Source: Anaerolineae bacterium (GTDB taxonomy: Bacteria > Chloroflexota > Anaerolineae > Aggregatilineales > Phototrophicaceae). From it: a stretch of DNA of 64,000 nucleotides. The stretch spans positions 5,509 through 69,508 of the forward strand of contig DAOUBU010000109.1 in assembly GCA_034432395.1 (NCBI GenBank), read 5' to 3'. Made by a program: the position numbers and the translations under genes. Of this stretch, positions 1-64,000 are shown one piece after another (position 1 is the stretch's first letter; each line of letters opens with the position of its first letter). The notes under the pieces are model-generated. The model did not search any database, was not told the origin of the DNA, and saw nothing but the letters and a program-made list of their open reading frames with translations.

Positions 1-605
1 GCAGCGACCTGCGCGCGGCGCTGCGCCCGCTGCTGCTGGCGGCGGTGACCGTCATCGGCGGGCTGTTCCTGACCTTCATCAACACGCGTGGGCTGCTGCA
101 CCTGGGATTCATCATCATGCTGGCGGCGGTCTGGTTCACCGACTGGTTCCTGAACCGGACGACGCCGGGCTTCGAGCTGCGCACCGTCGGCGCGAACCCG
201 AACGCCGCGCGCTACGCCGGCATGAGCGTGCGCCGCACCATCATCATGGCCATGGCGATCAGCGGCGGGCTGGCCGGGCTGGCGGGCGTGGTCGAGATCA
301 GCGGCGTGCAGAACAACATGCAGCCCGAGTTCTTCAGCGGGCTGGGCTTCGACGCCATCGCGGTCGCCCTGCTGGCGCGCACCAACCCGCGCAGCATGAT
401 CCCCGCCGGCCTGTTGTGGGGATCGCTGCTGGCCGGGGCCGGCCTGATGCAGGTGCGCGCCAATATCTCGATCGACCTGGTCAAGATCATCCAGGCGCTG
501 ATCATCATGTTCATCGCGGCGGATGCCATCATCCGCTTCATCTACCGCGTGCCGAAGACGGAAAAGACCGCGCTGACGACCTTCTCGAAAGGCTGGGGGA
601 GTTAA
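1..605 (+). CDS. ABC transporter permease, C-terminal part (BMP-family nucleoside/simple-sugar type); gene begins upstream of the window
   Basis: The reading frame of ORF 45..605 is open to the window edge. The product is hydrophobic and carries LRTVGANPNAARYAGMSVRRTIIMAMAISGGLAGLAG, typical of this permease family. A second permease gene starts 8 nt after its stop. Confidence 0.8.
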   Translation, partial: SDLRAALRPLLLAAVTVIGGLFLTFINTRGLLHLGFIIMLAAVWFTDWFLNRTTPGFELRTVGANPNAARYAGMSVRRTIIMAMAISGGLAGLAGVVEISGVQNNMQPEFFSGLGFDAIAVALLARTNPRSMIPAGLLWGSLLAGAGLMQVRANISIDLVKIIQALIIMFIAADAIIRFIYRVPKTEKTALTTFSKGWGS

Positions 606-613
606 ACGACCAC

Positions 614-1918
614 ATGACCGCCGTATCCCTGCCCACCGAGGCGCAGAGCGCCCCGCGCCTGCGTCTCAAGATCACCCGCACCGGGGTATTTTCGGTGTTG
701 TTCATCCTGATCGGTGCGTTCCTGCTGGTGCGCGCGCCGCAGGCGCTGACGCCGGAGACGACGACGACGCTCACCTTCGGGCAGCGCCTGCCGCAGCTCC
801 CCATCCCCACGCTGACGTATCTGCTGGCCGCGGGCGCTCTGTACCTCATCAGCGGCGCGCTGGGGCTGATCCCGCTCGCGGAGGAGTCGCGCTGGCGCGC
901 GCCGCGCACCGCCCTGCTGATCCTGGGCGGCGCGTTCATCATCCCCACGGTGCTGATCGCCGCCGCCGCGAACAACAGCACCAACGTGACCGTCATGCTG
1001 TCCGTCAGTGTGCGCCTGGCCACGCCGATCGTGCTCGGCGCGCTGGCTGGCATCTGGAGCGAGCGCGCCGGCGTGGTCAACATCGCCATCGAGGGCATGA
1101 TGCTGACCGGGGCCTGCTTCGGCTTCACCGCGTTCACGCTGCTGCAGAGCGCCGGTATGGTGACCGGGACGGCTCTGCTGATCGGCGTGATCGTGGCCGC
1201 GCTGAGCGGTGGTATCATGGCGACGCTCCACGCCTGGCTGTCGATCACGTTTCGCACCGATCAGGTCGTCAGCGGCACGGTCATCAACATCCTGGCGATC
1301 GGGGTGACCAGCTTCGTCCGCCGCGAGATCCTGTTCTCGTCCGAGGCCGGGCGCGAGACGCTGCAGCAGATCCCGATCCCGGTGCTGTCGGACATCCCGG
1401 TGGTCGGCGATATCCTGTTCAACGGCCGCCCGATCTTCTACGCCATGTTCATCCTGCTGATCGTCACCCATGTCGTGCTCTTCTACACCCGCTGGGGGCT
1501 GCGCATGCGCGCCGTGGGCGAAAATCCGCGCGCCGCCGACACGCTGGGCGTCAATGTCATCCGCACGCGCTGGATCAACGTCATCATCGGCGGGCTGATC
1601 GCCGGGCTGGCCGGGGCCTGGTTCAGCCTGGAGACGACGGGCAATTTCGACGACAACATGACCAGCGGCCGCGGCTTCATCGGCCTGGCGGCGATGATCT
1701 TCGGCAAATGGCTGCCGTTCGGCGCGTTCGGCGGCGGCCTACTGTTCGGCTTCTCCGACGCGCTCGGCCAGCGCTTTCAGGTGCTGGGCGTGCCGATCCC
1801 GCCGCAGTTTTTGCAGATGGTTCCCTACGTGATCACGATCATCGTGCTGGCCGGTCTGGTGGGCCGGGCGGTCGCCCCGAAAGCCGACGGCGTGCCGTAT
1901 GAGAAAGAGGGCAAGTGA
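614..1918 (+). CDS. ABC transporter permease (BMP-family, second membrane subunit)
   Basis: ORF 416..1918 is trimmed to the in-frame ATG at 614, just after the upstream stop. The 5' extension overlaps gene 1 and is Arg/Gly-rich. The product has many TM helices, and GENPRAADTLGVNVIRTRWINVIIGGLIAGLAGAW mirrors the motif in gene 1. Confidence 0.85.
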   Translation: MTAVSLPTEAQSAPRLRLKITRTGVFSVLFILIGAFLLVRAPQALTPETTTTLTFGQRLPQLPIPTLTYLLAAGALYLISGALGLIPLAEESRWRAPRTALLILGGAFIIPTVLIAAAANNSTNVTVMLSVSVRLATPIVLGALAGIWSERAGVVNIAIEGMMLTGACFGFTAFTLLQSAGMVTGTALLIGVIVAALSGGIMATLHAWLSITFRTDQVVSGTVINILAIGVTSFVRREILFSSEAGRETLQQIPIPVLSDIPVVGDILFNGRPIFYAMFILLIVTHVVLFYTRWGLRMRAVGENPRAADTLGVNVIRTRWINVIIGGLIAGLAGAWFSLETTGNFDDNMTSGRGFIGLAAMIFGKWLPFGAFGGGLLFGFSDALGQRFQVLGVPIPPQFLQMVPYVITIIVLAGLVGRAVAPKADGVPYEKEGK

Positions 1919-1966
1919 GCGCGGCGGGGCGCGCAGGTTCAGCGGGCGCGCCCCGCTTCATCCGTC

Positions 1967-2371
1967 ATGACAGGGGACGAGGACACCGTGATCGCATCTG
2001 AGGTCATTCTGCACATCATCCCGGCGTATGCCTGGGAGCACGCCCGTCAGTACGCCGACTACCGGGGCGACACGCTGGAGGCGGAGGGGTTCATCCACTT
2101 TTCGACGCCCGATCAGATCGTGGCGACCGCCAATCGGCGCTTCCGCGGGCATACCGGGCTGCTGCTGCTGGTCGTCGATCCGGCCAGGCTGGCCCATGAA
2201 CTGCGTTACGAAGCGCCGTTCGAGGGGACATCCGCCGACGGGGACGACTACCGCGATCAGCGCTTTCCGCACCTGTACGGCCCGCTCAACCTCGACGCCG
2301 TCATCGACGTGCTGCCGTTCGAGCCGGATGCCGACGGGCTGTTCCATCTGCCGCCCGCGCTGGCGCGTTAA
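1967..2371 (+). CDS. DUF952 domain protein
   Basis: 134-aa ORF with FIHFSTPDQ, LLLLVVDP and RFPHLYGPL segments that I recognise as the DUF952 signature. Confidence 0.7.
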   Translation: MTGDEDTVIASEVILHIIPAYAWEHARQYADYRGDTLEAEGFIHFSTPDQIVATANRRFRGHTGLLLLVVDPARLAHELRYEAPFEGTSADGDDYRDQRFPHLYGPLNLDAVIDVLPFEPDADGLFHLPPALAR

Positions 2372-4005
2372 GGCGCGAACAGCCGGAACAGTTTGATGGC
2401 CACCTGAAGGTTGATGCGCGTATCCGGGTCGGTCAGATCGACGCCGGTGATGGCGGCGATCCGCTCCAGGCGATAATTGAGCGTGCTGCGGTGGATGCTG
2501 AGCAGCTCCGCCGTGCGTACGCCGCTGCCGCCGGAGTCAACGAAGACCTCCAGCGTGCGGAACAGATCCGCGCCCGGCTCACCGGACAGGCGGCGCAGCA
2601 TCGGGATATATGGGTTGGCGTCCAGCGCCGCGCGCCCGGCGCGGAACAGGGTGTACAGGTAGCCCAGATCGTCGAAGTAAGCGATGCGCGTCTCGGGCTG
2701 GCCCAGCCTGCTGGCGATGAACAGCGCATCGCGCGCCTGAGCGTAGGCGGTGAGCACATGACCGGGGCCGCGCCCGGCGGCGCTGACGCCGATGCGCAGC
2801 GCAGTTTTCGGCTCGACGACCTCAGCCAGCGCGGCGATCAGGCGCGTCAGATCGGCATCGCGGCGCGGATCGGGGCCGGAGGCGCACACGATCACGCACT
2901 GACCGACGAATTCCCCCGCCATGATGCGCCAGCCCTCGCGCGCGGCCAGCCGGTTGACGCGCCGCGTCAGCGCGACGGCGTCCAGCGCAGCGGTTTCGAG
3001 CATCAGCAGCACATGGGGCGCGCTCAGGTTGACGCCGTAGCGCAGCGCCTGATCGGTCAGAGGGGCGGCGCTCTCGCCGATATCGCCCTGCAGCAGGCGC
3101 GTCAGCAGGCCGCCTTTGAGCGAGGCTTCGGCATTCTGGGCGGCCTCCTGATACAGCAGCATGAGCGCGGCGATCGTCGCGCCGCTGTCGATCGCCAGCA
3201 TGTCCAGCGTGGACAGCGGACGTTCCGCCGCGATGATCCACATGTAGCCGTAGATCTCCGCATGGACGATGATCGGGGCCAGGATGCGTTCGAATTCCAG
3301 GCCGACTTCCGGCAGCGGCGGCAGGTGCACCGGGCGCAGTGTGCGCCGGATATCGGCGAACACCCCGCGTCGCTCCAGCTCCGCCAGCAGGCGCGGATCG
3401 GTGCGCTGCTGTTCCTGCGTGTAGCGCCGCGCCTCGTCCACCGGCGCGACGTTGTGGACGGCCAGGCTTTCGAAACGCTCATTTTCGATGCTGACCGACT
3501 GGCCGATCAGCTCGGCGAGCTGCCGGGCGAGCTGCGGCAGGCCGCCGCCCTCCAGCACCAGGCGCGTCAGCGTCTGGTTGATGTGCAGCACCCGCTCGAT
3601 GATCGCCATGTTGGTCTGGCTGATGCGCTGGTTGACGGCGCGGGCGATATCGACGAAGCGCGCCTGATACGGGATCTCGATCAGCGGGAAGCCGCAGGCG
3701 TCCGCCTCGGCGCGCATGTGTTCGGGGGCGGCGTGGATGTAGCTGCCCACGGCCAGCGCCAGCGCCGCCACCCCTTTGTCCGCCATCTGACGGACATAGG
3801 TGCGCTGCCCGTCCACCGACTGGGGCAGGTTGAGCGCGGTCGTCAGCACCAGTTCGCCGCCGTTGAGCCACAGCGGGGCGTCTGGAACCGGGCTGACGTG
3901 CACCCAGGCGACCGGGCGGTCGATGCCCGCCGCCCCGGCCACCACGCGCGCCCCGACGAGTTCCTGCATCCGTAAGACTTCGGCCACGGTCGGCACGGCG
4001 TTCAA
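2368..4005 (-). CDS. PucR-family transcriptional regulator
   Basis: 545-aa ORF. The N-terminal segment AGAAGIDRPVAWVHVSPVPDAPLWLNGGELVLTT is PurC-like. The C-terminal HTH LLSIHRSTLNYRLERIAAITGVDL is typical of PucR C-terminal domains. Its TTG start overlaps the stop of the upstream phosphatase gene (TTGA at 4002-4005). Confidence 0.85.
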   Translation of the reverse strand: MNAVPTVAEVLRMQELVGARVVAGAAGIDRPVAWVHVSPVPDAPLWLNGGELVLTTALNLPQSVDGQRTYVRQMADKGVAALALAVGSYIHAAPEHMRAEADACGFPLIEIPYQARFVDIARAVNQRISQTNMAIIERVLHINQTLTRLVLEGGGLPQLARQLAELIGQSVSIENERFESLAVHNVAPVDEARRYTQEQQRTDPRLLAELERRGVFADIRRTLRPVHLPPLPEVGLEFERILAPIIVHAEIYGYMWIIAAERPLSTLDMLAIDSGATIAALMLLYQEAAQNAEASLKGGLLTRLLQGDIGESAAPLTDQALRYGVNLSAPHVLLMLETAALDAVALTRRVNRLAAREGWRIMAGEFVGQCVIVCASGPDPRRDADLTRLIAALAEVVEPKTALRIGVSAAGRGPGHVLTAYAQARDALFIASRLGQPETRIAYFDDLGYLYTLFRAGRAALDANPYIPMLRRLSGEPGADLFRTLEVFVDSGGSGVRTAELLSIHRSTLNYRLERIAAITGVDLTDPDTRINLQVAIKLFRLFAP

Positions 4006-5132
4006 CGCTCCAGCAGGTGGGTGCGCAGCGCCTCGATCTCCGCTTCCGTCATGCCGGCCTGGTCGGTCAGGTAGCGGATCGCGCCGCCGTAGCGTGTGCG
4101 GACGTAGTCGAGCGCGGTGCGCATGGTATTCGGGGCGGCCAGCAGCATCGGATGCAGGGCATCGATCCGGACGCCCAGCCGGCGCAGTTTGTCCGCCTGC
4201 ACCCCGGCGGCCTCTTTGAAATGGTCGAAGAATCGGTTGCTGAGCGAGTAATCGGCGATGATGGTCGCCTCCGGCACGCCCAGGGCGGCCAGCAGCAGTG
4301 CGGAGACCATGCCGGCGCGATCCTTGCCCGCCGTGCAGTGCAGGATGACGGGCAGGTTGGCCGGGTCGGTCATCTGGCGGTAGATGGCCCCGAAAACCGG
4401 CGCGTTCTGATCGATCATGTTGCTGATGTAGCCGCGCAGCAGCAGTTGATCCAGGCGGTTGCGGTAGCGCAGCACGGTGAGGATCTGCCGGATCTTGCTG
4501 CCTTCCGTCAGCAGGGGGCGGGCGAAGGTGGCCGCGCCCCGCAGCGGGCGATCGGGCTTGGCGGCGATCTCATCGGGGACGCGCAGATCGCAGATCAGCC
4601 GGATGCCGATGCGTTCCAGATAGGCCTGATCGTCCGGCGTCAGATCGCCCAGATGGCTGGTGCGGAAGACCCGGCCCCAGCGCACCCGCCGCCCATCCGC
4701 TGTCGCGTAGCCGCCCAGATCGCGGGCGTTGAACGCCCCTTTGAGCGGCAGGTAGCGCTCCGCCGCGGTGATCTGGCGATCGTCAATCAGCGTGACGCGG
4801 AAGTAGTAGCGGGTGAGCGGGTCGAGGCCGCAGGCGGCGTGATCGACCACGGCGGCGCCATCCTCCAGCGTGAACGGGATCTCGCGCCGGGCATCGATCG
4901 CGTCGGGGTGCGTCCCGGCGTGCAGGGCGGTGATCGGCACGGCCCCGGCCGTCCGGAAGACGAGATCGCCATCGGCGCGGCGGGTGACCGTCACCGGCTC
5001 ATCCGGCTGGATGATCAGCGACAGCGGATCGACCGGGGCGGATACTGGGGTGCGGGCAGTCGTCACAGGTGTGTCCTCTCTCTGCTGATTCGACCCTGTG
5101 CATGATACATCAGAACGGCGGCTGCAGCGCAA
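4002..5132 (-). CDS. Protein-tyrosine phosphatase (Y_phosphatase3-like) with about 130-aa N-terminal extension
   Basis: Carries FNARDLGGY and the CX5R active-site loop HCTAGKDRAG. Overlaps the PucR gene by 4 nt, so the two are probably co-transcribed. The exact start is uncertain. Confidence 0.8.
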   Translation of the reverse strand: MRCSRRSDVSCTGSNQQREDTPVTTARTPVSAPVDPLSLIIQPDEPVTVTRRADGDLVFRTAGAVPITALHAGTHPDAIDARREIPFTLEDGAAVVDHAACGLDPLTRYYFRVTLIDDRQITAAERYLPLKGAFNARDLGGYATADGRRVRWGRVFRTSHLGDLTPDDQAYLERIGIRLICDLRVPDEIAAKPDRPLRGAATFARPLLTEGSKIRQILTVLRYRNRLDQLLLRGYISNMIDQNAPVFGAIYRQMTDPANLPVILHCTAGKDRAGMVSALLLAALGVPEATIIADYSLSNRFFDHFKEAAGVQADKLRRLGVRIDALHPMLLAAPNTMRTALDYVRTRYGGAIRYLTDQAGMTEAEIEALRTHLLER

Positions 5133-5179
5133 CCGGGAACCCTGCTGCCGGATCGCGATCGCTCATGCCGGGTCGGCGA

Positions 5180-6073
5180 TCAGCCTTTCACCGCGCCCGC
5201 CGTCAGCCCCTCGACGATGCGCCGCTGGAAGATCAGCACCAGTACGATCAGCGGGATGGTGACCACGACCGAGGCCGCCATGACCTCAGCGATCGGATCC
5301 TGGCGCAGCACGCGCCCGCCGAAGAGCGCGATCGCCACCGGCACAGTCTGCGCTGACGGGTTGACGATCGTGAACGTCAGGGCGAACAGGTATTCGTTCC
5401 AGGCGCTGATGAAGGCCAGCAGCCCGGTGGTCACCAGCGCCGGGGCGGTCAGCGGCAGCAGGATCATGTAGAAGGTCTGGAAGGTAGTCGCCCCATCGAC
5501 GAGCGCCGCCTGTTCCAGTTCGGACGGCAGCCCGCGGAAGAAGCTGGTCAGCGTCCACACGGTGAACGGGAGCGTGAGCAGCGGGTAGGTGACGATGAGC
5601 GATCCCAGCGACCCGTACAGCCCCAGGTCGGTGATGATGGCGAACAGGCCGGAGAGGATCGAGATCTGCGGGAACATCGTCATCGCCAGCACGGCGTAGA
5701 GCATGAGCAGACGCCCGCGGAACTGCAGGCGTCCCAGCGCATAAGCGGCGAACGACCCGACGGCCAGCGCGAAGATCGTCGTCGTCGCGGCGACGAAGGC
5801 GCTGTTGATCATCCCGCGGATGAACTGGTCGTTGGTGAAAACGGATTCGTAGTTGATCGTCGTCGGGTTGAGCGGCCAGAACGTCGCGGTGGCGAAGATC
5901 TCGTTTTCGCCCTTCAGCGACGAATTGAACGCCCAGTAGAACGGGAACAGCGTGTACGCCAGGATCAGCACGACGACGATCCAGAACAGGATACGCCCCA
6001 GATGATGTTGAAACGCCCGGCTGGTGGCGCCCGCTTCGGCGCGGGCGGCGGTGGATGCGGTCGCGGCGGTCAT
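5180..6073 (-). CDS. Carbohydrate ABC transporter permease (MalG/CUT1 type)
   Basis: 297-aa polytopic protein with the EAA-type loop GLPSELEQAALVDGATTFQTFYMILLPL. ATGA overlap with the upstream permease at 6070-6073. Confidence 0.9.
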   Translation of the reverse strand: MTAATASTAARAEAGATSRAFQHHLGRILFWIVVVLILAYTLFPFYWAFNSSLKGENEIFATATFWPLNPTTINYESVFTNDQFIRGMINSAFVAATTTIFALAVGSFAAYALGRLQFRGRLLMLYAVLAMTMFPQISILSGLFAIITDLGLYGSLGSLIVTYPLLTLPFTVWTLTSFFRGLPSELEQAALVDGATTFQTFYMILLPLTAPALVTTGLLAFISAWNEYLFALTFTIVNPSAQTVPVAIALFGGRVLRQDPIAEVMAASVVVTIPLIVLVLIFQRRIVEGLTAGAVKG

Positions 6074-7626
6074 TCAGCACTCACCCCCAGGATGCGCACG
6101 TAAATCACGGTGAAGACCAGGATGATGACGAAGATGACCACGCCGATGGCGGAGGCCAGGCCCAGCTCCTGATCGAGGATCAGCGTCCGGTAGTTGAACG
6201 TCGCCAGCGACAGGCGGGTGTTCTCCAGCAGCACCTGGAAGACGTCGAAGACGCGCACCGCATCCAGCGTGCGGAAGACCAGCGCCACGGCGATGGCCGG
6301 GCGCAGCAGCGGCAGCGTGATCGAGAAGAACTGGCGCACTTTGCTCGCGCCGTCCACGTCCGCGGCCTCGTACAGATCGCCGGAGATCACCTGCAGGCCG
6401 GCCAGCAGGATGAGCGCCATGAACGGGGTGGTCTTCCAGACATCGACGAAGATCAGCGCCGGGATCTGCAGATGGGAAGCCGCCAGCCATGCCTGCGGCT
6501 GATTGACGATCCCCGTCAGCATCAGGAAACGGTTGATGACGCCGGACGAATCCGGGCGCAGCATGACCTCCCACAGGCGGGCCGAGACCACTGTCGGGAT
6601 GGCCCAGGGGATGAGCATGGCGGCGCGCATCAGGCCGCGGCCTTTGAATTTGGAGTTGATGACCATGGCGATGAACAGGCCCAGGATCAGCTCCAGCGTG
6701 ACGGAAACGACCGTGAAGACGAGCGTGTTGCTGAACGAATTGACGAAATCGATGCCGGTCGCCCCGCGTGCGCTGAAGATCCAGCGCGTGTCGCCGAGGG
6801 TGATGCCGGTGGCCTCGCGGAAGCGGAAATCAGTGTAGCCCTGATCGAGGACGTCGCGCGGGCGGGGGAAGACAGGCGTCCCGTCGGCATTCGTCTGGCA
6901 GGCGCCGCTCTCGTCGCGGCTGCATTCCAGCCGGTCGATGCGGAAGCTGAGCAACTGTGAGTAATTGTCGAAGCCGACGTACTCCGCCGGGCGGTTGTCG
7001 GCGAAGCGATCGTTGGTCAGGCTGGCGACGAACGTCTTCTCCAGCGGGCGCAGCGCCACGATGATCATGATCGCGATGGTGGGCAGCAGCAGATTCCACG
7101 CCGAGCGCGCGCTGGCCTCCGTCAGCGTTTCGACGCCGCGGAACAGGTTCAGGCTGCGCCCGAGCCAGCCATACGCCGCGCCGACCAGAGCCGCGGCGGC
7201 CAGCCAGGGCAGCGCGTTCTGAACGCCGCTGCCGGGCGTTCCTGCAGGGCCAGCCGATCCCGCGCTGAAACCCTGCACGGCCATGACCAGCGCGGCGATC
7301 GTCAGCCAGAGCAGGATCTGGCGCGCCCAGTTGGCCGCGCGCACGTCGCGCTGGAAGATGCGGACGCCGAGCAGCGCGAGGTAGATGCCGGCCCCGGCGA
7401 TCAGGACGGGCAGGATGATGCCGTAGGTATTGAGGAAGCGCAGCAGCGTATCGCCGCTGCGCTCTTCCGGCGCAGCGGTATTGATGACGCCGGCGATATT
7501 GCTCACCACAAGTGTGAAAGCCGCCGCGGCCAGCGCGAGGAAGAACAGGCCCAGCCCGTATACGCCGATCGCGCCCACGCCATCACCCGCTGCTGGCCGT
7601 CTGGCCGGGGTTTGCGAGAGTGCCAT
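6070..7626 (-). CDS. Carbohydrate ABC transporter permease (MalF-like, long form)
   Basis: 518-aa ORF. The C-terminal half carries GDLYEAADVDGASKVRQFFSITLPLL (EAA loop). There are extra N-terminal TM helices and a large extracytoplasmic loop, as in MalF. Confidence 0.88.
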   Translation of the reverse strand: MALSQTPARRPAAGDGVGAIGVYGLGLFFLALAAAAFTLVVSNIAGVINTAAPEERSGDTLLRFLNTYGIILPVLIAGAGIYLALLGVRIFQRDVRAANWARQILLWLTIAALVMAVQGFSAGSAGPAGTPGSGVQNALPWLAAAALVGAAYGWLGRSLNLFRGVETLTEASARSAWNLLLPTIAIMIIVALRPLEKTFVASLTNDRFADNRPAEYVGFDNYSQLLSFRIDRLECSRDESGACQTNADGTPVFPRPRDVLDQGYTDFRFREATGITLGDTRWIFSARGATGIDFVNSFSNTLVFTVVSVTLELILGLFIAMVINSKFKGRGLMRAAMLIPWAIPTVVSARLWEVMLRPDSSGVINRFLMLTGIVNQPQAWLAASHLQIPALIFVDVWKTTPFMALILLAGLQVISGDLYEAADVDGASKVRQFFSITLPLLRPAIAVALVFRTLDAVRVFDVFQVLLENTRLSLATFNYRTLILDQELGLASAIGVVIFVIILVFTVIYVRILGVSAE

Positions 7627-7739
7627 AGTCTATACCTCTGTCAAAACAGCAGTTCCAAATAAAGGCAGGGGCGCAGCCTGCGACGCGCCCCTGCCTGAAG
7701 ACAACCGTCTGTGAAACCGGTGGGTTCGCTCAGACAGGC

Positions 7740-9044
7740 TTACCTGTTGAGGATCTCATCCACCAGATCCTGCAGATCCACTTCCATATCTTCCACGGCG
7801 GTGCGCGCATCGACCTCGCCGGTCAGGACGCTGTGGACGCCGCTGAAGAAGATCTGCGAGGCCGTGTTGTACCGGTCAGCGGTGAAGCCGGACGGGCGCG
7901 CCACCGCCGTGGCCAGGATCGGCCCCATGCGGCTGAACAGCGGATTGGCCTCGATCAGGGCCGGATCTTCGTACAGCGCCGGGATGGTCGGGTTCGTGCC
8001 CTGCGGGCTGAGCGCACGGATGAGCTGTTCGTCATACGACGCCATGAACGCGGCGACGCTGGCGGCAGCCGCCGGATTCTCCGAGTAGGCGCTGACGGCG
8101 AGCTGCCAGCCGCCCAGGCAGGCGGCGGCGGTCACCGCACCGCGCGGCAGCGGGGCGTAATCGAACAGGCCGGCCACGGCGCTGCCTTCGCTGTTGCCCA
8201 GACCGTAGGCATACGGCCAGTTGCGCATGAAGGCGGCGTTGCCCGCCTGCCAGACCGCGCGCGACTCTTCTTCGCCGAACGTGGTGACGGCTTCGGGGCT
8301 GATCGTGCCGACCCAGCCGGCGGCGCGCTCCAGCGCGGCGACGAACGCATCGTTGTTGACGTTGACTTCGCCTTCAGGGGTGATGAAGGTCTGCCCGGTC
8401 TCGGCCACCAGCCACTCGTGCGCATCGCAGGTCAGGCCTTCGTAGCTGTTGCCCTGCCAGACATAGCCGTAGAACTCGCTGTTGCCCTCAGCGCGCTCGC
8501 CTTCCTGGATGATGGCGGCGGCTTCGGTCAGTTCGTCCCAGGTCGTCGGCACTTCCAGACCGTATTTCTCCAGCAGGTCGGTGCGGTAGTACAGACCGGC
8601 GGCGTCGGTGAACCAGGGGATGGCGACCAGGCGGCCGTCGATCGTCTGGCCTTCGACCATGGCCGGGAAGAACTGCGACACGTATTCCTCATCGACATAA
8701 TCGTACATATCGACGACGTGCGGAGCGATGATACCGGCCCAGATCACGTCCACCTGATAGATATCGACCACATCGCTGCGCGCTTCCCAGAACTGCTGGT
8801 ACAGGCCGAGGCGATCGGTGGTCAGGTCGGGGGTCTCCAGCAGCGTGATCGAGATGTTCGGGCACATCGCCATGTAGCGATCCGCCTGTTCGCTGACGAC
8901 TTCGTATTCGACGCCGACGGCCCCGGCAGCGATCGTGATTTCGGCTTCACCCTCCGGGCAGGCCATGCCGTCCTGCGCGCTGACGGTCGCAAAGGCGCCC
9001 AGAATCAGCGCGAGCACGAGAGCAGCACTCAAAAACTTCCGCAT
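7740..9044 (-). CDS. Extracellular sugar-binding protein of the CUT1 ABC importer
   Basis: 434 aa with signal peptide MRKFLSAALVLALILGAFATVSAQD. Acidic, Trp/Tyr-rich solute-binding-protein composition. It heads the two permease genes. No ATPase gene is in this operon, as is common for CUT1 systems. Confidence 0.85.
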   Translation of the reverse strand: MRKFLSAALVLALILGAFATVSAQDGMACPEGEAEITIAAGAVGVEYEVVSEQADRYMAMCPNISITLLETPDLTTDRLGLYQQFWEARSDVVDIYQVDVIWAGIIAPHVVDMYDYVDEEYVSQFFPAMVEGQTIDGRLVAIPWFTDAAGLYYRTDLLEKYGLEVPTTWDELTEAAAIIQEGERAEGNSEFYGYVWQGNSYEGLTCDAHEWLVAETGQTFITPEGEVNVNNDAFVAALERAAGWVGTISPEAVTTFGEEESRAVWQAGNAAFMRNWPYAYGLGNSEGSAVAGLFDYAPLPRGAVTAAACLGGWQLAVSAYSENPAAAASVAAFMASYDEQLIRALSPQGTNPTIPALYEDPALIEANPLFSRMGPILATAVARPSGFTADRYNTASQIFFSGVHSVLTGEVDARTAVEDMEVDLQDLVDEILNR

Positions 9045-9108
9045 CAGTCAATCCTCCTGAAAATGGGCGCGCTGACAATATTTTCGGCTGCGCGCTTACA
9101 AGCACGTA

Positions 9109-9136
9109 AGCTTAACGCGATCTGCGTTTCTTGCAA
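9109..9136 (-). promoter_or_regulatory. Candidate sigma70-like promoter of the sugar ABC operon
   Basis: On the minus strand, TTGCAA (9136-9131), a 16-nt spacer, then TAAGCT (9114-9109), about 64 nt upstream of the 9044 start. Pattern match only. Confidence 0.3.
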
Positions 9137-9289
9137 GCCGGTCTGCGACAGGAATTTGTACAAACTGCACCAAATGTTCGGTTCTGCTGCGGGCAAAATC
9201 GCAGATGGACGCCCGGATGCCGGGCCGGAGCGGGCCTGGCAGGCGTTTGCGCGATCGGGGTCTGCGCGCCGCGGAGTATCGCCCCTGCT

Positions 9290-9322
9290 GTGAAAACAGT
9301 GCGGGGGCCTGTCCGCCCCCGC
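9290..9322 (-). terminator. Rho-independent terminator downstream of the 9340..10272 gene
   Basis: Perfect 8-bp GC stem GCGGGGGC (9301-9308) / GCCCCCGC (9315-9322) with a 6-nt loop. On the minus strand it is followed by ACTGTTTTCAC. It lies 18 nt after the TAA stop. Confidence 0.6.
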
Positions 9323-9339
9323 ATTCCTGCGTCCGTGGG

Positions 9340-10272
9340 TTACAGTTCGTCCGCGCCGGCGATCGTCAGGCTCTGCGCGACCCGGTCGATCAGCGGGCCG
9401 TATGGATCGAGGCCGCCGGGGGCGACAAAGGCGATCACGGAAACGGTGACATGCTCGCGCGGTTCGCCGCGCGGCACGATCCAGAGATACATGCGCACGT
9501 CGAGGGGTATCTCGCCCATATCCGCCCCGAAGATGTCGAGCACGGCGGCCTGATAGGCGTTCACCTGCCGCTGCTGCATCGGGCCGTTCTGGCCGCCGAA
9601 CGGCATGCGGATCGCGCTGCGCTCCAGAAGGGTCGGCGCATCCAGCCCGATCGCGTTCATCTCCCACGCTTCTCGCGCGGTGAGCGCGATGTACACGCCG
9701 TCTTCAGGGAAAGACCGCTGGAGGAAGTCGGGCAGGTTGAGGCCCATATTGCTCATCAGCCCGGTGTAGCTGACGATGTCGTCCCGCTCATCGTCGTTAG
9801 CGCTGAACGCCCAGCCCTCCGGCACGCCCACGGTGACCGCCGCCACCGTCTGCGTTTCCAGCGCCGGTACAGGCTGATCGCTTTCGACCAGCGTGAGTTC
9901 GGCCAGCGGCGGAAGCTGATCCGGCGGCGTGTAGGTGAGCGTCGCGGCGATCGCATCGGCCAGCGGGATCCAGCGCTCCGGGTCGAAACCGCGCGCAGCC
10001 GAGTTCACACCGATCGTCCAGATCAGCGTCGCGCCGCCCTCGCCGGGATATGCCTCGATCGCGATGCCGTAGGTGCGTCCGGCGATATCTTCGTAGAGCG
10101 CGCTGGCGGCGGGCCGCCCGTTGATCGTATATTCGCGGATCTCGTCCGGGGTGGTGTCGTTGTAATCGGGGTAGCGCAGCGCCGCCTCGATCACATCGCG
10201 CGGGGTGCTGTGCGTCTGGCGGCTGTAGCCGAAACGCGAGTCCGCGCGCGTCAGGGCAATGCCGATGCTCAC
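9340..10272 (-). CDS. Hypothetical protein (mature part of a probably secreted protein; see frameshift note)
   Basis: 310-aa ORF from GTG with non-repetitive, protein-like composition and no recognisable motif. The same frame stays open and protein-like for about 130 nt upstream of the GTG without any start codon. Confidence 0.6.
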   Translation of the reverse strand: MSIGIALTRADSRFGYSRQTHSTPRDVIEAALRYPDYNDTTPDEIREYTINGRPAASALYEDIAGRTYGIAIEAYPGEGGATLIWTIGVNSAARGFDPERWIPLADAIAATLTYTPPDQLPPLAELTLVESDQPVPALETQTVAAVTVGVPEGWAFSANDDERDDIVSYTGLMSNMGLNLPDFLQRSFPEDGVYIALTAREAWEMNAIGLDAPTLLERSAIRMPFGGQNGPMQQRQVNAYQAAVLDIFGADMGEIPLDVRMYLWIVPRGEPREHVTVSVIAFVAPGGLDPYGPLIDRVAQSLTIAGADEL

Positions 10273-10345
10273 CTCATCCGGATCGGCTGAGAAGCCGCTG
10301 CTGGGATCGGCGTAATTGTTGACGCTGGCGTTGAACAGCCAGCCC

Positions 10346-10531
10346 TCATTGAGATAGTCGAAAGCTTTGCGTGAGAGCGAACTCGTCCCCGGATTGGGCC
10401 GACAGCGGAGCGGCGAGAACGACGATGGCGACGGTCAGGATGAACCACCAGCGCACACGGGTGAACACGATTCCTCCGGCATCATCTGCTGACGACATCT
10501 TCATGATATTCGCCCGATTGGGCGAGTCCAT
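10346..10531 (-). pseudogene. Detached 5' fragment encoding a signal-anchor, probably belonging to the 9340..10272 gene (frameshift or sequencing error)
   Basis: The 61-aa ORF encodes VRWWFILTVAIVVLAAPLSAQSGDEF (TM/signal peptide with an A-x-A-like site) and then stops. The downstream gene's frame (..KAFDYLNEGWLFNASVNNYADPSSGF..) is open across this stop. Confidence 0.45.
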
Positions 10532-10653
10532 AGGCCGCAGGTCAGCGGTCGGGGAAACGGCGGATCGCCGCGCGCAGGTTGCCGCGCCGCCGCCCAGATC
10601 GGGTACAATCCGGGATCGCGAAACGTTTTTTGCAAAACAGGATCGGTGTATTC

Positions 10654-11583
10654 ATGGCTGAACCCAGAATTTGTATGGTAGGCAGTTCCAATATCGATCT
10701 GATCGCGCGCGTGCCGCGCCTGCCCGCCCCGGGCGAGACGCTGATCGGCTCGAAGTTTCAGATGGGCTTCGGCGGCAAGGGGGCCAATCAGGCGGTCATG
10801 GCGGCCAGACTGGGCGCGCAGGTGAGCGTCGTCACCCGGGTCGGGCGCGACATCTTCGGCGAAGACACGGTGAAAAATTACCGGAAGTTCGGCATCGATA
10901 CGACCTACGTGCTGTTCGACGACGAGCGCTTCAGCGGCGTCGCGCCGATCACGGTCGATGAGAACACCGGGCAGAACAGCATCATCATCGTGCCGGGGGC
11001 CAACGACGGCCTGTCGCCCGCTGATGTGCGCGCGGCGGCCTCCGTCATCCAGAGCGCCGATGCGCTGATCTGCCAGCTCGAAGTCCCGATCGCGACGACG
11101 CATGAGGCGCTCAGGGTTGCGCGGGAAGCGCCGAAGCGGGTGCTGACGATCTTCAACCCCGCGCCCGCCGCTGAATTCCCGGATGATCTGCTGCGCCTGA
11201 CCGACGTGTTTGCACCCAACGAGGTCGAGGCGGCCATGCTGACCGGGATGCCCGCCAGCACGCCGGAGGACGCCGAACGGGCGGCGCGCGCGATGCAGGC
11301 GCGCGGCGCGACGACCGTGATCATCACGCTCGGCGATCGGGGCGCGTATATCGTGGAGGGCGATCAGCCGGGCTATCACGTCCCGGCGGAAACCGTCCAG
11401 GCCGTCGATACCACCGGCGCGGGCGATGCCTTCGTCGGTTCGCTGGCCTATCTGCTGGCGGCGGGGCGTCCGCTGGCGGAAGCGGCGCGGCTGGCCGTGG
11501 CCATCGCCACGCGCTCCGTCCTCAAGACCGGGACGCAGACCTCGTTCCCCTCACGGGATGAGGTGGCCGATCTGCTCGGCTGA
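10654..11583 (+). CDS. rbsK: Ribokinase
   Basis: ORF 10579..11583 trimmed to the ATG at 10654 (MAEPRICMVGSSNIDL). Carries GFGGKGANQAV and the DTTGAGDAFVGS anion-hole/catalytic motifs of PfkB ribokinases. Confidence 0.88.
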   Translation: MAEPRICMVGSSNIDLIARVPRLPAPGETLIGSKFQMGFGGKGANQAVMAARLGAQVSVVTRVGRDIFGEDTVKNYRKFGIDTTYVLFDDERFSGVAPITVDENTGQNSIIIVPGANDGLSPADVRAAASVIQSADALICQLEVPIATTHEALRVAREAPKRVLTIFNPAPAAEFPDDLLRLTDVFAPNEVEAAMLTGMPASTPEDAERAARAMQARGATTVIITLGDRGAYIVEGDQPGYHVPAETVQAVDTTGAGDAFVGSLAYLLAAGRPLAEAARLAVAIATRSVLKTGTQTSFPSRDEVADLLG

Positions 11584-11590
11584 GCGGGCG

Positions 11591-12505
11591 TCATCGGTTA
11601 TCCCGCGCGGCTTGATCGAGGCGGGCGAAGATTTCCGGCGTCAGTTCGCTGTCGAACACGCGCGCCACGACCTGCGCCCAGCCGTGGACGAAATAGATCC
11701 AGCCGTCCTCGACCGTCAGGGCGCGTTCGGCGCGCTGGCGTTCGGCCTGATGCAGAAAATCGAGCGCGCCGCGGTAATTGATCTCCCAGGCGAAGCCGCC
11801 CTGGGGAAATACGCCCACATCCGTGATCGGGCTGCCGGGGCGATCTTTGCCCATGCCGGTCGCGTTGATGACCAGCGATCCCGGCGGCAGCGCGGCCATC
11901 CGCGCATCATTGACGGCGGGATCGCCGTTGAGGACGTACTCGAACGGCAGATCGGTGCGCAACCGTGCGTGGATCGTCCGGGCGTGGTCGAGCCGCTCCG
12001 GGGCGATATCGGTGATGATGAAGCGGCGCGGGCGGCTGGCGGGGGGCAGCGATGCGGCGAACGTGCTGATCGCGATCGCCGCGCCGCCGCCACCGAAGCA
12101 CAGCACCTCGGCTTCGCTCCGCGCCCAGTGATCGTCCGGGATGAAGGCGCGCCAGGCCAGCCCGGATGAGATCGGATCGACCGCGCCGCCGATCAGCCGG
12201 CCTTCGCGTTTGTAGATCGCCGAGACTTCCTCGCAGATCTGCGCATAGGTGTCGAACGCATCGAACAGATCGCGCGCCGCGGCGTAGACGCCGATCTTGT
12301 GCGTCGTCACCAGCGCGCCGCGCGTCTCCGGTTCGTCTTTGATGCGCGCCACGACCGCGCGGTAATCGGCGGCGGGCGCGCCGGGCGGCAGATCGATCCC
12401 GACCAGGCGCGCCTCGACGCCGAGGATGTCCATCCAGCGCGGGAAGATCTTCATCATCGACGACTGACCGGTCGTCACGCCGATGAAGTACATGATCGCG
12501 CTCAT
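11591..12505 (-). CDS. Shikimate/quinate dehydrogenase-family protein (non-AroE subgroup)
   Basis: 304 aa. N-terminal FIGVTTGQSSMMKIFPRW, LVTTHK and the nucleotide-binding CFGGGGAA resemble the shikimate dehydrogenase-like family that often sits next to sugar kinases. Last gene of the 15586->11591 operon; overlaps the kinase stop by 4 nt. Confidence 0.6.
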   Translation of the reverse strand: MSAIMYFIGVTTGQSSMMKIFPRWMDILGVEARLVGIDLPPGAPAADYRAVVARIKDEPETRGALVTTHKIGVYAAARDLFDAFDTYAQICEEVSAIYKREGRLIGGAVDPISSGLAWRAFIPDDHWARSEAEVLCFGGGGAAIAISTFAASLPPASRPRRFIITDIAPERLDHARTIHARLRTDLPFEYVLNGDPAVNDARMAALPPGSLVINATGMGKDRPGSPITDVGVFPQGGFAWEINYRGALDFLHQAERQRAERALTVEDGWIYFVHGWAQVVARVFDSELTPEIFARLDQAARDNR

Positions 12506-14037
12506 GCCTGCGCCCCGGCGATCTGATCGTAGATCGGCACGAGCGCCTGATAGGCCGCGTCGAAGATCGGGTACAGCTTGTCGTAGACCGCCCGGGCCGC
12601 CGGGTCGGGCTGGATCGTCTCGGCGATCGGGTTCATCTGGCTGATGATGTCCCAGTCGCGGTACAGGCCGACGCCGATGCCCCCGGCCACCGCCGCGCCC
12701 ATCGAGGTCGCCTCTTCGAGCACGCTCAGCCGCAGGATCGGCATGCCGTAAATCGACGCCATGATCTGATTCCAGAAACGACCGCGCGCCCCGCCGCCGA
12801 TGACGCGCATGGCATCGATGCGCGTGCCCTGGGCGCGGAAGGCGTCGAGGATGACGCGCAGGTTGAACGTGATCCCCTCCAGGCTGGCGCGGATCAGGTC
12901 GGCGCGGGTGTGGCGAATCGTCAGGCCGATGAACGCGCCGCGCGCGCGCGGGTTCCAGCGCGGGCTGCGCTCGCCCAGCAGGTAGGGCAGGAAGAGCAGG
13001 CCGTTGGCCCCGGCGGGCGAACGTTCGGCGCTGAAGTTCATCAGTTCATACGGGCTGAGGCCCAGATCGCCGGCGGCGCGCACTTCGAGCGGGCTGAGCT
13101 GATCGCGCATCCACTGGTAGGAGGCCCCGGCGGCCTGCATCGTACCGGTGGGCATGAAGCGCCCCGGCATCAGATGGGCGAAGGTGAAGGTGCGCTCGGT
13201 CGGATCGAAGATCGGCTCGGCGGTGCACAGCGCGATCCATGACGATGAGCCGATGTAATTGTAGGCCGAGCCGTCGGCGATCACGCCCGCGCCGACGCCC
13301 GCGCACGAGCCGTCACCGCCGCCAGCCACCACCGGGATGCCCGCCGGCAGGCCGAGTTCGGCGGCGGGTTCGGGCAGCAGTTCCCCGGCGATCGCGGTGG
13401 AGGGGATGATCTCCGGCAGCTTGGCGGCGTCCAGCCCGGCGGCATCCAGGATCGCCGCTGACCAGGTGCCCGCTTCCAGATCGTACATGTTCGTGCCGCT
13501 GGCGTCGCTCGGTTCGGTGATGAAGCGCCCGGTCATGCGCGCGATCATGGCGTCTTTGGCCATGACGAAGCGGTGCGTCCGCGCGTAGATCTCCGGCTGA
13601 TGCTGCTTGACCCACAGGATCTTGCTCAGGGAGTACGAGGCGCTCAACCGGTGGCCGGTGATGCGGTAGACCCGCGCCGGGTCGATGCGTTCGGCGATCT
13701 GCGCCTGCTGTTCGACGGAGCGCTGATCGGCCCAGATGATGGCGCTGCGCAGCGGGCGGGCGCGCTCGTCCAGCGGCACGCAGCCCATCATCTGCCCGCT
13801 GAAGACGATGCAGGCCACCGCTTCGCCCCGGATCGACGTCTGGGCGAGCAGTTTCTGAGTCGAGTCGCAGACGGCGCGCCACCAGTCCTCGACGTTCTGC
13901 TCCGCCCAGCCGGTGGACGGGAAGCTGACGCCGTATTCGAACAGCGCGCTGCCGATCAGCCGTCCGTCGGCATCGTACAGCGATGCCTTGTTGCCGGTCG
14001 TGCCCAGATCGTGGGCGAGGACGTACTGGCCGGTCAT
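12502..14037 (-). CDS. FGGY-family carbohydrate kinase (xylulokinase/glycerol kinase-like)
   Basis: ORF 12502..14331 trimmed to the ATG at 14037 (MTGQYVLAHDLGTTGNKASLYD). The discarded 98 codons are Arg-rich and overlap the upstream gene. C-terminal VIGGGARGRFWNQIMASIYG is typical of FGGY kinases. Confidence 0.88.
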   Translation of the reverse strand: MTGQYVLAHDLGTTGNKASLYDADGRLIGSALFEYGVSFPSTGWAEQNVEDWWRAVCDSTQKLLAQTSIRGEAVACIVFSGQMMGCVPLDERARPLRSAIIWADQRSVEQQAQIAERIDPARVYRITGHRLSASYSLSKILWVKQHQPEIYARTHRFVMAKDAMIARMTGRFITEPSDASGTNMYDLEAGTWSAAILDAAGLDAAKLPEIIPSTAIAGELLPEPAAELGLPAGIPVVAGGGDGSCAGVGAGVIADGSAYNYIGSSSWIALCTAEPIFDPTERTFTFAHLMPGRFMPTGTMQAAGASYQWMRDQLSPLEVRAAGDLGLSPYELMNFSAERSPAGANGLLFLPYLLGERSPRWNPRARGAFIGLTIRHTRADLIRASLEGITFNLRVILDAFRAQGTRIDAMRVIGGGARGRFWNQIMASIYGMPILRLSVLEEATSMGAAVAGGIGVGLYRDWDIISQMNPIAETIQPDPAARAVYDKLYPIFDAAYQALVPIYDQIAGAQA

Positions 14038-14618
14038 CGCGTCACCCCGCTGAAGCGCGGATTGGCGATCACGCGGTAGCCCGCGCCATCGGCGACGACG
14101 ATCGAGGCGAAGCCGCTCCGTTCGATCGAACCGTAGTCGTAGCCCGCGTCTGCCGCGAACAGGCTGAGGAAGACGAAATTGTCGCTGCCGACGTTGGCCG
14201 TGCGGTGCGCCATATACGGCGGCACGTAGGCGACTGTCCCGGCGCGCATTTCCTGATACTGCGTTTCGCCCTCCGGCGTCATCAGCAGCAGCACGCCCGT
14301 CCCGCTCAGGCCGTAATAGACCTCGGCGCACTGGGCTTTGGCGTGGTAATGGCCTTTGGTCATGAAGAACTCATCCCCGACGCGCCCCGGATGGATGATC
14401 GTCGTGCCGAAGCTCAACTGGCCGTCAACGGAAGGCGCATCCCAGCCGTAATGGACTTCGTAGATCAGCGGGTTGGCGGCCTTGAGCGCGTCCTCGGCAG
14501 CGGCGTCGGCGTAGTAGCCGGGCATGTCGCTCAAAAAGCGCCGCTGGATGATGCCGGGGACGGGGATCGCCCCGGAAGCCAGATCGATCTGAACGGTGAA
14601 AGAAGGCGTGTAGTTCAT
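14034..14618 (-). CDS. Cupin-type glucose-6-phosphate isomerase family protein
   Basis: 194 aa with TKGHYHAKAQCAEVYYGLSGTGVLLL and PPYMAHRTANVG. These match the archaeal-type cupin PGI metal-binding motifs (TxGHxH...EVY..., ...H..N) as I recall them. 4-nt overlap with the kinase start. Confidence 0.7.
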   Translation of the reverse strand: MNYTPSFTVQIDLASGAIPVPGIIQRRFLSDMPGYYADAAAEDALKAANPLIYEVHYGWDAPSVDGQLSFGTTIIHPGRVGDEFFMTKGHYHAKAQCAEVYYGLSGTGVLLLMTPEGETQYQEMRAGTVAYVPPYMAHRTANVGSDNFVFLSLFAADAGYDYGSIERSGFASIVVADGAGYRVIANPRFSGVTR

Positions 14619-15586
14619 CAGTTTGTCCCTTTAAATGGCACAATGAAGTCGCAGGGTTCGCCGCGCAGCACGGCCAGACAGTTGCGCGCGGCCAGCAGAC
14701 CGGTGCGCTCGACCGCTTCAACGGTCGCCGCGCCCGCGTGCGGGGTGACGATGACATTGTCCAGCGTCAGCAGCGGGCTGGATGCGGGCGGCTCGTGGGC
14801 GAAGACATCGAGCGCGGCCCCGCCCAGCCGCCCGGAGGCCAGTTCAGCGTACAGCGCGTCCTCGTCGATCAGGCCGCCGCGCGCCGTGTTGATGACGACC
14901 GCGCCATCGGGCAGCAGCGCGAGCGTCCGGGCGTTGAGCAGGCTGGCCGTCTCCGGCGTCAGCGGGCAGTGCAGCGATACCGCGCGCGCTTGGCACAGCA
15001 GATCGGGCAGATCGACCGGCTGCGCGTCTTCCCAGTCGCCCGTATACCACGGATCGTGGGCCAGCACGCGCATCCCCAGGCCGTGCGCGCGCCGGGCGAC
15101 CTCGCGTCCGATCGCGCCGAAGCCGATCACGCCGAGCGTTTTGCCCGTCAGCTCCCAGCCGGTCAGGCGCATCGGCGTGCCGGTGCGCGCCTGCGCGTTC
15201 ATCTGGGGGATGCCCCGCGCCAGCGCGAACAGCAGCCCGATCGCCAGTTCGGCGACCGCGATGTGATTGGTTCCGGGTGTGTTGGTGACGATCACGCCGT
15301 GACGGGCCGCCGCCGCCCGATCGATGTTATCGACGCCGACGCCATAGCGGGCGATCGTGCGCAGCGCGGGCGCGCGTTCGAACACGGTCGCGTCGCAGGT
15401 ATCCAGGCCGAGGATGACGCCGTCGATATCGGCCAGGCGGGCGGCCAGTTCAGCGGCGGAATAGGCCTGTCGCGGCGGGTCGAGCACCAGCTCGCAGCCG
15501 CTGGCGCGCAGGTAATCCTGATGCGGCCCGGGCGTGGCGCAGAACGCGCGGGCCGTGACTAGAATGCGAAATGGACGGGCATCCAA
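14618..15586 (-). CDS. D-isomer-specific 2-hydroxyacid dehydrogenase (phosphoglycerate dehydrogenase-like)
   Basis: 322 aa with GVIGFGAIGREVARRAHGLGMRV (GxGxxG), HCPLT, INTARGGL and LDVFAHEP. The stop overlaps the next start (TGATG at 14616-14620). Confidence 0.88.
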   Translation of the reverse strand: MDARPFRILVTARAFCATPGPHQDYLRASGCELVLDPPRQAYSAAELAARLADIDGVILGLDTCDATVFERAPALRTIARYGVGVDNIDRAAAARHGVIVTNTPGTNHIAVAELAIGLLFALARGIPQMNAQARTGTPMRLTGWELTGKTLGVIGFGAIGREVARRAHGLGMRVLAHDPWYTGDWEDAQPVDLPDLLCQARAVSLHCPLTPETASLLNARTLALLPDGAVVINTARGGLIDEDALYAELASGRLGGAALDVFAHEPPASSPLLTLDNVIVTPHAGAATVEAVERTGLLAARNCLAVLRGEPCDFIVPFKGTN

Positions 15587-15789
15587 GCGAACCTCGCCAG
15601 GTGAGCGGTCAGTACCGGTTCTTCCGGGTCAGGAGTATACCCCGCCGGGCGGGAAGTGACCACGGACAGGCCGGCTCCGGATCCCGATGCTGCTGGCGGC
15701 TGGCGATCCGGTTATACTTGATCTGTGTTTCTGCTGCGGCCCGCGATCGACGGCGGTGTGCCGCCGATCCTGAGACTGGAGATGCCCCG

Positions 15790-16776
15790 ATGAAGCGACC
15801 GACTTCCGCTGGACGTGCGTTCATCCTGCTGTTCGCCCTGCTGCTCGCATCCATTCTGATCCTGGGTGTATGGGTCGTGTCCGCGCAGGATGCCCCGACG
15901 GGGCCTCTGGAGCAGCCGGTCACGTACACGGTGCAGCCGGGCGACATCCTCGACCTGATCGCGGCGACGTTCGATGTGCAACTGACCTGTCTGGCGCAGT
16001 TGAACACGCTCGACAACCCCGCTCAGATCTTCCCCGGCGATACGCTGATCATCAGCCCGGAATGCCCGCCATATGACGGCGCGTCTCCGGTGCGCTTCCC
16101 GCGCTTCCCGGCGGGGCAGGGCGGCGGCGGTTCGGAGGATGCCCTGATCTACGTCCGCCCCGGCGACACGCTGGACACGCTGGGGCAGCGTTACAACGTG
16201 TCGGTGGTCTCGCTTCAGCTCGCCAACAATCTGCTGCCGGGGGCGATCCTGTTCAGCGGGCAGCGGCTCGTCATCCCGGCGGGCGCGCCGCCCTACGGCT
16301 TCTTCCCGGCAGTCTTCCCGGCGGATCAGGGCGGCGGCGCGGTTTCCGGGAGCGTGTACGTCATCCAGCCGCGCGACATCCTCGATCTGATCGCGGCTTA
16401 CTTCCAGGTCGATCTGACCTGCCTGATCGAGCGCAACAACATCGCCCGGCCCGATCGCATCCAGCCGGGGACGGAGATCGTCATCCCGGCGGACTGCGGC
16501 CCGTACCGCGGCTTCTCGTCCCGGCTGCCGGGCGCGCTGGGCGGGCTGAACATCACTTCGGCCCCGGTGATGGCCGCGACGGGGGCCGCCAGCGCGACGC
16601 CCGTCCCGGCCCAGCCGACGGCTGCACCGCTGCCCGTGACCCTGACGGCCTTCCCGACCGCGCCGGTCATCGCGGCGACGCCGACCCCGGAGACGCTGCT
16701 GAGCGCGCCGACCGCCACCCAGCCCGGCCTGAGCGGTCAGCGTCCGCCCACCGTCACGCCGACGCCGGGCGGTTGA
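15790..16776 (+). CDS. Secreted protein with three LysM domains and a Pro/Thr/Ala-rich tail
   Basis: ORF 15571..16776 trimmed to the ATG at 15790 (MKRPTSAGRAFILLFALLLASILILGVWVVSAQD). It has three LysM units: YTVQPGDILDLIAATF.., YVRPGDTLDTLGQRY.., YVIQPRDILDLIAAYF... The units are separated by FPxxQGGGG linkers. Confidence 0.85.
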   Translation: MKRPTSAGRAFILLFALLLASILILGVWVVSAQDAPTGPLEQPVTYTVQPGDILDLIAATFDVQLTCLAQLNTLDNPAQIFPGDTLIISPECPPYDGASPVRFPRFPAGQGGGGSEDALIYVRPGDTLDTLGQRYNVSVVSLQLANNLLPGAILFSGQRLVIPAGAPPYGFFPAVFPADQGGGAVSGSVYVIQPRDILDLIAAYFQVDLTCLIERNNIARPDRIQPGTEIVIPADCGPYRGFSSRLPGALGGLNITSAPVMAATGAASATPVPAQPTAAPLPVTLTAFPTAPVIAATPTPETLLSAPTATQPGLSGQRPPTVTPTPGG

Positions 16777-16876
16777 GCGCGCGGTCGCAGCACCCGATCA
16801 GCCCGGTTCGGGAACCCGATCCGGGCCACGCGCGTCTATAGTCTTCAAGCAGTTCTATTCATCCATTGGAGGAACC

Positions 16877-17953
16877 ATGCGGAGTCTGTCCGGTATTGTG
16901 ATCGTATTGATGCTGGGAGTCGGGATGCTGAGCGCGGCGGACGGCCTGCTGGCGCAGCCTGCCGATCCGTCCCCGCTGGCCGGCACGCGCTGGCAGCTCG
17001 TCGAGATGAACGGCGCGGTCGAGCCGTTCGTCACCCTGGCGTTCGATGATCAGGGCCGCGTGAGCGGCAGCGGCGGCTGCAACCGCTACGGCGGGGGGTA
17101 CAGCATCGACGGAGAAACCATTCGCTTCACCGATCTGTTCAGCACGATGATGGCCTGCCCGCATCTGCAGGTGGAGCAGGCGTTTTTCGCCGCGCTCGGC
17201 AGCGCCAGCACCTTCGAACTGGGCGATGACAGCCTGATCATCCGCTATGGTTCGGGGGACGCGCTCGTGTTCGCCCCGGCCCCGGCGCTGGAAGGGTCGA
17301 TGTGGCAGCTCGCGGCTATCGACGGCGCGCCCGCCGCTGACGGGGCGCTCGTCACGCTGTTGTTCGCCGAAGATGGCAGCCTGGGCGGGGACAGCGGCTG
17401 CAACCGCTACCGTTCCAGCTACAGCGCCGATGCCGATGCCGGGACGCTGGCGATCGAGCCGGTGCTGAGCACGCGCCGCGCCTGCCTGAGCGAGGAATTG
17501 AGCGCGCAGGAAGCGGCCCTGCTGACGGGGTTGGAGGCCGCCGCTCGCTACAGCCTGCGGCCCGACCGCCTGCTCATCACCACGACGGCGGGCCAGCGCC
17601 TGGAATTCACCCCTTACAACCCGCTGGCGGGCACAGCCTGGGCGCTGACGACGATCGACGGCGCGGCCCCGCTGCCTGAGACGTCGATCACCCTGGAATT
17701 CAGCGCGGACGGGCGCGCCGCCGGCTCGGATGGCTGCAATCAGTACAGCGGCGCGTACCGCGTGACGGCGACCAGCCTGCGCATCGGCCCGAATCTGATC
17801 GCAACGCTGCGCGCCTGCCAGCCGGAGATCATGGATCAGGCCCAGACCTATCTCGGCATGCTGATCGCCGCGACCGGCTACAGCCTGAGCGGCGATCAAC
17901 TGACGATCACGGATGCGGAAGGCGGAGCGCTGGTCTTCCGCGCGCAGCAGTAG
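16877..17953 (+). CDS. Secreted protein with three META (HslJ-like) domains
   Basis: Signal peptide MRSLSGIVIVLMLGVGMLSAADG. There are three repeats, each with W.L...G and GCNRY/GCNQY motifs (GCNRYGGGYSIDG, GCNRYRSSYSAD, GCNQYSGAYRV). A GGAGGA SD lies upstream. Confidence 0.85.
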   Translation: MRSLSGIVIVLMLGVGMLSAADGLLAQPADPSPLAGTRWQLVEMNGAVEPFVTLAFDDQGRVSGSGGCNRYGGGYSIDGETIRFTDLFSTMMACPHLQVEQAFFAALGSASTFELGDDSLIIRYGSGDALVFAPAPALEGSMWQLAAIDGAPAADGALVTLLFAEDGSLGGDSGCNRYRSSYSADADAGTLAIEPVLSTRRACLSEELSAQEAALLTGLEAAARYSLRPDRLLITTTAGQRLEFTPYNPLAGTAWALTTIDGAAPLPETSITLEFSADGRAAGSDGCNQYSGAYRVTATSLRIGPNLIATLRACQPEIMDQAQTYLGMLIAATGYSLSGDQLTITDAEGGALVFRAQQ

Positions 17954-18095
17954 ACGACTGTGCGTGCGCTGCGATGATGCGCCGGGGCGGCTGTCAGGCC
18001 GTCCCGGTTCGATTCTCGCTCTGGCATCGGGCGGGAAACCTGCTATTGTGGTGCGCACGATCGGTTTTTTTTTAAGATGGTATGAAGGTTGCTGT

Positions 18096-18656
18096 ATGTC
18101 ACCCGGATTCACGCTGTGGCTGACCGGCCTCTCCGGCGCGGGCAAGACCACGATCGCTGCTGCCCTTGAAGCTGAACTGCGCGCGCGCGGCGTGCCGGTC
18201 GAACGGCTGGATGGCGATACCGTCCGGCAGGGGCTGAGCCGCGATCTCGGCTTCAGCAAGGCCGACCGCGACAAAAACATCGAGCGCGTCACCTTTGTCG
18301 CCAAACTGCTGTCGCGCAACGGCGTCGGCGTGATCGCCGCGTTCATCTCGCCATACCGGGCCGCCCGCGACGCCGCGCGCCGCGAGACCACCAATTTCAT
18401 CGAGGTCTTCGTCTCCGCCCCGCTGACGGTGTGCGCGCAGCGGGATGTCAAAGGGCTGTACGCGAAGGCCCTGGCCGGGGAGATCAAGGATTTCACCGGC
18501 ATCGACGATCCGTATGAGGAACCCCTCAACCCGGAGATCACCCTGTATACCGACCGCGACCCGGTCGAAGTGTGCGTTCAGCAGGTGCTGACCTATCTGG
18601 AAGAGCGCGGCCTGATCCCGGCGGCGGTGTCGATGTCGGACGGGGCGTCGCGATGA
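18096..18656 (+). CDS. cysC: Adenylylsulfate (APS) kinase
   Basis: ORF 17913..18656 trimmed to the ATG at 18096 (MSPGFTLWLTGLSGAGKTTIA). Carries LDGDTVRQGLSRDLGFSKADRDKNIERV and FISPY motifs. Confidence 0.92.
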   Translation: MSPGFTLWLTGLSGAGKTTIAAALEAELRARGVPVERLDGDTVRQGLSRDLGFSKADRDKNIERVTFVAKLLSRNGVGVIAAFISPYRAARDAARRETTNFIEVFVSAPLTVCAQRDVKGLYAKALAGEIKDFTGIDDPYEEPLNPEITLYTDRDPVEVCVQQVLTYLEERGLIPAAVSMSDGASR

Positions 18657-19825
18657 TCGCCCCGATCCCGCCGCACGGCGGCGCGCTGATCGACCGCCTG
18701 CTGACCGGTGACGCCCGCCTGCGGGCGCTGGAGGAAGCGGCGCGCCTGCCCAAGCTGCGCCTCAACGAGACCGCGCTGGCCGATCTCGAGCTGATCGCCA
18801 CCGGCGGCTTCAGCCCGCTGACCGGCTTCATGGATTCCGCCGATTACCGGACGGTGGTGGACGAGATGCGCCTGGCCAGCGGCCTGCCGTGGTCGATCCC
18901 GATCGTGCTGCCCGTCCCCGCCGATCAGAGCGAGGCGTTGGCCGGGGCGGAGGCCGTCGCCCTGCTGGAAGAAGACCGCCCGATCGCCATCCTGCGCGTG
19001 ACCGATCGCTTCACCGTCGATGTCGAGCGTGAGGCGGAGCGCGTCTACCGGACGACGGACGCGGCGCATCCCGGCGTCGCGCGGTTGTATCAGGCCGGCG
19101 CGCAGCGCCTGGGCGGGCCGATCGAGGTCATCGACCTGCCGACGCGGGCGCGGACGGAGTTCGCCGAGCTGCGCTTCACCCCGGCGCAGACGCGCCAGAT
19201 CTTCGCCGAGCGCGGCTGGCGGCGCATCGTCGGCTTTCAGACTCGCAACCCGATCCACCGGGCGCATGAGTACATCCAGAAGACGGCGCTGGAGATCGTC
19301 GATGGGCTGCTGGTGCATCCGCTGGTGGGCGAGACCAAAGCCGACGATATCCCGGCGGATATCCGCATCGAGAGCTACCGCGCCGTCCTCGATGTCTACT
19401 ACCCGGCGGAGCGCGTGCTGCTGGCGGTGTTCCCCGCTGCGATGCGCTATGCCGGCCCGCGCGAGGCGATCCTGCATGCGATCGCGCGCAAGAATTACGG
19501 CTGCACTCACTTCATCGTCGGGCGCGATCACGCGGGCGTGGGGAACTATTACGGCAGCTACGATGCCCATCACATTTTCGATCAGTTCAGCGCCGACGAG
19601 ATCGGCATCACGCCGCTGTTTTTCGAGCATACTTTTTACTGCCGGCGCTGCGGCGGCGTGGTCAGCCTGAAAACCTGCCCGCATGACCCGGGCCAGCACG
19701 TCACGCTGAGCGGGACGCAGGTGCGGGCGCTGCTGGCGCGCGGCGAACTGCTGCCGGAGGAATTCACCCGGCCCGAAGTGAGCCGGGTGCTGATGCGCGC
19801 CATGCGTCCCAACGGGGGCGCGTGA
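18653..19825 (+). CDS. sat: Sulfate adenylyltransferase (ATP sulfurylase, homo-oligomeric type)
   Basis: Start at the ATG at 18653, overlapping the cysC stop (ATGA). Carries QTRNPIHRAHEY and VGRDHAGVG motifs. Confidence 0.92.
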   Translation: MIAPIPPHGGALIDRLLTGDARLRALEEAARLPKLRLNETALADLELIATGGFSPLTGFMDSADYRTVVDEMRLASGLPWSIPIVLPVPADQSEALAGAEAVALLEEDRPIAILRVTDRFTVDVEREAERVYRTTDAAHPGVARLYQAGAQRLGGPIEVIDLPTRARTEFAELRFTPAQTRQIFAERGWRRIVGFQTRNPIHRAHEYIQKTALEIVDGLLVHPLVGETKADDIPADIRIESYRAVLDVYYPAERVLLAVFPAAMRYAGPREAILHAIARKNYGCTHFIVGRDHAGVGNYYGSYDAHHIFDQFSADEIGITPLFFEHTFYCRRCGGVVSLKTCPHDPGQHVTLSGTQVRALLARGELLPEEFTRPEVSRVLMRAMRPNGGA

Positions 19826-19834
19826 CCGAACCGG

Positions 19835-22567
19835 TCACAGGACATCGACCGGATCGACGTCGATATGCCAGCCGCGCGGCAGATCGATGCCGGAGAACGC
19901 GCGCGTCGGATCCGGCCCGCGCAGCAGCAGGTGCCAGCGGAAGCTGTCGTTCTCGCGCGTGAAGTAGCACGGGGCCGGGCCGATGATCTCGGTCGCTGTC
20001 ATCTGGAGCTGATCCAGCCGCGCGCGCAGCAGCGCCTCGGCCCGGCGCGCCTCAGCTTCGGCTTTGCGCTCGGTCGGGAAACGGAATACCAGCCGCACCA
20101 GCCGGCGGAACGGGGGATACCCCAGGTCGCGCCGCCGGGCCAGCGCGCGCGCGTAGAACCCGGCGTAATCGTGGCGCGCCGCCATCTGCAGCGCATCCGA
20201 GTCGGGCTGGTAAGTCTGCAAAATGACCTGCCCCCCCAGCAGCCCGCGCCCGGCCCGGCCCGCCACCTGCGTCAGCAGTTGGAACGTGCGCTCCTCCGCC
20301 CGGAAATCGGGCAGGGCCAGCGCGGTATCGGCGCTGACCACGCCCACCAGCGTGACCAGCGGCAGATCCAGCCCTTTGGCGACCATCTGCGTGCCGACCA
20401 TGACATCGGCCTTGCGCTGGATGAAGCGATCGAGGATCGCCTCATGCGCGCCGGGGGACGACGCCGAGTCGGCATCCCAGCGGACGACGCGCGCCTTCGG
20501 GAAGAACTGGATGACGGTATCCTCAACCTGCTGCGTGCCCGCCCCGAAATACTTGATCCGCGCCGAGCCGCATGCCGGGCAGCGCGCCGGCGGCTGACTG
20601 GCATAACCGCAGCGGTGGCAGCGCAGTTCCCCGGCCCGATGGTACGTCAGCGGCGTGGCGCAGCGCGGGCATTTCTCGACGTGGCCGCAGTCCCGGCAGA
20701 AGATGAAGGTGTTCTGGCCGCGCCGGTTGAGGAACAGGATGGCCTGTTCGCGCCGCGTCAGCGTCTCCGCCAGCGCGTGCTGCAGGGCGATCGAGAACAT
20801 CGACGTGTTGCCGCGCTTCAGTTCCTCGCGCATATCGACGATCTGCACCGGTGGCAGCCCGGTGATGAGCGCGTCTTCGCTGGCGCTGTCCGGCTGGTAG
20901 CGGATGCGCGTCCCCCCGGCCAGATCGCGCCCGGCGCTGACGCGCTCGGTCTGCTGGCGGATGTGCTCGCGGTGGCCGACGATCCGGTTGGGCAGCGTCA
21001 GCCGCGTGATCGGGCTGGCCCCGGTGACGACGCCGCCCTCGCTGCGGTAGAACGTCTCCAGATCCGGGGTGGCGCTGCCCAGCACGACCACGCCGCCGTT
21101 CAGCCCCATCATCATCTCGGCGACGGCGCGGGCATGGTAAGCGGGCATGGCCCCGTTTTTATATGACGGATCGTGTTCTTCATCGAGGATGATCAGGCCG
21201 ACGTCCGGCAGGGGGGTGAACAGCGCTGAACGCGCCCCGACAACGACACGGATCAGGCCGTCGCGGGCTTTGCGCCAGGTGTCATAGCGCTCACCGTTGC
21301 TCAGGCCGCTGTGGACGACCCCCACCTGACCGGGGAAGCGCGCCGCCACCCGGTTGATCGTCTGCGGGGTGAGCGCGATCTCCGGCACGAGGAAGATAGC
21401 GCTGCGCTCTAACGCCAGCGTGAGCTGGATAGCGCGCAGGTAGATCTCGGTCTTGCCGCTGCCGGTCACGCCGTGCAGCAGGAACTGCGCGCCCTGCCCG
21501 CGCTGGATGGCCGCCTTGATCGTCTCCCAGGCCGTGGCCTGCTCCCCGGTCAGGCGCGGCGGGGACATGGCGATGAATTCGCGATCGGCCAGCGGATCGC
21601 GCCATTTCTGCGCTTCGCCCAGCGCGACCAGCCCGGCCTCCTCCAGCCGCCTGAGATCGGCCAGCGTGGCATCGGTCTGGGCGTAGACCCAGCTCACATC
21701 CACCGGCTCGGCCTCGCGCGCCAGCATGCGCAGGATGCGCAGCGGCTTATCGACCCGGCGCAGCTCCGCCAGCCGCTGATCGACCTCGCGCGGAGGGATG
21801 GCCAGCACAAGGCGATCGTCCTCCAGGCGGATCAGGCCGGCATCAACCAGCTTCTGCGCGTGATCGCGCGTCGCCCCGGCGGCGCGAAGCGCGTCGCGCA
21901 GCAGCAGCGGTTCCGCCGCTCTGGCCACAGCGGCCAGCAGCGCGGCGCGCCGCGAGGGTTTCTCCAGCGCGCGCACCGCCCGCCCGATCTGCTCCGGCGG
22001 GATGGCGAGCGCGGCGGTCTGCACCATCCTGGGTTTCTGCTGCGGCGGCGTGATGATCGACTCTTTGCTCACCAGCCCGGCGCGCGCCAGTCCATCGACG
22101 GCGGTGCGCCAGTCCTGGCCGGGCAGCGCGGCGTTCAACTGCGTCCCGCGCAGCGGGCCGCGCCGCTCCAGCAGCTCGAGCAGCGTCGTTTCCAGCGCGG
22201 ACAGCCGATCCGGGCTGGTTGCACCGGGGATGCGCGTCACGCGCACGTCGCGCTGCCCGGTCAGGCCGGGGGGGAGCCACAGCCACAGGCACGGGCCGAG
22301 CGGGGCGAGGTAGGTCGAGGCGATCCAGCGCGACACCGCGATCTGGCCCGGCGTCAGGATGGGTCGGGGGTCGAGCAGGGCGGCGATCGGTTTGGCTGTC
22401 TGCGCTGGCGGGGTGTCGTGCAGGCGCAGGATGATGCCGTGCTGCGCCGCCGTGCCGAACGGGATCTGCACCAGGTGGCCGACCGTCAGACGGTCGGCCA
22501 GTTCCGGCGGAACCAGATAATCGAACGTGGCGTGGACGGGCGCATCGACGGCGATCTCGGCGTACAT
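19835..22567 (-). CDS. priA: Primosomal protein N' (replication restart helicase PriA), long form
   Basis: 910 aa with Walker A GVTGSGKTEIY, DEEHD, and the Cys-rich Zn region CRDCGHVEKCPRCATPLTYHRAGELRCHRCGYASQPPARCPACGS. Confidence 0.92.
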   Translation of the reverse strand: MYAEIAVDAPVHATFDYLVPPELADRLTVGHLVQIPFGTAAQHGIILRLHDTPPAQTAKPIAALLDPRPILTPGQIAVSRWIASTYLAPLGPCLWLWLPPGLTGQRDVRVTRIPGATSPDRLSALETTLLELLERRGPLRGTQLNAALPGQDWRTAVDGLARAGLVSKESIITPPQQKPRMVQTAALAIPPEQIGRAVRALEKPSRRAALLAAVARAAEPLLLRDALRAAGATRDHAQKLVDAGLIRLEDDRLVLAIPPREVDQRLAELRRVDKPLRILRMLAREAEPVDVSWVYAQTDATLADLRRLEEAGLVALGEAQKWRDPLADREFIAMSPPRLTGEQATAWETIKAAIQRGQGAQFLLHGVTGSGKTEIYLRAIQLTLALERSAIFLVPEIALTPQTINRVAARFPGQVGVVHSGLSNGERYDTWRKARDGLIRVVVGARSALFTPLPDVGLIILDEEHDPSYKNGAMPAYHARAVAEMMMGLNGGVVVLGSATPDLETFYRSEGGVVTGASPITRLTLPNRIVGHREHIRQQTERVSAGRDLAGGTRIRYQPDSASEDALITGLPPVQIVDMREELKRGNTSMFSIALQHALAETLTRREQAILFLNRRGQNTFIFCRDCGHVEKCPRCATPLTYHRAGELRCHRCGYASQPPARCPACGSARIKYFGAGTQQVEDTVIQFFPKARVVRWDADSASSPGAHEAILDRFIQRKADVMVGTQMVAKGLDLPLVTLVGVVSADTALALPDFRAEERTFQLLTQVAGRAGRGLLGGQVILQTYQPDSDALQMAARHDYAGFYARALARRRDLGYPPFRRLVRLVFRFPTERKAEAEARRAEALLRARLDQLQMTATEIIGPAPCYFTRENDSFRWHLLLRGPDPTRAFSGIDLPRGWHIDVDPVDVL

Positions 22568-22678
22568 GGACGGTGTACCGGTTTCATCTCACGTCGATTG
22601 TAGCACAAATATTCGATCGCGTGATCGAGAACCGGTCACACGGGCGCTTGCGTCGTGGATCATCTGAGGACAATCCAG

Positions 22679-23050
22679 TCATAAATACTCGATGTGATCG
22701 ATCATCTCTTCAGCGCTCAACACGCCGCAGATGACTTCCAGACCACGTACCCAGTCCCCGATCGTGGTGCTGAAATGCTGAGCGATGATGATACCCGCAT
22801 GAGGGATCCCCTCAGCATGCAGCCGCAGAAAATCGTGGTCGAAAGTACAGAGAACGCGCCCCATCGCTGAAGCACGCAGCAGGTGGTTGATATCGGTATC
22901 GCCCAGCAATCCGAGATCGCGTACTGTGACAGCATCGATGCCCCGGCTGCGCATCTGTTGAGCAACAGCGACCTGTACACCTTCATCGAAGTACAGGCGG
23001 ATGGCGCTGCCCAAAGCCCTTGTCCCTGGCTTCACGGATGATCCGGTCAT
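22679..23050 (-). CDS. DUF5615 (Mut7-C/PIN-like) protein, putative toxin
   Basis: IRLYFDEGVQVAVAQQMRSRGIDAVTVRDLGLLGDTDINHLLRASAMGRVLCTFDHDF resembles DUF5615/COG4634. The start is uncertain: the ATG at 23050, or the in-frame GTG or TTG downstream of it. All overlap the 3' end of the DUF433 gene. Confidence 0.65.
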   Translation of the reverse strand: MTGSSVKPGTRALGSAIRLYFDEGVQVAVAQQMRSRGIDAVTVRDLGLLGDTDINHLLRASAMGRVLCTFDHDFLRLHAEGIPHAGIIIAQHFSTTIGDWVRGLEVICGVLSAEEMIDHIEYL

Positions 23051-23291
23051 TTTCCATGATCTGAGCGTCGATCTCGTCCTGATGTTCGTAGTAGTAGGCC
23101 AGTGCCGCATACACCTGCGCCAGCGAGATCTGTAACTGCTCCGCCAGTTCGTCGGGCGTATAGTGACGATAGCGATGATGCGCTGCGACATCCTGCACCA
23201 TCAGCGTCGTCCCGGCGATGATCGGACGTCCGTCGCGGATGCGCGGATCAGAAACGATGGTATTGATCGACAGCACGGTGATATCGCTCAT
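22983..23291 (-). CDS. DUF433 (COG2442) protein, putative antitoxin
   Basis: Trimmed to the ATG at 23291, which is preceded by a GAGAGGA SD. DPRIRDGRPIIAGTTLMVQDV...YTPDELAEQLQISLAQVYAALAYYYEH is the DUF433 signature. Confidence 0.75.
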   Translation of the reverse strand: MSDITVLSINTIVSDPRIRDGRPIIAGTTLMVQDVAAHHRYRHYTPDELAEQLQISLAQVYAALAYYYEHQDEIDAQIMENDRIIREARDKGFGQRHPPVLR

Positions 23292-23455
23292 GGTATTCCT
23301 CTCACAAGTCACAGGGGCACCATTCCAACGGGCTGCGACTCGCTCCCCGGACTCGGCGATCGATCATCACCCGATCGCAGCGCGGGTTCCCTATCATTCA
23401 AGCATACCAGACTTCGCGACAATCCACCGGACTGATGACGGACTTTACCGCACGA

Positions 23456-24247
23456 TCACTCCCGGTCAGCGGATGCCGGTTTCAGACCGCGCGCCAGCAG
23501 ATCGGCGATGTGGATGACGCGCTTGCTGCTGCCCTGGCGGCTCAGGCCGCCGTTCATCTGCGTCAGACAGCTCGCATCCCCGGTGACGATGACGTCGGCA
23601 TCGGCGGCGTTGATGTTCCTGACCTTGTCGTCCAGCATCGCCCCGCTGATCTCCGGCATCTTGACGGCGAACAGGCCGCCGAAACCGCAGCACTGATCTT
23701 CCCCCTCCAGCCGGGTGACGGTCACGCCGTCGATGTGTTCGGCCAGCGCCACCGCCTGCGGCCCCAGCCCGCCCAGGCGCAGCCCATGGCAGGCGTGGTG
23801 GAACGCCACCTTCGTCGGCGGCAGCGCCGCGCCCAGATCGGTGATCCCCAGCCCGTCCACCAGGTACTCGGTCAGCTCCCAGGTGATCGACGCGGCCCAG
23901 TCGGCGCGCGGCCCCCATTCCGGGTCGTCCTTGAACAATTCCGGGTAGTAATGCTGCACCATCGAGGCGCAGCTCCCCGATGGGGTGACGATCACCTCGG
24001 CATCGGCGAAGGCGGTCAGGAACTGGCGGGCGACGGCGCGCGCATCGTCCTGGAAGCCGCTGTTGAAGGCGGGCTGGCCGCAGCACGTCTGAGCAAGCGG
24101 GAAGCGCACCTCGATCCCCAGATGTTCCAGGATCTGGACGACCGAGATCCCGGTTCCGGGGTAGATCATGTCAACGATGCAGGTGACGAACAGCGAGACC
24201 GGCTTGTGCCGCGGTGAGGGACGCAGATCGCGATCGGTGACGGACAT
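23456..24247 (-). CDS. (Fe-S)-binding CCG-domain oxidoreductase subunit (LutA/GlcF-like)
   Basis: Trimmed to the ATG at 24247. It has two cysteine-rich CCG motifs (CCGQPAFNSG and CCGFGGLF) and VSLFVTCIVD, typical of LutA. No lutB or lutC is adjacent. Confidence 0.75.
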   Translation of the reverse strand: MSVTDRDLRPSPRHKPVSLFVTCIVDMIYPGTGISVVQILEHLGIEVRFPLAQTCCGQPAFNSGFQDDARAVARQFLTAFADAEVIVTPSGSCASMVQHYYPELFKDDPEWGPRADWAASITWELTEYLVDGLGITDLGAALPPTKVAFHHACHGLRLGGLGPQAVALAEHIDGVTVTRLEGEDQCCGFGGLFAVKMPEISGAMLDDKVRNINAADADVIVTGDASCLTQMNGGLSRQGSSKRVIHIADLLARGLKPASADRE

Positions 24248-24419
24248 TTCCCAACTTCCTCGATATATCCCTGATGAACACGGTTTATCCAAAATTTGGG
24301 ATTCTGTGGCCTGTTATCCCAAAAATATCCAAAACGATCAAGATTTATCATTAAGAACATGTAAAGATCGATCCTGTGACAATGATCGGATCGATCGGAA
24401 CCTCAGGCGACCATCGGCC

Positions 24420-25487
24420 TCACCAGACTTTGCCGCGCGCGGCCACCGGCCAGATCTGTTCGACGGCGCCATCGCGCCAGCCGCCGCGCACGCCGTAGAT
24501 CTGATCGTGCATGTTGGTGGTCACGCAGGTATGCACCGGGATGATGTGGACGATATCGCCGACATCCGGGCGGTCGGGGCAGGCGCTGAAATCGACGTAG
24601 GCATGTTCTTCGTTGAGGCGGTAGATGCGCGCCTGCGGATATTCGACCAGATAGCCGTAGCCACCGTCGATCGTCTCCGGGGTCAGGGTCTTGCTGCCCG
24701 CGTCGAGGATGCCGCGATCGTCGTTCGGGCGGCTGACGACGGTGCTGCGCACGGCCATGGCGCAGTCATCCAGCGCGCACCAGCCGTTGAGGACGGTCGT
24801 CCAGTCGTTGAAGACATACGTCCCGACACGGATCTCGGTCAGTTCAGGAAATTCGCCCAGGTGCAGCACCGCGCCCGTGCCGCCGCCGCTGATCAGATCG
24901 ACGCCGATGCCGGCTTCGTCCAGCCGGTCGAGCACGTACTGAACAGCCGGTCGGGCCGCCGGATCGCTGGGATACAGCAGCAGGCCGGCGAAGTGCAGGT
25001 GCTCATCGGCCTCGATCTGCTGCGCCAGCTCGACGGCGCGTTCCGGCGGCGCGCCCGCCCGCCGTTGATCGGTCTCCAGTTCGACCAGCACGCGCAGCCT
25101 CAGCCCGGCGGCCTCGCTCGCTGCGGACAGTCCGGCGATCGTCTCCCGGCTGTCCGCCGAGACGGTGATGCGGTTGTACAGCGCCAGATCGGTCAGCCGG
25201 CGGGTCTTGAGCGGGCCGACGATGTTGTAGGGGATGAGGATGTCGTTCAGCCCGGCGGCGGCGAACACCTCCGCCTCGCTCACCTTCTGGCAGGCGATGC
25301 CGATCGCCCCGGCCTCGATCTGCATTCGGGCGATGGCTGGGATCTTGTGCGTCTTCACATGCGCGCGGAAAGCCACCCCGTGTTCGTCGCACAGGGCCTG
25401 CATCCGCTGGATGTTGCGCTCCATGATGGCGAGATCGACCAGCACGGATGGTGTATCGAGGTCATGGACGGTCTGGACATCGGTCAT
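24420..25487 (-). CDS. D-TA-family PLP enzyme (alanine racemase N-terminal fold; D-threonine aldolase/D-serine dehydratase-like)
   Basis: Trimmed to the ATG at 25487 (MTDVQTVHDLDTPSVLVDL). FRAHVKTHKIPAIARMQIEAGAIGIACQKVSEAEVF contains the PLP lysine context of this family. Confidence 0.75.
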   Translation of the reverse strand: MTDVQTVHDLDTPSVLVDLAIMERNIQRMQALCDEHGVAFRAHVKTHKIPAIARMQIEAGAIGIACQKVSEAEVFAAAGLNDILIPYNIVGPLKTRRLTDLALYNRITVSADSRETIAGLSAASEAAGLRLRVLVELETDQRRAGAPPERAVELAQQIEADEHLHFAGLLLYPSDPAARPAVQYVLDRLDEAGIGVDLISGGGTGAVLHLGEFPELTEIRVGTYVFNDWTTVLNGWCALDDCAMAVRSTVVSRPNDDRGILDAGSKTLTPETIDGGYGYLVEYPQARIYRLNEEHAYVDFSACPDRPDVGDIVHIIPVHTCVTTNMHDQIYGVRGGWRDGAVEQIWPVAARGKVW

Positions 25488-25649
25488 CGGCAGATCCGGG
25501 ATCGGGGGCTGAGCCTGTTGACCGGATTGTACCGCGTCCGCGGTCGATCTGTCACCGGGTTGCCCGCCGTGCCGTGGGTGACATGTGACCCAGGCCGGGG
25601 TGAAGAATGTCACTACTGATTAAAGGCTGGTGAGGCCAAACTCAGAATG

Positions 25650-25667
25650 TATATGGATATCCGAATA
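25650..25667. promoter_or_regulatory. Candidate ArsR/SmtB operator
   Basis: 18-bp imperfect inverted repeat TATATGGATATCCGAATA (14 of 18 positions symmetric; perfect core GGATATCC). It abuts the GGTGGAG SD of the arsR-like gene, in an unusually AT-rich stretch. Confidence 0.45.
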
Positions 25668-25683
25668 GGTGGAGTGGGCGATC

Positions 25684-26007
25684 ATGGCCGTCCCCGGACT
25701 CGATGAACTGCAACTGCTGCACACGCAGATGTGCCAGGCAGTCGGCGATCCCCGGCGCATCCAGATCCTGTACGCCCTGCATGACGGGCCGCTGCATGTC
25801 ACGGGTCTGGCGGAGCTGCTCGATGCCCCTCAACCGACGATCTCGCGCCATCTGGCGCTGCTGCGCGATCGCGCGCTGGTGACTGCGGAACGCGACGGGC
25901 AGGCCGTGATCTACCGGCTGACCGATGAGCGGATCATCACTGTGCTCGACCTCATGCGGCAGATGCTGCGCGACTCGCTGGCGCGCCGCGCCAGCACACT
26001 CGATTGA
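25684..26007 (+). CDS. ArsR/SmtB-family transcriptional regulator
   Basis: LCQAVGDPRRIQILYALHDGPLHVTGLAELLDAPQPTISRHLALLRDRALV is a winged-helix HTH. The ATG at 25684 is preferred over the GTG at 25669 because of SD spacing. Confidence 0.88.
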   Translation: MAVPGLDELQLLHTQMCQAVGDPRRIQILYALHDGPLHVTGLAELLDAPQPTISRHLALLRDRALVTAERDGQAVIYRLTDERIITVLDLMRQMLRDSLARRASTLD

Positions 26008-26041
26008 TCGTTTTTAGCAGGCACGCAGGAGCTGTGTGACG

Positions 26042-27469
26042 ATGCTGCGTTCGTTCAAGTACATCTGGCTGCTGGGCCTGATCGGCACGGTGGCCATCGT
26101 CGTCGGGGTCGTGCTGCTGGCGCTGTCACCGCTGCAAACGGAAGCAGCCGGCGATCCCTGGGCGCATGTTCCGGTGCGCCTGGAGCCGACCGATCACCGC
26201 GCGTTGATGCCGGGGCCGTATGAAACCGGGCCGGAGGTGACCGCCGCCTGCCTGACGTGCCATGAGGATGCGGCGCATCAGGTGGCCATGACCACGCACT
26301 GGACCTGGCAGAGTCCGCCGGTGCAGGTGGCCTGGCGCGATGAGCCGGTCTCGATCGGCAAGGCCAATGTCATCAACAATTTCTGTATCGGCATTCAGTC
26401 CAATGAGCCGGACTGCACGCGCTGTCACGTGGGGTACGGCTGGGAGGACGATACCTTCGACTTCACCAACCTGGACAATGTGGACTGCCTGGTCTGCCAC
26501 GACCAGACCGGCACCTACGTCAAAGGGGAAGCCGGGCTGCCGCAGGAGAACGTCGATCTGACGCTGGTCGCCCAGAACGTGGGTATACCGACGCGCAATA
26601 ACTGCGGCAGTTGTCACTTCAATGGCGGCGGCGGCAACGGCGTCAAGCACGGCGACCTCGACTCCAGCCTGTACTTCCCGTCGGAGACGCTCGATGTCCA
26701 CATGGGCCGTTATGACTTCCTGTGCATCGACTGCCACCAGACGCATGATCACGAGATCGCCGGGCGGTCGTTCACAGTCAGCGCCGACAACGCCAATCAG
26801 ATCGGCTGCACCGACTGCCATGAGCCGACGCTGCATGAAGACGATCGCATCACCAGCCATATCGACAGCGTGGCCTGCCAGACGTGCCATATCCCGTCGG
26901 TGGCGCGGCGCGATCCCACGCGCGTCAGTTGGGACTGGTCGCAGGCGGGCGATATGACGCGCGAGAACGTGCCCGGGCTGTACCTGCAAACGCGCGGCGA
27001 GTTCCTCTCCACCCTCAATTACATGCCGACGTATGCCTGGTACAACGGCACGGGCATGCGCTACCTGCTGGGCGATCTGATCGATCCGCTCAACATCACC
27101 GTGCTGGCGCAGCCGCTGGGCACGATCGACGATCCCAATGCCGTCATCTTCCCGTTCAAGATCCACTACGGCGTTCAGCCATACGATACCGAGTACAACA
27201 TCCTGCTCCAGCCGACGACGGCGGGCGAGGGCGGGTACTGGCATACCTTCGATTGGGACTCGGCGCTGGCTCACGGCGCGGAGGCCGCTGGCATCCCCTA
27301 CAGCGGACACTACGATTTCGCCGAGACGGCGATGTACTGGCCGCTGACGCACATGGTGCAGCCCGCCGAGTACGCGCTGACCTGTACTGACTGCCACAGC
27401 GACAACGGGCGCATGGACTGGCAGGCTCTCGGCTATTACGGCGATCCGATGGTCTGGGGCGGGCGGTAG
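26042..27469 (+). CDS. Octahaem c-type cytochrome, tetrathionate-reductase (Otr)-like family
   Basis: N-terminal signal-anchor and exactly eight CXXCH motifs: CLTCH, CTRCH, CLVCH, CGSCH, CIDCH, CTDCH, CQTCH, CTDCH. The eighth lies about 170 aa after the seventh. Size about 475 aa. AGGAG SD about 10 nt upstream of the ATG at 26042. Assignment to the Otr family rather than the HAO/ONR/MccA families rests on size and motif spacing from memory. Confidence 0.8.
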   Translation: MLRSFKYIWLLGLIGTVAIVVGVVLLALSPLQTEAAGDPWAHVPVRLEPTDHRALMPGPYETGPEVTAACLTCHEDAAHQVAMTTHWTWQSPPVQVAWRDEPVSIGKANVINNFCIGIQSNEPDCTRCHVGYGWEDDTFDFTNLDNVDCLVCHDQTGTYVKGEAGLPQENVDLTLVAQNVGIPTRNNCGSCHFNGGGGNGVKHGDLDSSLYFPSETLDVHMGRYDFLCIDCHQTHDHEIAGRSFTVSADNANQIGCTDCHEPTLHEDDRITSHIDSVACQTCHIPSVARRDPTRVSWDWSQAGDMTRENVPGLYLQTRGEFLSTLNYMPTYAWYNGTGMRYLLGDLIDPLNITVLAQPLGTIDDPNAVIFPFKIHYGVQPYDTEYNILLQPTTAGEGGYWHTFDWDSALAHGAEAAGIPYSGHYDFAETAMYWPLTHMVQPAEYALTCTDCHSDNGRMDWQALGYYGDPMVWGGR

Positions 27470-27482
27470 GAGTGAAAGCGAG

Positions 27483-29999
27483 ATGACTCACACCATGCTG
27501 CGTCGCACCTTCATCGCGCTTGTCGTCGGTTTCGGTTTCACTTTCATCGGGCTGGGCGTCTGGCTGCTCGGCGCGCAGCCGACCAGCGCGCAGACCAACC
27601 CGGCATTTCACCCGCCTGTCACACTGCTCGATGCGCAGGGCGTGCCCGTCTACGAGTCGGGCGCGCCCGCCTCGACGATGACGACGTGCGGGACGTGCCA
27701 CGATACCGCGTTCATCGCTGCCACCAGCGGCCATGCGGACGGTGCGCTGCGCACTGTCGCGGTCGGCGTCGAGCCATCCGCCCCCGCTGAGCCTAGCGGC
27801 GTCGAGATCAACTGCTTCCTGTGTCATATGGCCGAGCCGGACAACGCGGCCCGGCTGGCGGCCATCGACGGGGGCCAGTCCGAATGGGCCAGCAGCGCGA
27901 CGCTGGCCACGACCGGTCTGATCGCGCCCGCAGATGATGGCTGGGCCTGGAACCGCGAGGCGTTCAACGCCGATGGCAGCGTGCCTTCCAGCGTGCTGGG
28001 CATTCAGGATCCGACCGATGCCAACTGCGGCGCGTGCCACGGCACTGTGCACACCGATGCGCAGACGCCCCTCGTGCTGGCCAGCGGTGACGCCGGCTGG
28101 GAGACCCTGCTGCGCGGGCAGGTGGTATCGCCGCAGCGCATCGCCAACAGCGGCCTGAATTTGGAGGATAAACCGGAACTGACCCGCGTCTGGGACGTGC
28201 ACGCCGAGCGCGTCGTCGGCTGCACCGACTGCCACTACGCGATCAACAACCCGGTGTACGACACCGAGCCGACGGGCAGCCGGCCCGCCCACCTGCTCTT
28301 CGACCCGCGGCGCATGGATTTCGGGGAATATCTGCACCGCCCGATGCACACCCTGGCCAATTCGACCGCCGCGCAGATGGCCGGCTTCGCTGGAGCGGAG
28401 CGCTCGTGCGCCTCGTGCCATGACGCTGCATCCACCCATACCTGGCTGCCCTACACGCAGCGTCATATGGACGTGCTGGCCTGCGAGACCTGCCACATCC
28501 CCGAACTGTACGCTCCGGCGCTGGAGCGCGTCGATTTCACCACCGTTCACGCGGACGGCACGCCGCTCATGGCCTATCGTGGGCTGGAGGGCGATCTGAT
28601 CACCGGCTTCCAGCCAGTGCTGCTGCCCGCCGAAGGCGTCGATGGCGGGATGCGCCTCTCCCCGTACAACCTGGTCAGCCGCTGGTACTGGGTGGACTCC
28701 AGCGGGACGCCGGTCAGCGCGGCGGACGTGCAGGCGGCCTGGCTGGTCGATGGCGCGTATGCGCCGGAGATCCTGACCGTGTTCGACGCCGATGGCAGCG
28801 GCACGCTGGATGAGACGGAACTCATGCTCGACACGCCGGCCAAGATCGATGCGATCGCGGCGCGGCTGGCCGCGCGCGGCATCGACAACCCGCACATCCG
28901 CGCCGACGTGCAGCCGTTCGCGCTGCATCACAACGTCATCGGCGGCCAGTGGGCGACCGGTGACTGCGCGACCTGCCACGCCGATCAATCGCGGCTGGCC
29001 GCGCCGATCGTGCTGACGTCGTTCACGCCCGGCGGCGTCGATCCGATCCTGGATGGCGGGCGGACGGATGGTGCGCTGGTCGGCTCGATCCAGCGGACGG
29101 ACGACGGCACGCTGCTGTATTACCCGGCGCTGGCCGCTGCACCGCCGAGCACCGATCTGGTCAACCTGTACGTGCTCGGCCATCATGACGTGGACTGGGT
29201 CAACCTGGCCGGCGTGCTGATGCTGCTGGGCGTGGCCGCCGGGGTCAGCGTGCATGGCGGGCTGCGCTACCTGAGCGCGCGCCGTCAGGCGGGGCATCTG
29301 TCCGCCGAGGTCAAACCGGTCTACATGTACACGGTGTACGAGCGCTTCTGGCACTGGATGCAGACGGTGGCCATCTTCGGGCTGCTGTTCACCGGCATCG
29401 TCATCCACATGCCGGATACGTTCAGCATGTTCAGTTTCCAGGCGATGGTGCTGATCCACAACGGCCTGGCCATCCTGCTGCTGATCAACGCGGCGCTGGC
29501 GCTGTTCTACCATCTGGCGAGCGGCGAGATCCGGCAGTTCCTGCCGCGCCCCTACGGCTTCTTCGATCAGATGTTCGCCCAGGCCAAGTACTACCTGTGG
29601 GGCATCTTCCGCGGTGAGCCGCATCCGTTCGCCAAGACGCCCGATCACAAGCTGAACCCGCTGCAGCAGCTCACGTATCTGGCCATCCTCAACGTGCTGC
29701 TGCCGCTGCAGGTCATCACCGGCATCCTGATGTGGGGTGCGCAGGAATTCCCGACCCTGACGGCGCAGCTCGGCGGGCTGGGCTTCCTGGCCCCGCTGCA
29801 CACGCTGGTGGCCTGGGCGTTCGCGTCGTTCATCGTCCTGCATGTCTACCTGACCACCACCGGGCACACGCCGCTGGCCAACATCAAGGCGATGATGCTC
29901 GGCTGGGATGAAGTCGAAACCGGTTCCCACACGTCCGGGGCGCATGCAGCGCCCGGCGCGGAGCCAACAGCATCTGGAGCACAGGGGGAGAAAGCATGA
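27483..29999 (+). CDS. Fusion protein: N-terminal heptahaem c-type cytochrome domain plus C-terminal membrane dihaem b-type cytochrome (FdnI/HydC, Ni_hydr_CYTB-like)
   Basis: Signal peptide and seven CXXCH motifs: CGTCH, CFLCH, CGACH, CTDCH, CASCH, CETCH, CATCH. An EF-hand-like loop DADGSGTLDETE lies at 28785-28820. The C-terminal roughly 230 aa have 4-5 TM helices with YERFWHW, VLIHNG, FYHL and PLHTLVAWAFASFIVLHVY histidines, typical of cytochrome b561/FdnI-type subunits. Confidence 0.85.
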   Translation: MTHTMLRRTFIALVVGFGFTFIGLGVWLLGAQPTSAQTNPAFHPPVTLLDAQGVPVYESGAPASTMTTCGTCHDTAFIAATSGHADGALRTVAVGVEPSAPAEPSGVEINCFLCHMAEPDNAARLAAIDGGQSEWASSATLATTGLIAPADDGWAWNREAFNADGSVPSSVLGIQDPTDANCGACHGTVHTDAQTPLVLASGDAGWETLLRGQVVSPQRIANSGLNLEDKPELTRVWDVHAERVVGCTDCHYAINNPVYDTEPTGSRPAHLLFDPRRMDFGEYLHRPMHTLANSTAAQMAGFAGAERSCASCHDAASTHTWLPYTQRHMDVLACETCHIPELYAPALERVDFTTVHADGTPLMAYRGLEGDLITGFQPVLLPAEGVDGGMRLSPYNLVSRWYWVDSSGTPVSAADVQAAWLVDGAYAPEILTVFDADGSGTLDETELMLDTPAKIDAIAARLAARGIDNPHIRADVQPFALHHNVIGGQWATGDCATCHADQSRLAAPIVLTSFTPGGVDPILDGGRTDGALVGSIQRTDDGTLLYYPALAAAPPSTDLVNLYVLGHHDVDWVNLAGVLMLLGVAAGVSVHGGLRYLSARRQAGHLSAEVKPVYMYTVYERFWHWMQTVAIFGLLFTGIVIHMPDTFSMFSFQAMVLIHNGLAILLLINAALALFYHLASGEIRQFLPRPYGFFDQMFAQAKYYLWGIFRGEPHPFAKTPDHKLNPLQQLTYLAILNVLLPLQVITGILMWGAQEFPTLTAQLGGLGFLAPLHTLVAWAFASFIVLHVYLTTTGHTPLANIKAMMLGWDEVETGSHTSGAHAAPGAEPTASGAQGEKA

Positions 30000-30571
30000 C
30001 CACACTCAATCCAACCAGTCCCACCGTCGGACGGGCCGGCGCCCAGACCCGCGTCCAGCGGGTCGAGCGGCCCTACATCAACCCGTACCTGGGCGGGATC
30101 CTGCTCGGCATCGTCCTGTTCCTGGCGTTCTTCATCACCGGCAATGGCCTGGGCGCATCGGGCGGCATGAACCGGATCCTGGTCTACGTTGAAGATCTGA
30201 TCGCGCCGGGGCACATCGACCGCGTGCGCTACCTGCTCGACATGGCGGGCGGCGACAAGAACCCGCTCGATAGCTGGGTGGTGTTCATCACCGTCGGCAC
30301 GATCCTGGGCGGCGCGTACAGCGGCTGGCGCAACGGACGCCTGAAGATGGAGATCAACAAAGGGCCGCGCATCAGCGGCCGCACCCGCCTGCTCATGGCA
30401 TTCATCGGCGGCGCGCTGATGGGGTACGGGGCGCGTCTGGCGCGCGGCTGCACCTCCGGTCAGGCGCTCAGCGGTGGCGCGGTGCTCTCGGTCGGAAGCT
30501 GGGCGTTCATGTTCGCGGTGTTCGCCGGCGCTTACGCACTGGCGTACTTCGTCCGCCGGCTGTGGACGTAA
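29996..30571 (+). CDS. YeeE/YedE-family sulfur-transport membrane protein (half-size, subunit 1)
   Basis: The ATG at 29996 overlaps the upstream stop (ATGA). Polytopic, with GNGLGASGG and ARGCTSGQALSGG motifs characteristic of the Sulf_transp (YeeE/YedE) family. Confidence 0.8.
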   Translation: MTTLNPTSPTVGRAGAQTRVQRVERPYINPYLGGILLGIVLFLAFFITGNGLGASGGMNRILVYVEDLIAPGHIDRVRYLLDMAGGDKNPLDSWVVFITVGTILGGAYSGWRNGRLKMEINKGPRISGRTRLLMAFIGGALMGYGARLARGCTSGQALSGGAVLSVGSWAFMFAVFAGAYALAYFVRRLWT

Positions 30572-30583
30572 GGGAGGGCGGCC

Positions 30584-31819
30584 ATGACTCCGTTTCCACT
30601 TGACCTGAATGCCATCCTCGGCCACTGGCCGTCGTACATCGTCTACGTGCTGATCGGCTTCGGTTTCGGCTACGTGCTGGAAAGCTCCGGTTTTGGCAAA
30701 TCGACCAAGCTGGCCGGTCAGTTCTACCTGCGCGAGATGACCGTGCTCAAGGTCATGTTCGGCGCCATCATCACCGCGATGATTGGCGTCTTCCTGACCT
30801 CGGCGCTGGGGCTGCTCGATTACAATCTGGTGTGGGTCAACCCGACCTACCTGTGGCCGGGGATCGTCGGCGGCCTGATCATGGGCGTCGGCTTCATCAT
30901 CGGCGGTTTCTGCCCCGGCACGTCGCTGGTCTCCGCCGCCACGCTCAAGCTCGACGGCATCCTGTTCGCCGCGGGGGTGTTCTTCGGCATCTTCGCCTTC
31001 GGCGAGACGGTCGGCCTGTATGAGGATTTCTGGTACTCGTCGTACATGGGGCGCTTCACCCTGCCGGAACTGTTCAACGTCGATACCGGCGTGGTCGTGC
31101 TCGGCGTGGTGCTGATGGCGCTGGCCGCCTTCGGGCTGGCGGAAGTGAGCGAGCGGGTCTTCGGCAAAGGGCTGATCCCGAAACAGCCGCGCTGGCGCTT
31201 CGGCGCGGCGGGCGTCCTGATCGCACTGGCCGTGGTCACGCTGGCGATCGGCCAGCCGACCAACGCTGACCGTCAGCAGTGGCTGGCGGAGGAGCAGGAG
31301 ACGGCCATCAGCGAGCGGCGCATCCAGATCCACCCGGCGGAGCTGCTCTCGTATCTGAACAACCGCATGGTCATCCCGTATCTGATCGACGTGCGCAGCG
31401 AGACGGATTTCAACAAGTTCCACCTGCCAGAGGCGCATCACGTGCCGCTCGATCGGGTGCTGGCGCTGGGGCCGCAGCTCAGTCTTCAGCCCGATAACAC
31501 GCTGTTCGTGATCATGAGCAACGATGAGACGGCGGCGACGCAGGCCTGGCGCATCCTGAACGCCGAGAGCGTGCCCAACCTGTACATCCTGGAGGGCGGG
31601 ATCAACCGCTGGATCGAGACGTTTGCCGATCCGGAGTTCGTCGCGGCGAACCGGATCGCCGGCGCCGCCGACGATCAGCTCGCCTTCCGCTTCGATGCCG
31701 CGCTGGGCGATCGTCAGCCGATGGCGCGGCCGTCCCCGGATGTCTTCGCCAACCTCGAATACGAGCCGCGCGTGACGCTGGTGCTCAAGCGCGGGGCGGG
31801 CGGCGGCGGCTGCGGCTGA
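30584..31819 (+). CDS. YeeE/YedE-family membrane protein (half-size, subunit 2) fused to a C-terminal rhodanese-fold domain
   Basis: GGGAGGG SD upstream. The N-terminal roughly 200 aa are polytopic with FGYVLESSGFG and GGFCPGTSLVSA. The C-terminal segment LIDVRSETDFNKFHLPEAHHVPL...LFVIMSNDETAATQAWRIL...LYILEGGINRW is a rhodanese fold with Ser in place of the catalytic Cys. The protein ends in GAGGGGCG. Confidence 0.8.
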   Translation: MTPFPLDLNAILGHWPSYIVYVLIGFGFGYVLESSGFGKSTKLAGQFYLREMTVLKVMFGAIITAMIGVFLTSALGLLDYNLVWVNPTYLWPGIVGGLIMGVGFIIGGFCPGTSLVSAATLKLDGILFAAGVFFGIFAFGETVGLYEDFWYSSYMGRFTLPELFNVDTGVVVLGVVLMALAAFGLAEVSERVFGKGLIPKQPRWRFGAAGVLIALAVVTLAIGQPTNADRQQWLAEEQETAISERRIQIHPAELLSYLNNRMVIPYLIDVRSETDFNKFHLPEAHHVPLDRVLALGPQLSLQPDNTLFVIMSNDETAATQAWRILNAESVPNLYILEGGINRWIETFADPEFVAANRIAGAADDQLAFRFDAALGDRQPMARPSPDVFANLEYEPRVTLVLKRGAGGGGCG

Positions 31820-31849
31820 CGTCCCGCTGACCACCCCGATAGGCCAACC

Positions 31850-31883
31850 GGGCCGGCTGTGCTCTCCGCGGTGCAGCCGGCCC
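31850..31883 (+). terminator. GC-rich hairpin after the haem/YeeE operon (possible terminator)
   Basis: 10-bp perfect stem GGGCCGGCTG (31850-31859) / CAGCCGGCCC (31874-31883) with a 14-nt loop, 31 nt after the stop. There is no immediate U-tract; an AT-rich stretch follows about 20 nt later. Confidence 0.35.
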
Positions 31884-31965
31884 AGTCGTTGATCGTCAAT
31901 CGGCAATTTTTAAATTGATGTTAAAATAAGTTTAAGAATTGTCGATAGCGCCGGAGGTGCGGACG

Positions 31966-32448
31966 ATGACGCTGGAAACGCAGTTCACGGCGGCACTGTA
32001 TCTGCTGCTGGCCGCATTTCTCAGTGCGGTGGTCGGTCTGGAGCGCGAGCACCGGCATAAAAACGCCGGGCTGCGCACGCATATTCTGGTCGGGGTCGGG
32101 GCGTGCCTGTTCACGCTGCTGTCGCTGTATGCGTTTCCGGGGTCGGAGACGGGGCGCATCGCCGCCAATATCGTCGTCGGCATCGGCTTTCTGGGCGCGG
32201 GGGTCATCTACCGCAGTCATGACCGCGTCCACGATCTGACCACGGCGGCCAGTATCTGGGTGACGGCGGCCATCGGCATGGCGGTCGGGACAGGGGCCTG
32301 GTTCCTGAGCATCGCGGCGGCGCTGCTGGTCTGGTTCATCCTGCGCGTGCTTTACCATATGCGCTCGCATGCGCAGGCCGGAAGCGTTCCCGCCGAGGGC
32401 AAAAACGCCCCGGGCGGCGCGCTCGTCAACAGCCCGGGCAGCGCGTGA
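31966..32448 (+). CDS. MgtC/SapB-family membrane protein
   Basis: Trimmed to the ATG at 31966, preceded by a [37 protein letters not shown] is the MgtC signature. Confidence 0.85.
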
Positions 32449-32531
32449 TGCGCCGGCTATCCTCGATCGCCGCGCCCGTCTCTGGTATCTTCTGATCCGT
32501 GATCGAGAGCACCCGGATCGCAGGAGAGGCC

Positions 32532-33284
32532 ATGCGCGAAATCGATATCCTCGGCGTGCGCACCCACGCCCAGCCGTTCGCCGCTGCGATCGCGACGCTG
32601 CTGGACTGGGCGCAGCAGCCGGTCGGGCGTTACGTCTCAACCTGTCCCGTCTACACGCTGATGCGGGCGGTGGAGGATGCGGATGTCCGGTCGGCGGTGA
32701 CGGGTGCGGATCTCATCACCGCCGACGGGATGCCAGTGGTCTGGTTGCAGCGGCGGCGCGGCGCGCCGGAGGCCGAGCGCGTTTACGGCCCGGATATCAT
32801 GCTGGCGCTGTGCGAGCGTGGCGTGCCGCTGGGGCTGCGGCATTACCTGCTCGGCGGCGTCGGCGATACCGCCGAACGGCTGGCCGCCGTCCTGCAGAGC
32901 CGGTTTCCGGGGCTGATCATCGCCGGGATGGCCTCGCCGATGGTCGCTGATCCGCCCCAGATCGATCCGGCGCTGGTCGCGCAGATCAAGGCGGCGCGCC
33001 CGCATGTCATCTGGGTCGGGTTCGGGTCGCCCAAACAGGATCGGTGGATGGCGGCGCACCGATCGACGCTGCCGGCGCTCATGATCGGGGTCGGGGCCGC
33101 GTTCGACCTACTGACGGGCCGCAAGAAGCAGGCCCCGCGCTGGATCCAGCGCAGCGGTCTGGAATGGCTGTATCGACTGGTGCAGGAACCGCGCCGGCTG
33201 TGGCGGCGCTACCTCGTTTACAATGCGCGCTTTCTGTGGCTGCTGGCGCGCCGCGGTGAATGGCGGCGCGGTCACGGCGCGTGA
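32532..33284 (+). CDS. WecB/TagA/CpsF-family glycosyltransferase
   Basis: Trimmed to the ATG at 32532, preceded by a GGAGAGG SD. Carries TADGMPVVW, GFGSPKQDRWM, GVGAAFD and GLEWLYRLVQEPRRLWRRY motifs. Confidence 0.85.
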   Translation: MREIDILGVRTHAQPFAAAIATLLDWAQQPVGRYVSTCPVYTLMRAVEDADVRSAVTGADLITADGMPVVWLQRRRGAPEAERVYGPDIMLALCERGVPLGLRHYLLGGVGDTAERLAAVLQSRFPGLIIAGMASPMVADPPQIDPALVAQIKAARPHVIWVGFGSPKQDRWMAAHRSTLPALMIGVGAAFDLLTGRKKQAPRWIQRSGLEWLYRLVQEPRRLWRRYLVYNARFLWLLARRGEWRRGHGA

Positions 33285-33425
33285 CCCGCTCAAGTTCCAT
33301 TCCCCTTCACTGTTAATAACCTGTCAGTTAACAAATTCGATGTATACTGAAGATCAGCGGCGATCGTGCTGATGCGATCGTCGGTACGATCATGCATTAT
33401 TTGTCTGAACTCATCTGGAGATGGT

Positions 33426-33947
33426 ATGGGACTGTTCTGGTACGTGCTGCAGAGCAAGCCGCGCAAAGAAGTCCAGGTACACCGTTATCTGCTGGAACGC
33501 GATATCGAGGTTTTCTTTCCGCACATTCACGTCAGGCCCGCCAACCCCCGCTCCTCGCCGATCCGCCCGTATTTTGCGCGGTATCTGTTCATCCAGGTCG
33601 ATTTCGATACGCTCAGCGCCAGCGCGCTGCGCTGGATGCCGGGCGTGCTCGGCCTGGTCGAATTCGGCGGCGAGCCGGCCATCATCCCGGATAACTACAT
33701 CTACGAGCTGCGCCGTCGGCTGGCCAGCCTGAAAGCGGTCGAGTTCGCCCGGATTGACGATTTCAAACGCGGCGAGCCGGTCACGATCACCAGCGGGCCG
33801 TTCGAAGGGCACGAGGCGATCTTCGATATGCGCCTGAGCGGGGAAGATCGGGCGCAGGTGCTGCTGCACTGGCTGGGGCGGCAGGTCAGGGTCACGGTCA
33901 GCGGGGGCGCGCTGCGGCGCAAGCCCGCGCGGCCAGCCGCCGGATAA
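33426..33947 (+). CDS. NusG-family specialised paralog (RfaH/LoaP/UpxY-like transcription antiterminator)
   Basis: Trimmed to the ATG at 33426. NGN-type N-terminus WYVLQSKPRKEVQVHRYLLERDIEVFFPHI and KOW motif GEPVTITSGPFEGHEAIFD. 173 aa. Located in a polysaccharide locus behind an AT-rich leader. Confidence 0.75.
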   Translation: MGLFWYVLQSKPRKEVQVHRYLLERDIEVFFPHIHVRPANPRSSPIRPYFARYLFIQVDFDTLSASALRWMPGVLGLVEFGGEPAIIPDNYIYELRRRLASLKAVEFARIDDFKRGEPVTITSGPFEGHEAIFDMRLSGEDRAQVLLHWLGRQVRVTVSGGALRRKPARPAAG

Positions 33948-33960
33948 CGGGAGCGGTTTT

Positions 33961-34446
33961 TCAGCGCGACCGGGGCAGCGGCAGCGTCCGCAGAATGCCG
34001 AGGCAGCCCAGGCGCACCAGTTGATAGGTGGCCTGGAAATCGCCGTTGGGAAACGGATCGGGCACTTCATCGACGCTGACCAGCCCGATCCGTTGGGCGG
34101 GCGCGAGGAACAGATCGACCGCGGCGGTCGTGCCCTGACGATGGCGCAGGATGAAATTGAGCACGCGCCGATCCATGGCGTAGACGTAATCGAACCGGTT
34201 GAGATCGTCGTATTCAAGCTGACGAGACAGGCTCGGGTGGGCGATGCCGTGCGCATCGAGCACGTCGAGGGTGCCGCTGCAGGCGGGTTCGCCGGGGTAC
34301 AGACAGGTAGTCCCGGCGGAGTCGATCAGCACCTGCTGATCGAGACCGGCCTCGTGCGCCATGCGCCGCATGACGGCTTCCGCCATCGGCGAACGCGCCA
34401 GGTTGGCGTAACACACGAACAGGATCGACAGCGGACGCGGCGGCAT
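33961..34446 (-). CDS. Low-molecular-weight protein-tyrosine phosphatase (Wzb-like)
   Basis: The P-loop ILFVCYANLARSPMAE is a CX5R(S) motif. A DP loop EVPDPF is present. 161 aa. It starts 5 nt after the stop of the TIR-like gene. Confidence 0.8.
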   Translation of the reverse strand: MPPRPLSILFVCYANLARSPMAEAVMRRMAHEAGLDQQVLIDSAGTTCLYPGEPACSGTLDVLDAHGIAHPSLSRQLEYDDLNRFDYVYAMDRRVLNFILRHRQGTTAAVDLFLAPAQRIGLVSVDEVPDPFPNGDFQATYQLVRLGCLGILRTLPLPRSR

Positions 34447-34450
34447 CCTT

Positions 34451-35365
34451 TCACCTTCCAGTTCTGACTCTGAAGGTAGCCTGTGTGATCGAAAACGGGG
34501 TGTTGGTGGCGAACACCGGCGGCGCGTCAGTGGGCAGCGGCATGAAGGTGCTGAACGCGGTGGGCGGCGCTGTCGTAGGCTGGATCAGCAGAGGGATCGG
34601 CGTCAACGTCGGGGTGGCGGTCGGCGTCGTCGTCGGCGTATGGGTCAGCGTCGGTGTCGCAGTGGATGACGGCGTGAAGGTCGTGGACGGCGTCACGGTG
34701 GCGCTGGGGGTCATGGTGAAGGTCGCCGTCGGGGAGGATGTCAGCGTCGGGATGAGCGATGAGGTCGCTGCAGCAGTTGCCGACGGAGCAGGTTGTTGAT
34801 CAGCCCCGCCCCCGACCTGAAGCTGAGCGGTCGCCTCAGCGGTGGGCGGCGTCCCCGGCGCGATCTCGCGCGCATCATCGCGCCCGGCGAGCAGGAACAG
34901 CGCGATCAGGGTGAGCGCGCCCAATCCCGCCGCGGCGATCGAGAGCAGGCGCACGATCTGACCTGATCGGGGGATGTTCATCTCATCCGCCGCTGAGGGC
35001 TGTTCCATGGAGGGTGCGGGCAGCGGCCCGAAGCTGCTGACATCGGGCACGACCTGGCGCAGCGCTGCGATCAACTGGTCGATCTGGTTGGCCCGGTTGA
35101 CGAAATAGATCGGGCGCTTGAACGTCTGGGCGACGTGATAGTCCTCGCTCAGATATGCAGGGACAGTTTCCCCTTCAGACCAGATGAATACGAAAACAGC
35201 GGCCCCTTTGAACGCCGCATCGAGGATCGCCGCGGACGCGGCGTCGCTGTATCCGAGGTCGGGTTCGCGCCGCCAGACACGAAAATCGTTCGCTTCCAGC
35301 CGCCGGTGCACCTGCTCGGCGAGTTCCCGGCTGGCCGGTGTATAACTCAGGCAGATATAAGCCAT
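34451..35365 (-). CDS. TIR-like domain protein with single TM helix and Pro/Thr-rich extracytoplasmic tail
   Basis: Trimmed to the ATG at 35365. The N-terminal roughly 105 aa (YICLSYTPASRELAEQVHRRLEANDFRVWRRE...AVFVFIWSEGETVPAYLSEDYHVA) follow the TIR_2 pattern (hydrophobic strand-SY, helix, vW.d, second strand, S..W...E...A). TM helix IVRLLSIAAAGLGALTLIALFLLAG. About 130 aa of T/P/S/A repeats follow. Confidence 0.55.
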   Translation of the reverse strand: MAYICLSYTPASRELAEQVHRRLEANDFRVWRREPDLGYSDAASAAILDAAFKGAAVFVFIWSEGETVPAYLSEDYHVAQTFKRPIYFVNRANQIDQLIAALRQVVPDVSSFGPLPAPSMEQPSAADEMNIPRSGQIVRLLSIAAAGLGALTLIALFLLAGRDDAREIAPGTPPTAEATAQLQVGGGADQQPAPSATAAATSSLIPTLTSSPTATFTMTPSATVTPSTTFTPSSTATPTLTHTPTTTPTATPTLTPIPLLIQPTTAPPTAFSTFMPLPTDAPPVFATNTPFSITQATFRVRTGR

Positions 35366-35494
35366 GCTGAGATCGATCACCGTCAGAAGACACGCCTGTC
35401 TCACTTTATTCTACAGCGAGACAGGCGTGCGCGCAGGTTTACTGGTCTGAGGAGAGGCTGCCCGGTACCGCCATCTGGTGCACGAGGCGGCGGA

Positions 35495-36760
35495 TCAGAA
35501 ACCGAATGTCCGGCAGATCGCTGCGGGCAGACGGTTCTCGTTGCAGTAGCGCTGGATGACAGCCGCCGCCTGGGGGTTCGGGAAGATGATCTGCGGGATC
35601 GGCCCGCCGATGCCCGACGCCAGGATGATCTGCGGCAGTTGGATGGTGTAATTCAGGATATTCGACGGGATCTGCGTCAGCAGACTCAGCGCGGTGAGCG
35701 CCGCCTGATCGAGAATGACCGGATCATTGAAGGTATACGGGCCGCTGCGCTCATCGGCGTCACCTTCATTGCCCAGGCTGACCAGATCCGGGCCGAGACC
35801 GATGCGGATGCGGTAGCCCGCCGGGACGTAGATCGGTCGGGAAGTATCCGGGTTGATCGTGACCACGCCGTTCAGGACGATGATCTCCATCGTCCGCCCC
35901 ATCGGGAAGCCGAGGTCGAAGGTGCGGATCAGCATGGTTGACTCGAGGCGGACGTGAATGCCGTTGGGGAGCAAGTCAACTGCGGTATTGCGCGGCCCCT
36001 GCACCAGGATCAGGGACTGCGTCTCCGCGCAGTCGCTGCGGCTGCCCGTCACTGCATAAAAACGCTGATACGGCGAGAAGTGACCCTCCGGGAGCACCGG
36101 CAGACCGTTCAGGTCGGCGCTGTTGAAGGCCGATGCGCGGAACCAGACCGGGTCCCCGGCGAAGATGCCGCGCACCCAGTTGCCATCCTGGCTGATGGCG
36201 TCGATCTGCACCGACGAGCCGGCGGGGGCATTGCCGGCCAGTTCGGCCAGCGCCGGCGGGGTCAGCGTCGCCAGGCGCAGTTCGCTGGCCGCGGTGGTGG
36301 TGGCGGTCAGCGGCGCTTCCAGCGGCTGGAAGAGCAGATCGTTCTGCACGCCGTGCTCAAGCTGCGTCTCGCCAAAAGTCACGACGATCACGTCGTTGGG
36401 GAAACCGCTGGGCAGACTGGCCTGGAGGTTGTAGACGCCAATCCCCCACGTCCGATCCGTGCGATTGCTGGCTTCAGCCGACAGGCGAACCAGATCGTTC
36501 AGGGGGATGCGTTCACCCGGCTCATCGAACAGGGTCGCGTCGAAGCCCGGAACCATCATCGGTGTCAGTTCTGGAGAGGCGTAGCAGGCGAAACCGGTTT
36601 CGTTGTTAGCGCAGTTCAGCCCGATCGACTGGATGGCTTCGTTGACGATCTGCTGGCAGACCGGAACAGTCTGGGCAGAGGCAACCTGTGGTATGGCAAT
36701 ACTGAAAACGATAACAAGCCCGAACAGCAGAGGCCACATGAATACACGATGAATGCGCAT
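35495..36760 (-). CDS. Secreted hypothetical protein (possible SH3b-like and FecR-like beta-rich regions)
   Basis: Signal peptide MRIHRVFMWPLLFGLVIVFSIAIPQVASAQ. 421 aa with several Cys pairs. No firm motif, so the domain guesses are weak. Confidence 0.6.
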   Translation of the reverse strand: MRIHRVFMWPLLFGLVIVFSIAIPQVASAQTVPVCQQIVNEAIQSIGLNCANNETGFACYASPELTPMMVPGFDATLFDEPGERIPLNDLVRLSAEASNRTDRTWGIGVYNLQASLPSGFPNDVIVVTFGETQLEHGVQNDLLFQPLEAPLTATTTAASELRLATLTPPALAELAGNAPAGSSVQIDAISQDGNWVRGIFAGDPVWFRASAFNSADLNGLPVLPEGHFSPYQRFYAVTGSRSDCAETQSLILVQGPRNTAVDLLPNGIHVRLESTMLIRTFDLGFPMGRTMEIIVLNGVVTINPDTSRPIYVPAGYRIRIGLGPDLVSLGNEGDADERSGPYTFNDPVILDQAALTALSLLTQIPSNILNYTIQLPQIILASGIGGPIPQIIFPNPQAAAVIQRYCNENRLPAAICRTFGF

Positions 36761-36976
36761 CAGACTACCCTCCAGGCTGCGTAACTTAGTGATGACGGGG
36801 TATTGCAGATTGCTGACTTGTTATTGAGTTCAGTTTACCTTGAAATCTGCACTTCAGTCAACCTGTGGCAGATTAAATAATTTTTCAGTATGATACTCGA
36901 CAAACTGAAATTGCTCCAATCGAGATCAGTCGATTGCGGGCCGTGATCGCACTGTTCAAGTGAACGGAGTCCCTTA

Positions 36977-38665
36977 TTGGAACTCAAGCAGTATATTCGC
37001 CTGGCGCGTAAATGGCTGTGGCTGATCGTGATCTCCGCTTTCATCGGCGGCGGGATCGCATTCATCAGTGCTGTGCGTCAGGTCCCGGTCTATCAGGCGT
37101 CCGCCACGGTTGCGATCGGGACGTTCATCCAGTCCCCGAACCCGGATTACGCCCAGATCGCGATCGGCTTCGATCTGGTCGAGACGTATGCTCAGCTTGT
37201 GAAGACGACGGCCGTGCTCTCCGGCACGGTCAATGCGCTCAACCTCGATATCCCGCCGCGGGCGCTGCTGCCGCGCATCAGCACGCGCATCATCACCGGG
37301 ACGACGCTGCTGGTGATCACGGTCACGTACCCCGATCCAGTGCTGGCCGCGGATATCGCCAACACGCTGGCGGAGCAGTTGATCGCCAACAGTCCGACCA
37401 ATCTGACGCCGGAGCAGCAGGAACAGATCGTCTTCCTGAACGCCCAGATCGATGATCTGAATACCCAGATTCAGGACGCGCGCGATCAACTGGCTGTCAT
37501 CGCTGAGGAGCTGAATACCGCCGCCGATCAGGCCACGATCGATCGGCTGATCTCCCAGCGCACTGCGATCATCGACCAGATCAACCTGGCGCAGTCGAAT
37601 ATCGCCCGCTTCACCGCCACGATCGCCGATCTCCAGCAGCGCACCAACGCCCTCGATATCGTCGAGCGGGCGGAGATCCCGACCGGGGCCAGCGGGTCGC
37701 GCCCGGAGAGCAGCGCGCTGCTGGGCGCATTCATCGGCGTGGTGCTGGCTTTCGGCGCGGCCCTGGTGATCGAGTACCTGGACGACACGATCCAGACGAC
37801 GGAACAGGCGGCTGAACTGCTGAAGCTGCCCGTGCTGGCGGCGATCGTCCGTTTCGGTAAAAAGAACAGCAGCTACCCGGATCGCCTGATCACCCGCTTC
37901 CCGTCGATGTCCGCCATTGCCGAGGGCTACCGCACCGCCCGCACCAATATGCTGTTCAGCAGCAATGGGCAGAACGGACGGAAAGAGACGTTCATCATCA
38001 CCAGCGCGAACCCGCAGGAGGGCAAAACGATCACCGCCAGCAACTTGGCGATCGTCATGGCGCAGGCCGGCCTGCAGGTGCTGCTGATCGATGCCGACCT
38101 GCGCCGCCCGAAAATTCACGAGGTTTTCGGGCTGGAGAACAGCGTCGGCCTGACGACGCTGCTCTTCAGCGATCCGGCGCAGGTTCCCGCTGAGGCGATC
38201 CCGCAGGTGGGCGATAACGCCGGCCTGCCGCCCAGCTTTGCCGAGTGCGTGCAGTACACCGCGATCCCGCGCCTGCGCGTCATCACCAGTGGTTTCATCC
38301 CCTCCAACCCGACGGAGATCCTGGGATCGACCGTGATGGGGCGCTGGATCGACCTGATGCGCCTCTCCCCGGCGATCGACGTCATCATCCTGGATACGGC
38401 CCCGGTGCTGGCCGCCGCCGACAGCGCCGTGCTGGCCGCCACCACCGGCGCTGCGACAGTCCTGGTGATCGATGCCGGATCGACGCGCCGCGGCGCTGCG
38501 CTCCGCGCCAAAGAGCAGTTCGATAAACTGGGGCTGGCGCTCAAAGGTGTTATCGTCAATCGCGTCGATCCACGGGATGACGAGTACGGTTACTACTATA
38601 AGTATTATTATACTTCTCGTCCAAATCAGCCGGTGAAGCGCCAATCAGAGAAGCAGAACGCCTGA
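36977..38665 (+). CDS. Polysaccharide co-polymerase / bacterial tyrosine autokinase (Wzz domain fused to BY-kinase)
   Basis: TTG start. N-terminal Wzz-type TM (WLWLIVISAFIGGGIAFI). Walker A NPQEGKTITASNLA, Walker A' LLIDADLRRP and Walker B VIILDTAPV. C-terminal tyrosine cluster DDEYGYYYKYYYTS. Confidence 0.9.
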   Translation: MELKQYIRLARKWLWLIVISAFIGGGIAFISAVRQVPVYQASATVAIGTFIQSPNPDYAQIAIGFDLVETYAQLVKTTAVLSGTVNALNLDIPPRALLPRISTRIITGTTLLVITVTYPDPVLAADIANTLAEQLIANSPTNLTPEQQEQIVFLNAQIDDLNTQIQDARDQLAVIAEELNTAADQATIDRLISQRTAIIDQINLAQSNIARFTATIADLQQRTNALDIVERAEIPTGASGSRPESSALLGAFIGVVLAFGAALVIEYLDDTIQTTEQAAELLKLPVLAAIVRFGKKNSSYPDRLITRFPSMSAIAEGYRTARTNMLFSSNGQNGRKETFIITSANPQEGKTITASNLAIVMAQAGLQVLLIDADLRRPKIHEVFGLENSVGLTTLLFSDPAQVPAEAIPQVGDNAGLPPSFAECVQYTAIPRLRVITSGFIPSNPTEILGSTVMGRWIDLMRLSPAIDVIILDTAPVLAAADSAVLAATTGAATVLVIDAGSTRRGAALRAKEQFDKLGLALKGVIVNRVDPRDDEYGYYYKYYYTSRPNQPVKRQSEKQNA

Positions 38666-38790
38666 GTACTCAAGGGACGCTAAGTGATGATCGATTAAAA
38701 TTAGTAAAAAGCGGATTTTGTGGTAGAGTTGATATATCGAAAATGCTTTCCCGTTAGCCGGTATGGCATTTCAGGGGGCAGGGCGTCTTT

Positions 38791-40713
38791 ATGGATCTTC
38801 GATCGTATCTCTCTATCATGTACGCGAACACTCGTCGGGTCGCCGCTGATGTATCGCTCGATGTCCTGATCGTCCTCGCCGTCTACATCGTCCTATTTCT
38901 GATCACGGATTATCGCTTTTTTTCCGTCCCTGAACTCAATGTCGCCTTCATTTTTGTCGCTTCGTTCGTCCTCATCGGGGTGATGCATGCGTTCAGGGTA
39001 TACGATCGGCTGTGGGCGCTGTCGAGCGGCCACAATGTCACCATCATCATCAATGCGGTCGCAGTGGCCACGGTCGTGATCATCAGTCTGGGCGTGGCGG
39101 CGCGCCCGCGCTTGATGAGCGTGGGGTTCATCCTGCTGGCGGATGCCCTGGTGCTGACCGGCTTCGTCGCGGTGCGCTACCGGTCGCGCCTGATCAGCGG
39201 CGGAGTCGCCCGGCTGCGCTATTACTTGAATCCGTCCGCGCGCGTGCAGACGCAGAAAGCGCGCCTGCTGATCATCGGGGCGGGCGAGTCGGGGCATTCA
39301 CTGGCTCAGCGGATCCGGTACGGCCCGCTGAGCCAGCACTATCAGATCGTCGGCTTCATCGACGACGATCCGCACAAGCAGGGCCGGATCCTGGAAGGGG
39401 TGCGCATTCACGGCGGGCGCGAGCGGATCGCCGAGGTCGTGTCCGCGTATAACGTCGATCTGATCGCGTTCGCCATCCACAACATCAGCGGCCCCGATTT
39501 CCGCGCCATTATCGCGGAATGCGAGAAAACCCCGGCGCGCATCAAAGTCGTGCCCGACGTCGTGAACGATCTGCTGACGCGCACCGCCAGCGCGCCGCTG
39601 CGCGATGTGCAGCCGGAAGATCTGCTCGGTCGCAGCGTGATCGCCCGCCATGAGGCGGTCGATCTGTCGCCGGTGCTGCACAAGCATATTCTGGTGACCG
39701 GCGCCGCCGGGTCGATCGGATCGGAGCTGTGCCGCCAGCTCGTCGATTTCGAACCGCAGACCCTGATCCTGCTCGATAACAACGAGAGCGGTCTGTTCGA
39801 TCTCGCGCTGGATCTGAGTGCGCGCTGCCCGCACATCCAGTTGATCCCGGTGCTGGCCGATATCACCTGTCATGAGAATATCCGCGCGGTGCTGGCGGCG
39901 CACCGCCCGCAGATCGTGTTCCATGCGGCGGCTTACAAGCATGTGCCGATGCTGCAAAGCCACCCGACCGAGGCGGTGCGGGTGAACGTGCTGGGCACGC
40001 GCAACCTGGCGGAACTGGCGCGCGAATTTCACGTCGAGCGGTTCGTGCTGATCTCGACCGATAAGGCGGTCAACCCGTCCAGCATCATGGGGGCGACCAA
40101 GCGCACCTGCGAGCTGATGCTGCACGCGCTGTCGCTCCAGTCGCCGCGGACGACGATCTTCACCGCGGTGCGCTTCGGCAATGTGCTGGGCAGCCGGGGC
40201 AGCGTCGTCCCGATCTTCACCCGCCAGATCGAACGCGGCGGCCCGGTGACGGTGACGCACCCGGAGATGACGCGCTATTTCATGAGCATCCCGGAAGCGG
40301 CCAATCTGATCATTCACGCCGCGGCGATCACCACGGGGGATGATATCTACATCCTCCAGATGGGGGAGACGGTGCGCATCCTCGATCTGGCCGAGCGCCT
40401 GATCCGCCTGCGCGGTCTGCGCCCGTATCACGACATCCCGATCGTTTTTTCGGGCATGCGTCCGGGGGAAAAGCTGCACGAAGAGCTGTACACGCTGCAC
40501 GACAAGCCGACGACGACCGTGCATCCGGGGATCATCCGCCTGAATACCTGGAGCCGGGATTTTGACCCGGCCCTCTTCTGGCGTAAACTGGATGCGCTGC
40601 CCGCTGCGATGTCGGCGGAGATCGACGCTGGCGATCTGCTGGAACAGATCCGGGAGATCATCGCCGGCGTCAAACTCGACCCCGTCCCGGACGTGCGCGA
40701 TCATTCAGCGTGA
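38791..40713 (+). CDS. Membrane-anchored nucleotide-sugar 4,6-dehydratase/epimerase (CapD/WbpM/PglF family)
   Basis: Four N-terminal TM helices. Rossmann motifs LIIGAGESG and VTGAAGSIGSEL. Carries AAYKHVP and STDKAVNP. Confidence 0.9.
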   Translation: MDLRSYLSIMYANTRRVAADVSLDVLIVLAVYIVLFLITDYRFFSVPELNVAFIFVASFVLIGVMHAFRVYDRLWALSSGHNVTIIINAVAVATVVIISLGVAARPRLMSVGFILLADALVLTGFVAVRYRSRLISGGVARLRYYLNPSARVQTQKARLLIIGAGESGHSLAQRIRYGPLSQHYQIVGFIDDDPHKQGRILEGVRIHGGRERIAEVVSAYNVDLIAFAIHNISGPDFRAIIAECEKTPARIKVVPDVVNDLLTRTASAPLRDVQPEDLLGRSVIARHEAVDLSPVLHKHILVTGAAGSIGSELCRQLVDFEPQTLILLDNNESGLFDLALDLSARCPHIQLIPVLADITCHENIRAVLAAHRPQIVFHAAAYKHVPMLQSHPTEAVRVNVLGTRNLAELAREFHVERFVLISTDKAVNPSSIMGATKRTCELMLHALSLQSPRTTIFTAVRFGNVLGSRGSVVPIFTRQIERGGPVTVTHPEMTRYFMSIPEAANLIIHAAAITTGDDIYILQMGETVRILDLAERLIRLRGLRPYHDIPIVFSGMRPGEKLHEELYTLHDKPTTTVHPGIIRLNTWSRDFDPALFWRKLDALPAAMSAEIDAGDLLEQIREIIAGVKLDPVPDVRDHSA

Positions 40714-40759
40714 GGGCAGCATTCGGCGGGTTTCAGATAGAGTTGCAAGGTGAGTTTCT

Positions 40760-42841
40760 GTGACACGACATCCCGACGATCTCAGGGCCGTGCCGCCGTC
40801 AATCCCGCCCACTTCCCTGCCGGGGACGGGGAGCGCGCCCCCGCTTCAGCGTGAGCGCGTGCGCAAGCGCGTGCGGCGCGGGCCGCGCTGGCTGCGTCAA
40901 TTCCGGCGGACTGTCATCGGGCGGCTGCAGCCGCTCAAGATCGCCGCTATCCTGCTCTCGCTGATCGCCGTTGCCGCGGTCGCTGTGCTGGTGCTGGTCA
41001 GCGATGCCACCAACCGCGTCGAGAACGCGGTCGCCAGTCTGAACCGGGTCGTCAGTTCGATCGGCGGGCGCACCGGAACCGATCTCACGCTGAACGATTT
41101 CACCCGCCTGCAATCCGCCGTCGCCGATGTCAGCAGCACCCTGTCCGGGGTGCGCCGTCAGCTCGCCTTCCTGCAGCCGATCAGCGAGCAGATCCCGGAC
41201 ACCGCCGGATTGTTCATTGCGCTCGATGCGGCGCTGGAGCTGGCCAACGCCGGCGGCGCCATGCTCAACGGCCTGCAGCCGACTCTGGTCTTCCTGGTGG
41301 CCGGCGAAGACGACGAGACGCTGGTCGCCCCGATCTCATCCGGCCAGCGCGTCGTCGAACTGCTGCGGCTGGGCCGCCCCAGCTTTCTGGCCGCGCGCGA
41401 GACGCTGGGCCGGGCGGACGCGATCATCAACCGGCTGGCGGCGGCCGGATCGTCCGCCCAGAACGTGCTCAACGCCGAACTGCTGGCGCAGTACGCCCGC
41501 GCGCTGGAGCAGGCCAACACGCTGCTGATCAACGCGCCGGATCTGCTGACGGTGGCGCTGGGGCTGGAGCGGGAACAGAGTTACCTGGTGCTGGCGCAGA
41601 ACAGCGATGAGATCCGCCCGCCGGGCGGCTACCTGAGCACATACGGCTGGTTCACAGTGCGCAACGGGCGCATCGAAAATTACGCTTACAGCGCGACAAC
41701 TGCCAACAGCCCGAACCCGCCGCCGGCATCGATGGCCGCTGAAGTTCAGGTGCCGGACTGGTGGATCACCTATCAGCAGCCGATCTACGCTGCCTGGGAT
41801 GGGAGCTGGGACGTCGATTTTCCCACCACCGCGCAGCGGGCGATGTGGTATTACAACAGCGGCGGCAACCCCCAGTCCCCGGTGGACGGCGTGATCGCGA
41901 TCGATATCGTCGCGTTCGAGCGCATCCTCGGCGTGCTCGGATCGGTGACGGTGCCCGGCTACAACGAGATCGTCACGGAAGCCAATTTCCGCGAGGTCAT
42001 CTACGATATCCGCGCCAGTGGCGAGGGGGATTCGCCGCACAAGCGCTTCCTGGCGGCGCTCTACCGTCAGATCTTCAGCGATTGGCAGTCGTTCTCCGCC
42101 ACGCCGGAGACGGGGACGCGCATGATCAGCGCGCTGCTGGAGCTGCTGCGCGAACGGCATATCATGCTGGTCTTCACCGATGCGGCGCTCAATCAGGCGG
42201 TCGATCTGCTCGGCTGGAACGGCCGCCAGCTCCCCGCCACCGCAGGGGATTATCTGCTGGTGGCCGATGCCAACCTGGGCAACAAAGCCAACCGATCGGT
42301 CGTGCGGCAGACGACGTACGATGTCCAGATTCAGGCGGATGGATCCGCCAGCAGCCGCCTGAGCCTGATCTACGATTATTCCGACAGCCGGGCGCGCCTC
42401 GATCCCGCCGTCGCGCCGGAACACGGCAGCATCGATTACAATAATCTGCTCCAGGTCTTCGTCCCGGTGGATGCGCAGCTCGAAAGCGCCACGCTGGGCC
42501 TGAACGCCGTGCGCATCGTCCGCGATGCGGCCCACACGCGCCTGATCTCGCGCTTCACCGTGGCCTACGACCGGTCGGAGCGCTATCAGTTCATCTACAC
42601 CACGCCGGGCGTGATCGAGCCGGTGGGGAACTTCCTGCGCTACGAGCTGGTCATCCAGAAGCAGCCGGGCATCCAGCCGGACGTCGTCAATGTGCAGATC
42701 GCGCTGCCGCCGGGGGCCGTGCTGATCAACGCCACGCCGACGCCGAGCGCGTCGTACCCGCTGGAGCAGTTGATCCTTGAATACCGGCTTGAACTGACGA
42801 CCGATCTCACGTTTGAGGTGATCTATCAGTTGGGCCAATGA
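40760..42841 (+). CDS. DUF4012 domain membrane-anchored protein
   Basis: GTG start with an Arg-rich cytoplasmic N-terminus and one TM helix (IAAILLSLIAVAAVAVLVLV). SYLVLAQNSDEIRPPGGYLSTYGWFTVRNGRI matches my recollection of the DUF4012 core (YL.L.QN..E.R..GG). Confidence 0.7.
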   Translation: MTRHPDDLRAVPPSIPPTSLPGTGSAPPLQRERVRKRVRRGPRWLRQFRRTVIGRLQPLKIAAILLSLIAVAAVAVLVLVSDATNRVENAVASLNRVVSSIGGRTGTDLTLNDFTRLQSAVADVSSTLSGVRRQLAFLQPISEQIPDTAGLFIALDAALELANAGGAMLNGLQPTLVFLVAGEDDETLVAPISSGQRVVELLRLGRPSFLAARETLGRADAIINRLAAAGSSAQNVLNAELLAQYARALEQANTLLINAPDLLTVALGLEREQSYLVLAQNSDEIRPPGGYLSTYGWFTVRNGRIENYAYSATTANSPNPPPASMAAEVQVPDWWITYQQPIYAAWDGSWDVDFPTTAQRAMWYYNSGGNPQSPVDGVIAIDIVAFERILGVLGSVTVPGYNEIVTEANFREVIYDIRASGEGDSPHKRFLAALYRQIFSDWQSFSATPETGTRMISALLELLRERHIMLVFTDAALNQAVDLLGWNGRQLPATAGDYLLVADANLGNKANRSVVRQTTYDVQIQADGSASSRLSLIYDYSDSRARLDPAVAPEHGSIDYNNLLQVFVPVDAQLESATLGLNAVRIVRDAAHTRLISRFTVAYDRSERYQFIYTTPGVIEPVGNFLRYELVIQKQPGIQPDVVNVQIALPPGAVLINATPTPSASYPLEQLILEYRLELTTDLTFEVIYQLGQ

Positions 42842-42955
42842 CCGACGGCAGAATGCACTGAACAGCCAGCGGAAAGCACAGCGCCGGGAGCGGTCAACCC
42901 CCGGCGCTGTAGTTTTACTCACATGCAATCGCTGACCCGCATCCGGGTCACCGGG

Positions 42956-44866
42956 CTACTCAACCTCACCGATCCGCTCGGCCTGATCGAGGTTGTCGCG
43001 GGTGATCATGATCGGTTCCAGCAGCACCAGCGGGTTGGCATCGTAGGCGCAGCCGCGCGCGTTGAGCGTCGCGATGCGGACGGCGATGCGGCTCTGGCCG
43101 CCGGGGAACTGCTCGATCGTGCCGGCCAGCCCGCCATCGCGGACGCTGGCGAGCGCTTCCGGCAGCGCGTCGAAGCCGAAAATGGCGATCTGATCCTGCA
43201 GGCCGGCGGCGATGACGGCCTCCAGCGCGCCCAGCGCCATATCGTCGTTGGCGGCGATGATGACATCCGGCGGCGTATCCAGACCGGCCAGACCGGCTTC
43301 CGTCACCGCCAGACCCTGATCGCGGCGGAAGTTGGCCGTCTGCTCAAAGACGATCGGGTAGCGGTCGGCCACCGGGTCAAGGACGTTGTGCACGCCCTGA
43401 TTGCGGTCGATAGCCGGGCCAGCGCCGGGCTGCCCCTGCAGGTGCATGATGCGCGCGCCGTTCGGGAACATGGCCATGACGGTCTCGGCCTGGATCTCGC
43501 CACCGCGCACATTGTCCGCGCCGACGTGGGCCAGGATGCCGTTCACGCCTTCAGTGCGGCGGTCAATGGTGACGACCGGGATGCCCGAGTCGATCGCGTC
43601 CTGAAGCGCCGGGGCGATGGCCGCGACCTCGATCGGCGAGATCACGATGCCATCCACGCCCTGGATGATCGCCGCTTCGACGTCGGCGGTCTGCTTGCCG
43701 GTGTCGTTCTGGCCATCGGTCTGGATCAGCGTGATGTTGCCGATCGCCTCAGCTTCCGCCGCGATCTGGTTCTGCATGTGGACGAAGAACGGGAAGGCCA
43801 GATCGGGCAGCGACGACGCCAGCGTGATCGGCGTGTCGTTCGGGCAGGCGGCGATGGCATCCGCGTATTCATTGACGGTCGCCAGCGGCGGCGTCGGGGT
43901 GGGTTCGCCCATCACCTCGCCGATGCGCTCGGCTTCCATGATGTTGTCCGCCGTGATCATGCGCGGTTCCAGCAGCACCAGGCTGCTCTCCGGCTCGACG
44001 CCATTGCGGATGAAATCGACCAGCACGTTGAGCGCTTCACGGCTCTGGCCGCCAGGGAACTGTTCGATCGTGCCGGTCAGGCCGCCGTTCTGCACCGCCA
44101 GCAGCGCTTCCGGCAGGGCGTCGAAGCCGAAGATGGCGATCTGATCCTGCAGGCCCGCCGCCATGACGGCTTCCATCGCGCCCAGCGCCATATCGTCGTT
44201 GGCGGCGATGATGACATCCGGCGGCGAATCCAGACCGACCAGACCGGCTTCCGTCACCGATTGCCCTTCCACACGATTGAAGTTGGCCGTCTGCTCGAAG
44301 ACGATCGGGTAGCGGTCAGCCACCGGGTCGAGGACGTTGTGCACGCCCGCGTTGCGATCGATGGCGGGGCCAGCGCCGGGCTGCCCCTGCAGATGCAGGA
44401 TCGTCGCGCCGTCCGGGAACATCGCCAGCACGGTTTCGGCCTGGATCTCGCCGCCGCGCACATTGTCCGCGCCGACGTGGGCCAGGATGCCATCGACGCC
44501 TTCGATGCGGCGGTCGATCGTGACGACCGGGATGCCGGCGTTGATCGCTTCCTGAATGACTGGAGCGAGCGTGGCCACATCGAGCGGGGCGATCAGGATC
44601 CCATCCACCCCTTGAATGATCGCCGCTTCGACATCACCGGTCTGTTTGACCGAGTCGTTTTCACCATCGGCCTCGATCAATTCCAGGCCGCCGATCGCCT
44701 CGGCTTCGGCGCGAATCTGATTGAGCATGTGGACGAAGAACGGGAACTCCAGGCTGGGCAGCGAAACCAGCAATCGCAGCGGCTGATCCTGCGCCATGAC
44801 GGGAGCGGACAGGGTCAGCGCCAGCAGGGAGACGACGAGCAGAAGCAGATTGAGACGCTTTTTCAT
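42956..44866 (-). CDS. Sugar ABC transporter substrate-binding protein made of two tandem RbsB/PBP-type-I domains
   Basis: Trimmed to the ATG at 44866 (MKKRLNLLLLVVSLLALTLSAPVMAQ). There are two approximately 290-aa units, each with FPFFVHM...GIPVVTIDRR...ILAHVGADNVRGGEIQAE...IIAANDDMALGA...FGFDALPEAL...GTIEQFPGGQSR, joined by a PTPTPP linker. Confidence 0.88.
   Translation of the reverse strand: MKKRLNLLLLVVSLLALTLSAPVMAQDQPLRLLVSLPSLEFPFFVHMLNQIRAEAEAIGGLELIEADGENDSVKQTGDVEAAIIQGVDGILIAPLDVATLAPVIQEAINAGIPVVTIDRRIEGVDGILAHVGADNVRGGEIQAETVLAMFPDGATILHLQGQPGAGPAIDRNAGVHNVLDPVADRYPIVFEQTANFNRVEGQSVTEAGLVGLDSPPDVIIAANDDMALGAMEAVMAAGLQDQIAIFGFDALPEALLAVQNGGLTGTIEQFPGGQSREALNVLVDFIRNGVEPESSLVLLEPRMITADNIMEAERIGEVMGEPTPTPPLATVNEYADAIAACPNDTPITLASSLPDLAFPFFVHMQNQIAAEAEAIGNITLIQTDGQNDTGKQTADVEAAIIQGVDGIVISPIEVAAIAPALQDAIDSGIPVVTIDRRTEGVNGILAHVGADNVRGGEIQAETVMAMFPNGARIMHLQGQPGAGPAIDRNQGVHNVLDPVADRYPIVFEQTANFRRDQGLAVTEAGLAGLDTPPDVIIAANDDMALGALEAVIAAGLQDQIAIFGFDALPEALASVRDGGLAGTIEQFPGGQSRIAVRIATLNARGCAYDANPLVLLEPIMITRDNLDQAERIGEVE
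42962..44779. repeat. Intragenic tandem duplication (two approximately 867-nt copies, offset 951 nt = 317 codons)
   Basis: Copy 1 is about 43913-44779 and copy 2 about 42962-43828. Long stretches are near-identical at the DNA level, for example CATATCGTCGTTGGCGGCGATGATGACATCCGGCGG and GAAGATGGCGATCTGATCCTGCAGGCC. Protein identity between the halves is roughly 75% by eye. Confidence 0.9.
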
Positions 44867-45007
44867 GAATCTGTCCTCCAAAGGCAAAAGATTCTCTATC
44901 CAGACAAAACGGGAGCGGAACACAACACACCGGATGCTGCCTGCGCACCTCCTTGACTTGAGCCGGACTCAGGCGATACCGCGCTGTCGTGGGCGCGGGC
45001 GGGCGCA

Positions 45008-46042
45008 TCAGCGCCGCCGCGACTTGATGAAGCGGTCGAAGCCCACCGCCAGCACGATGATCACGCCGATGATGATCTGCTGCACATAGGACGACACGTT
45101 CATGAGCACCAGACCGTTGATGAGCACGCCGATCAGCATCGCGCCGATCAGCGTGCCGAGCACGCTGCCTTCACCGCCGAACAGGCTCGTCCCGCCGATG
45201 ACGACAGAAGCGATGACGCGCAGCTCGTAGCCATCCCCGGCCACCGCCTCCGACGAGTTCAACTGGGAGGACAGCACGAACCCGGCCAGCCCGGCGAAGA
45301 AACCGACGATGACGTAAACGCTGAGCACCAGCCAGCGGACGTTGAGGCCGCTCAGGCGCGCCGCCTCCGGGTTGCCGCCGACCGCGTAGATATGCCGCCC
45401 GTAGCGGGTATACGTCAGCACGACGTGGGCCAGCAGGGCGAAGCCGAGGAAGATCAGCACCGAGACGGGGATGCCGTTCTGATCGGGGATGCGCGCGCTG
45501 CCCCAGAACCGGTAGGCTTCATCGAAGCCGCTGATCGGGCCGCCGTTGGACAGGATCAGCGTCGCCCCGCGGAAGATCGACATGCCGCCCAGCGTGACGA
45601 CGAACGCCGGGATGGCGAAGCGCGTGATGACGAACCCCTGGATCAGCCCGCACAACGAACCGACGATCATCGCGCCAGCGGCGGCGGCGGCCACGCCGTA
45701 ACCGGCGGTTTCCTCAGCATTGAGCGTCAGCGTATTCTGATTGCCTCCTTTGAAGATGACCGCCGCCACCATCCCGGCCAGCGCCAGGATCGAGCCGACC
45801 GACAGATCGATGCCGCCGGTCAGGATGACGAACGTCATGCCGATGGCGATCATGCCGGTGATGGCCACCTGGCGCATCACGTTGAACAGATTGCGCGGGT
45901 TCAAAAAGTTCGGCTGAAGCGTGGCGAAAATGACGATCAGGATGATCAGGAAGATCAGCGGGGCGAACTGGCCGATCAGGGCCAGCGTGTCGCGTTTTTT
46001 GACCGGCGTGCCGGTTCTGGCAGAAGCGGTGTGTGCAGTCAT
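45008..46042 (-). CDS. Ribose/simple-sugar ABC transporter permease (RbsC-like)
   Basis: Polytopic BPD_transp_2-type sequence with GGIDLSVGSILALAG. The ATG at 46042 is preferred over the TTG at 46063. Confidence 0.88.
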   Translation of the reverse strand: MTAHTASARTGTPVKKRDTLALIGQFAPLIFLIILIVIFATLQPNFLNPRNLFNVMRQVAITGMIAIGMTFVILTGGIDLSVGSILALAGMVAAVIFKGGNQNTLTLNAEETAGYGVAAAAAGAMIVGSLCGLIQGFVITRFAIPAFVVTLGGMSIFRGATLILSNGGPISGFDEAYRFWGSARIPDQNGIPVSVLIFLGFALLAHVVLTYTRYGRHIYAVGGNPEAARLSGLNVRWLVLSVYVIVGFFAGLAGFVLSSQLNSSEAVAGDGYELRVIASVVIGGTSLFGGEGSVLGTLIGAMLIGVLINGLVLMNVSSYVQQIIIGVIIVLAVGFDRFIKSRRR

Positions 46043-46166
46043 GAACAACCAGTCCTTTATCAATCAGCAGCAGTCAGCCAAACGAGCAGTACTTTTTTGA
46101 GCGCTTCAATATCCGGGCGGCCCATCGGGCGCGCTGCCGCCCGCCCCGAACCGATCCCGGCCTCGA

Positions 46167-47690
46167 TCATCCTGCCTGTTCCAGCGTCATCAGGCGCATC
46201 AGCGTTTCTTCGGTGGCGTCAGCGCGCTGGATCTCCCCGGTGATCCGCCCCTCGCGCATGGTGAGAATGCGATCGCTCATGCCCAGGATCTCCGGCAGCT
46301 CGGACGAGATCATGATCACGGCGATCCCCTGTTCAGCCAGTTGATGCAGCAGCCCGTGAACTTCCGCTTTGGCCCCGACGTCGATCCCGCGCGTCGGCTC
46401 ATCGACGATCAGCACCCTGGGTTTGAGCGCCAGCCAGCGCGCGATGATCACCTTCTGCTGGTTGCCGCCGCTCAGGTTGACGATCCGCTGTTCCGCCGAC
46501 GCCATGCGGATGTTGAGCTTGCGCTGGTATTCGGTCACCAGCGCGCGTTCCTGCCCCCGGCGGATGAAGCCGCCCGGCCCGGTCAGCGCGCCCAGCGCCG
46601 CCATGCTCAGGTTTTCGCGCACGGCCATGACCAGGAACAGCCCCTGCTGCTTGCGATCTTCCGGGACGAGGCCGATGCCGTGGTGGATGGCATCGGCGGG
46701 GGAGCGGATCTCGACCGGCACGCCATCGATGGCGATCGTGCCGGAATTGCGCGCATCGGCCCCGAAGATGGCGCGCGCCAGTTCGGTGCGCCCGGCCCCG
46801 ACCAGCCCGGCGATCCCCAGGATTTCGCCTTCATAGACGGCAAAGCTGATATCCTCCAGCACCGTCGCCGAGGGATCGCGCACGTTGCCGCGCCGGCTCA
46901 GGCCGGTCACGCGCAGCACCTCCCGCCCGCGTCCGCGCGGGGCATGGCTGTACTGATCGTCGATATCGCGGCCCACCATCATGCGGATGATGTCGTTCTC
47001 GGTCACATCGGCGACGTCCGCCTCACCGGCGTTGCGCCCGTCGCGCAGCACGGTGATCCGGTCGCAGATCGTCTTGACCTCTTCCAGCCGATGGGACACG
47101 AAGATGACGCTGATGCCCTGCGCCTTGAGGTCGCGGATGATGCCGAACAGGCGCTGCACTTCATGCTCGCTGAGGGCGGACGTCGGTTCGTCCATGATGA
47201 TCAGGCGCGACTGCACCGACAGCGCGCGCGCGATCTCGACGAGCTGCTGCTCTGCCACGCTCAGATCGCGCACCAGCGTCGTCGGATCCAGATCGACGCC
47301 GAGCTGATCGGTCAGCCGGCGCGTCTGACGGCGCATCTCGCCCCAGGCGATCAGCCCGCCGCGGCCATGCTCGCGCCCGATGAAGACATTTTCGGCGATC
47401 GACAGGCTGGGCACGAGCGTGAATTCCTGATAGATCGTCACAATGCCGAGCTGGCGCGAAGCGACCGGGTTTTCGATCGTGACCGGGCGGCCCTCGAACA
47501 GGATCGTCCCGCCGTCCGGGTGGTACGCGCCAGAGAGCATCTTGATCAGCGTCGATTTGCCCGCGCCATTTTCGCCCAGCAGCCCGTGGACTTCGCCGCG
47601 TTTCACCGTCAGCGAGACGTCATCCAGCGCCAGCACGCCGGGGAAACGCTTGGTCAACCCGCGGATGACGAGCAGATCGTCCATCGTCAC
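46167..47690 (-). CDS. Sugar ABC transporter ATP-binding protein (duplicated ABC domains, RbsA-like)
   Basis: Two Walker A motifs (GENGAGKST, GLVGAGRTE) and two signature motifs (LSVAEQQLVE, LSGGNQQKV). 507 aa. Confidence 0.92.
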   Translation of the reverse strand: MTMDDLLVIRGLTKRFPGVLALDDVSLTVKRGEVHGLLGENGAGKSTLIKMLSGAYHPDGGTILFEGRPVTIENPVASRQLGIVTIYQEFTLVPSLSIAENVFIGREHGRGGLIAWGEMRRQTRRLTDQLGVDLDPTTLVRDLSVAEQQLVEIARALSVQSRLIIMDEPTSALSEHEVQRLFGIIRDLKAQGISVIFVSHRLEEVKTICDRITVLRDGRNAGEADVADVTENDIIRMMVGRDIDDQYSHAPRGRGREVLRVTGLSRRGNVRDPSATVLEDISFAVYEGEILGIAGLVGAGRTELARAIFGADARNSGTIAIDGVPVEIRSPADAIHHGIGLVPEDRKQQGLFLVMAVRENLSMAALGALTGPGGFIRRGQERALVTEYQRKLNIRMASAEQRIVNLSGGNQQKVIIARWLALKPRVLIVDEPTRGIDVGAKAEVHGLLHQLAEQGIAVIMISSELPEILGMSDRILTMREGRITGEIQRADATEETLMRLMTLEQAG

Positions 47691-48709
47691 ACTGTCCTTT
47701 CAGGGGGGGCGGCGGTCGAGTGACGCACGATCAGCGTCGGCTCCAGCGTCACCTGGGTCGGCCCTTCATGGCGCTGGTGGATCAGATCGAGCAGCAGATC
47801 GATGCCCGCGCGCGCCATCTCGCGCAGCGGCTGGCGCACGGTCGTCAGCGTCGGCTGGATGTAAGCGCCGACTTCGATATCGTCCACGCCGACGATCGAG
47901 AGATCGTCGGGGCAGCTCAGGCCGGCTTCATCCAGGGCGTGCATCGCGCCGATGGCGAGCAGGTCGTTGCCAGCGAAGATCGCCGTGGGCGGATCGCCTT
48001 CCGCCAGCAAACTGCGCATCTGACGGTAGCCATCCTCGCAGTTCCAGGCGGTGCTCGATTGATCGACGCGCTCGTAAGTCAGACCGAATTCGTGCAGCGC
48101 CTGCCGGTAACCCTCGGCGCGTTCGCGCGCGCCGCGCACGGTCAGCGGGCCGGCCAGATGTGCGATCCGACGGTGTCCCAGTTCGCACAGGTGGCGCGTC
48201 GCCAGCAGGCCGACCTGGAAGTTGTTCAGCGCGCACGACGGCCCGGTGTAGCCATCGGGCACGCGGTCGATCACCACGGTGGGGATCGTCAGTTCGGTGA
48301 AGGTGCTGTCGAACGGCTGGGCGGCGGCGATCGGCGCGATCAGCAGGCCGTCGATCAACCGGTTGGTCGCCCGGCGGATCGACTCGGTCTGGCGCTGAAA
48401 ATCCTCGTGGCTGCTGAAGATGATGACGCTGTAGTGGTGTTCCTGGGCGATATCCTCCACCACGTTGACGATGTCGCCGAAGTACGGGTTGGACAAGTAG
48501 GGGACGATGAACCCGATCGTCTGCATCTGGCCGGTGCGCAGGCCCTGCGCGATCGGGTGGGGCGAGTAGCGCAGTTCGCGGATCGCTTCCTGAACTTTCT
48601 GGCGCGTCTCCTCGGCGATGTACGGCCACCCGCGCACCACATTCGATACGGTGGTGACCGAGACTCCGGCGAACTGAGCGACATCTTTCAGCGTAACGCG
48701 GTTCTTCAT
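47687..48709 (-). CDS. LacI-family transcriptional regulator
   Basis: N-terminal HTH VTLKDVAQFAGVSVTTVSNVVRG and a periplasmic-binding-protein-like effector domain. 4-nt overlap with the ATPase gene. Confidence 0.9.
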   Translation of the reverse strand: MKNRVTLKDVAQFAGVSVTTVSNVVRGWPYIAEETRQKVQEAIRELRYSPHPIAQGLRTGQMQTIGFIVPYLSNPYFGDIVNVVEDIAQEHHYSVIIFSSHEDFQRQTESIRRATNRLIDGLLIAPIAAAQPFDSTFTELTIPTVVIDRVPDGYTGPSCALNNFQVGLLATRHLCELGHRRIAHLAGPLTVRGARERAEGYRQALHEFGLTYERVDQSSTAWNCEDGYRQMRSLLAEGDPPTAIFAGNDLLAIGAMHALDEAGLSCPDDLSIVGVDDIEVGAYIQPTLTTVRQPLREMARAGIDLLLDLIHQRHEGPTQVTLEPTLIVRHSTAAPPERTV

Positions 48710-48826
48710 GATGTCTGTCTCTTCAGAAAAGGCGAAATATTTAACGTTTCACATTTGATCTGATTGTAGCCTGAATGCGCCGTGCGAGTCAACAGGATGC
48801 GCGCGCGGGAAGGGTCGAAATCGCGC

Positions 48827-49519
48827 CTAGTTCCCTATCCGGAACAGGCTGAGCGTCGCGCCGAAGGTGAGCACATCGCCATCGCGCAGCGCCCGGCCTT
48901 TCTCGGTGACCGGCGTGCCGTTGACGAACGTGCCGTTGGCGCTGCCCAGATCGCTGAGCACCCAGGTCCCGTCGATCAGCTCGAGCCGGGCATGCGGGCG
49001 TGAGACCGATGGATCCTGCAGCGAGATCTCCCAATCGGCTTTGCTGGTCGCCCGGCCGATCGTGACGCGCGCCGTGAGCAGCGGGATGATGTTGCCCTCC
49101 TGCGGGCCGTTGGTGATCAGCAGGTGCGCCCGCCCGGTCGGCGACGTCGCGGTGATCTGCGTGCGCTGTTCACCCGTCCCGGTGCTGACGGCGGCATCCG
49201 GGGTGTAGGCTTCAAAGCGCAGCTCCGGCACGTACAGGCGGATGACGTCGCCTGCCGTCAGCGGATACGGCTCGGTGATGCGCTGGTCGTTGACGTAGAC
49301 GCCGTTGACGCTGCCCAGATCGGTGATCATGAAGACGCCGTCGCGGTAGTTGATGACCGCGTGCTGCCGCGAGACATGCTGCTCGCGGATCGAGATATCG
49401 CACGTCTCCAGGCGTCCGATGGTGACGGTTGCGCCTTCAGCCAGCAGAAACTCGTAGGTTGCGCCGCTGGTCGGATCGTCCCACGTCACTCTGGCCAGAT
49501 ACTGCGGTTCTGTGTTCAT
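48827..49519 (-). CDS. Protein with two FHA domains
   Basis: Two units: VTIGRLETCDISIREQHVSRQHAVINYRDGVFMITDLGSVNGVYVND and VTIGRATSKADWEISLQDPSVSRPHARLELIDGTWVLSDLGSANGTFVNG. Confidence 0.88.
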   Translation of the reverse strand: MNTEPQYLARVTWDDPTSGATYEFLLAEGATVTIGRLETCDISIREQHVSRQHAVINYRDGVFMITDLGSVNGVYVNDQRITEPYPLTAGDVIRLYVPELRFEAYTPDAAVSTGTGEQRTQITATSPTGRAHLLITNGPQEGNIIPLLTARVTIGRATSKADWEISLQDPSVSRPHARLELIDGTWVLSDLGSANGTFVNGTPVTEKGRALRDGDVLTFGATLSLFRIGN

Positions 49520-49598
49520 AGCGATTCGCTGTTCCTCATTTCGCCGATGCTGCGCCAGCGCTCCGGATCGATGGGCCGGCTGCGCACCCGGTCAACGC

Positions 49599-50546
49599 CT
49601 ATTCCAGCCGCCGCCGATCGGACTGGGTGCTCTGCTGCAGGGTGTGCAGCGCGCGTTCGGTCTCGCTCAGGCGCGGATGCCAGTCCGCCAGGATCGGATC
49701 GACCGGCTGGGTGACCGTGCCGCCGCGCAGATCGCGGGCGATCCAGGTCACGCTGGAGGGATCGAGCCACGCCGCCAGGTCGATCTGCACGGCTGTCGCG
49801 CCCGCCTGCAGATAGTCGCGCGCATCCTGCGGCGTGCGGATGCCGCCTGCTGCGACGATCGGCACGTCGATGACGCGCGTCATCTGCCCGACCTGGCGCA
49901 GGATGAGCGGATGGATCAGCGAACTGTACAGCCGGCCACCGACCAGCCGGCCCGCCCCATCGCGCGCGGTGCCGCGCGGCGGCGCGCTGACCACCAGCCC
50001 GCCCGCGCCCGCCTCGATGACCGCCCGCGCGTACTCGATGCCTGCGCCGAACGGCAGGCGGGCGATCAACGGCTTTTCGGCCTGATCGGCGGCGGCGCGC
50101 ACCAGGGCGGCGGCCTCATCGGCGCTGGCATCATCGTGCAGGCCGATCTCCACCCCGGCGACGACCTCTTCTTCTTCCAGCCGCGCCAGACAGCGGCGCA
50201 CGTCGTCCGGCGCGCTGGCGATGATGTGGACGATCACCGGGATGCCCAGCCGTTCCCAGGTGTTGCGCTGCGTCAGACAGACCTTGTTCAGGCCGGGGTT
50301 GGGCAGGCCGGTATGCACCAGCAGACCGTGATCGAGCGGCACGACGCGCGTGCCGTTGGCCGGGCCGCGCGGGGCCAGCGAGACCGGGTTGGTGACGAAC
50401 GCGCCCAGTTTGGTGAAGTCGATCAGCCCGGCGTATTCATCGCCGAAGCCGAAGATGCCGGCGGCGTTCATCACCGGCGCATCGAGCGCCAGGCTGTGCT
50501 TGTCCCCGCGCGTGATCGGGTAGGTGCGGTCGGTGCGGTCGATCAT
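49599..50546 (-). CDS. Dihydroorotate dehydrogenase (class 1B catalytic subunit)-like TIM-barrel protein with degenerate active-site motifs
   Basis: Trimmed to the ATG at 50546. The PyrD-like framework is retained (LDAPVMNAAGIFGFGDEY, GLPNPGL, PIVAAGGIRTPQDARDYLQAGATAVQI). Where class 1B enzymes have ..ELN(I/L)SCPN.. this protein has VEIGLHDDAS. Confidence 0.6.
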   Translation of the reverse strand: MIDRTDRTYPITRGDKHSLALDAPVMNAAGIFGFGDEYAGLIDFTKLGAFVTNPVSLAPRGPANGTRVVPLDHGLLVHTGLPNPGLNKVCLTQRNTWERLGIPVIVHIIASAPDDVRRCLARLEEEEVVAGVEIGLHDDASADEAAALVRAAADQAEKPLIARLPFGAGIEYARAVIEAGAGGLVVSAPPRGTARDGAGRLVGGRLYSSLIHPLILRQVGQMTRVIDVPIVAAGGIRTPQDARDYLQAGATAVQIDLAAWLDPSSVTWIARDLRGGTVTQPVDPILADWHPRLSETERALHTLQQSTQSDRRRLE

Positions 50547-50562
50547 CGGACGCTCTCGTTCA

Positions 50563-51294
50563 TCACAGACTGACTTCACCGAGGTCGAAGGCGGGGCCGT
50601 CGGCGCAGGCCAGCATGTACGCGCCGCCGCGCCCTTTGACCATGCAGGCGGAGCAGGCCCCTACCCCGCAGGGCAGCGGCGGGCGGAAGACGCCGAACAG
50701 ATAATTCGACGGCACGTCCGCGCGCAGCGACCTGAACAGCTCCCAGATGCGGCTGAACTGCGCCAGTTCATCCAGCGGGTTGACGACGGCGAACACCTGA
50801 TCGGCCCAGCCGACTGTGGTGACGCGGTTGGGGAAATTGAGATCGGCATCGCCGCGCACGATCTCGACTTCCGGGGCCAGATGTTCGGTGCTGTAATCCG
50901 CCGCCGATCCCAGCAGCACCAGGGTGACGCTGCTCTTCTGATTCAGCAGATGCGAGATGGTGAACAGCAGGGGTGTCGGGCTGGTATCGAGGGCCAGCAG
51001 CAGGGCGGCGCGCAGCGTGCGGCGGAAGCGGAACGGTTTGCCGACCGCGCCGATGACATCGACCGTCGTGCCCGGTTCGTAGCGTTCGCGCAGCGGGCGT
51101 TCGATGACGATCGACTGTTTGGCGGCGCTGACCGGCCACCAGACTTCGCGCATCGGCGCCGGGGCGGGGCGCAGCGCCAGCAGCGTCTGGCCCGGCTTGA
51201 TCTGCCCCAGGGAGGGATCGACCGTCAGCGCGAGATGCTGATGCGTCGCGCTCACCTGTTTCACTCGTTCGATTACCGCCTGTGTCTGTCGCAT
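50563..51294 (-). CDS. PyrK-like (DHOD electron-transfer subunit-like) protein retaining the 2Fe-2S cysteine cluster
   Basis: C-terminal PCGVGACSACMV....LACADGPAFDL equals the PyrK-type CxxGxCxxC...C cluster. The flavin motif position reads WWPVS instead of R-P-x-S. The GGGxG nucleotide loop position reads ALDTSPTP. Confidence 0.6.
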   Translation of the reverse strand: MRQTQAVIERVKQVSATHQHLALTVDPSLGQIKPGQTLLALRPAPAPMREVWWPVSAAKQSIVIERPLRERYEPGTTVDVIGAVGKPFRFRRTLRAALLLALDTSPTPLLFTISHLLNQKSSVTLVLLGSAADYSTEHLAPEVEIVRGDADLNFPNRVTTVGWADQVFAVVNPLDELAQFSRIWELFRSLRADVPSNYLFGVFRPPLPCGVGACSACMVKGRGGAYMLACADGPAFDLGEVSL

Positions 51295-51534
51295 GATCCT
51301 GCTGCTGCACCGGTTCAGACTGACACTATCTTACAGCCCGTCGGCGTCGGACGGCAATAGGCGCGGGGCCAGCGCGGTCAAATAGTCAGATCATCGATGA
51401 GACCGGGGCCGCACGCCGGGCGCTGCGCCCCGACAGGGAATTTCGCTCGACAGCGACATCTGCGACTCTGCGGCGTGGCCTGCGTATAGTGAGTCGATAA
51501 AGATCACACTTGCAGACGCCGGGAGTCGTCATCC

Positions 51535-52263
51535 ATGTCCAGCCCATCCCTGCTTGAGCGCCTGTTCATCGCGGTCTTCGGCACTGCCGGGCGCAATTTC
51601 GTCACCCGCGTGACCGACTCGGTCAGCCAGGCTTCCAACCGGTTGAGCGATTTCGTCTACGTGCGCATGTTCGGCCTACCGTTCATCGTCCTGGGGGCGC
51701 GCCAGACCGGCAAGACTACGCTGATCGAGTGGCTGCGCCGCAATGTCACCGCGCTGGGCGAGTTCAACCCGGCCCCCACCGCGCCGGGCGGCGATCCGGT
51801 CGGGTCGTTCAACGCGCACATCGGCGATGAGCGGATACGCCTCAAACCGACGCGCGATGTCGGCGGGGAATACAGCATGTGGGAGACGGACTGGACGGAA
51901 CTGTTCCGCGAGACCACGCCGCGCGGCCTGATCTTCCTGATCGATCACACCGATGTGCTGACGCACAAGGACGCGCTCAATTTCGTCCTCAACCTGATCG
52001 AGGAAGAGGAAGCCGCGCGCCGCAACCTGCGCTCCTTCCTGCTGCTGGTCAACAAATCCGATCTGTGGCAGGCGGGGATGCCGCTCGATAAGCTGATGCT
52101 GCCCTACAGCAACGAGATCAAACGGCTCAACAATCAGGCGGCGCGTCTGGGTTACCGGGTCAAGATCCAGTCCGTCAGCGTCATCAATGGGACGGGCGTC
52201 GATGATGCCATGCGCGCTTTCTTCAATACGATCCGCCCGCTGCCCAGGCCGGGCGTCAGCTAG
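51535..52263 (+). CDS. Small Ras/Arf-like P-loop GTPase with about 45-aa N-terminal extension
   Basis: G1 GARQTGKT, G3 DVGGE, G4 NKSD (LLLVNKSDLW), candidate G5 SVSVINGTG. GGGAG SD upstream. 242 aa. Confidence 0.75.
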   Translation: MSSPSLLERLFIAVFGTAGRNFVTRVTDSVSQASNRLSDFVYVRMFGLPFIVLGARQTGKTTLIEWLRRNVTALGEFNPAPTAPGGDPVGSFNAHIGDERIRLKPTRDVGGEYSMWETDWTELFRETTPRGLIFLIDHTDVLTHKDALNFVLNLIEEEEAARRNLRSFLLLVNKSDLWQAGMPLDKLMLPYSNEIKRLNNQAARLGYRVKIQSVSVINGTGVDDAMRAFFNTIRPLPRPGVS

Positions 52264-52291
52264 CAGCAGGCGCACTGGGAAGGGCGCATCC

Positions 52292-52984
52292 GTGATCACG
52301 CTGACGCTGGACTACGTTCTGACCGGGCAGCGGCGCGGCTACACCCTGTCGCCCGCTGACGCCGTGCCGTCCGATATCTACCGGGCGATCTGGCGGGGGG
52401 CGCTGCCGCGCGGGCAGGGGTGGGATGCGCCCGCTTTTATCGGCGCGCGCGCGCTCAAATCATTCCCGATCGATGCGCGCACTGCGGTCATGAGCGCGGT
52501 CACGATCAGCGATCGACGCGACGAACTGGGGCGGGGCGGCATCAAACAAGCGCTGATCCACTACGGCACGCATGACGAGATCCAGGGCGCGCTGCGCGCC
52601 CGGCTGGAGGCGCTGCCTGCGTCGGTCGTCCACCGCGCCGAGGCTGCGCTGGCCTCGCGCGCCTGGGCGCTGCTGTTCAAACGCCACTGGGAGCAGACGC
52701 GCGGCCTCAAACCGCAGACCGTGCTCGTTTTTCCCTACGATCCGGCGCGCTGGCTGTTCATCGAGGCGTGCCTGCTGCTGCTGGCGACGCGCGCCACGCT
52801 GCTGACCAACCTGATCGAGCTGTCGCCGACCGTCAACCCGTTTGCCGATAAACTGCTGTCGTTCACCACGCTGGCGCTTGACCCGCGCGATGAAGCGCGG
52901 CTGGTGGCTGTGCCTACCGGCGCTCCGGCGCTGGCGGGCGTGCCGCATATCGATCTCTCGTCTGCTCAGGGGGTGCCGCTATGA
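52292..52984 (+). CDS. Hypothetical soluble protein, GTPase-associated by position
   Basis: GTG at 52292, preceded by a GGAAGGG SD; the upstream part of ORF 52187.. overlaps the GTPase gene. About 230 aa with no TM helix and no motif I recognise. Its stop overlaps the next start (ATGA at 52981-52984). Confidence 0.6.
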   Translation: MITLTLDYVLTGQRRGYTLSPADAVPSDIYRAIWRGALPRGQGWDAPAFIGARALKSFPIDARTAVMSAVTISDRRDELGRGGIKQALIHYGTHDEIQGALRARLEALPASVVHRAEAALASRAWALLFKRHWEQTRGLKPQTVLVFPYDPARWLFIEACLLLLATRATLLTNLIELSPTVNPFADKLLSFTTLALDPRDEARLVAVPTGAPALAGVPHIDLSSAQGVPL

Positions 52985-53472
52985 ACGTTTCCTCGCTTGC
53001 CAATCTGACCGACGCGCAGCGGGCCGAACTGCGCCGCCGCGTCACCGAACTGGTCGCCCGGCATCGCGCGCGGGAACACCGCCGCGCCTTTCTCTTCTCG
53101 CTGCTGACCAGCGTCGTCCTCACCGGGCTGGGCTATGGGATCCCGATGACCATCCCCGGCGCGATAGAGGCGATCTGGGCCGCAGAAGCCGGTTGGATGG
53201 TGCTGGTCTTCCCGGCTGCCGCCATCGTCATGAATCTGATCTATCATGGTTTCAGCCTGTTGAATGACACGCAGGCCAGCGAGGAACAGCTTCGCGGGAT
53301 CTACACCGGCCAGGCGCTGAGTGCCCTGTTGATGGCGGACGATGCTGTGGCGGTCAAACCCAAGCGCGACGAGGCGCGTTACGCGCTGACGGATGACGGC
53401 GAACTGCTCGCCGAGGCCGATGTGGATGATGGGCTGAATGCGGGCGAGGCGGCGCGGCGGATGCAGCGCTAG
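52981..53472 (+). CDS. Small membrane protein, paralog A (Arg-rich N-helix, 2-3 TM helices, acidic tail)
   Basis: 163 aa. LTDAQRAELRRRVTELVARHR, then hydrophobic helices, then EEQLRGIYTGQALSALLMADD and KPKRDEARYALTDDGELL. Confidence 0.65.
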   Translation: MNVSSLANLTDAQRAELRRRVTELVARHRAREHRRAFLFSLLTSVVLTGLGYGIPMTIPGAIEAIWAAEAGWMVLVFPAAAIVMNLIYHGFSLLNDTQASEEQLRGIYTGQALSALLMADDAVAVKPKRDEARYALTDDGELLAEADVDDGLNAGEAARRMQR

Positions 53473-53508
53473 CGCTAGCCCCGGATAACCGGAACAGGGG
53501 GGAGCACT

Positions 53509-53979
53509 GTGAGCTTCAATGCGTTCATCGGATCGAATCTGTCTCCGGAAAAGCGAGCGGAGCTGCGCCAGCGCGTCAACGCGCGCGTCGAACAGCAGCT
53601 CCGGCGCAGCGAAGTCAGCACGCTGATCGCCTCGATCATCAGCAGCGCGGTGCTGATCGCCCTCGGCATCGGCCTGCCTGGCACCGGTGGCACCCTGATC
53701 CTGCCATTTTTCATGGGGATCGCGATCCTGATCAACCTGCTGCTGCATTCGATGACGGTCAGGCTGCGCAGCCGGGATCATGTCGAACGGCTGCGCGGGC
53801 AGATCGCACGGCAGGTGCTCAACGCCATGCTGACGGCTGACGTGCTGGACGAGGACGCCGCCGGCAAGCAGAAGCGCGACGAGCGGATCTACCGTCTGAG
53901 CGATGATGGCGAGATCATCGACGGCGATGAGGACGAGAACGATACCTACACGGGCGGCAGCCTGGCGATGCTCTCGTGA
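53509..53979 (+). CDS. Small membrane protein, paralog B
   Basis: GTG start after a GGGGGAG SD. 156 aa. LSPEKRAELRQRVNARVEQQLRR, hydrophobic helices, VERLRGQIARQVLNAMLTAD and KQKRDERIYRLSDDGEII. The architecture is collinear with paralog A. Confidence 0.65.
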   Translation: MSFNAFIGSNLSPEKRAELRQRVNARVEQQLRRSEVSTLIASIISSAVLIALGIGLPGTGGTLILPFFMGIAILINLLLHSMTVRLRSRDHVERLRGQIARQVLNAMLTADVLDEDAAGKQKRDERIYRLSDDGEIIDGDEDENDTYTGGSLAMLS

Positions 53980-54084
53980 AGCGTTCGCCCCGGCGGCGCA
54001 GCGTGCTTCGTGATCAAGAGCGATATCCGGATCGGCGGAACGACCTAAATCGCAGACAACTGATGCTGTTCCTTGAGGCCAATC

Positions 54085-56037
54085 ATGTGCAAACGAGCCG
54101 GAATACGCGGGTCGATCCTGATCGTTTTCATCCTGTTCATCCTGCTGAGCGCGATATCGTCCGCCGCCCAGGACAACCGCAGCGTCACGGTGCAGCGCTG
54201 GGACGTCACCCTGACTGATTTCGATCTCAGCCGCAACCAATTTCGCGTCACCGAAGAACAGGACGTCGTCTTCACCGGGACGTTTGAACGGGGGACGCGC
54301 CGCATCCCGCTGACCCATCTGGACGATATCACCGCGATCCGGGTCAGCGTGGATGGAACCGTCCTGCCGCTGGACTGCGCGCGCAGCGCCGGCGCGGTCT
54401 GCGTGACGGACGAAAACGGCGAACGCCTGATCCGCTACGCTTTCCCCGCGCCGGTGCGCGACAGCACGGTCAGGGTCGTCATCGAGTACACCGTCAGCGG
54501 CGCGCTGCGCATCGACCCTGGCGGCGATCAGCTCCGCTGGCGGGCCGTGCCCGAACAGCACAGCTTCCCGATCCGCAGCGCTTCGATCGCGGTCATCCTG
54601 CCGGAGGCGCTTGCGCCGCGTCCGCAGATCGATCCGGTGGAGACGGCGGGCGTCCCGGCGGATATCCGCATCAGCGGGTCGATCATCCGCGCACAGGCGC
54701 TGCGCCCGATCGCACCGGATGAGCCGCTCAGTATCCGCGTTCAGTTCCCCCATACGGCTGGCGCGCGCATCCCCGCCTGGCAGGCCGATCAGGCGGCGCC
54801 GGATGAAGCCGATAACCGGCTGGCGCTGATCAACGTGGGAGCGCTGGCGCTGGCGCTGCTGATCGGCGTGGGCGGCAGTCTGTTCTGGTTCGTGCGCTGG
54901 CGGGTGCGCCGTGGGAGCGAGCCGCGGCCGGTCGTCCCGCAGTATCTGACCGAGCCGCCCGGCGATCTGCCCCCGGCTTTTGCCGCTGTTCTGGTGCAGG
55001 ACAGCTCCAGCATCACCGATCCGATCGTGCTGGGGACGGTGCTCGATCTGGCCCGGAAAGGCTGTATCAGTCTCGCTGAAATCGAGACCGGCGAGGGCAA
55101 GACGCTGGAGCTGATCCAGCGCCAGATGGAACAACCCGGGCTGCTGCCCCATGAGCGCAGTCTGCTGGAAAGCCTGTTTCGCGGCCATGAACGGCGGATG
55201 CTGTCCGATCTGCGCGCGATGGGCCTCACACGAGCGGACAGTGACTGGCAAAAGCAGATCGTGACAGCGATGACCGGGCGCGGGCTGATCGATCTCAGGA
55301 TCGCCGCGGGCCGAAAGAGACAGGTCGTCTCGGCGAGTGTGCTGGCCGCGCTGGCTTTTGGGGTGGCGCTCTTGTGGATTGTTTCGGTTCCCACACCGCT
55401 GCGCGGCGCGGGCGTCCTCATCGCACTGGCGCTGCTGATGAACGCGGGGGCGCTGTGGCTGTTCGCGCCGCCGCGCAGCGTCGTCACCCCGAAAGGGCGC
55501 GAAGAACAGGCGAAGTGGCGGGCTTTCAAAACGGATCTCGAACGCCGCATCGATCCCCGAAACGGGCCGGCCATGCCAGCCAGCGATTTCGAGCGCTATC
55601 TGCCGTATACGGTGGCGTTCGGCCTGGCAAAAGGATGGATCGCGCAGTTCAACCACCGCCCCGCCGCGGACGCGCCCGTCCCGGGGACGGGAATTCCAGG
55701 ATGGTACGAGTACGAGCCGCTGCCGCCCGTGATCCTGCTCAACAGAGACAGCCGTTTCCCCTCGACTGAACCCGCCGACATATTCGCCGATCGACCGTTC
55801 GATGACTTCGATGTCGAACCGGATGCCGCCCCCGATTTCGATGCCGCCGAATCGCTGGACTCGCTCAGCGCGGGCCTGAGTACGGCGTTCAACAGCCTGT
55901 CCGACAGCTTCGGCGACATGCTGGACTCGGCGGCGTCGGCGTTCGGCGATCCTGGCGGTTCCGACTCCGGCTGGGGCGGTGGGGGGGACTGGGGGGGCGG
56001 CGGCGACAGCGGCGGTGGCGGTGCGGATTTCTCCTGA
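54085..56037 (+). CDS. DUF2207 domain membrane protein
   Basis: ATG at 54085 (GAGG SD 6 nt upstream). Signal peptide, then an extracytoplasmic beta-rich N-domain (VQRWDVTLTDFDLSRNQFRVTEEQDVVFTGTFERGTRRIPL), several TM helices, and a Gly-rich tail GWGGGGDWGGGGDSGGGGADFS. This matches the DUF2207 layout as I recall it. Confidence 0.7.
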   Translation: MCKRAGIRGSILIVFILFILLSAISSAAQDNRSVTVQRWDVTLTDFDLSRNQFRVTEEQDVVFTGTFERGTRRIPLTHLDDITAIRVSVDGTVLPLDCARSAGAVCVTDENGERLIRYAFPAPVRDSTVRVVIEYTVSGALRIDPGGDQLRWRAVPEQHSFPIRSASIAVILPEALAPRPQIDPVETAGVPADIRISGSIIRAQALRPIAPDEPLSIRVQFPHTAGARIPAWQADQAAPDEADNRLALINVGALALALLIGVGGSLFWFVRWRVRRGSEPRPVVPQYLTEPPGDLPPAFAAVLVQDSSSITDPIVLGTVLDLARKGCISLAEIETGEGKTLELIQRQMEQPGLLPHERSLLESLFRGHERRMLSDLRAMGLTRADSDWQKQIVTAMTGRGLIDLRIAAGRKRQVVSASVLAALAFGVALLWIVSVPTPLRGAGVLIALALLMNAGALWLFAPPRSVVTPKGREEQAKWRAFKTDLERRIDPRNGPAMPASDFERYLPYTVAFGLAKGWIAQFNHRPAADAPVPGTGIPGWYEYEPLPPVILLNRDSRFPSTEPADIFADRPFDDFDVEPDAAPDFDAAESLDSLSAGLSTAFNSLSDSFGDMLDSAASAFGDPGGSDSGWGGGGDWGGGGDSGGGGADFS

Positions 56038-56046
56038 TCCGGGGCG

Positions 56047-57441
56047 TCAGTTCAGGATCTGATACTCGAAGCTGAACGGCCCCATCAGGCCGCTGGCGTC
56101 CTGCGCGGCGATGGCGACCCCGGCGAAGCGGCTGCGGGTGAAGCCGTCCCAGGTGACGGTGTTGGCCGTCACCTCGAAGAAGTTGTCGTACAGAAGCGAG
56201 CCGGGGCGGCGCAGCGCCACGATGTAGCTGCGCGCGTCGGGCGACGGCTGCCAGACCAGCGTCCGCTGGCCCGATCCGTCGTCGCGCAGGCTGATGTTCT
56301 CCGGCGGACGCGGCCCGCCCGCCAGCGCCATCGCACTGGCCAGCACGGTCTGGGTGGCGCGGACGAAATACGATACGCGCAGATTGCCCACCACGTCCTG
56401 ATCGTTGTGGTTGCGGTTCGGGTTCTCCAGCGCCTCGATGAAGCGCACGGCGGGCACGCCGATCTCGCTGAACGACAGGTGATCGCTGTAACGGCCCTCG
56501 CGATCGCCCGCCGGGATCACCTCCAGCGTCATGCCGGGGATGTAGCGCGCGGCGATCAGGTTGAGCGCCCGGGCGAGCTGGCGCGACGGGGCCATGTCGT
56601 CTTCACCGGCGGAATACACGCGCATCCGGTTGTCGATGAGCGACCCGTTCGGCCCGGTGCTGCTGCCGATGATATCCATGTTGAGCATGTAGCTGATCTC
56701 GATATTGTTCGGGCGCAGGTATTCCTCGATCAGGGCGAGGCTGCCCCGGCGCTGAAATTCCTCCGCGCCGAACGCCACGAACATCACCGTGGCCCGCTGC
56801 GGGTACTGGCTCATGATGCGCGCGATCTCGATCAGCGCGGCCACGCCGGAGGCGTTGTCATTGGCCCCCGGCGCGAACGAGACGGCATCGTCGAAAGCGA
56901 CCGTGCGCGAGTCGTAGTGCGCGCCGATCAGGACGATGCCCGCGCCCGTCTCCGAACCGCCGATCACAGCGATGATGTTGCTCTGGGTCGTCTGGATATC
57001 GGCCATCGTCATGCTGAACTCGTGGGGGGGCAGCACGGTCAGCCGCCCGGCGGACTGCGCCCGGATGGCCTCGAACTGACGCTGGACGTAGGCCGCGGCG
57101 GCCCCGACCCCGCGCGCAGGGTCGGTGCGGCTCGAATTGATGTGCCGCGTGTACATATTCTGCAGGTTGGTGACGTGTTCGTACAGCCGGTCGCCCTGCA
57201 CCTGGTTGATGATGTTGACCAGCGCCGTGCCGGTCTGCTGCTGCGGGATGCTGGTGGCGACCAGCGGCAGCTCTTCCGGGGCCAGTGTGGCGTAGCCGAT
57301 GGTGGGCGGCGGCGTGGCGGTGGCGCGCGGCACGATCGTCGGCGGGGCGCTTTCGCTGCTCAGGTTGCAGGCGATCGCAGCCAATCCCAGTGAGGCCAGG
57401 GCGAGCAGGGGAACGAGCAGACGGCGCTTCATGATCGGCAT
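56047..57441 (-). CDS. M28-family metallo-aminopeptidase, probable lipoprotein, with C-terminal beta-sandwich domain
   Basis: Lipobox-like LGLAAIAC. Carries GAHYDS, GANDNASGVAAL and FGAEE zinc-ligand motifs. Confidence 0.85.
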   Translation of the reverse strand: MPIMKRRLLVPLLALASLGLAAIACNLSSESAPPTIVPRATATPPPTIGYATLAPEELPLVATSIPQQQTGTALVNIINQVQGDRLYEHVTNLQNMYTRHINSSRTDPARGVGAAAAYVQRQFEAIRAQSAGRLTVLPPHEFSMTMADIQTTQSNIIAVIGGSETGAGIVLIGAHYDSRTVAFDDAVSFAPGANDNASGVAALIEIARIMSQYPQRATVMFVAFGAEEFQRRGSLALIEEYLRPNNIEISYMLNMDIIGSSTGPNGSLIDNRMRVYSAGEDDMAPSRQLARALNLIAARYIPGMTLEVIPAGDREGRYSDHLSFSEIGVPAVRFIEALENPNRNHNDQDVVGNLRVSYFVRATQTVLASAMALAGGPRPPENISLRDDGSGQRTLVWQPSPDARSYIVALRRPGSLLYDNFFEVTANTVTWDGFTRSRFAGVAIAAQDASGLMGPFSFEYQILN

Positions 57442-57504
57442 TCTAGCATACGGCGGGCGCGGCTTGCATAAACGTCGAGGGGTCGGCGGGCGCGCGGATG
57501 ATCA

Positions 57505-57891
57505 TCAGCGGGGCAGCGCCACGACCATCGCGATGGCGTGATCGCGCGTGTGCGACAGGCTGACATCCCAGCGCATCAGATCCAGGTCAGCGGCGGCGCG
57601 CGCCGCTTCGCCATGCAGATGCAGCACCGGACGTCCGGCGGCATCGGCCAGGATTTCGATATCGACCCAGCGCACCGAGCCGATCCCGGTTCCGAGCGCT
57701 TTGGCCACGGCCTCTTTGGCCGCCAGCCGCGCCGCCAGCCGCATCGGCTGATCGGCGCACAAGGCCCGTTCCGCCGCGGTGAAGAACCGGTTGAGGAAGC
57801 GCGCGCCGAACCGGTCGATGCCGGCGCGCACCCGTTCCGTTTCGATCAGATCGACCCCGCAGCGCAGCATCCCGTCCTCATGATCGGCCAC
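57505..57891 (-). CDS. acpS: Holo-[acyl-carrier-protein] synthase
   Basis: 128 aa with GVDLIETERV, FTAAE, AAKEAVAKALGTG and SLSHT motifs. Confidence 0.9.
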   Translation of the reverse strand: MADHEDGMLRCGVDLIETERVRAGIDRFGARFLNRFFTAAERALCADQPMRLAARLAAKEAVAKALGTGIGSVRWVDIEILADAAGRPVLHLHGEAARAAADLDLMRWDVSLSHTRDHAIAMVVALPR

Positions 57892-58005
57892 CCGGATGGT
57901 GATACATTGTTACAGCCGCGCGCGTTAAAATCAAGCGATAGTGGGCGCGCTCGTCCGCGGGTTTGTTCCCTGAGGCGTTCCAGCAGTCAGATGAGGATCC
58001 AGGCC

Positions 58006-59541
58006 ATGATCGACACCCAGAACCCGGCATCGCAGCCGACCGACTATCCGCAGATCCCGGTCACCAACCCGGTGACGGGCGAGGTGATCGGCACGATCCC
58101 TGCGCTCGATCGGGATGCGGTCGCTGAGGCGGTGGCGCGTGCCCGCGCCGCCCAGCCCGCCTGGGAGGCGCTCAGTCCACGCGAACGGGCGCGCATCGTC
58201 CGCGGCTGGAACGATGACCTGTGGGCGCGGCGGGACGAGATCATCCCGATCCTGCGCCGCGAGACCGGCAAGACGGCGGGCGATGCCTTCCTGGAGATCG
58301 CCGCGCAGGATAACCTGAACCTGTATTACATCAAGGCCGCGCCGCGCCTGCTGCGCCCGCAGAAGCGGCCCACGCTCTTCCCGATCATCCACAGCGCCGT
58401 GGTGATGTACCGGGCGCGCGGGGTGTGCGGCTTCATCACCCCGTGGAATTACCCGGTCTTTCTGGCGTGGATCGACCTCGTGCCGGCGCTGCTGGCGGGC
58501 AATGCCGTCGTCCTCAAGCCGAGCGAGATCACGCCCTACTCATCGCTCTGGCTGGCCGATCGCCTGCGCGAGCACCTGAGCCGGGCCGGCCAGTCGCCCG
58601 ATCTGATCCAGGTCGTCACCGGGGATGGGCGCACCGGCGCGGCGCTGGTCGATCAGGTCGATTACATCGCCTTCACCGGCAGCACGGCCACCGGGCGCAA
58701 AGTCGGCGTGCGCGCCGCCGAGCGGCTGATCCCCTTCAGCCTGGAACTGGGCGGCAACGATCCCTGTATCGTCCTCGACGATGCCAACCTCGACATGGCC
58801 GCGGCTGGCGTGCTGGTCGGCGCGCTGGAAAACACCGGTCAGGCCTGCGTCAGCACCGAGCGCGTGTACGTGCTGGAAAGCGTGTACGACCGATTCGTCG
58901 ACAAAGTCCAGCACTACATCCGGCAGATCCGCATGGCCGTCGATGATCCCGACGCGCAGGTGGGCAGTATGATCAACGAGCGCGAAGTCCAGCGCGTCGA
59001 GGCCCAGGTGGCGGACGCTGTGGCGCGCGGGGCGCGCGTCCTGTGCGGCGGGCGGCGGCGGCCCGATCTGGGGCCGCTCTTTTACGAGCCGACGGTGCTG
59101 GTCGATGTCGATCACGCGATGGCCGTCATGCGCGACGAGACGTTCGGCCCGCTGATCCCGATCATGAAGGTGCGCGACGAAGATGAAGCGGTGCGGCTGG
59201 CCAACGACAGCAGCTTCGGCCTGTCCGCGGTCATCTTCTCCGACAATCTGGCGCGGGCGCGGCGGCTGGCGGCGCGCATCACCTCCGGCGATGTCACCAT
59301 CAACAAGGCGCATCTCAACTTCTACACGCCGTCCGTGCCGATGGGCGGCGAGAAAGACAGCGGTCTGGGGCGGCGCAACGGCCCCGAAGGCCTGATGCGT
59401 TTCGTCCGCCCGCACAGCATCGTCGTCCAGCGGCCCTGGCACTGGCTGATCCGCCCGTACCTGGCGCATCACGATCCGCTGACGGTCACGATGTACAAAT
59501 TGTGGCGGCACGTGCGCCGCCGTATCCCCTGGCTGGCGTGA
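58006..59541 (+). CDS. NAD(P)-dependent aldehyde dehydrogenase (succinate-semialdehyde dehydrogenase-like)
   Basis: ORF 57538.. trimmed to the ATG at 58006; the extension is antisense to acpS. Carries [42 protein letters not shown] and EETFGP-like DETFGP. Confidence 0.9.
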
Positions 59542-59547
59542 ACGATT

Positions 59548-60639
59548 TCAGCCCACCGGCATGCCGAACGACTCCGCCACCGCCGGGTGGGTGATGCGCC
59601 CGTCGCGGACATTCAGGCCCCGGGCCAGCCCCGGATCGAGGGCGAACGCTTCATCGACGCCGTGATCGGCCAGCAGCAGGGCGTAGCGCAGCGTCGCATT
59701 GCTGAGCGCGAAGCTCGACGTGCGCGGCACGGCTCCCGGCATGTTGGCGACGCCGTAGTGCAGGATGTCCTCGACGAAGTAGATCGGATCGCTGTGCGTG
59801 GTCGGGTGCGTGCTCTCGACGATGCCGCCCTGATCGACGGCCACATCGACGATGACGCTGCGCGGCGGCATCAGCCTGAGCATCTCCTTGCTCACCAGTT
59901 TGGGCGCGCGCCGCCCGGTGAGCAGTACCGCGCCGATCAGCACGTCGGCATGGCGCAGCGACTCGGCGATCGTGCCCTGGTTGCTGTGCAGCGTGATCAG
60001 CCGCCCGTGCAGCACTTCATCGAGGTAGCGCAGCCGGTCGGTGTTGACGTCGAGCAGGGTGACCTGCGCGCCCATGCCGAGCGCCACCTGCGCGGCATTC
60101 GTGCCCACCGTGCCCGCGCCGATGATGACGACGTGAGCCGGGCGCGTGCCGGGCACGCCGCCCATCAGCAGACCGCGCCCGCCTTCCGGTTTTTGCAGGT
60201 AGTGCGCGGCGATCTGGGTCGCCATGCGCCCGGCCACCTCGCTCATCGGCTGGAGCAGGGGCAGGCTGCCGTCGGGCTTTTCGACCGTTTCGTAGGCGAT
60301 GCCGGTCACGCCGCTGTCCACCATCACGCGGGTCAGCTCTTCCGACGCGGCCAGATGCAGATAGGTGAAGAGCACCAGATCGGGGCGCAGGAAGCCGTAT
60401 TCGCTGCTGACCGGTTCCTTGACCTTGATCACCATCTGCGCCGCCCAGGCCTCTTGCGCCGCATCGACGATGCGCGCGCCCGCCGCCAGGTACTCGGCAT
60501 CGTCGAAACCGCTGCCCAGCCCGGCCCCGCGCTGCACCAGCACCGTGTGCCCGTGGCGGATCAGCTCGCGCACGCCGCCCGGCGTCATGCTGACACGATA
60601 TTCATTGTCTTTAACTTCTTTTGGGACTCCGATCAGCAT
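59548..60639 (-). CDS. ald: Alanine dehydrogenase
   Basis: Trimmed to the ATG at 60639 ([23 protein letters not shown]). [10 protein letters not shown] Rossmann loop. 363 aa. Confidence 0.92.
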
Positions 60640-60673
60640 TTTATGTGCTCCCCGCAAACCCTGATTTATTCGT

Positions 60674-60681
60674 ATTCTACA
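60674..60681 (-). promoter_or_regulatory. Candidate extended -10 element (TGTAGAAT) upstream of ald
   Basis: The minus strand reads CATCATGTAGAATACG. TAGAAT lies at 60679-60674, about 35 nt upstream of the ald ATG, in an AT-rich intergenic region. Confidence 0.3.
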
Positions 60682-60805
60682 TGATGCAGGAAAAATGCGG
60701 CGCAAATTCGTACAAACTGCCGCACTCTCCTTGCACCTGTTCGACCGGGTTGGAATACGTCACGCTGCGCACCGCACAGCGTCGCATGATCTGTGCCGAA
60801 CGGGT

Positions 60806-61564
60806 TCAGGAGGAGATCAACAGGCCGATGAGCGACATCAGGGCAAAGGCGATGATGATGCCGCCGGACACGCGGTTGATCCACAGCAGCCAGCGCTCGG
60901 TGAGGTGCGTTCGTACCAGCGAGACGACCGTCGTCAGGCTCAGCCACCACAGCATCGACCCGCTGAAGACACCGCCGACCGTTCCGATCGCACAGACCGG
61001 ATCGGTCGAAGACAGGTTGGCCCCCGCGAAGATGCCGGTGAACAGGAGGATCGTCATCGGGTTGGCAATCGTCAGCGCCAGTGCGGATAGGTATGCGCCG
61101 CGCCCGCCGGCGCGCTCAGCGCCGCTGGCCGCGGTGAGTTCGCGTGGGACTGGGACGGCCACCAGCGTTCGGATGCCCAGGTAGAGCAGGAACAGGCCGC
61201 CGACAAGACGAACGGGTGTATTCAGGCTGAGGAGGAAATTGCTGAGCAGTGTGAGGCCGAAAGTGGCGATGGCGGCGTAGACCGCATCGGCGCTGGCGAC
61301 CCCTAGCCCGCTGAGGAGGGCATGTGTTCGGCCATGCACCAGCGTCCGCTGCATGATGAGGACACCGATGGGGCCGACGGGCGCGGCAAGCGAGACCCCG
61401 ATGATGATGGCGTTAAACGCCGTTCTGAAGACACGTTTCCATGAACGTTTATCCCCTTTGTTTTTTGCAGTCCTGCATGGACAACGTACAGTCAGTGCGA
61501 TGATAATCCTGATCGCTGATTTGTCAACCAGAAGAGGAACTCCATGCAGATTAACGTGCCCCAT
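60806..61564 (-). CDS. LysE/RhtB-family amino-acid exporter (start codon unresolved)
   Basis: The C-terminal roughly 205 aa (FNAIIIGVSLAAPVGPIGVL...) are LysE-type with 5-6 TM helices. The only canonical in-frame start that keeps TM1 is the ATG at 61564. That start adds about 40 atypical residues and overlaps the divergent GNAT start by 21 nt. Confidence 0.6.
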   Translation of the reverse strand: MGHVNLHGVPLLVDKSAIRIIIALTVRCPCRTAKNKGDKRSWKRVFRTAFNAIIIGVSLAAPVGPIGVLIMQRTLVHGRTHALLSGLGVASADAVYAAIATFGLTLLSNFLLSLNTPVRLVGGLFLLYLGIRTLVAVPVPRELTAASGAERAGGRGAYLSALALTIANPMTILLFTGIFAGANLSSTDPVCAIGTVGGVFSGSMLWWLSLTTVVSLVRTHLTERWLLWINRVSGGIIIAFALMSLIGLLISS

Positions 61565-62119
61565 ACGCTGAAGACGGAGCGTCTGCTCCTGCGCGCGGTG
61601 CAGGCGGGCGATGGGGCGCTGATCAACGAGGCGGTCAACGCATCGCACGAGGCGCTCAAGCGCTGGATGCCGTGGGCGCGTTCGCCCCATTCGCCCGCCG
61701 AGAGCGAGACCTTCGCCCGCGAGGCGGCGGCCCGGTTCCGCGCTCTGGAGGAGTTCAGCTACTGCATCTTCCTGACTGCGGAACCGGGATCGCCCGGCGC
61801 AGGGCGGTACATCGGCCAGATCGGCCTGCATCACCTCGACTGGGAGGTGCCGTGTTTCGAACTGGGCTACTGGCTGCGCAGCGATCAGACCGGTCACGGG
61901 TACATGACCGAGGCGGTGCGCGCGCTGGCCGAGATGAGCTTCGCGACGCTGGGCGCGCAGCGGCTGGAGATCCGCTGCGACGAGCGCAACCGGGCCAGCG
62001 CGGCGGTCGCGCAGCGCGCCGGCTTCACCCTGGAAGCGCGCATGCCGCGCAAAGCCCGGGCCAACGACGGATCGCTGGCGACGATCCTGCTGTTCTCCCG
62101 GCTGCGCCCGGACGAATAA
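61544..62119 (+). CDS. GNAT-family N-acetyltransferase (RimJ/RimL-like)
   Basis: 191 aa. TERLLLRAV..., IGQIGLHHLDW..., GYWLRSDQTGHGYMTEAVRAL and QRAGFTLEA are typical of Acetyltransf_3-type GNATs. GAAGAGGA SD upstream. Confidence 0.85.
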   Translation: MQINVPHTLKTERLLLRAVQAGDGALINEAVNASHEALKRWMPWARSPHSPAESETFAREAAARFRALEEFSYCIFLTAEPGSPGAGRYIGQIGLHHLDWEVPCFELGYWLRSDQTGHGYMTEAVRALAEMSFATLGAQRLEIRCDERNRASAAVAQRAGFTLEARMPRKARANDGSLATILLFSRLRPDE

Positions 62120-62176
62120 AACCGAACTGCCCGCCAGGGATGCGGCGGGCAGTTCGCTTGCGGAGTTGCGGATGGG

Positions 62177-64000
62177 CTACGGGCCGAAATCGAGCGTCGG
62201 CGTCGGCCCGAGCGTCGGGAAGGGGAGCGGCGTTTCGAAGACCGGCGGGAAGGTCGGGATGACCGGCCCGAACGTCGGTAGGATCGCCGGCGGCGCGGTG
62301 GGGAGCAGCGTCGGCGTGGCCGTCGGCAGGACATTGCTGATCAGGATGTTGACCGTCCGGTACAGGTAACCGCCCGCGTTGGAGAACGCCGTCAGCCGCA
62401 GTTGGTATTCCCCGTTGGGGACGCGCGTCGTATCGAACGAAGCGAGCTGGCTGTTGGTGACCTGGTTGCCGAACGGCCCGGCGACCAGCACCCAGTTCTG
62501 CGTATTGGCCGGGGCCAGCTCGATCTGGTAGCGGTTGAAGTCCAGCGCGGTGATCGTGCCGGTGATGGCGATCGTCCCCTGGACGGTCTGCCCGGCGATC
62601 GGCGAGCTGATCTGCGCCACCGGGAGCTGCTGGCCCGGCTGGCACTCGCCGACGTTGGCGGGCACGGGGACGGGGATGCCCAGGCGCTGCGCAGTGGCCG
62701 CGCCCGCCGCCGAGTCCAGCCAGGCGATGGCCGCCGGGTCGGTGATGTTGACGATCGTGCCGGGGACGACGTTGTCCGGGCAGTAGGTGTTGGCGCGCAG
62801 GCCCAGCCACGAGTCGACCGGGACATTGCGGTTGACGAAACCGGCGCTGGCCGGCGGGGGCGGCTGGCTCTGGATGAAGAGTTCGGTGCGCACCTGCGCG
62901 CACGGGGCGACCGCGGGATCGAACAGCGTGCCGGTGTCGGCGCAGATCTGGGCCTGGGCGATGCCCTGCGGCGGCTGATAGGGATTCGGATTGGTTCCAG
63001 AGACGGCGGCGCGCAGCACGGCGCTCCAGATCGGCAGGGCGGTGTTCTGGAAATCGGCGCGGGTGGGCGCGTTGTCGTGCCGCCCCATCCACACGCCGAC
63101 CGCGGCGGTGCGGGTGAAGCCGAGCGTCCACAGATCGCGGTTATCGGCGCTGACGCCGCCGAGCGCGCCGACCAGGCCGGGGTATTCCGGCAGGCTGAGG
63201 CCGTTGTTCGGCCCGTAACCGAGCACGCGCGCGTCGTTGTCGGTCAGCATCTGCTGCATCAGATAGGCGATCTGCGGCTGGATCGTCTGCGCGGGCTGCA
63301 GCCGTTCCGGCAGCGCGATCTCAGCGCCTTCGGCATCGGTGATGCGCGTGATCGCATACGTCTGGGTGCGCACGCCGTTGTTGGCGATGGTGGCGAACGC
63401 CTGCAGCAGATCGTACAGGCGGACTTCGGTCGCGCCCGCGCCGGTGGCGATGCTGAACTGCGCATTGTCGAGGAAGCGCAGGCCGAGGCGCGTCGCGGTC
63501 TCGCGGAAGCGGTCTGGCCCGACGAATTCGTAGATCTTGACCGCGGCGGTCGGCAGGCCGCTGCCCAGCACCGTGCGCACGGAGACGTTGCCGCTGAAGC
63601 GTCCGTTCGGGTTGGGGGGCGGGGTGTAGGGCGGCACAGCGTTCCACGAGGTCGGCACGTCCCAGACGATCGTGGCTGGCGTCATGTACTGGATGAAGCC
63701 GCCGATCGTGACGCCTTCCAGCGCCGCCGTGATCTGCACCGGGCGGATCGCGCTGCCGGGCTGCTGCCAGGTGAAGACATTGTTGACCGAACCGTCGATC
63801 GAGGCGTCGTTGACGTCCGGGCTGCCGACCATCGCCAGGATCGCCCCGCTCGCCGGGTTGGTGACCAGCACCGCGCCCGTGTTCACCCCCAGCGTCGCGC
63901 TGGCGGTCACCTGCTGGCGCAGCGCGGTCTGCGCGGCATTCTGCACCCGCGGGTCAAGCGTGGTGTAGATGTTGAAACCGCGCCGGAACATCTCCGACGA
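62177..64000 (-). CDS. Class-A penicillin-binding-protein homolog, C-terminal part (transpeptidase-like domain, extra beta-rich domain, Pro/Thr tail); 5' end outside the window
   Basis: The frame is open to the window edge. FNIYTTLDPRVQNAAQ and TNPASGAILAMVGSPD...WQQPGSAIRP align with the linker and transpeptidase region of PBP1A-type proteins. The tail is PTATPTLLPTAPP... Confidence 0.8.
   Translation of the reverse strand, partial: SSEMFRRGFNIYTTLDPRVQNAAQTALRQQVTASATLGVNTGAVLVTNPASGAILAMVGSPDVNDASIDGSVNNVFTWQQPGSAIRPVQITAALEGVTIGGFIQYMTPATIVWDVPTSWNAVPPYTPPPNPNGRFSGNVSVRTVLGSGLPTAAVKIYEFVGPDRFRETATRLGLRFLDNAQFSIATGAGATEVRLYDLLQAFATIANNGVRTQTYAITRITDAEGAEIALPERLQPAQTIQPQIAYLMQQMLTDNDARVLGYGPNNGLSLPEYPGLVGALGGVSADNRDLWTLGFTRTAAVGVWMGRHDNAPTRADFQNTALPIWSAVLRAAVSGTNPNPYQPPQGIAQAQICADTGTLFDPAVAPCAQVRTELFIQSQPPPPASAGFVNRNVPVDSWLGLRANTYCPDNVVPGTIVNITDPAAIAWLDSAAGAATAQRLGIPVPVPANVGECQPGQQLPVAQISSPIAGQTVQGTIAITGTITALDFNRYQIELAPANTQNWVLVAGPFGNQVTNSQLASFDTTRVPNGEYQLRLTAFSNAGGYLYRTVNILISNVLPTATPTLLPTAPPAILPTFGPVIPTFPPVFETPLPFPTLGPTPTLDFGP

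Follow-up and report, generated by a model that had tools for sequence, protein, structure and literature searches.

A five-gene operon centred on the octahaem cytochrome Otr may encode an extracytoplasmic module that uses menaquinol to reduce sulfur compounds, a reading to which we give about an even chance. The operon lies in a 64-kb window, which is the whole stretch of DNA analysed. An open reading frame check recovered all five co-directional, closely packed genes of the initial annotation on the + strand, from 25684 to 31819. They sequentially encode an ArsR regulator of 107 residues (arsR, gene 1, 25684–26007; alternative GTG start at 25669), an Otr-family octahaem cytochrome (otr, gene 2, 26042–27469; alternative GTG at 26036), a fusion of a seven-haem-c domain and a cytochrome b (gene 3, 27483–29999), and two half-channels of the YeeE/PmpAB type. 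The first half-channel is pmpA-like (gene 4, 29996–30571) and the second is pmpB-like and continues into a rhodanese-like domain and a C-terminal arm (gene 5, 30584–31819). The operon is a self-contained module, as had been proposed, because its flanking genes are unrelated to it and differ from locus to locus.

The product of gene 2 contains exactly eight CXXCH motifs, the number originally counted, and 17 cysteines, of which 16 belong to the haem motifs and one is the equivalent of C64. An N-terminal signal or anchor helix is predicted to precede an extracytoplasmic catalytic domain. Profile searches bore out the assignment to the Otr-like family: TIGR04315, "tetrathionate reductase family octaheme", matched at 556 bits (cut-off 375), and the alignment with Shewanella OTR 1SP3 covered residues 51–470 with an E value of 3e-148. 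The haem-2 ligand K56, along with N61, N62 and C64, is invariant among 51 sequences, and judged by these residues the active site is intact and Lys-ligated. A haem motif scan found no CXXCK or CX3-4CH variants in gene 2 or gene 3.

In vitro, Shewanella OTR is weakly active on tetrathionate and highly active on nitrite and hydroxylamine. Deleting it caused no tetrathionate phenotype, and the 2026 literature still describes the physiological role of Otr as unestablished. Otr could act as an MccA/SirA-like six-electron sulfite reductase, with the sulfide formed outside being trapped as an arm persulfide and imported for assimilation or sensing. A 2026 Shewanella study suggests that OTR may reduce sulfite and notes that its eight haems can be superimposed on those of MccA. 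A strain with the cluster assimilates oxidised sulfur, and zero-valent sulfur import has been reported for PmpAB-type proteins (PMC11582611). However, Otr here has only its 17 cysteines, with no CX15CH motif and no extra cysteine pair for an MccA-type copper site, and HMM and PDB searches gave no match to MccA. In addition, sulfide crosses membranes freely, so that a carrier and a channel would add little to such a route. We consider this role unlikely.

Gene 3 encodes exactly seven CXXCH motifs and 14 cysteines, and the seven motifs are constant in 117 of 117 full-length homologues. The product is composed of an N-terminal anchor, an extracytoplasmic seven-haem-c domain, and a C-terminal di-haem cytochrome b of the PhsC/FdnI/HydC type. 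It scores 80 bits against PF01292 and 129 bits against NF011582 (PhsC), the latter short of its 204-bit cut-off. The b-type domain, initially given four to five helices, has five predicted transmembrane helices with K/R-rich even loops, and conserved histidines are found at positions 624, 659, 773 and 787. The protein is a putative menaquinol dehydrogenase. As the initial annotation had it, the architecture implies a chain in which electrons would pass from quinol through the di-haem cytochrome b and seven c-haems to the eight-haem Otr on the outer face. In Beggiatoa, otr adjoins a PhsC-like cytochrome b.

Genes 4 and 5 carry separate parts of the Sulf_transp profile PF04143 (profile positions 168–309 and 4–195, respectively). 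Gene 4 overlaps gene 3 by an ATGA, an arrangement also found in Phototrophicus, and by this overlap it is, as read from the DNA, translationally coupled to gene 3. The overlap had been described as replacing a Shine–Dalgarno sequence, but an SD-like GGGGGAG is positioned 5 nt upstream of the ATG. The gene 4 product corresponds to the C-terminal half of a YeeE/TsuA-type channel and aligns with residues 237–326 of 6LEO, including C293. Its Cys152, located in an RGCTSG motif, is at least 95% conserved, is the only cysteine in 43 of 45 orthologues, and corresponds to C293 of TsuA, the outer thiosulfate-capture site. The membrane part of gene 5 (30584–31258, + strand) corresponds to the N-terminal half and has two extra transmembrane helices, six in total. 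Its invariant Cys110 in GGFCPGTS corresponds to the central C91 of TsuA. By these alignments the split channel retains both the outer and the central cysteine. Loop charges in the gene 5 membrane part alternate between outside and inside, and this positive-inside pattern is common to 14 orthologues; the AF2 model of this membrane half is poor. TsuA itself has its N terminus outside and its C terminus inside (PMC7449682). None of the loci inspected has a gene for a cytoplasmic acceptor, such as TusA, YeeD or DsrE, within the operon.

The membrane part of gene 5 is followed by a rhodanese-like domain with a folded extension of about 55 residues (31259–31792, + strand; PF00581 at 48.7 bits). Residues 230–403 are modelled by AF2 with a pLDDT of 85–94, and Foldseek matches are exclusively to single-domain rhodaneses. 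The catalytic cysteine is replaced by Ser312 in the loop MSNDE, and 118 of 118 homologues have Ser or Gly there. By sequence the membrane-anchored domain is catalytically dead, and its predicted location is outside the cytoplasm, on the outer face. Because the SNDE loop is acidic, the domain probably does not bind anions itself. The missing cysteine and the predicted location rule out a classical cytoplasmic rhodanese relay. Thus, of the initial description of genes 4 and 5, the two channel halves and the rhodanese fold stand, but the sulfur-relay role does not.

The candidate sulfur-carrying residue, absent from that description, is instead the near-invariant cysteine of a C-terminal GGCG motif. 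The arm ends in ...GAGGGGCG-COOH (31793–31819, + strand; Cys410 codon 31811–31813, stop 31817–31819). Residues 404–411 have a pLDDT below 50 and form a flexible tip on a well-folded domain. G408, G409, C410 and G411 are invariant in the orthologue alignment, and GGCG(G/S) ends 118 of 118 full-length homologues. Among all fetched loci, a cysteine lies within the last three residues of 113 of 115 complete C termini, and 116 of 118 gene 5 homologues contain only two cysteines. A stand-alone carrier family of about 210 residues keeps the GGCG tail and always occurs in the same Otr operon; none was seen outside Otr operons among the loci examined. The GGCG-COOH arm, known here from sequence and prediction, resembles the sulfur-carrier arm of SoxY and is also likened to the arm of DsrC. 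The Dahl laboratory has proposed that SoxT channels, which are YeeE-like, receive sulfur from the cysteine of SoxY, and in lucinid symbionts otr adjoins soxY-S3 and soxZ.

The tail cysteine might serve as a redox-maintenance or assembly thiol, for example by keeping channel or cytochrome cysteines reduced outside, rather than as a substrate carrier. A lone exposed extracellular thiol is easily oxidised, and a C22–C91 disulfide is present in TsuA crystals (PMC7449682). We regard this as highly improbable, since there is no thioredoxin-like CXXC motif, and a strict C-terminal GGCG on a disordered arm fits carrier arms, not oxidoreductases. The reduction and uptake of selenium or tellurium oxyanions seems more improbable still. 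Both YedE-type and rhodanese-like proteins have links to selenium metabolism, and NCBIfam gave weak matches to selenium transporters (YedE/FdhT) and to a family of rhodanese-related (seleno)proteins, but all of these matches are far below cut-off. No selenocysteine tail variants occur in 115 loci, and selD, selA and yedF are absent nearby.

The order Otr, c7-cytochrome b, PmpA, PmpB-rhodanese is constant in all public loci with sufficient DNA to judge. These loci are in about 40 species genomes, which span at least six phyla and include that of the cultured Phototrophicus methaneseepsis, and in 22 of 22 metagenome contigs. Loci with the full order in GTDB, where each contig that permits judging keeps it, belong to Chloroflexota, Actinomycetota, Bacteroidota, KSB1 and Fibrobacteria. 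Recurrence in dozens of species genomes and metagenome contigs indicates that the order is non-random. In the 22 metagenome loci, which are those having enough upstream DNA, Otr always lies upstream of the carrier; 18 of them encode the carrier as a fusion with PmpB and the other four as a gene of its own. Carrier and channel are therefore linked, since they are found both fused and split. Ignavibacteria and Balneolales have a deeper Otr clade with a plain cytochrome b, and channel and carrier are present there too. Desulfobacterales and Acidobacteriota have loci with Otr and cytochrome b but neither channel nor carrier, so Otr catalysis does not require the carrier.

Across phyla, Otr and a YeeE-type channel are almost invariably syntenic, and for this reason a sulfur substrate, as favoured initially, is kept as the most plausible one. 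The near-constant linkage to the channel and the Cys-arm carrier also argues against Otr being a nitrite or hydroxylamine reductase for ammonification or detoxification, served by its own quinol dehydrogenase and unrelated or loosely coupled to the channel and carrier. Such a function would agree with the in vitro preference of Shewanella OTR, whose active-site residues are identical to those here. We hold it to be quite unlikely, as the carrier family was never seen outside Otr operons, conserved nitrogen-cycle genes are absent near the loci examined, and an environmental otr responds to tetrathionate, with a 36-fold induction of an acidobacterial otr in sediment microcosms.

We infer function, substrate and direction of electron flow as follows. 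Cytochrome b would oxidise quinol and pass electrons via two b-haems and 15 c-haems to haem 2 of Otr. The cysteine arm would covalently capture an oxidised or zero-valent sulfur species, in the manner of SoxY or DsrC. In the favoured chemistry, the thiolate and tetrathionate, or another polythionate, would form carrier-S-S-SO3- in a spontaneous reaction; with polysulfide or S0 instead, the product would be carrier-S-Sn-. Otr would then cleave the adduct reductively, and the thiosulfate or sulfane sulfur released at the channel mouth would be relayed inward from C152 to C110. The tetrathionate/thiosulfate couple has a potential of about +198 mV, against about -74 mV for menaquinone, so tetrathionate reduction would be favoured in the host phyla, which use menaquinone.

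The same components could run oxidatively, with Otr attaching thiosulfate or sulfide to the cysteine of the carrier, in the way that SoxXA acts on SoxY, and electrons flowing through the 15 c-haems to quinone. The arm is SoxY-like, the soxY-S3 and soxZ neighbours of otr occur in sulfur oxidisers, such couplings are carried out by the haem enzymes SoxXA and TsdA, and PhsC/FdnI-type cytochromes b can work in either direction. However, electrons from thiosulfate coupling (about +200 mV) could reach menaquinone (about -74 mV) only with an input of energy, and no SoxB-like hydrolase or other downstream Sox gene is present in any locus examined. This direction appears very unlikely.

The reductive module had been described as ArsR-gated. 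This holds in Chloroflexota and one Fibrobacteria locus; in other phyla the core module lacks arsR, which would make the regulator a Chloroflexota addition apart from that one locus. ArsR matches NF033788 at 82 bits (cut-off 55) and HTH_5 (PF01022), and its ATG start agrees with the gene calls of public assemblies. Its scores for BigR, TsoR and CmtR are all under cut-off. The nearest solved structures are NmtR, HlyU and SrnR. A single cysteine, in xCQAxGDP, is kept in all Chloroflexota orthologues; a second is absent, unlike in the known sulfur-sensing relatives with their two-cysteine signature. ArsR resembles metal sensors as closely as sulfur sensors.

The inverted repeat reported at the 5' end of arsR is present, as an ArsR-type operator TATATGGATATCCGAATA (25650–25667, strand not assigned) directly upstream of the SD GGTGGAG. 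Its symmetry is imperfect, with 14 of 18 positions symmetric and a degenerate left arm, and the arms kept in relatives are the outer TATTCG/CGAATA of the consensus TATTCG-N6-CGAATA, not the GGATATCC core first named. With at most two mismatches, the operator lies 29–60 nt 5' of arsR in 12 of 14 ArsR-bearing loci, against a background of 0.05 per kb, and occurs only once in the window. A CRP/FNR-type palindrome GTGAAGAATGTCAC (25600–25613, strand not assigned), a putative activator site, is centred about 52 bp upstream of the operator centre. GTGA-N6-TCAC is found 85–134 nt 5' of arsR in nine of the 14 loci (at most one mismatch; eight exact), and as exact matches 175–205 nt 5' of otr in 11 Actinomycetota loci lacking arsR. 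A CRP/FNR-like site thus precedes the operon in two phyla, and it belongs to the operon because the flanking genes vary. In Chloroflexota, ArsR would repress its own operon through the TATTCG-N6-CGAATA operator, which lies immediately downstream of the inferred promoter, with an imported sulfur species as a possible effector, and a CRP/FNR-family regulator would probably activate the operon. A GC-rich hairpin follows the last gene (31847–31886, + strand), a possible terminator or mRNA stabiliser. Its stem is longer than the 10 bp first noted, with 13-nt arms of 92% complementarity and a 14-bp stem in the MFE fold, which is better than shuffles (z = -2.85). The hairpin has no adjoining U-tract and is not among the calls of the terminator scan.

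Full-text literature searching found no published description of a cluster of Otr, c7-cytochrome b and split channel, in line with the initial impression of a combination not yet described. The operon would wire Otr to the quinone pool and to a split sulfur channel with a flexible, cysteine-tipped extracellular arm. Otr would thereby gain sulfur-handling partners that are testable in a cultured bacterium, P. methaneseepsis.

The analysis shows that the members of a large Otr clade, found in at least six phyla, are always encoded with a dedicated quinol dehydrogenase, a split channel of the YeeE type and a tethered carrier that bears a cysteine arm. In the window, five co-directional genes within 25650–31883 make up the operon: arsR (gene 1, 25684–26007), otr (gene 2, 26042–27469), a seven-haem-c/cytochrome b fusion (gene 3, 27483–29999), a PmpA-like half-channel (gene 4, 29996–30571), and a PmpB-like half-channel followed by a rhodanese-like domain and a Cys arm (gene 5, 30584–31819). 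An ORF check bears out this layout as claimed in the initial annotation. The haem counts, exactly eight CXXCH motifs in gene 2 and exactly seven in gene 3, also stand, and neither gene contains variant haem motifs. All domains that had been assigned (ArsR, Otr, cytochrome b, two Sulf_transp halves, and rhodanese) are backed by profile searches. Gene 4 does begin at an ATGA overlap with the gene 3 stop codon, and an SD-like GGGGGAG is also present. The hairpin at the 3′ end is real (z = −2.85), with a stem of 13–14 bp instead of the 10 bp first described, and has no U-tract. An Rfam scan of 24000–33000 returned zero matches. On the minus strand, antisense ORFs of 949 aa (27156–30005) and 686 aa (29846–31906) overlap genes 2–5. 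They were rejected as genes: they are high-GC artefacts that a naive longest-ORF rule preferred to the real genes, and their ‘homologues’ at other loci reflect only the conservation of the sense genes.

The neighbours on either side are unrelated, and the module is therefore self-contained, as had been claimed. The flanking genes encode a DUF433/DUF5615 pair, a CCG-domain protein, a D-serine-dehydratase-like enzyme, MgtC, WecG, a NusG paralogue, an LMW phosphatase, and a TIR protein. The DUF433 (109 aa) and DUF5615 (170 aa) genes overlap (22679–23312, minus strand), an arrangement typical of a putative toxin–antitoxin-like pair. The NusG paralogue (33366–33947, plus strand) is a 193-aa ORF read from GTG, called as 173 aa in the public assembly. 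Its gene has wecG on one side and, at some distance downstream, polysaccharide genes for Wzz and an epimerase on the other; the protein may act as a dedicated antiterminator similar to RfaH or LoaP. The TIR-domain protein (34451–35404, minus strand; weak Pfam match) contains a TM segment, its long C-terminal region is rich in Pro, Thr, and Ala, and its gene adjoins that of the LMW phosphotyrosine phosphatase.

Gene 2 matches TIGR04315, the tetrathionate reductase family octahaem model, with 556 bits against a cut-off of 375. Its alignment with Shewanella OTR (1SP3; E = 3e-148) spans the full protein. 1SP3 is the sole PDB sequence match, and no HAO, ONR, or MccA structure was retrieved. Four residues of 1SP3, the haem-2 ligand K56 together with N61, N62, and C64, are invariant in all 51 aligned sequences, the window protein included. 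Lys axial ligation of the catalytic haem 2 is accordingly predicted from these residues to be as in 1SP3. The alignment of the 51 sequences has 17 conserved Cys columns, among which the C64 equivalent is the lone non-haem Cys. In a neighbour-joining tree, the fusion- and channel-linked Otr proteins form a single clade that is sister to Shewanella OTR, and the versions with a plain cytochrome b form a second deep clade. A second, divergent Otr paralogue (42–45% identity) lies near the main module at some Anaerolineae/Ardenticatenaceae loci (L036:873-3120 and L044:11890-13227). At L036 a plain cytochrome b follows this paralogue, so that one genome has both types of Otr module close together.

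The crystal structure of OTR dates from 2004. Its physiological function was never established, as stated in 2026, and deletion of otr in Shewanella gave no tetrathionate phenotype (PMC12949373). The same paper floats a sulfite-reductase role (PMC12949373), which is one of the rival readings of the module. A further rival, Otr as a nitrite/hydroxylamine reductase, would place the enzyme in nitrogen metabolism, but the operon context argues for a sulfur role over a nitrogen role and suggests that the real substrate may be protein-bound sulfur. Elsewhere, otr adjoins soxY-S3 and soxZ in lucinid symbionts (PMC11237559) and a PhsC-like cytochrome b gene in Beggiatoa (PMC6449678), and in sediment microcosms tetrathionate raised one acidobacterial otr 36-fold. 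Shewanella oneidensis OTR and the window protein share the family, the eight CXXCH motifs, and the haem-2 Lys with N61/N62/C64. However, the Shewanella enzyme is described as soluble in the periplasm and supplied via CymA and STC, whereas the window Otr is encoded in one operon with its own seven-haem-c/cytochrome b fusion, the split channel for sulfur, and the carrier with its Cys arm.

The cytochrome b part of gene 3 matches PF01292 with 80.1 bits (cut-off 30.1) and contains five TM helices. Its haem-ligand His residues, H624, H659, H773, and H787, are 100% conserved. The sequence reads as a cytochrome b with its N-terminus outside, which would put the seven c-haems outside the cytoplasm. 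At least 673 relatives of this c-haem/cytochrome b fusion were found, and exactly seven CXXCH motifs with the conserved TM His are present in 117 of the 117 full-length homologues examined. A PDB sequence search with the seven-haem domain gave one weak match only. The best NCBIfam match, the PhsC equivalog NF011582, reaches 129 bits, below its cut-off of 204, and neither PhsA nor PhsB is encoded near the fusion gene. CbcL of Geobacter is a di-haem cytochrome b joined to a multihaem c domain and acts as a quinol/periplasm electron gate. Gene 3 resembles CbcL in this joined multihaem domain, and CbcL, PhsC, FdnI, and HydC in the PF01292-type di-haem cytochrome b. Set beside CbcL by description, it has seven haems instead of nine, and it is the partner of a dedicated soluble-substrate reductase.

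Genes 4 and 5 form a split YeeE-type channel. Gene 4 covers positions 168–309 of the Sulf_transp profile PF04143 and gene 5 positions 4–195. Gene 4 aligns to residues 237–326 of the thiosulfate transporter TsuA (6LEO), C293 included. Its lone Cys, C152 in the motif RGCTSG, aligns with TsuA C293 and is at least 95% conserved. The N-terminal part of gene 5 matches the N-half of TsuA and is followed by two further TM helices; its C110, in the motif FCPGTS, is invariant and equivalent to TsuA C91. A single Cys per half is the pattern of the split PmpA/PmpB pair, from which the one-Cys-per-half criterion was taken (PMC11582611). The TsuA equivalog and exception HMMs score far below their cut-offs (NF041049, 19.9 against 645; NF052577, 37.4 against 400). 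In the TsuA/YeeE crystal structure, the N-terminus is outside and the C-terminus inside, with helix 7 reversing the two halves; thiosulfate is met on the outer side by C293, C91 lies in the centre, and the inner C22 is dispensable. The idea that the Cys arm substitutes for a missing outer channel Cys was rejected: the outer C293 is present as C152 of gene 4, and the Cys lost here is the dispensable C22.

The channel resembles PmpA/PmpB in its adjacent half-size Sulf_transp genes, and it resembles the soxSRT and sHdrR systems in being paired with an ArsR-type repressor. However, three features set the PmpB-like half apart from PmpB and TsuA: the two extra TM helices, an extracytoplasmic pseudo-rhodanese, and the Cys arm. 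Unlike the TsuA–TsuB and SoxT systems, the operon does not encode a TusA/YeeD-type cytoplasmic partner, and its genes sit in a multihaem respiratory operon.

The C-terminal part of gene 5 has a rhodanese fold (PF00581, 48.7 bits; cut-off 22.2) but lacks the catalytic Cys of rhodaneses. Ser312, in an MSNDE loop, occupies the position, which is Ser or Gly in 118 of 118 homologues; Cys is found there at only two Bacteroidota-type loci. In the AlphaFold model, residues ~230–403 form a confident rhodanese-like fold with an extension (pLDDT 85–94), and the last eight residues are disordered. A Foldseek search with the domain retrieved only single-domain rhodaneses. The lone membrane half of gene 5 is modelled poorly (AF2, pLDDT 30–45), so the topology leans on charge bias and homology. 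The loop charges across 14 diverse orthologues alternate as expected (−0.8, +1.6, −0.9, −2.6, +3.1, −1.4). Because these charges agree with TsuA homology, the rhodanese-like domain and its arm are predicted to lie outside the cytoplasm, sharing a compartment with Otr and the c-haems of gene 3. The initial annotation had described a rhodanese relay and missed the Cys arm; with Ser at the catalytic position and a predicted outside location, the relay has to give way to a pseudo-rhodanese that probably faces outward and bears a Cys arm at its C-terminus.

The arm ends in ...GAGGGGCG-COOH. The GGCG tail occurs in 38 of 41 complete GTDB orthologues, two of the three exceptions looking frameshifted (L016 and L043), and in 118 of 118 full-length database homologues. 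Among the latter, 116 have only two Cys, and the tail is exactly GGCGG in two. Across all fetched loci, the tail Cys is present in 113 of 115 complete C-termini. These counts bear on two rival explanations. One holds that the module handles selenium; none of the 115 C-termini has a selenocysteine in the tail. The other takes the tail Cys, Cys410 in the window protein, as a maintenance thiol instead of a sulfur-carrying one; the residue is near-invariant and stands on an arm that is disordered in the model.

The carrier is an analogue of SoxY, not a member of its family. The GGCG-COOH terminus is SoxY-like, but there are zero SoxY or SoxZ matches in Pfam or NCBIfam, and no SoxZ-like neighbour is conserved among the loci compared. 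SoxY reportedly carries a GGCGG motif, said to have been described by Sauve et al. in 2007. In the DsrC system, where the C-terminal Cys arm is reduced through DsrMKJOP, protein-bound sulfur is reportedly reduced by quinol-derived electrons, in work attributed to Santos in 2015. In both SoxYZ and DsrC, as here, a Cys near the C-terminus sits on a flexible arm, glycine-rich in SoxY and in the window protein, and the window carrier is predicted to share a compartment with a haem enzyme. The window carrier differs in its rhodanese fold, as against the Ig-like fold of SoxY or the DsrC fold, and is unrelated to them in sequence. Instead of being soluble, it is membrane-tethered or channel-fused, and it has no SoxZ partner. 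The Sud–Psr system of Wolinella, in which Sud is a periplasmic rhodanese-like polysulfide carrier for a quinol-dependent reductase, likewise ties an extracytoplasmic rhodanese-fold protein to quinol-linked sulfur reduction, and Sud (1QXN) is a weak PDB match. However, Sud uses a canonical active-site Cys where the window domain has Ser, with its Cys at the C-terminus, and Psr is a molybdoenzyme whereas the window reductase is a multihaem cytochrome.

The carrier also exists as a separate protein. A word-indexed search with the extracytoplasmic domain alone returned mostly fragments, and the true stand-alone carriers emerged only when HMMER was run exhaustively against 1.84 billion representative proteins, which gave 246 clusters at E ≤ 1e-10. 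The fused form (~410 aa) has the tail in 30 of 30 cases. The stand-alone class (~210 aa) has a single TM anchor, shares the ‘GQPT’ exit motif with the fused form, and continues with the domain and the GGCG tail, which is present in 51 of 55. One stand-alone gene sits directly after PmpA- and PmpB-like genes. A metagenome scan with the stand-alone carriers found 80 loci. Otr, the c7 domain, cytochrome b, PmpA, and PmpB lie upstream of the carrier at all 22 loci with enough upstream DNA; the carrier is fused to the channel in 18 of these and a separate gene in four. A carrier outside an Otr operon was never seen among the loci examined. Short carrier-like proteins on long contigs proved to be frameshift pieces inside the same operon, and P0265, a seeming cytochrome b–rhodanese chimera, looks like a deletion or misassembly. 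Four giant proteins of 1200–2300 aa (P0361, with 2327 aa, P0371, P0412, and P0504) contain 7–16 tandem stretches matching the rhodanese-like domain, and none of the four has the Cys tail.

A GTDB scan with one genome per species found 63 loci. On every contig long enough to judge, the genes run in the order Otr, fusion, half-channel A, half-channel B-rhodanese, and the recurrence of this order here and at the 22 metagenome loci bears out the neighbourhood expected for a genuine module. Fusion-type loci occur in Chloroflexota, Actinomycetota (Acidimicrobiia), Bacteroidota-type MAGs, KSB1, and Fibrobacteria. In a simpler type, Otr is joined by a stand-alone cytochrome b; this type comes with the channel pair in Ignavibacteria and Balneolales and lacks it in Desulfobacterales and Acidobacteriota. 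Clustering of the flanking ORFs of the 63 loci revealed no further neighbours conserved across phyla; several long antisense ORFs that it produced in high-GC loci were discarded as artefacts. Gene 5 is 100% identical to a protein of a Candidatus Flexifilum MAG. The cultured Phototrophicus methaneseepsis ZRK33 (CP062983.1, ~3,890,050–3,896,320) has the same five genes in the same order, the gene 3/4 overlap included. Its thiosulfate-induced ‘TST’ proteins were considered as the gene 5 orthologue and rejected, as they are encoded at ~2.55 and ~3.46 Mb and the cluster lies at ~3.89 Mb; the ZRK33 multi-omics paper does not mention the cluster.

The ArsR protein scores 82.3 bits with NF033788 (cut-off 55) and 51 with the winged-helix HTH_5 model PF01022 (cut-off 22). 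Its closest solved relatives are NmtR, HlyU, and SrnR. Like the BigR, SqrR, SoxR, and sHdrR repressors, it combines an ArsR/SmtB fold and a palindromic operator candidate with adjoining YeeE-type transporter genes. However, it is not of the BigR/SqrR type: the BigR HMM gives 43.8 bits (cut-off 155), and the Cys pair of BigR, SqrR, and HlyU is missing. A single Cys is conserved, it sits elsewhere in the sequence, and Tyr occupies the position of the HlyU ‘ILC’ Cys. TsoR, the second-best NCBIfam match, was rejected at 57.7 bits (cut-off 115), and a literature search for TsoR gave nothing relevant.

The 18-bp repeat at 25650–25667 had been presented as an inverted repeat. It is symmetric at 14 of 18 positions only, and its conserved arms are the outer hexamers. 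Alignment of arsR upstream regions reveals a conserved palindrome, TATTCG-N6-CGAATA, immediately before the SD. With at most two mismatches, it is found at 12 of 14 ArsR-bearing loci, against a background of 0.05 per kb, and once in the 64-kb window; because of this recurrence and rarity, the repeat is a genuine operator candidate, putatively bound by ArsR at its own promoter. A CRP/FNR-type motif, GTGA-N6-TCAC (at most one mismatch), lies 85–134 nt upstream of arsR at nine of the 14 loci, and exact copies lie 175–205 nt upstream of otr at 11 Actinomycetota loci without ArsR. In the window, the ~196-bp intergenic region upstream of arsR contains such a site, GTGAAGAATGTCAC (25600–25613), and a second GTGAC-containing palindrome, TGGGTGACATGTGACCCA (25575–25592). 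If a class II activator binds GTGAAGAATGTCAC, the transcription start would fall immediately ahead of the operator. One Chloroflexota locus, L006, has a perfect TATTCG-N6-CGAATA ~118 nt upstream of otr, and tblastn found no ArsR there; its regulator may be divergent, lost, or encoded elsewhere. Across the loci, ArsR occurs in Chloroflexota only, plus a divergent form in one Fibrobacteria locus. ArsR is a lineage-specific add-on and no core part of the module.

The module, its electron wiring, and its link to sulfur hold up from the initial annotation, and a mechanism can be outlined from them. Menaquinone, used by these phyla, has a potential of about −74 mV, and the tetrathionate/thiosulfate couple lies near +198 mV. 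These values favour the reductive direction and bear on a rival explanation in which the module runs Sox-like oxidation. Thiols react spontaneously with tetrathionate, yielding R-S-S-SO3−; with polysulfide or S0 the product is R-S-Sn−. In the reductive scheme, cytochrome b would oxidise menaquinol, and electrons would pass through two b-haems and 15 c-haems to Otr. The arm thiolate would covalently capture an oxidised sulfur species, and Otr would cut the arm-bound adduct reductively. The product would be freed at Cys152, on the outer side of the attached channel, from where it would move inward via Cys110. Passage of sulfur from the SoxY Cys to YeeE-like SoxT channels has been proposed (PMC11582611), and the fusion of a Cys arm to a half-channel is independent genomic support for a SoxY-type arm handing sulfur to such channels.

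Tentatively, the Otr family might consist of carrier-dependent enzymes and not of free-anion reductases, with the GGCG pseudo-rhodanese ferrying covalently bound sulfur between the environment, Otr, and the PmpAB-YeeE channel in a widespread, quinol-driven reductive counterpart of Sox; we hold this as a possibility and not as the probable outcome. The component families are known, and their assembly, above all the tethered carrier family, appears undescribed. The suggestion that the combination is not a described system agrees with full-text searches of openly accessible literature, which found no description of the gene set or of a GGCG-tailed carrier. The identical five-gene cluster in cultured ZRK33 makes the idea directly testable. 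If the carrier reading is true, Chloroflexota, Actinomycetota, Bacteroidota, and allied phyla possess an unrecognised membrane-anchored carrier family. Candidatus Flexifilum is a filamentous activated-sludge genus of Chloroflexota for which only O2 is listed as an electron acceptor. For such abundant wastewater and sediment Chloroflexota, the module may represent an anaerobic electron-accepting pathway, and Otr, an orphan enzyme for 20 years, gains a concrete set of partners.

Follow-up and report, generated by a model that had tools for sequence, protein, structure and literature searches.

A small GTPase gene (g1) and the gene directly downstream of it (g2) form, on our best reading, a functional unit of two genes rather than the five predicted from the sequence of the 64,000-nt stretch of DNA analyzed here (the window). 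On balance, we lean towards a GTPase/regulator module in which g2 would act as a GAP for g1 through residue R81, with two small membrane proteins (g3 and g4) as add-ons and a DUF2207-family membrane protein (g5) as a neighbor. The features of the locus are:

50563-51294, minus strand: PyrK-like gene, upstream flank, divergent from g1
51295-51534, no strand: divergent intergenic region of 240 nt between the pyrK-like gene and g1
51535-52263, plus strand: g1, ATG start, 242 aa, Arf-like GTPase
52292-52984, plus strand: g2, GTG start, 230 aa, GTPase partner
52981-53472, plus strand: g3, 163 aa, small membrane protein
53509-53979, plus strand: g4, GTG start, 156 aa, paralog of g3
54085-56037, plus strand: g5, ATG start (alternative start TTG at 54073), 650 aa, DUF2207-family membrane protein
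56047-57441, minus strand: M28 peptidase gene, downstream flank, convergent

Reading of the ORFs and junction sequences confirmed the five same-strand genes at these positions, together with the gaps, motifs and domains that the original prediction had assigned to them. The junctions are tight and carry Shine-Dalgarno-like motifs: g1 and g2 are separated by 28 nt, with the Shine-Dalgarno-like motif GGGAAGGG upstream of g2, g2 and g3 share an ATGA start/stop overlap, and gaps of 36 and 105 nt precede g4 and g5, respectively. No convincing terminator was found between the five genes. We only presume that the 240-nt divergent region is the promoter site of the cluster, since a simple scan of it gave no sigma-70-like site. 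Behind the PyrK-like gene, the window carries the genes for PyrD and a 2xFHA protein.

The evidence for a two-gene unit comes from 80 species-representative GTDB genomes with the GTPase, the top matches all being Chloroflexota/Anaerolineae. In 69 of these 80 loci (69 of the 77 informative ones, as three of the 11 loci lacking a downstream g2 stop at a contig edge), g2 comes directly 3´ of the GTPase gene and in the same orientation. Spacing between the two genes is within about 330 nt in 64 of the 69 loci, and the adjacency is far beyond chance. All four of the remote g2 relatives tested (about 20-26% identity) are likewise encoded immediately 3´ of a g1-like GTPase, at spacings of -8 to +16 nt; three of these GTPases (L091, L092 and L093/L094) match the g1 profile with E-values of 1e-10 to 1e-18, and the fourth (L095), on a contig binned as Euryarchaeota, matches Pfam Arf (54.1 bits, E 1.8e-14). 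The expectation that the GTPase has a dedicated partner in g2 is thus upheld by both the species loci and the remote relatives. Ca. Flexifilum affinis has kept both genes, though at unlinked sites. The GTPase is the sole universally conserved neighbor of g2, a membrane gene after g2 is lacking in most loci, and the housekeeping genes pyrK/pyrD flank the pair in 18-20 loci, the window included. We found no earlier report in the literature of a bacterial Arf-like GTPase paired with a longin-type partner.

The sequence places g1 among the small GTPases of the Ras superfamily, as a divergent member of the Arf/G-alpha clade. It matches the Pfam Arf profile (PF00025) over residues 51-232 with 35.4 bits, the curated cut-off being 22.3, which agrees with its original assignment to the superfamily, and the following motifs point to guanine nucleotide binding: G1 GARQTGKT (54-61), switch-I PT82, G3 DVGGE (108-112), G4 NKSD (173-176) and G5 S215, with GARQTGKT, T82, DVGGE, NKSD and S215 all invariant among 32 homologs. 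In an alignment with human ARF1 (28% identity), DVGGE falls on DVGGQ, such that the catalytic Gln of Arf (ARF1 Q71) is replaced by a Glu that is invariant in the g1 homologs and also present in the GTPase on the archaeal-binned contig (EDVGGE). The P-loop carries an Arg at the Ras-G12 position, as does that of RagC (GLRRSGKS), a substrate of the longin-DENN GAP FLCN-FNIP2. With Glu replacing the catalytic Gln and an invariant Arg-Gln in the P-loop, g1 could conceivably hydrolyze GTP in cis or by dimerization without a GAP, a point against the GAP reading of g2.

The top Foldseek matches of the g1 model were Arl2, RagD, Arf1 and Sar1, and profile searches returned mini-G-alpha, IFT22 and Arf1. 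The AF2 model, which has an extra strand ahead of beta1, is of moderate confidence (pLDDT 67.7, falling below 50 for residues 77-115, which span the switches and the interswitch). The N-terminal segment is conserved and hydrophobic (LxxxFxxVFG); its hydrophobic moment is 0.5-0.6 (ARF1, 0.57) and does not exceed that of shuffled sequences, 39% of which reach the value, and AF2 confidence for this segment is below 50. Matches of g1 in PADLOC-DB 2.0 were weak and restricted to the P-loop.

g2, a soluble protein in which the original prediction recognized no motif, has no family match in Pfam, NCBIfam or PADLOC. Comparison of 48 family members (g2 and 47 relatives) with Pfam gave no link to uDENN, DENN, dDENN, TagF or Roadblock, and profile searches of PDB sequences gave none to uDENN, DENN, TagF or Roadblock. 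The AF2 model is confident (pLDDT 89.7, pTM 0.87) and consists of a longin-type N-domain (residues 1-136) and a small alpha/beta C-domain. The predicted N-domain elements, at pLDDT above 90, are E2-9, E16-20, H27-36, E53-59, E64-72, E85-93, H94-107 and H110-120; their order, bbabbb followed by helices, is the longin order (bbabbbaa; PMC3747258). The C-domain (residues 140-230) is modeled with two helices, only two strands of at least three residues and some shorter strand or bridge assignments, and is of smaller size than a DENN core with its five-strand sheet; g2 stops at residue 230 and has no d-DENN helical domain.

The highest-probability Foldseek matches of g2 were DENND1B-Rab35 (prob 0.85, TMq 0.40, E 0.014) and three TagF entries (prob up to 0.85), with FNIP2 in the FLCN-Rag complex and a chain of the C9orf72:SMCR8:WDR41-ARF1 complex among the others. 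Support is marginal, with E-values of 0.014-0.03, TM-scores of 0.22-0.40 and PAS-like folds interspersed; in a control search against viral structures, no match exceeded prob 0.28. The remote-homology search called for in the original prediction thus yielded a predicted longin-type fold and no sequence family. The model suggests a fold of the longin/DENN/TagF type, as used by GTPase regulators, the likeness being one of fold and not of sequence.

Within this predicted fold, the loop between E64-72 and E85-93 (beta4-beta5) reads D77-E78-x-G80-R81-x-G83-I84, and all six named residues are invariant in the close g2 alignment. R81 is invariant in 38 close (alignment A2) and 19 distant (A6) members and is conserved at 90% or more in the mixed 48-member set (A3). 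The defining feature of DENN GAPs is an arginine finger in the beta4-beta5 loop of the longin domain, as part of a conserved surface patch (Avl9 preprint, 10.64898/2026.01.05.697756), and in the model R81 lies in exactly this loop. We conclude that g2 is probably a GTPase regulator, most likely a GAP.

We infer a physical interaction between g1 and g2, GAP activity, membrane binding and a cellular output. In what we take as the likeliest mechanism, the longin face of g2 would dock on g1 in its GTP-bound form, at the switch regions, and Arg81 would be inserted as an arginine finger, with g2 thereby resetting the switch as a GAP; our second choice for g2 is to act as a GEF or platform. Through its conserved hydrophobic N-terminal segment, g1 may associate with membranes in a nucleotide-dependent manner, like Arf and Sar1. 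Candidates for a membrane receptor or effector in the Flexifilum-like clade are g3 and g4, whose genes are translationally coupled.

The proteins encoded by g3 and g4 are paralogous small membrane proteins, as originally described (34% identity, E 2e-22), each with two hydrophobic segments (36-54 and 65-83 in g3, 36-54 and 62-80 in g4). g3 has an N-terminal QRAELRxRV helix and a C-terminal KxKR...DDGE motif, and only one database homolog (98% identical). Genes of this kind follow g2 in the window and in L087 and L088 (both g3-like), L089 (g4-like), L019 and L020. They occur in two of the 80 species loci and in three close relatives, and are at most an accessory specific to a shallow clade. The description of g5 also stood: it matches both the DUF2207 N-terminal domain (PF09972, E 3.7e-11) and DUF2207_C (PF20990, E 1.2e-31), with hydrophobic segments at 10-28 (signal-like), 242-260, 414-432 and 442-460 followed by a Gly/Asp-rich tail.

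The original model, a GTPase-switched membrane complex of all five genes including the DUF2207 protein, now appears very improbable. The shared strand, the short gaps and the lack of a convincing terminator between the genes speak for it, and the order g1-g2-g4-DUF2207 recurs in L089, where the single small membrane gene is a near-identical g4 ortholog. L089, however, represents almost the same species, with 88% identity in g2, and the gene order therefore reflects shared ancestry, not selection. The proposed check of the GTPase and DUF2207 pair across genomes went against the model: none of the 80 species loci has a DUF2207 gene closer than 8 kb to the GTPase, the window and L089 are the only loci where one comes after the cluster, and adjacency of g3-g5 is not conserved. 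The gap upstream of g5 is also the largest in the cluster, and g5 has its own Shine-Dalgarno-like site. Because orthologs of g5 are not co-located with the GTPase, the five-gene unit fails on the original prediction's own terms. g5 is probably an adjacent gene outside the conserved module, best read as a recently acquired neighbor.

Two other readings keep the pair and assign it a different role. g2 could be an effector or adaptor similar to TagF, recruited by GTP-bound g1 and binding another partner, such as an FHA protein, through its N-domain loops. The best fold matches of g2 include TagF structures, and the TagF loop S79/D81/R85/P88 mediates Fha binding (PMC5995506), with a D-x3-R spacing like that of D77...R81; the window even has a 2xFHA gene three genes upstream. 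This gene, however, is on the opposite strand behind pyrK-pyrD, and such a gene is near the pair in 12 of 81 loci, all from the closest relatives. The absence of a TagF sequence match in the g2 family, the absence of type VI secretion genes among the called genes at the loci examined and the GTPase as the only universally conserved neighbor also speak against this role, which we consider rather unlikely. We give little credence to the pair as a conflict or defense-type switch, in which the GTPase with g2 would control small membrane proteins as effectors (g3/g4 in the window, PycTM-like proteins at other loci). Two membrane proteins resembling PycTM (Pycsar effector, PF18967) come after the GTPase in the Ca. 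Flexifilum affinis clade, two such proteins scoring above the gathering cut-off (L030, L031 and L033 loci), and two paralogous membrane proteins follow g2 in the window. The pair on the archaeal-binned contig sits amid integrase, transposase, Fic and MazE/PIN genes, and an Nmad3 gene is near the pair in L092. But an hhalign comparison (probability 0.3%) shows no relation of g3/g4 to PycTM, most g2 genes are not followed by a membrane gene, PADLOC-DB 2.0 has no meaningful match for g1-g5, and viral contigs yielded no relatives. Moreover, because the GTPase is 50-69% identical across Anaerolineae and has housekeeping flanks, vertical inheritance fits better than an arms race. We retain the two-gene GTPase/regulator module as our preferred reading.

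This module can be set beside several known systems. g5 has both Pfam domains of the DUF2207 family, but its link to the GTPase pair is confined to the immediate relatives of the window; for this family, of which SMU.243 of S. mutans is a member, a phenotype in stress tolerance and biofilm formation is reported (PMC10457818). The archaeal vesiculating operon (ArvA/ArvB/ArvC) likewise encodes an Arf-like GTPase in a prokaryote, with an N-terminal helix where g1 has its hydrophobic segment, and downstream putative regulators, located directly 3´ of the GTPase in more than 90% of genomes (PMC10927574). However, ArvB is DUF2073 and ArvC is DUF2072, neither of which is matched by g2 (or by g3 or g4) in Pfam, and the GTPase subfamilies differ, g1 carrying a DVGGE and IFLIDH signature.

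TagF (type VI secretion accessory, DUF2094, PF09867) is similar to g2 in size (about 220-320 aa), in its alpha+beta N-domain with conserved loops and alpha/beta C-domain, in its rank among the top Foldseek matches and in a D-x3-R loop motif at nearly equal residue numbers. The equivalence of the loops is based on this spacing only, and the partner bound by the conserved TagF loop with D81 and R85 is an FHA protein rather than a GTPase (PMC5995506). In contrast to TagF, g2 has no Pfam TagF match, a Chloroflexota host and a GTPase as its conserved partner, and no type VI secretion families were found among the called genes of loci with precomputed Pfam annotation, a scan separate from the 80 GTDB loci. 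We know of no GTPase partner described for TagF.

Like MglA/MglB, the pair is a prokaryotic two-gene module with a small GTPase beside a cognate partner of the longin/roadblock class, a Roadblock-domain GAP in the case of MglB and a predicted role in the case of g2. MglA lacks the G3 Asp, whereas g1 matches Pfam Arf and keeps it (DVGGE). The N-domain of g2 is modeled in the longin order (bbabbbaa) and not the Roadblock order (abbabbba), and g2 differs from MglB further in having no Robl_LC7 match, a second alpha/beta domain and the invariant loop Arg. Compared with the eukaryotic longin-DENN GAPs (Avl9-Arf1, FLCN:FNIP2-RagC and C9orf72:SMCR8-Arf1), g2 is bacterial, is encoded in an operon with its GTPase, has no sequence similarity and no d-DENN, and has a C-domain much smaller than the DENN core, the GAP role being predicted only. 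The likeness to these GAPs lies in an Arf- or Rag-like GTPase whose P-loop Arg is common to RagC, in fold matches that include DENND1B, FNIP2 and C9orf72-complex chains, and in the Arg of the longin beta4-beta5 loop.

ORF calls and reading of the junctions confirmed the five same-strand genes, with their coordinates and gaps, that the original prediction joined into one GTPase-switched membrane complex.

Genes of the cluster as ORF calls, in window coordinates:
51535-52263, + strand, Arf-like GTPase gene (g1), 242 aa
52292-52984, + strand, gene for its predicted longin-type partner (g2), GTG start, 230 aa
52981-53472, + strand, small membrane protein gene (g3), 163 aa
53509-53979, + strand, small membrane protein gene (g4), GTG start, 156 aa
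54085-56037, + strand, DUF2207 protein gene (g5), 650 aa

The intergenic distances from g1 through g5 are 28, -4 (ATGA), 36 and 105 nt, and g2, g3, g4 and g5 are each preceded by a purine-rich Shine-Dalgarno-like motif. A promoter and terminator scan of the cluster was uninformative. Downstream of g5 lies a convergent M28 peptidase gene; upstream of g1, a 240-nt divergent gap is followed by a pyrK-like gene, pyrD and an FHA gene, all on the minus strand. These upstream genes recur in 20 (pyrK), 18 (pyrD) and 12 (FHA) loci, which is ordinary synteny. The FHA gene (48827-49519, minus strand, behind pyrK-pyrD) encodes a 230-aa protein made up of two FHA domains, and its place near g1 and g2 probably reflects synteny only. 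A database copy of g1, 100% identical, is labelled Candidatus Flexifilum sp., a genus of Chloroflexota, Anaerolineae, Aggregatilineales. The public names of these proteins are only "ADP-ribosylation factor-like", "GTPase domain-containing" or "hypothetical".

The conserved core of the cluster is the Arf-like GTPase with a longin/DENN/TagF-like partner, a previously undescribed module. A g1-homolog profile (alignment A1), run on a single genome for each GTDB species, found relatives in 126 species, and the best 80 loci, essentially all from Chloroflexota/Anaerolineae MAGs, were probed for g2 to g5 by tblastn and by HMMs on ORFs. In 69 of these best 80 loci, the GTPase gene was followed on its own strand by a g2 homolog; three of the 11 g2-negative loci break off within 450 nt of the GTPase, so the informative proportion is 69/77. 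At most about 330 nt separate the two genes in 64 of those 69 loci. An ORF-cluster count gave 76 loci for g2; it is less strict than tblastn and the HMMs and was set aside. Of the five-gene set that had been proposed, g1-g2 stood and g3-g5 did not.

Several loci depart from this arrangement. In five (L009, L010, L022, L046 and L065) the GTPase and g2 are 0.7-1.9 kb apart rather than a few bases, implying an inserted gene or element. A g1 homolog without adjacent g2 in L076 has a second, convergent Arf-family GTPase gene about 400 nt downstream (L076:9074-9580, minus strand, 169 aa, Pfam Arf E 5.5e-9). The Chloroflexota-type pair is also found on three contigs (L007, L039, L044) whose MAG records name Oceanobacillus sp. 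or Pleurocapsa sp.; these MAGs are likely mis-binned or mislabelled.

The remaining genes are shallow additions. As had been predicted, g3 and g4 are paralogous (34% identity, E 2e-22); they have two hydrophobic segments apiece. The g5 protein matches both Pfam DUF2207 domains; its N-terminal segment is signal-like, three more segments are hydrophobic and the tail is of the Gly/Asp type. A search for g3 homologs returned a single database protein, 98% identical, and an iterated HMM run on all fetched loci found a g3-like gene in only two (L019 and L020) of the 80 species loci. Among close relatives, the order is g1-g2-g4like-DUF2207 in L089 (g2 88% identical), g1-g2-g3like-g4like in L087 (76%) and g1-g2-g3like in L088 (62%), the contig ending there in the last two; g3/g4 are translationally coupled to g2 in the close-clade loci through the same 4-nt overlap. 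These orders indicate that g3/g4 are a clade-level addition. The DUF2207 neighbour is common only to the near-conspecific L089, and no DUF2207 gene lies within 8 kb of the GTPase in any of the best 80 loci of the 126 species. The proposal that a DUF2207 gene ends a five-gene system is therefore not supported, and in annotation an adjacent DUF2207 gene should not be treated as part of the g1/g2 system.

The GTPase motifs foreseen for gene 1 (P-loop, DVGGE and NKSD) were borne out, and g1 scores above the cut-off for Pfam Arf (35.4 vs 22.3 bits). Invariant among 32 homologs are G54, R56, Q57, G59, K60 and T61 of the P-loop (GARQTGKT), P81 and T82 of switch I, D108 to E112 (DVGGE) followed by W116, T118, D119 and W120, N173, K174 and D176 (NKSD), and S215. 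The closest structures to its AF2 model (moderate pLDDT of 67.7, switch regions below 50) are Arl2, RagD, Arf1 and Sar1, with Rab and Ras proteins after these, and its sequence profile matched mini-G-alpha, IFT22 and Arf1 best in the PDB (E about 1e-3). These neighbours place g1 in the Arf/G-alpha clade as a divergent member. A BLASTP comparison with human ARF1 gave 28% identity over 138 residues and set DVGGE opposite DVGGQ, so that g1 carries a Glu in place of the catalytic Gln of Arf. An Arg at the Ras-G12 position of the P-loop is common to g1 and RagC (GLRRSGKS, verified). The N-terminal 45 residues include a conserved hydrophobic LxxxFxxVFG segment, whose hydrophobic moment (0.5-0.6 vs 0.57 for ARF1) is not significant against shuffles.

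For g2, in which no motif had been recognised, Pfam, NCBIfam and PADLOC were all without matches, and 48 family members searched against Pfam yielded no domain and only isolated weak matches. GAP1-M (E 0.01, one member) and coiled-coil noise were put down to chance. The sole recurrent match in PDB-sequence profile searches with three g2 alignments was 4qjl, a phosphopantetheinyl transferase (E 0.3-0.4, non-significant), and was judged spurious because the fold search turned up no enzyme of this kind.

AF2 modelled g2 with confidence (pLDDT 89.7, pTM 0.87). Its N-domain runs E2-9, E16-20, H27-36, E53-59, E64-72, E85-93, then three helices, and is followed by a small alpha/beta domain. Longin domains are defined by the order bbabbbaa and Roadblock domains by abbabbba (PMC3747258); as modelled, the g2 N-domain has the longin-type order, unlike Roadblock. 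Foldseek against the PDB gave nothing below E 1e-3, although the highest-probability matches to the model form a coherent set: the GEF domain of DENND1B in complex with Rab35 (E 0.014, prob 0.85, 256 aligned columns, TMq 0.40), three TagF entries (prob 0.44-0.85), FNIP2 of the FLCN-FNIP2-Rag-Ragulator complex and a chain of C9orf72:SMCR8:WDR41-ARF1. Low-probability PAS-like matches were scattered among these results, and an informal control against a viral structure library gave nothing meaningful (none above prob 0.28).

Conserved residues of g2 concentrate in the N-domain, where D77, E78, G80, R81, G83 and I84 show no variation among 38 sequences. R81 is present in at least 90% of the 48-member set and invariant in 19 distant members, unlike R40, which is not conserved outside the close family. 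The model places R81 in the beta4-beta5 loop of the longin-type N-domain, and a 2026 preprint takes an arginine finger, conserved at just this place in the longin subdomain (between beta4 and beta5), as the defining feature of the monomeric DENN GAPs Avl9, DENND6A/B and DENND11 (10.64898/2026.01.05.697756). Residues 154-172 of g2 (52751-52807) form a strongly hydrophobic helix (WLFIEACLLLLATRATLLT), and residues 171-190 contain TNLIExSPxVNPFAD, which is highly conserved, modelled with low confidence and deleted or replaced in distant relatives. This may be a clade-specific element for interaction or membrane contact.

In an exhaustive profile search over 1.84 billion representative proteins, g2 relatives numbered only 90. 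Four remote ones (P0245, P0290, P0275 and P0268; 20-26% identity) were looked up. P0245 (L091), P0290 (L092) and P0275 (L093/L094) lie -8 to +15 nt after a g1-profile protein (E 1e-10 to 1e-18). In L093 (3151-7482), this is a 944-aa protein with a weak TPR match and a C-terminal g1-like GTPase domain, followed after 15 nt by a 493-aa g2-like protein whose C-terminal half has a hydrophobic segment and coiled-coil matches. On L092 (789-1328 and 3585-3971), a repeat-rich gene upstream of the pair, for which no Pfam match is recorded, appeared pentapeptide-repeat-like by eye from its translation, and on the downstream side there is a 215-aa gene and then an Nmad3 (nucleotide-modification-associated) gene. 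The fourth, P0268, is on contig JACRNV010000030 (L095), whose bin is Euryarchaeota archaeon; it begins 16 nt after a 205-aa GTPase of the Arf family (Pfam E 1.8e-14) that shares the EDVGGE and IFLIDH signatures of g1, the pair lying at L095:7367-8747. The surrounding phage-type integrase, two transposase genes, Fic and MazE/PIN pair suggest that the module can be mobile, and, with the binning as given in the record, it may occur in Archaea.

In some loci the two genes are not neighbours. In L001, L002 and L006 (around 7006-8687), a phytoene/squalene synthase gene stands 15 nt ahead of a g2 relative (42-45% identity), and the surrounding 8 kb contain no GTPase. All three loci have HEAT-repeat genes in the vicinity; L001 and L002 also have one that resembles a lycopene cyclase gene. 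The Ca. Flexifilum affinis assembly has g2 by itself on one contig (L090) and the GTPase on another. In this clade, at L033:8709-9865, L031:8789-9925 and L030:1664-2800, the GTPase is followed by two paralogous ~190-aa membrane proteins and no g2; these proteins match PycTM (PF18967, a Pycsar effector), two of them above the gathering cut-off. A relationship of g3/g4 to the PycTM-like proteins was rejected (hhalign probability 0.3%).

The reading with the best support is a module of two genes, GTPase and regulator; the analysis shows the genes, their motifs, an adjacency kept over several evolutionary depths, a fold prediction for g2 and the conservation of its arginine. In this reading g2 is a longin-type partner, most likely a GAP that would act on g1 through R81; roles as a GEF or effector platform, also raised by the original prediction, are less likely. 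We infer g1-g2 binding, catalysis, membrane association and a cellular output. More tentatively, the pair may be a prokaryotic Arf/G-alpha-like GTPase and, as its cognate GAP, a longin-domain protein with an arginine finger. Such a pair would be the counterpart of DENN-GAP/Arf and FLCN/Rag in eukaryotes, or even related to them, with TagF a derived member of the same regulator superfamily; it would then occur mostly in Anaerolineae, with scattered copies elsewhere and one in an archaeal-binned contig. We found no description of the pair, or of any TagF-DENN link, in the literature.

That g2 is instead a TagF-like adaptor seems unlikely: TagF is among its fold matches and an FHA gene is close by in the window, but that gene is syntenic in close relatives only and on the opposite strand. 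Still less probable is a conflict or defence switch, as the PycTM-like genes behind the GTPase in the Ca. Flexifilum affinis clade, the mobile-island setting of L095 and the Nmad3 neighbour in L092 might suggest; the sequences are strongly conserved, the flanks are housekeeping genes in 18-20 of 81 loci, PADLOC gave no matches, viral contigs carried no GTPase relatives and g3/g4 are unrelated to PycTM. The original five-gene complex including DUF2207 is the most improbable of these readings.

Eukaryotes organise their membrane traffic, polarity and nutrient signalling through small GTPases that are paired with longin or roadblock regulators, and DENN-type GAPs for Arf GTPases have been recognised only recently. 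To our knowledge, MglA/MglB, which uses the Roadblock domain, is the only well-studied GTPase-regulator case in bacteria. The module, if our reading is true, would extend longin-type GTPase regulation to bacteria, and possibly Arf-like membrane switching too. According to a 2013 survey, longin domains are absent from prokaryotes (PMC3747258). A conserved bacterial operon pairing an Arf/G-alpha-like GTPase with a longin-type partner and an invariant loop arginine would offer a simple two-protein system for dissecting mechanism and a bacterial data point in the debate over the origin of eukaryotic GTPase regulators, and would point to an ancestral role for the fold seen in TagF, a regulator of type VI secretion. 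Filamentous Anaerolineae are abundant in activated sludge, and g1/g2 marks an unstudied switch in them.

In type VI secretion, TagF interacts with an FHA protein. It has an alpha+beta N-domain with conserved loops and an alpha/beta C-domain (10.64898/2025.12.08.692957), and a conserved loop (S79, D81, R85, P88) binds Fha (PMC5995506). D81-R85 has the same D-x3-R spacing as the g2 loop. By sequence, g2 has no TagF match. Judged by sequence, g1/g2 belongs to none of MglA/MglB, the longin-DENN GAP/Arf-Rag pairs or ArvA/B/C: g2 has no Robl_LC7 match, no uDENN/DENN/dDENN match and no d-DENN domain, and DUF2073 and DUF2072 had no match here. The module is nevertheless likened in its predicted mode of working to MglA/MglB and to the eukaryotic longin-DENN GAP/Arf-Rag pairs, and in gene layout to the archaeal ArvA/B/C operon (PMC10927574).
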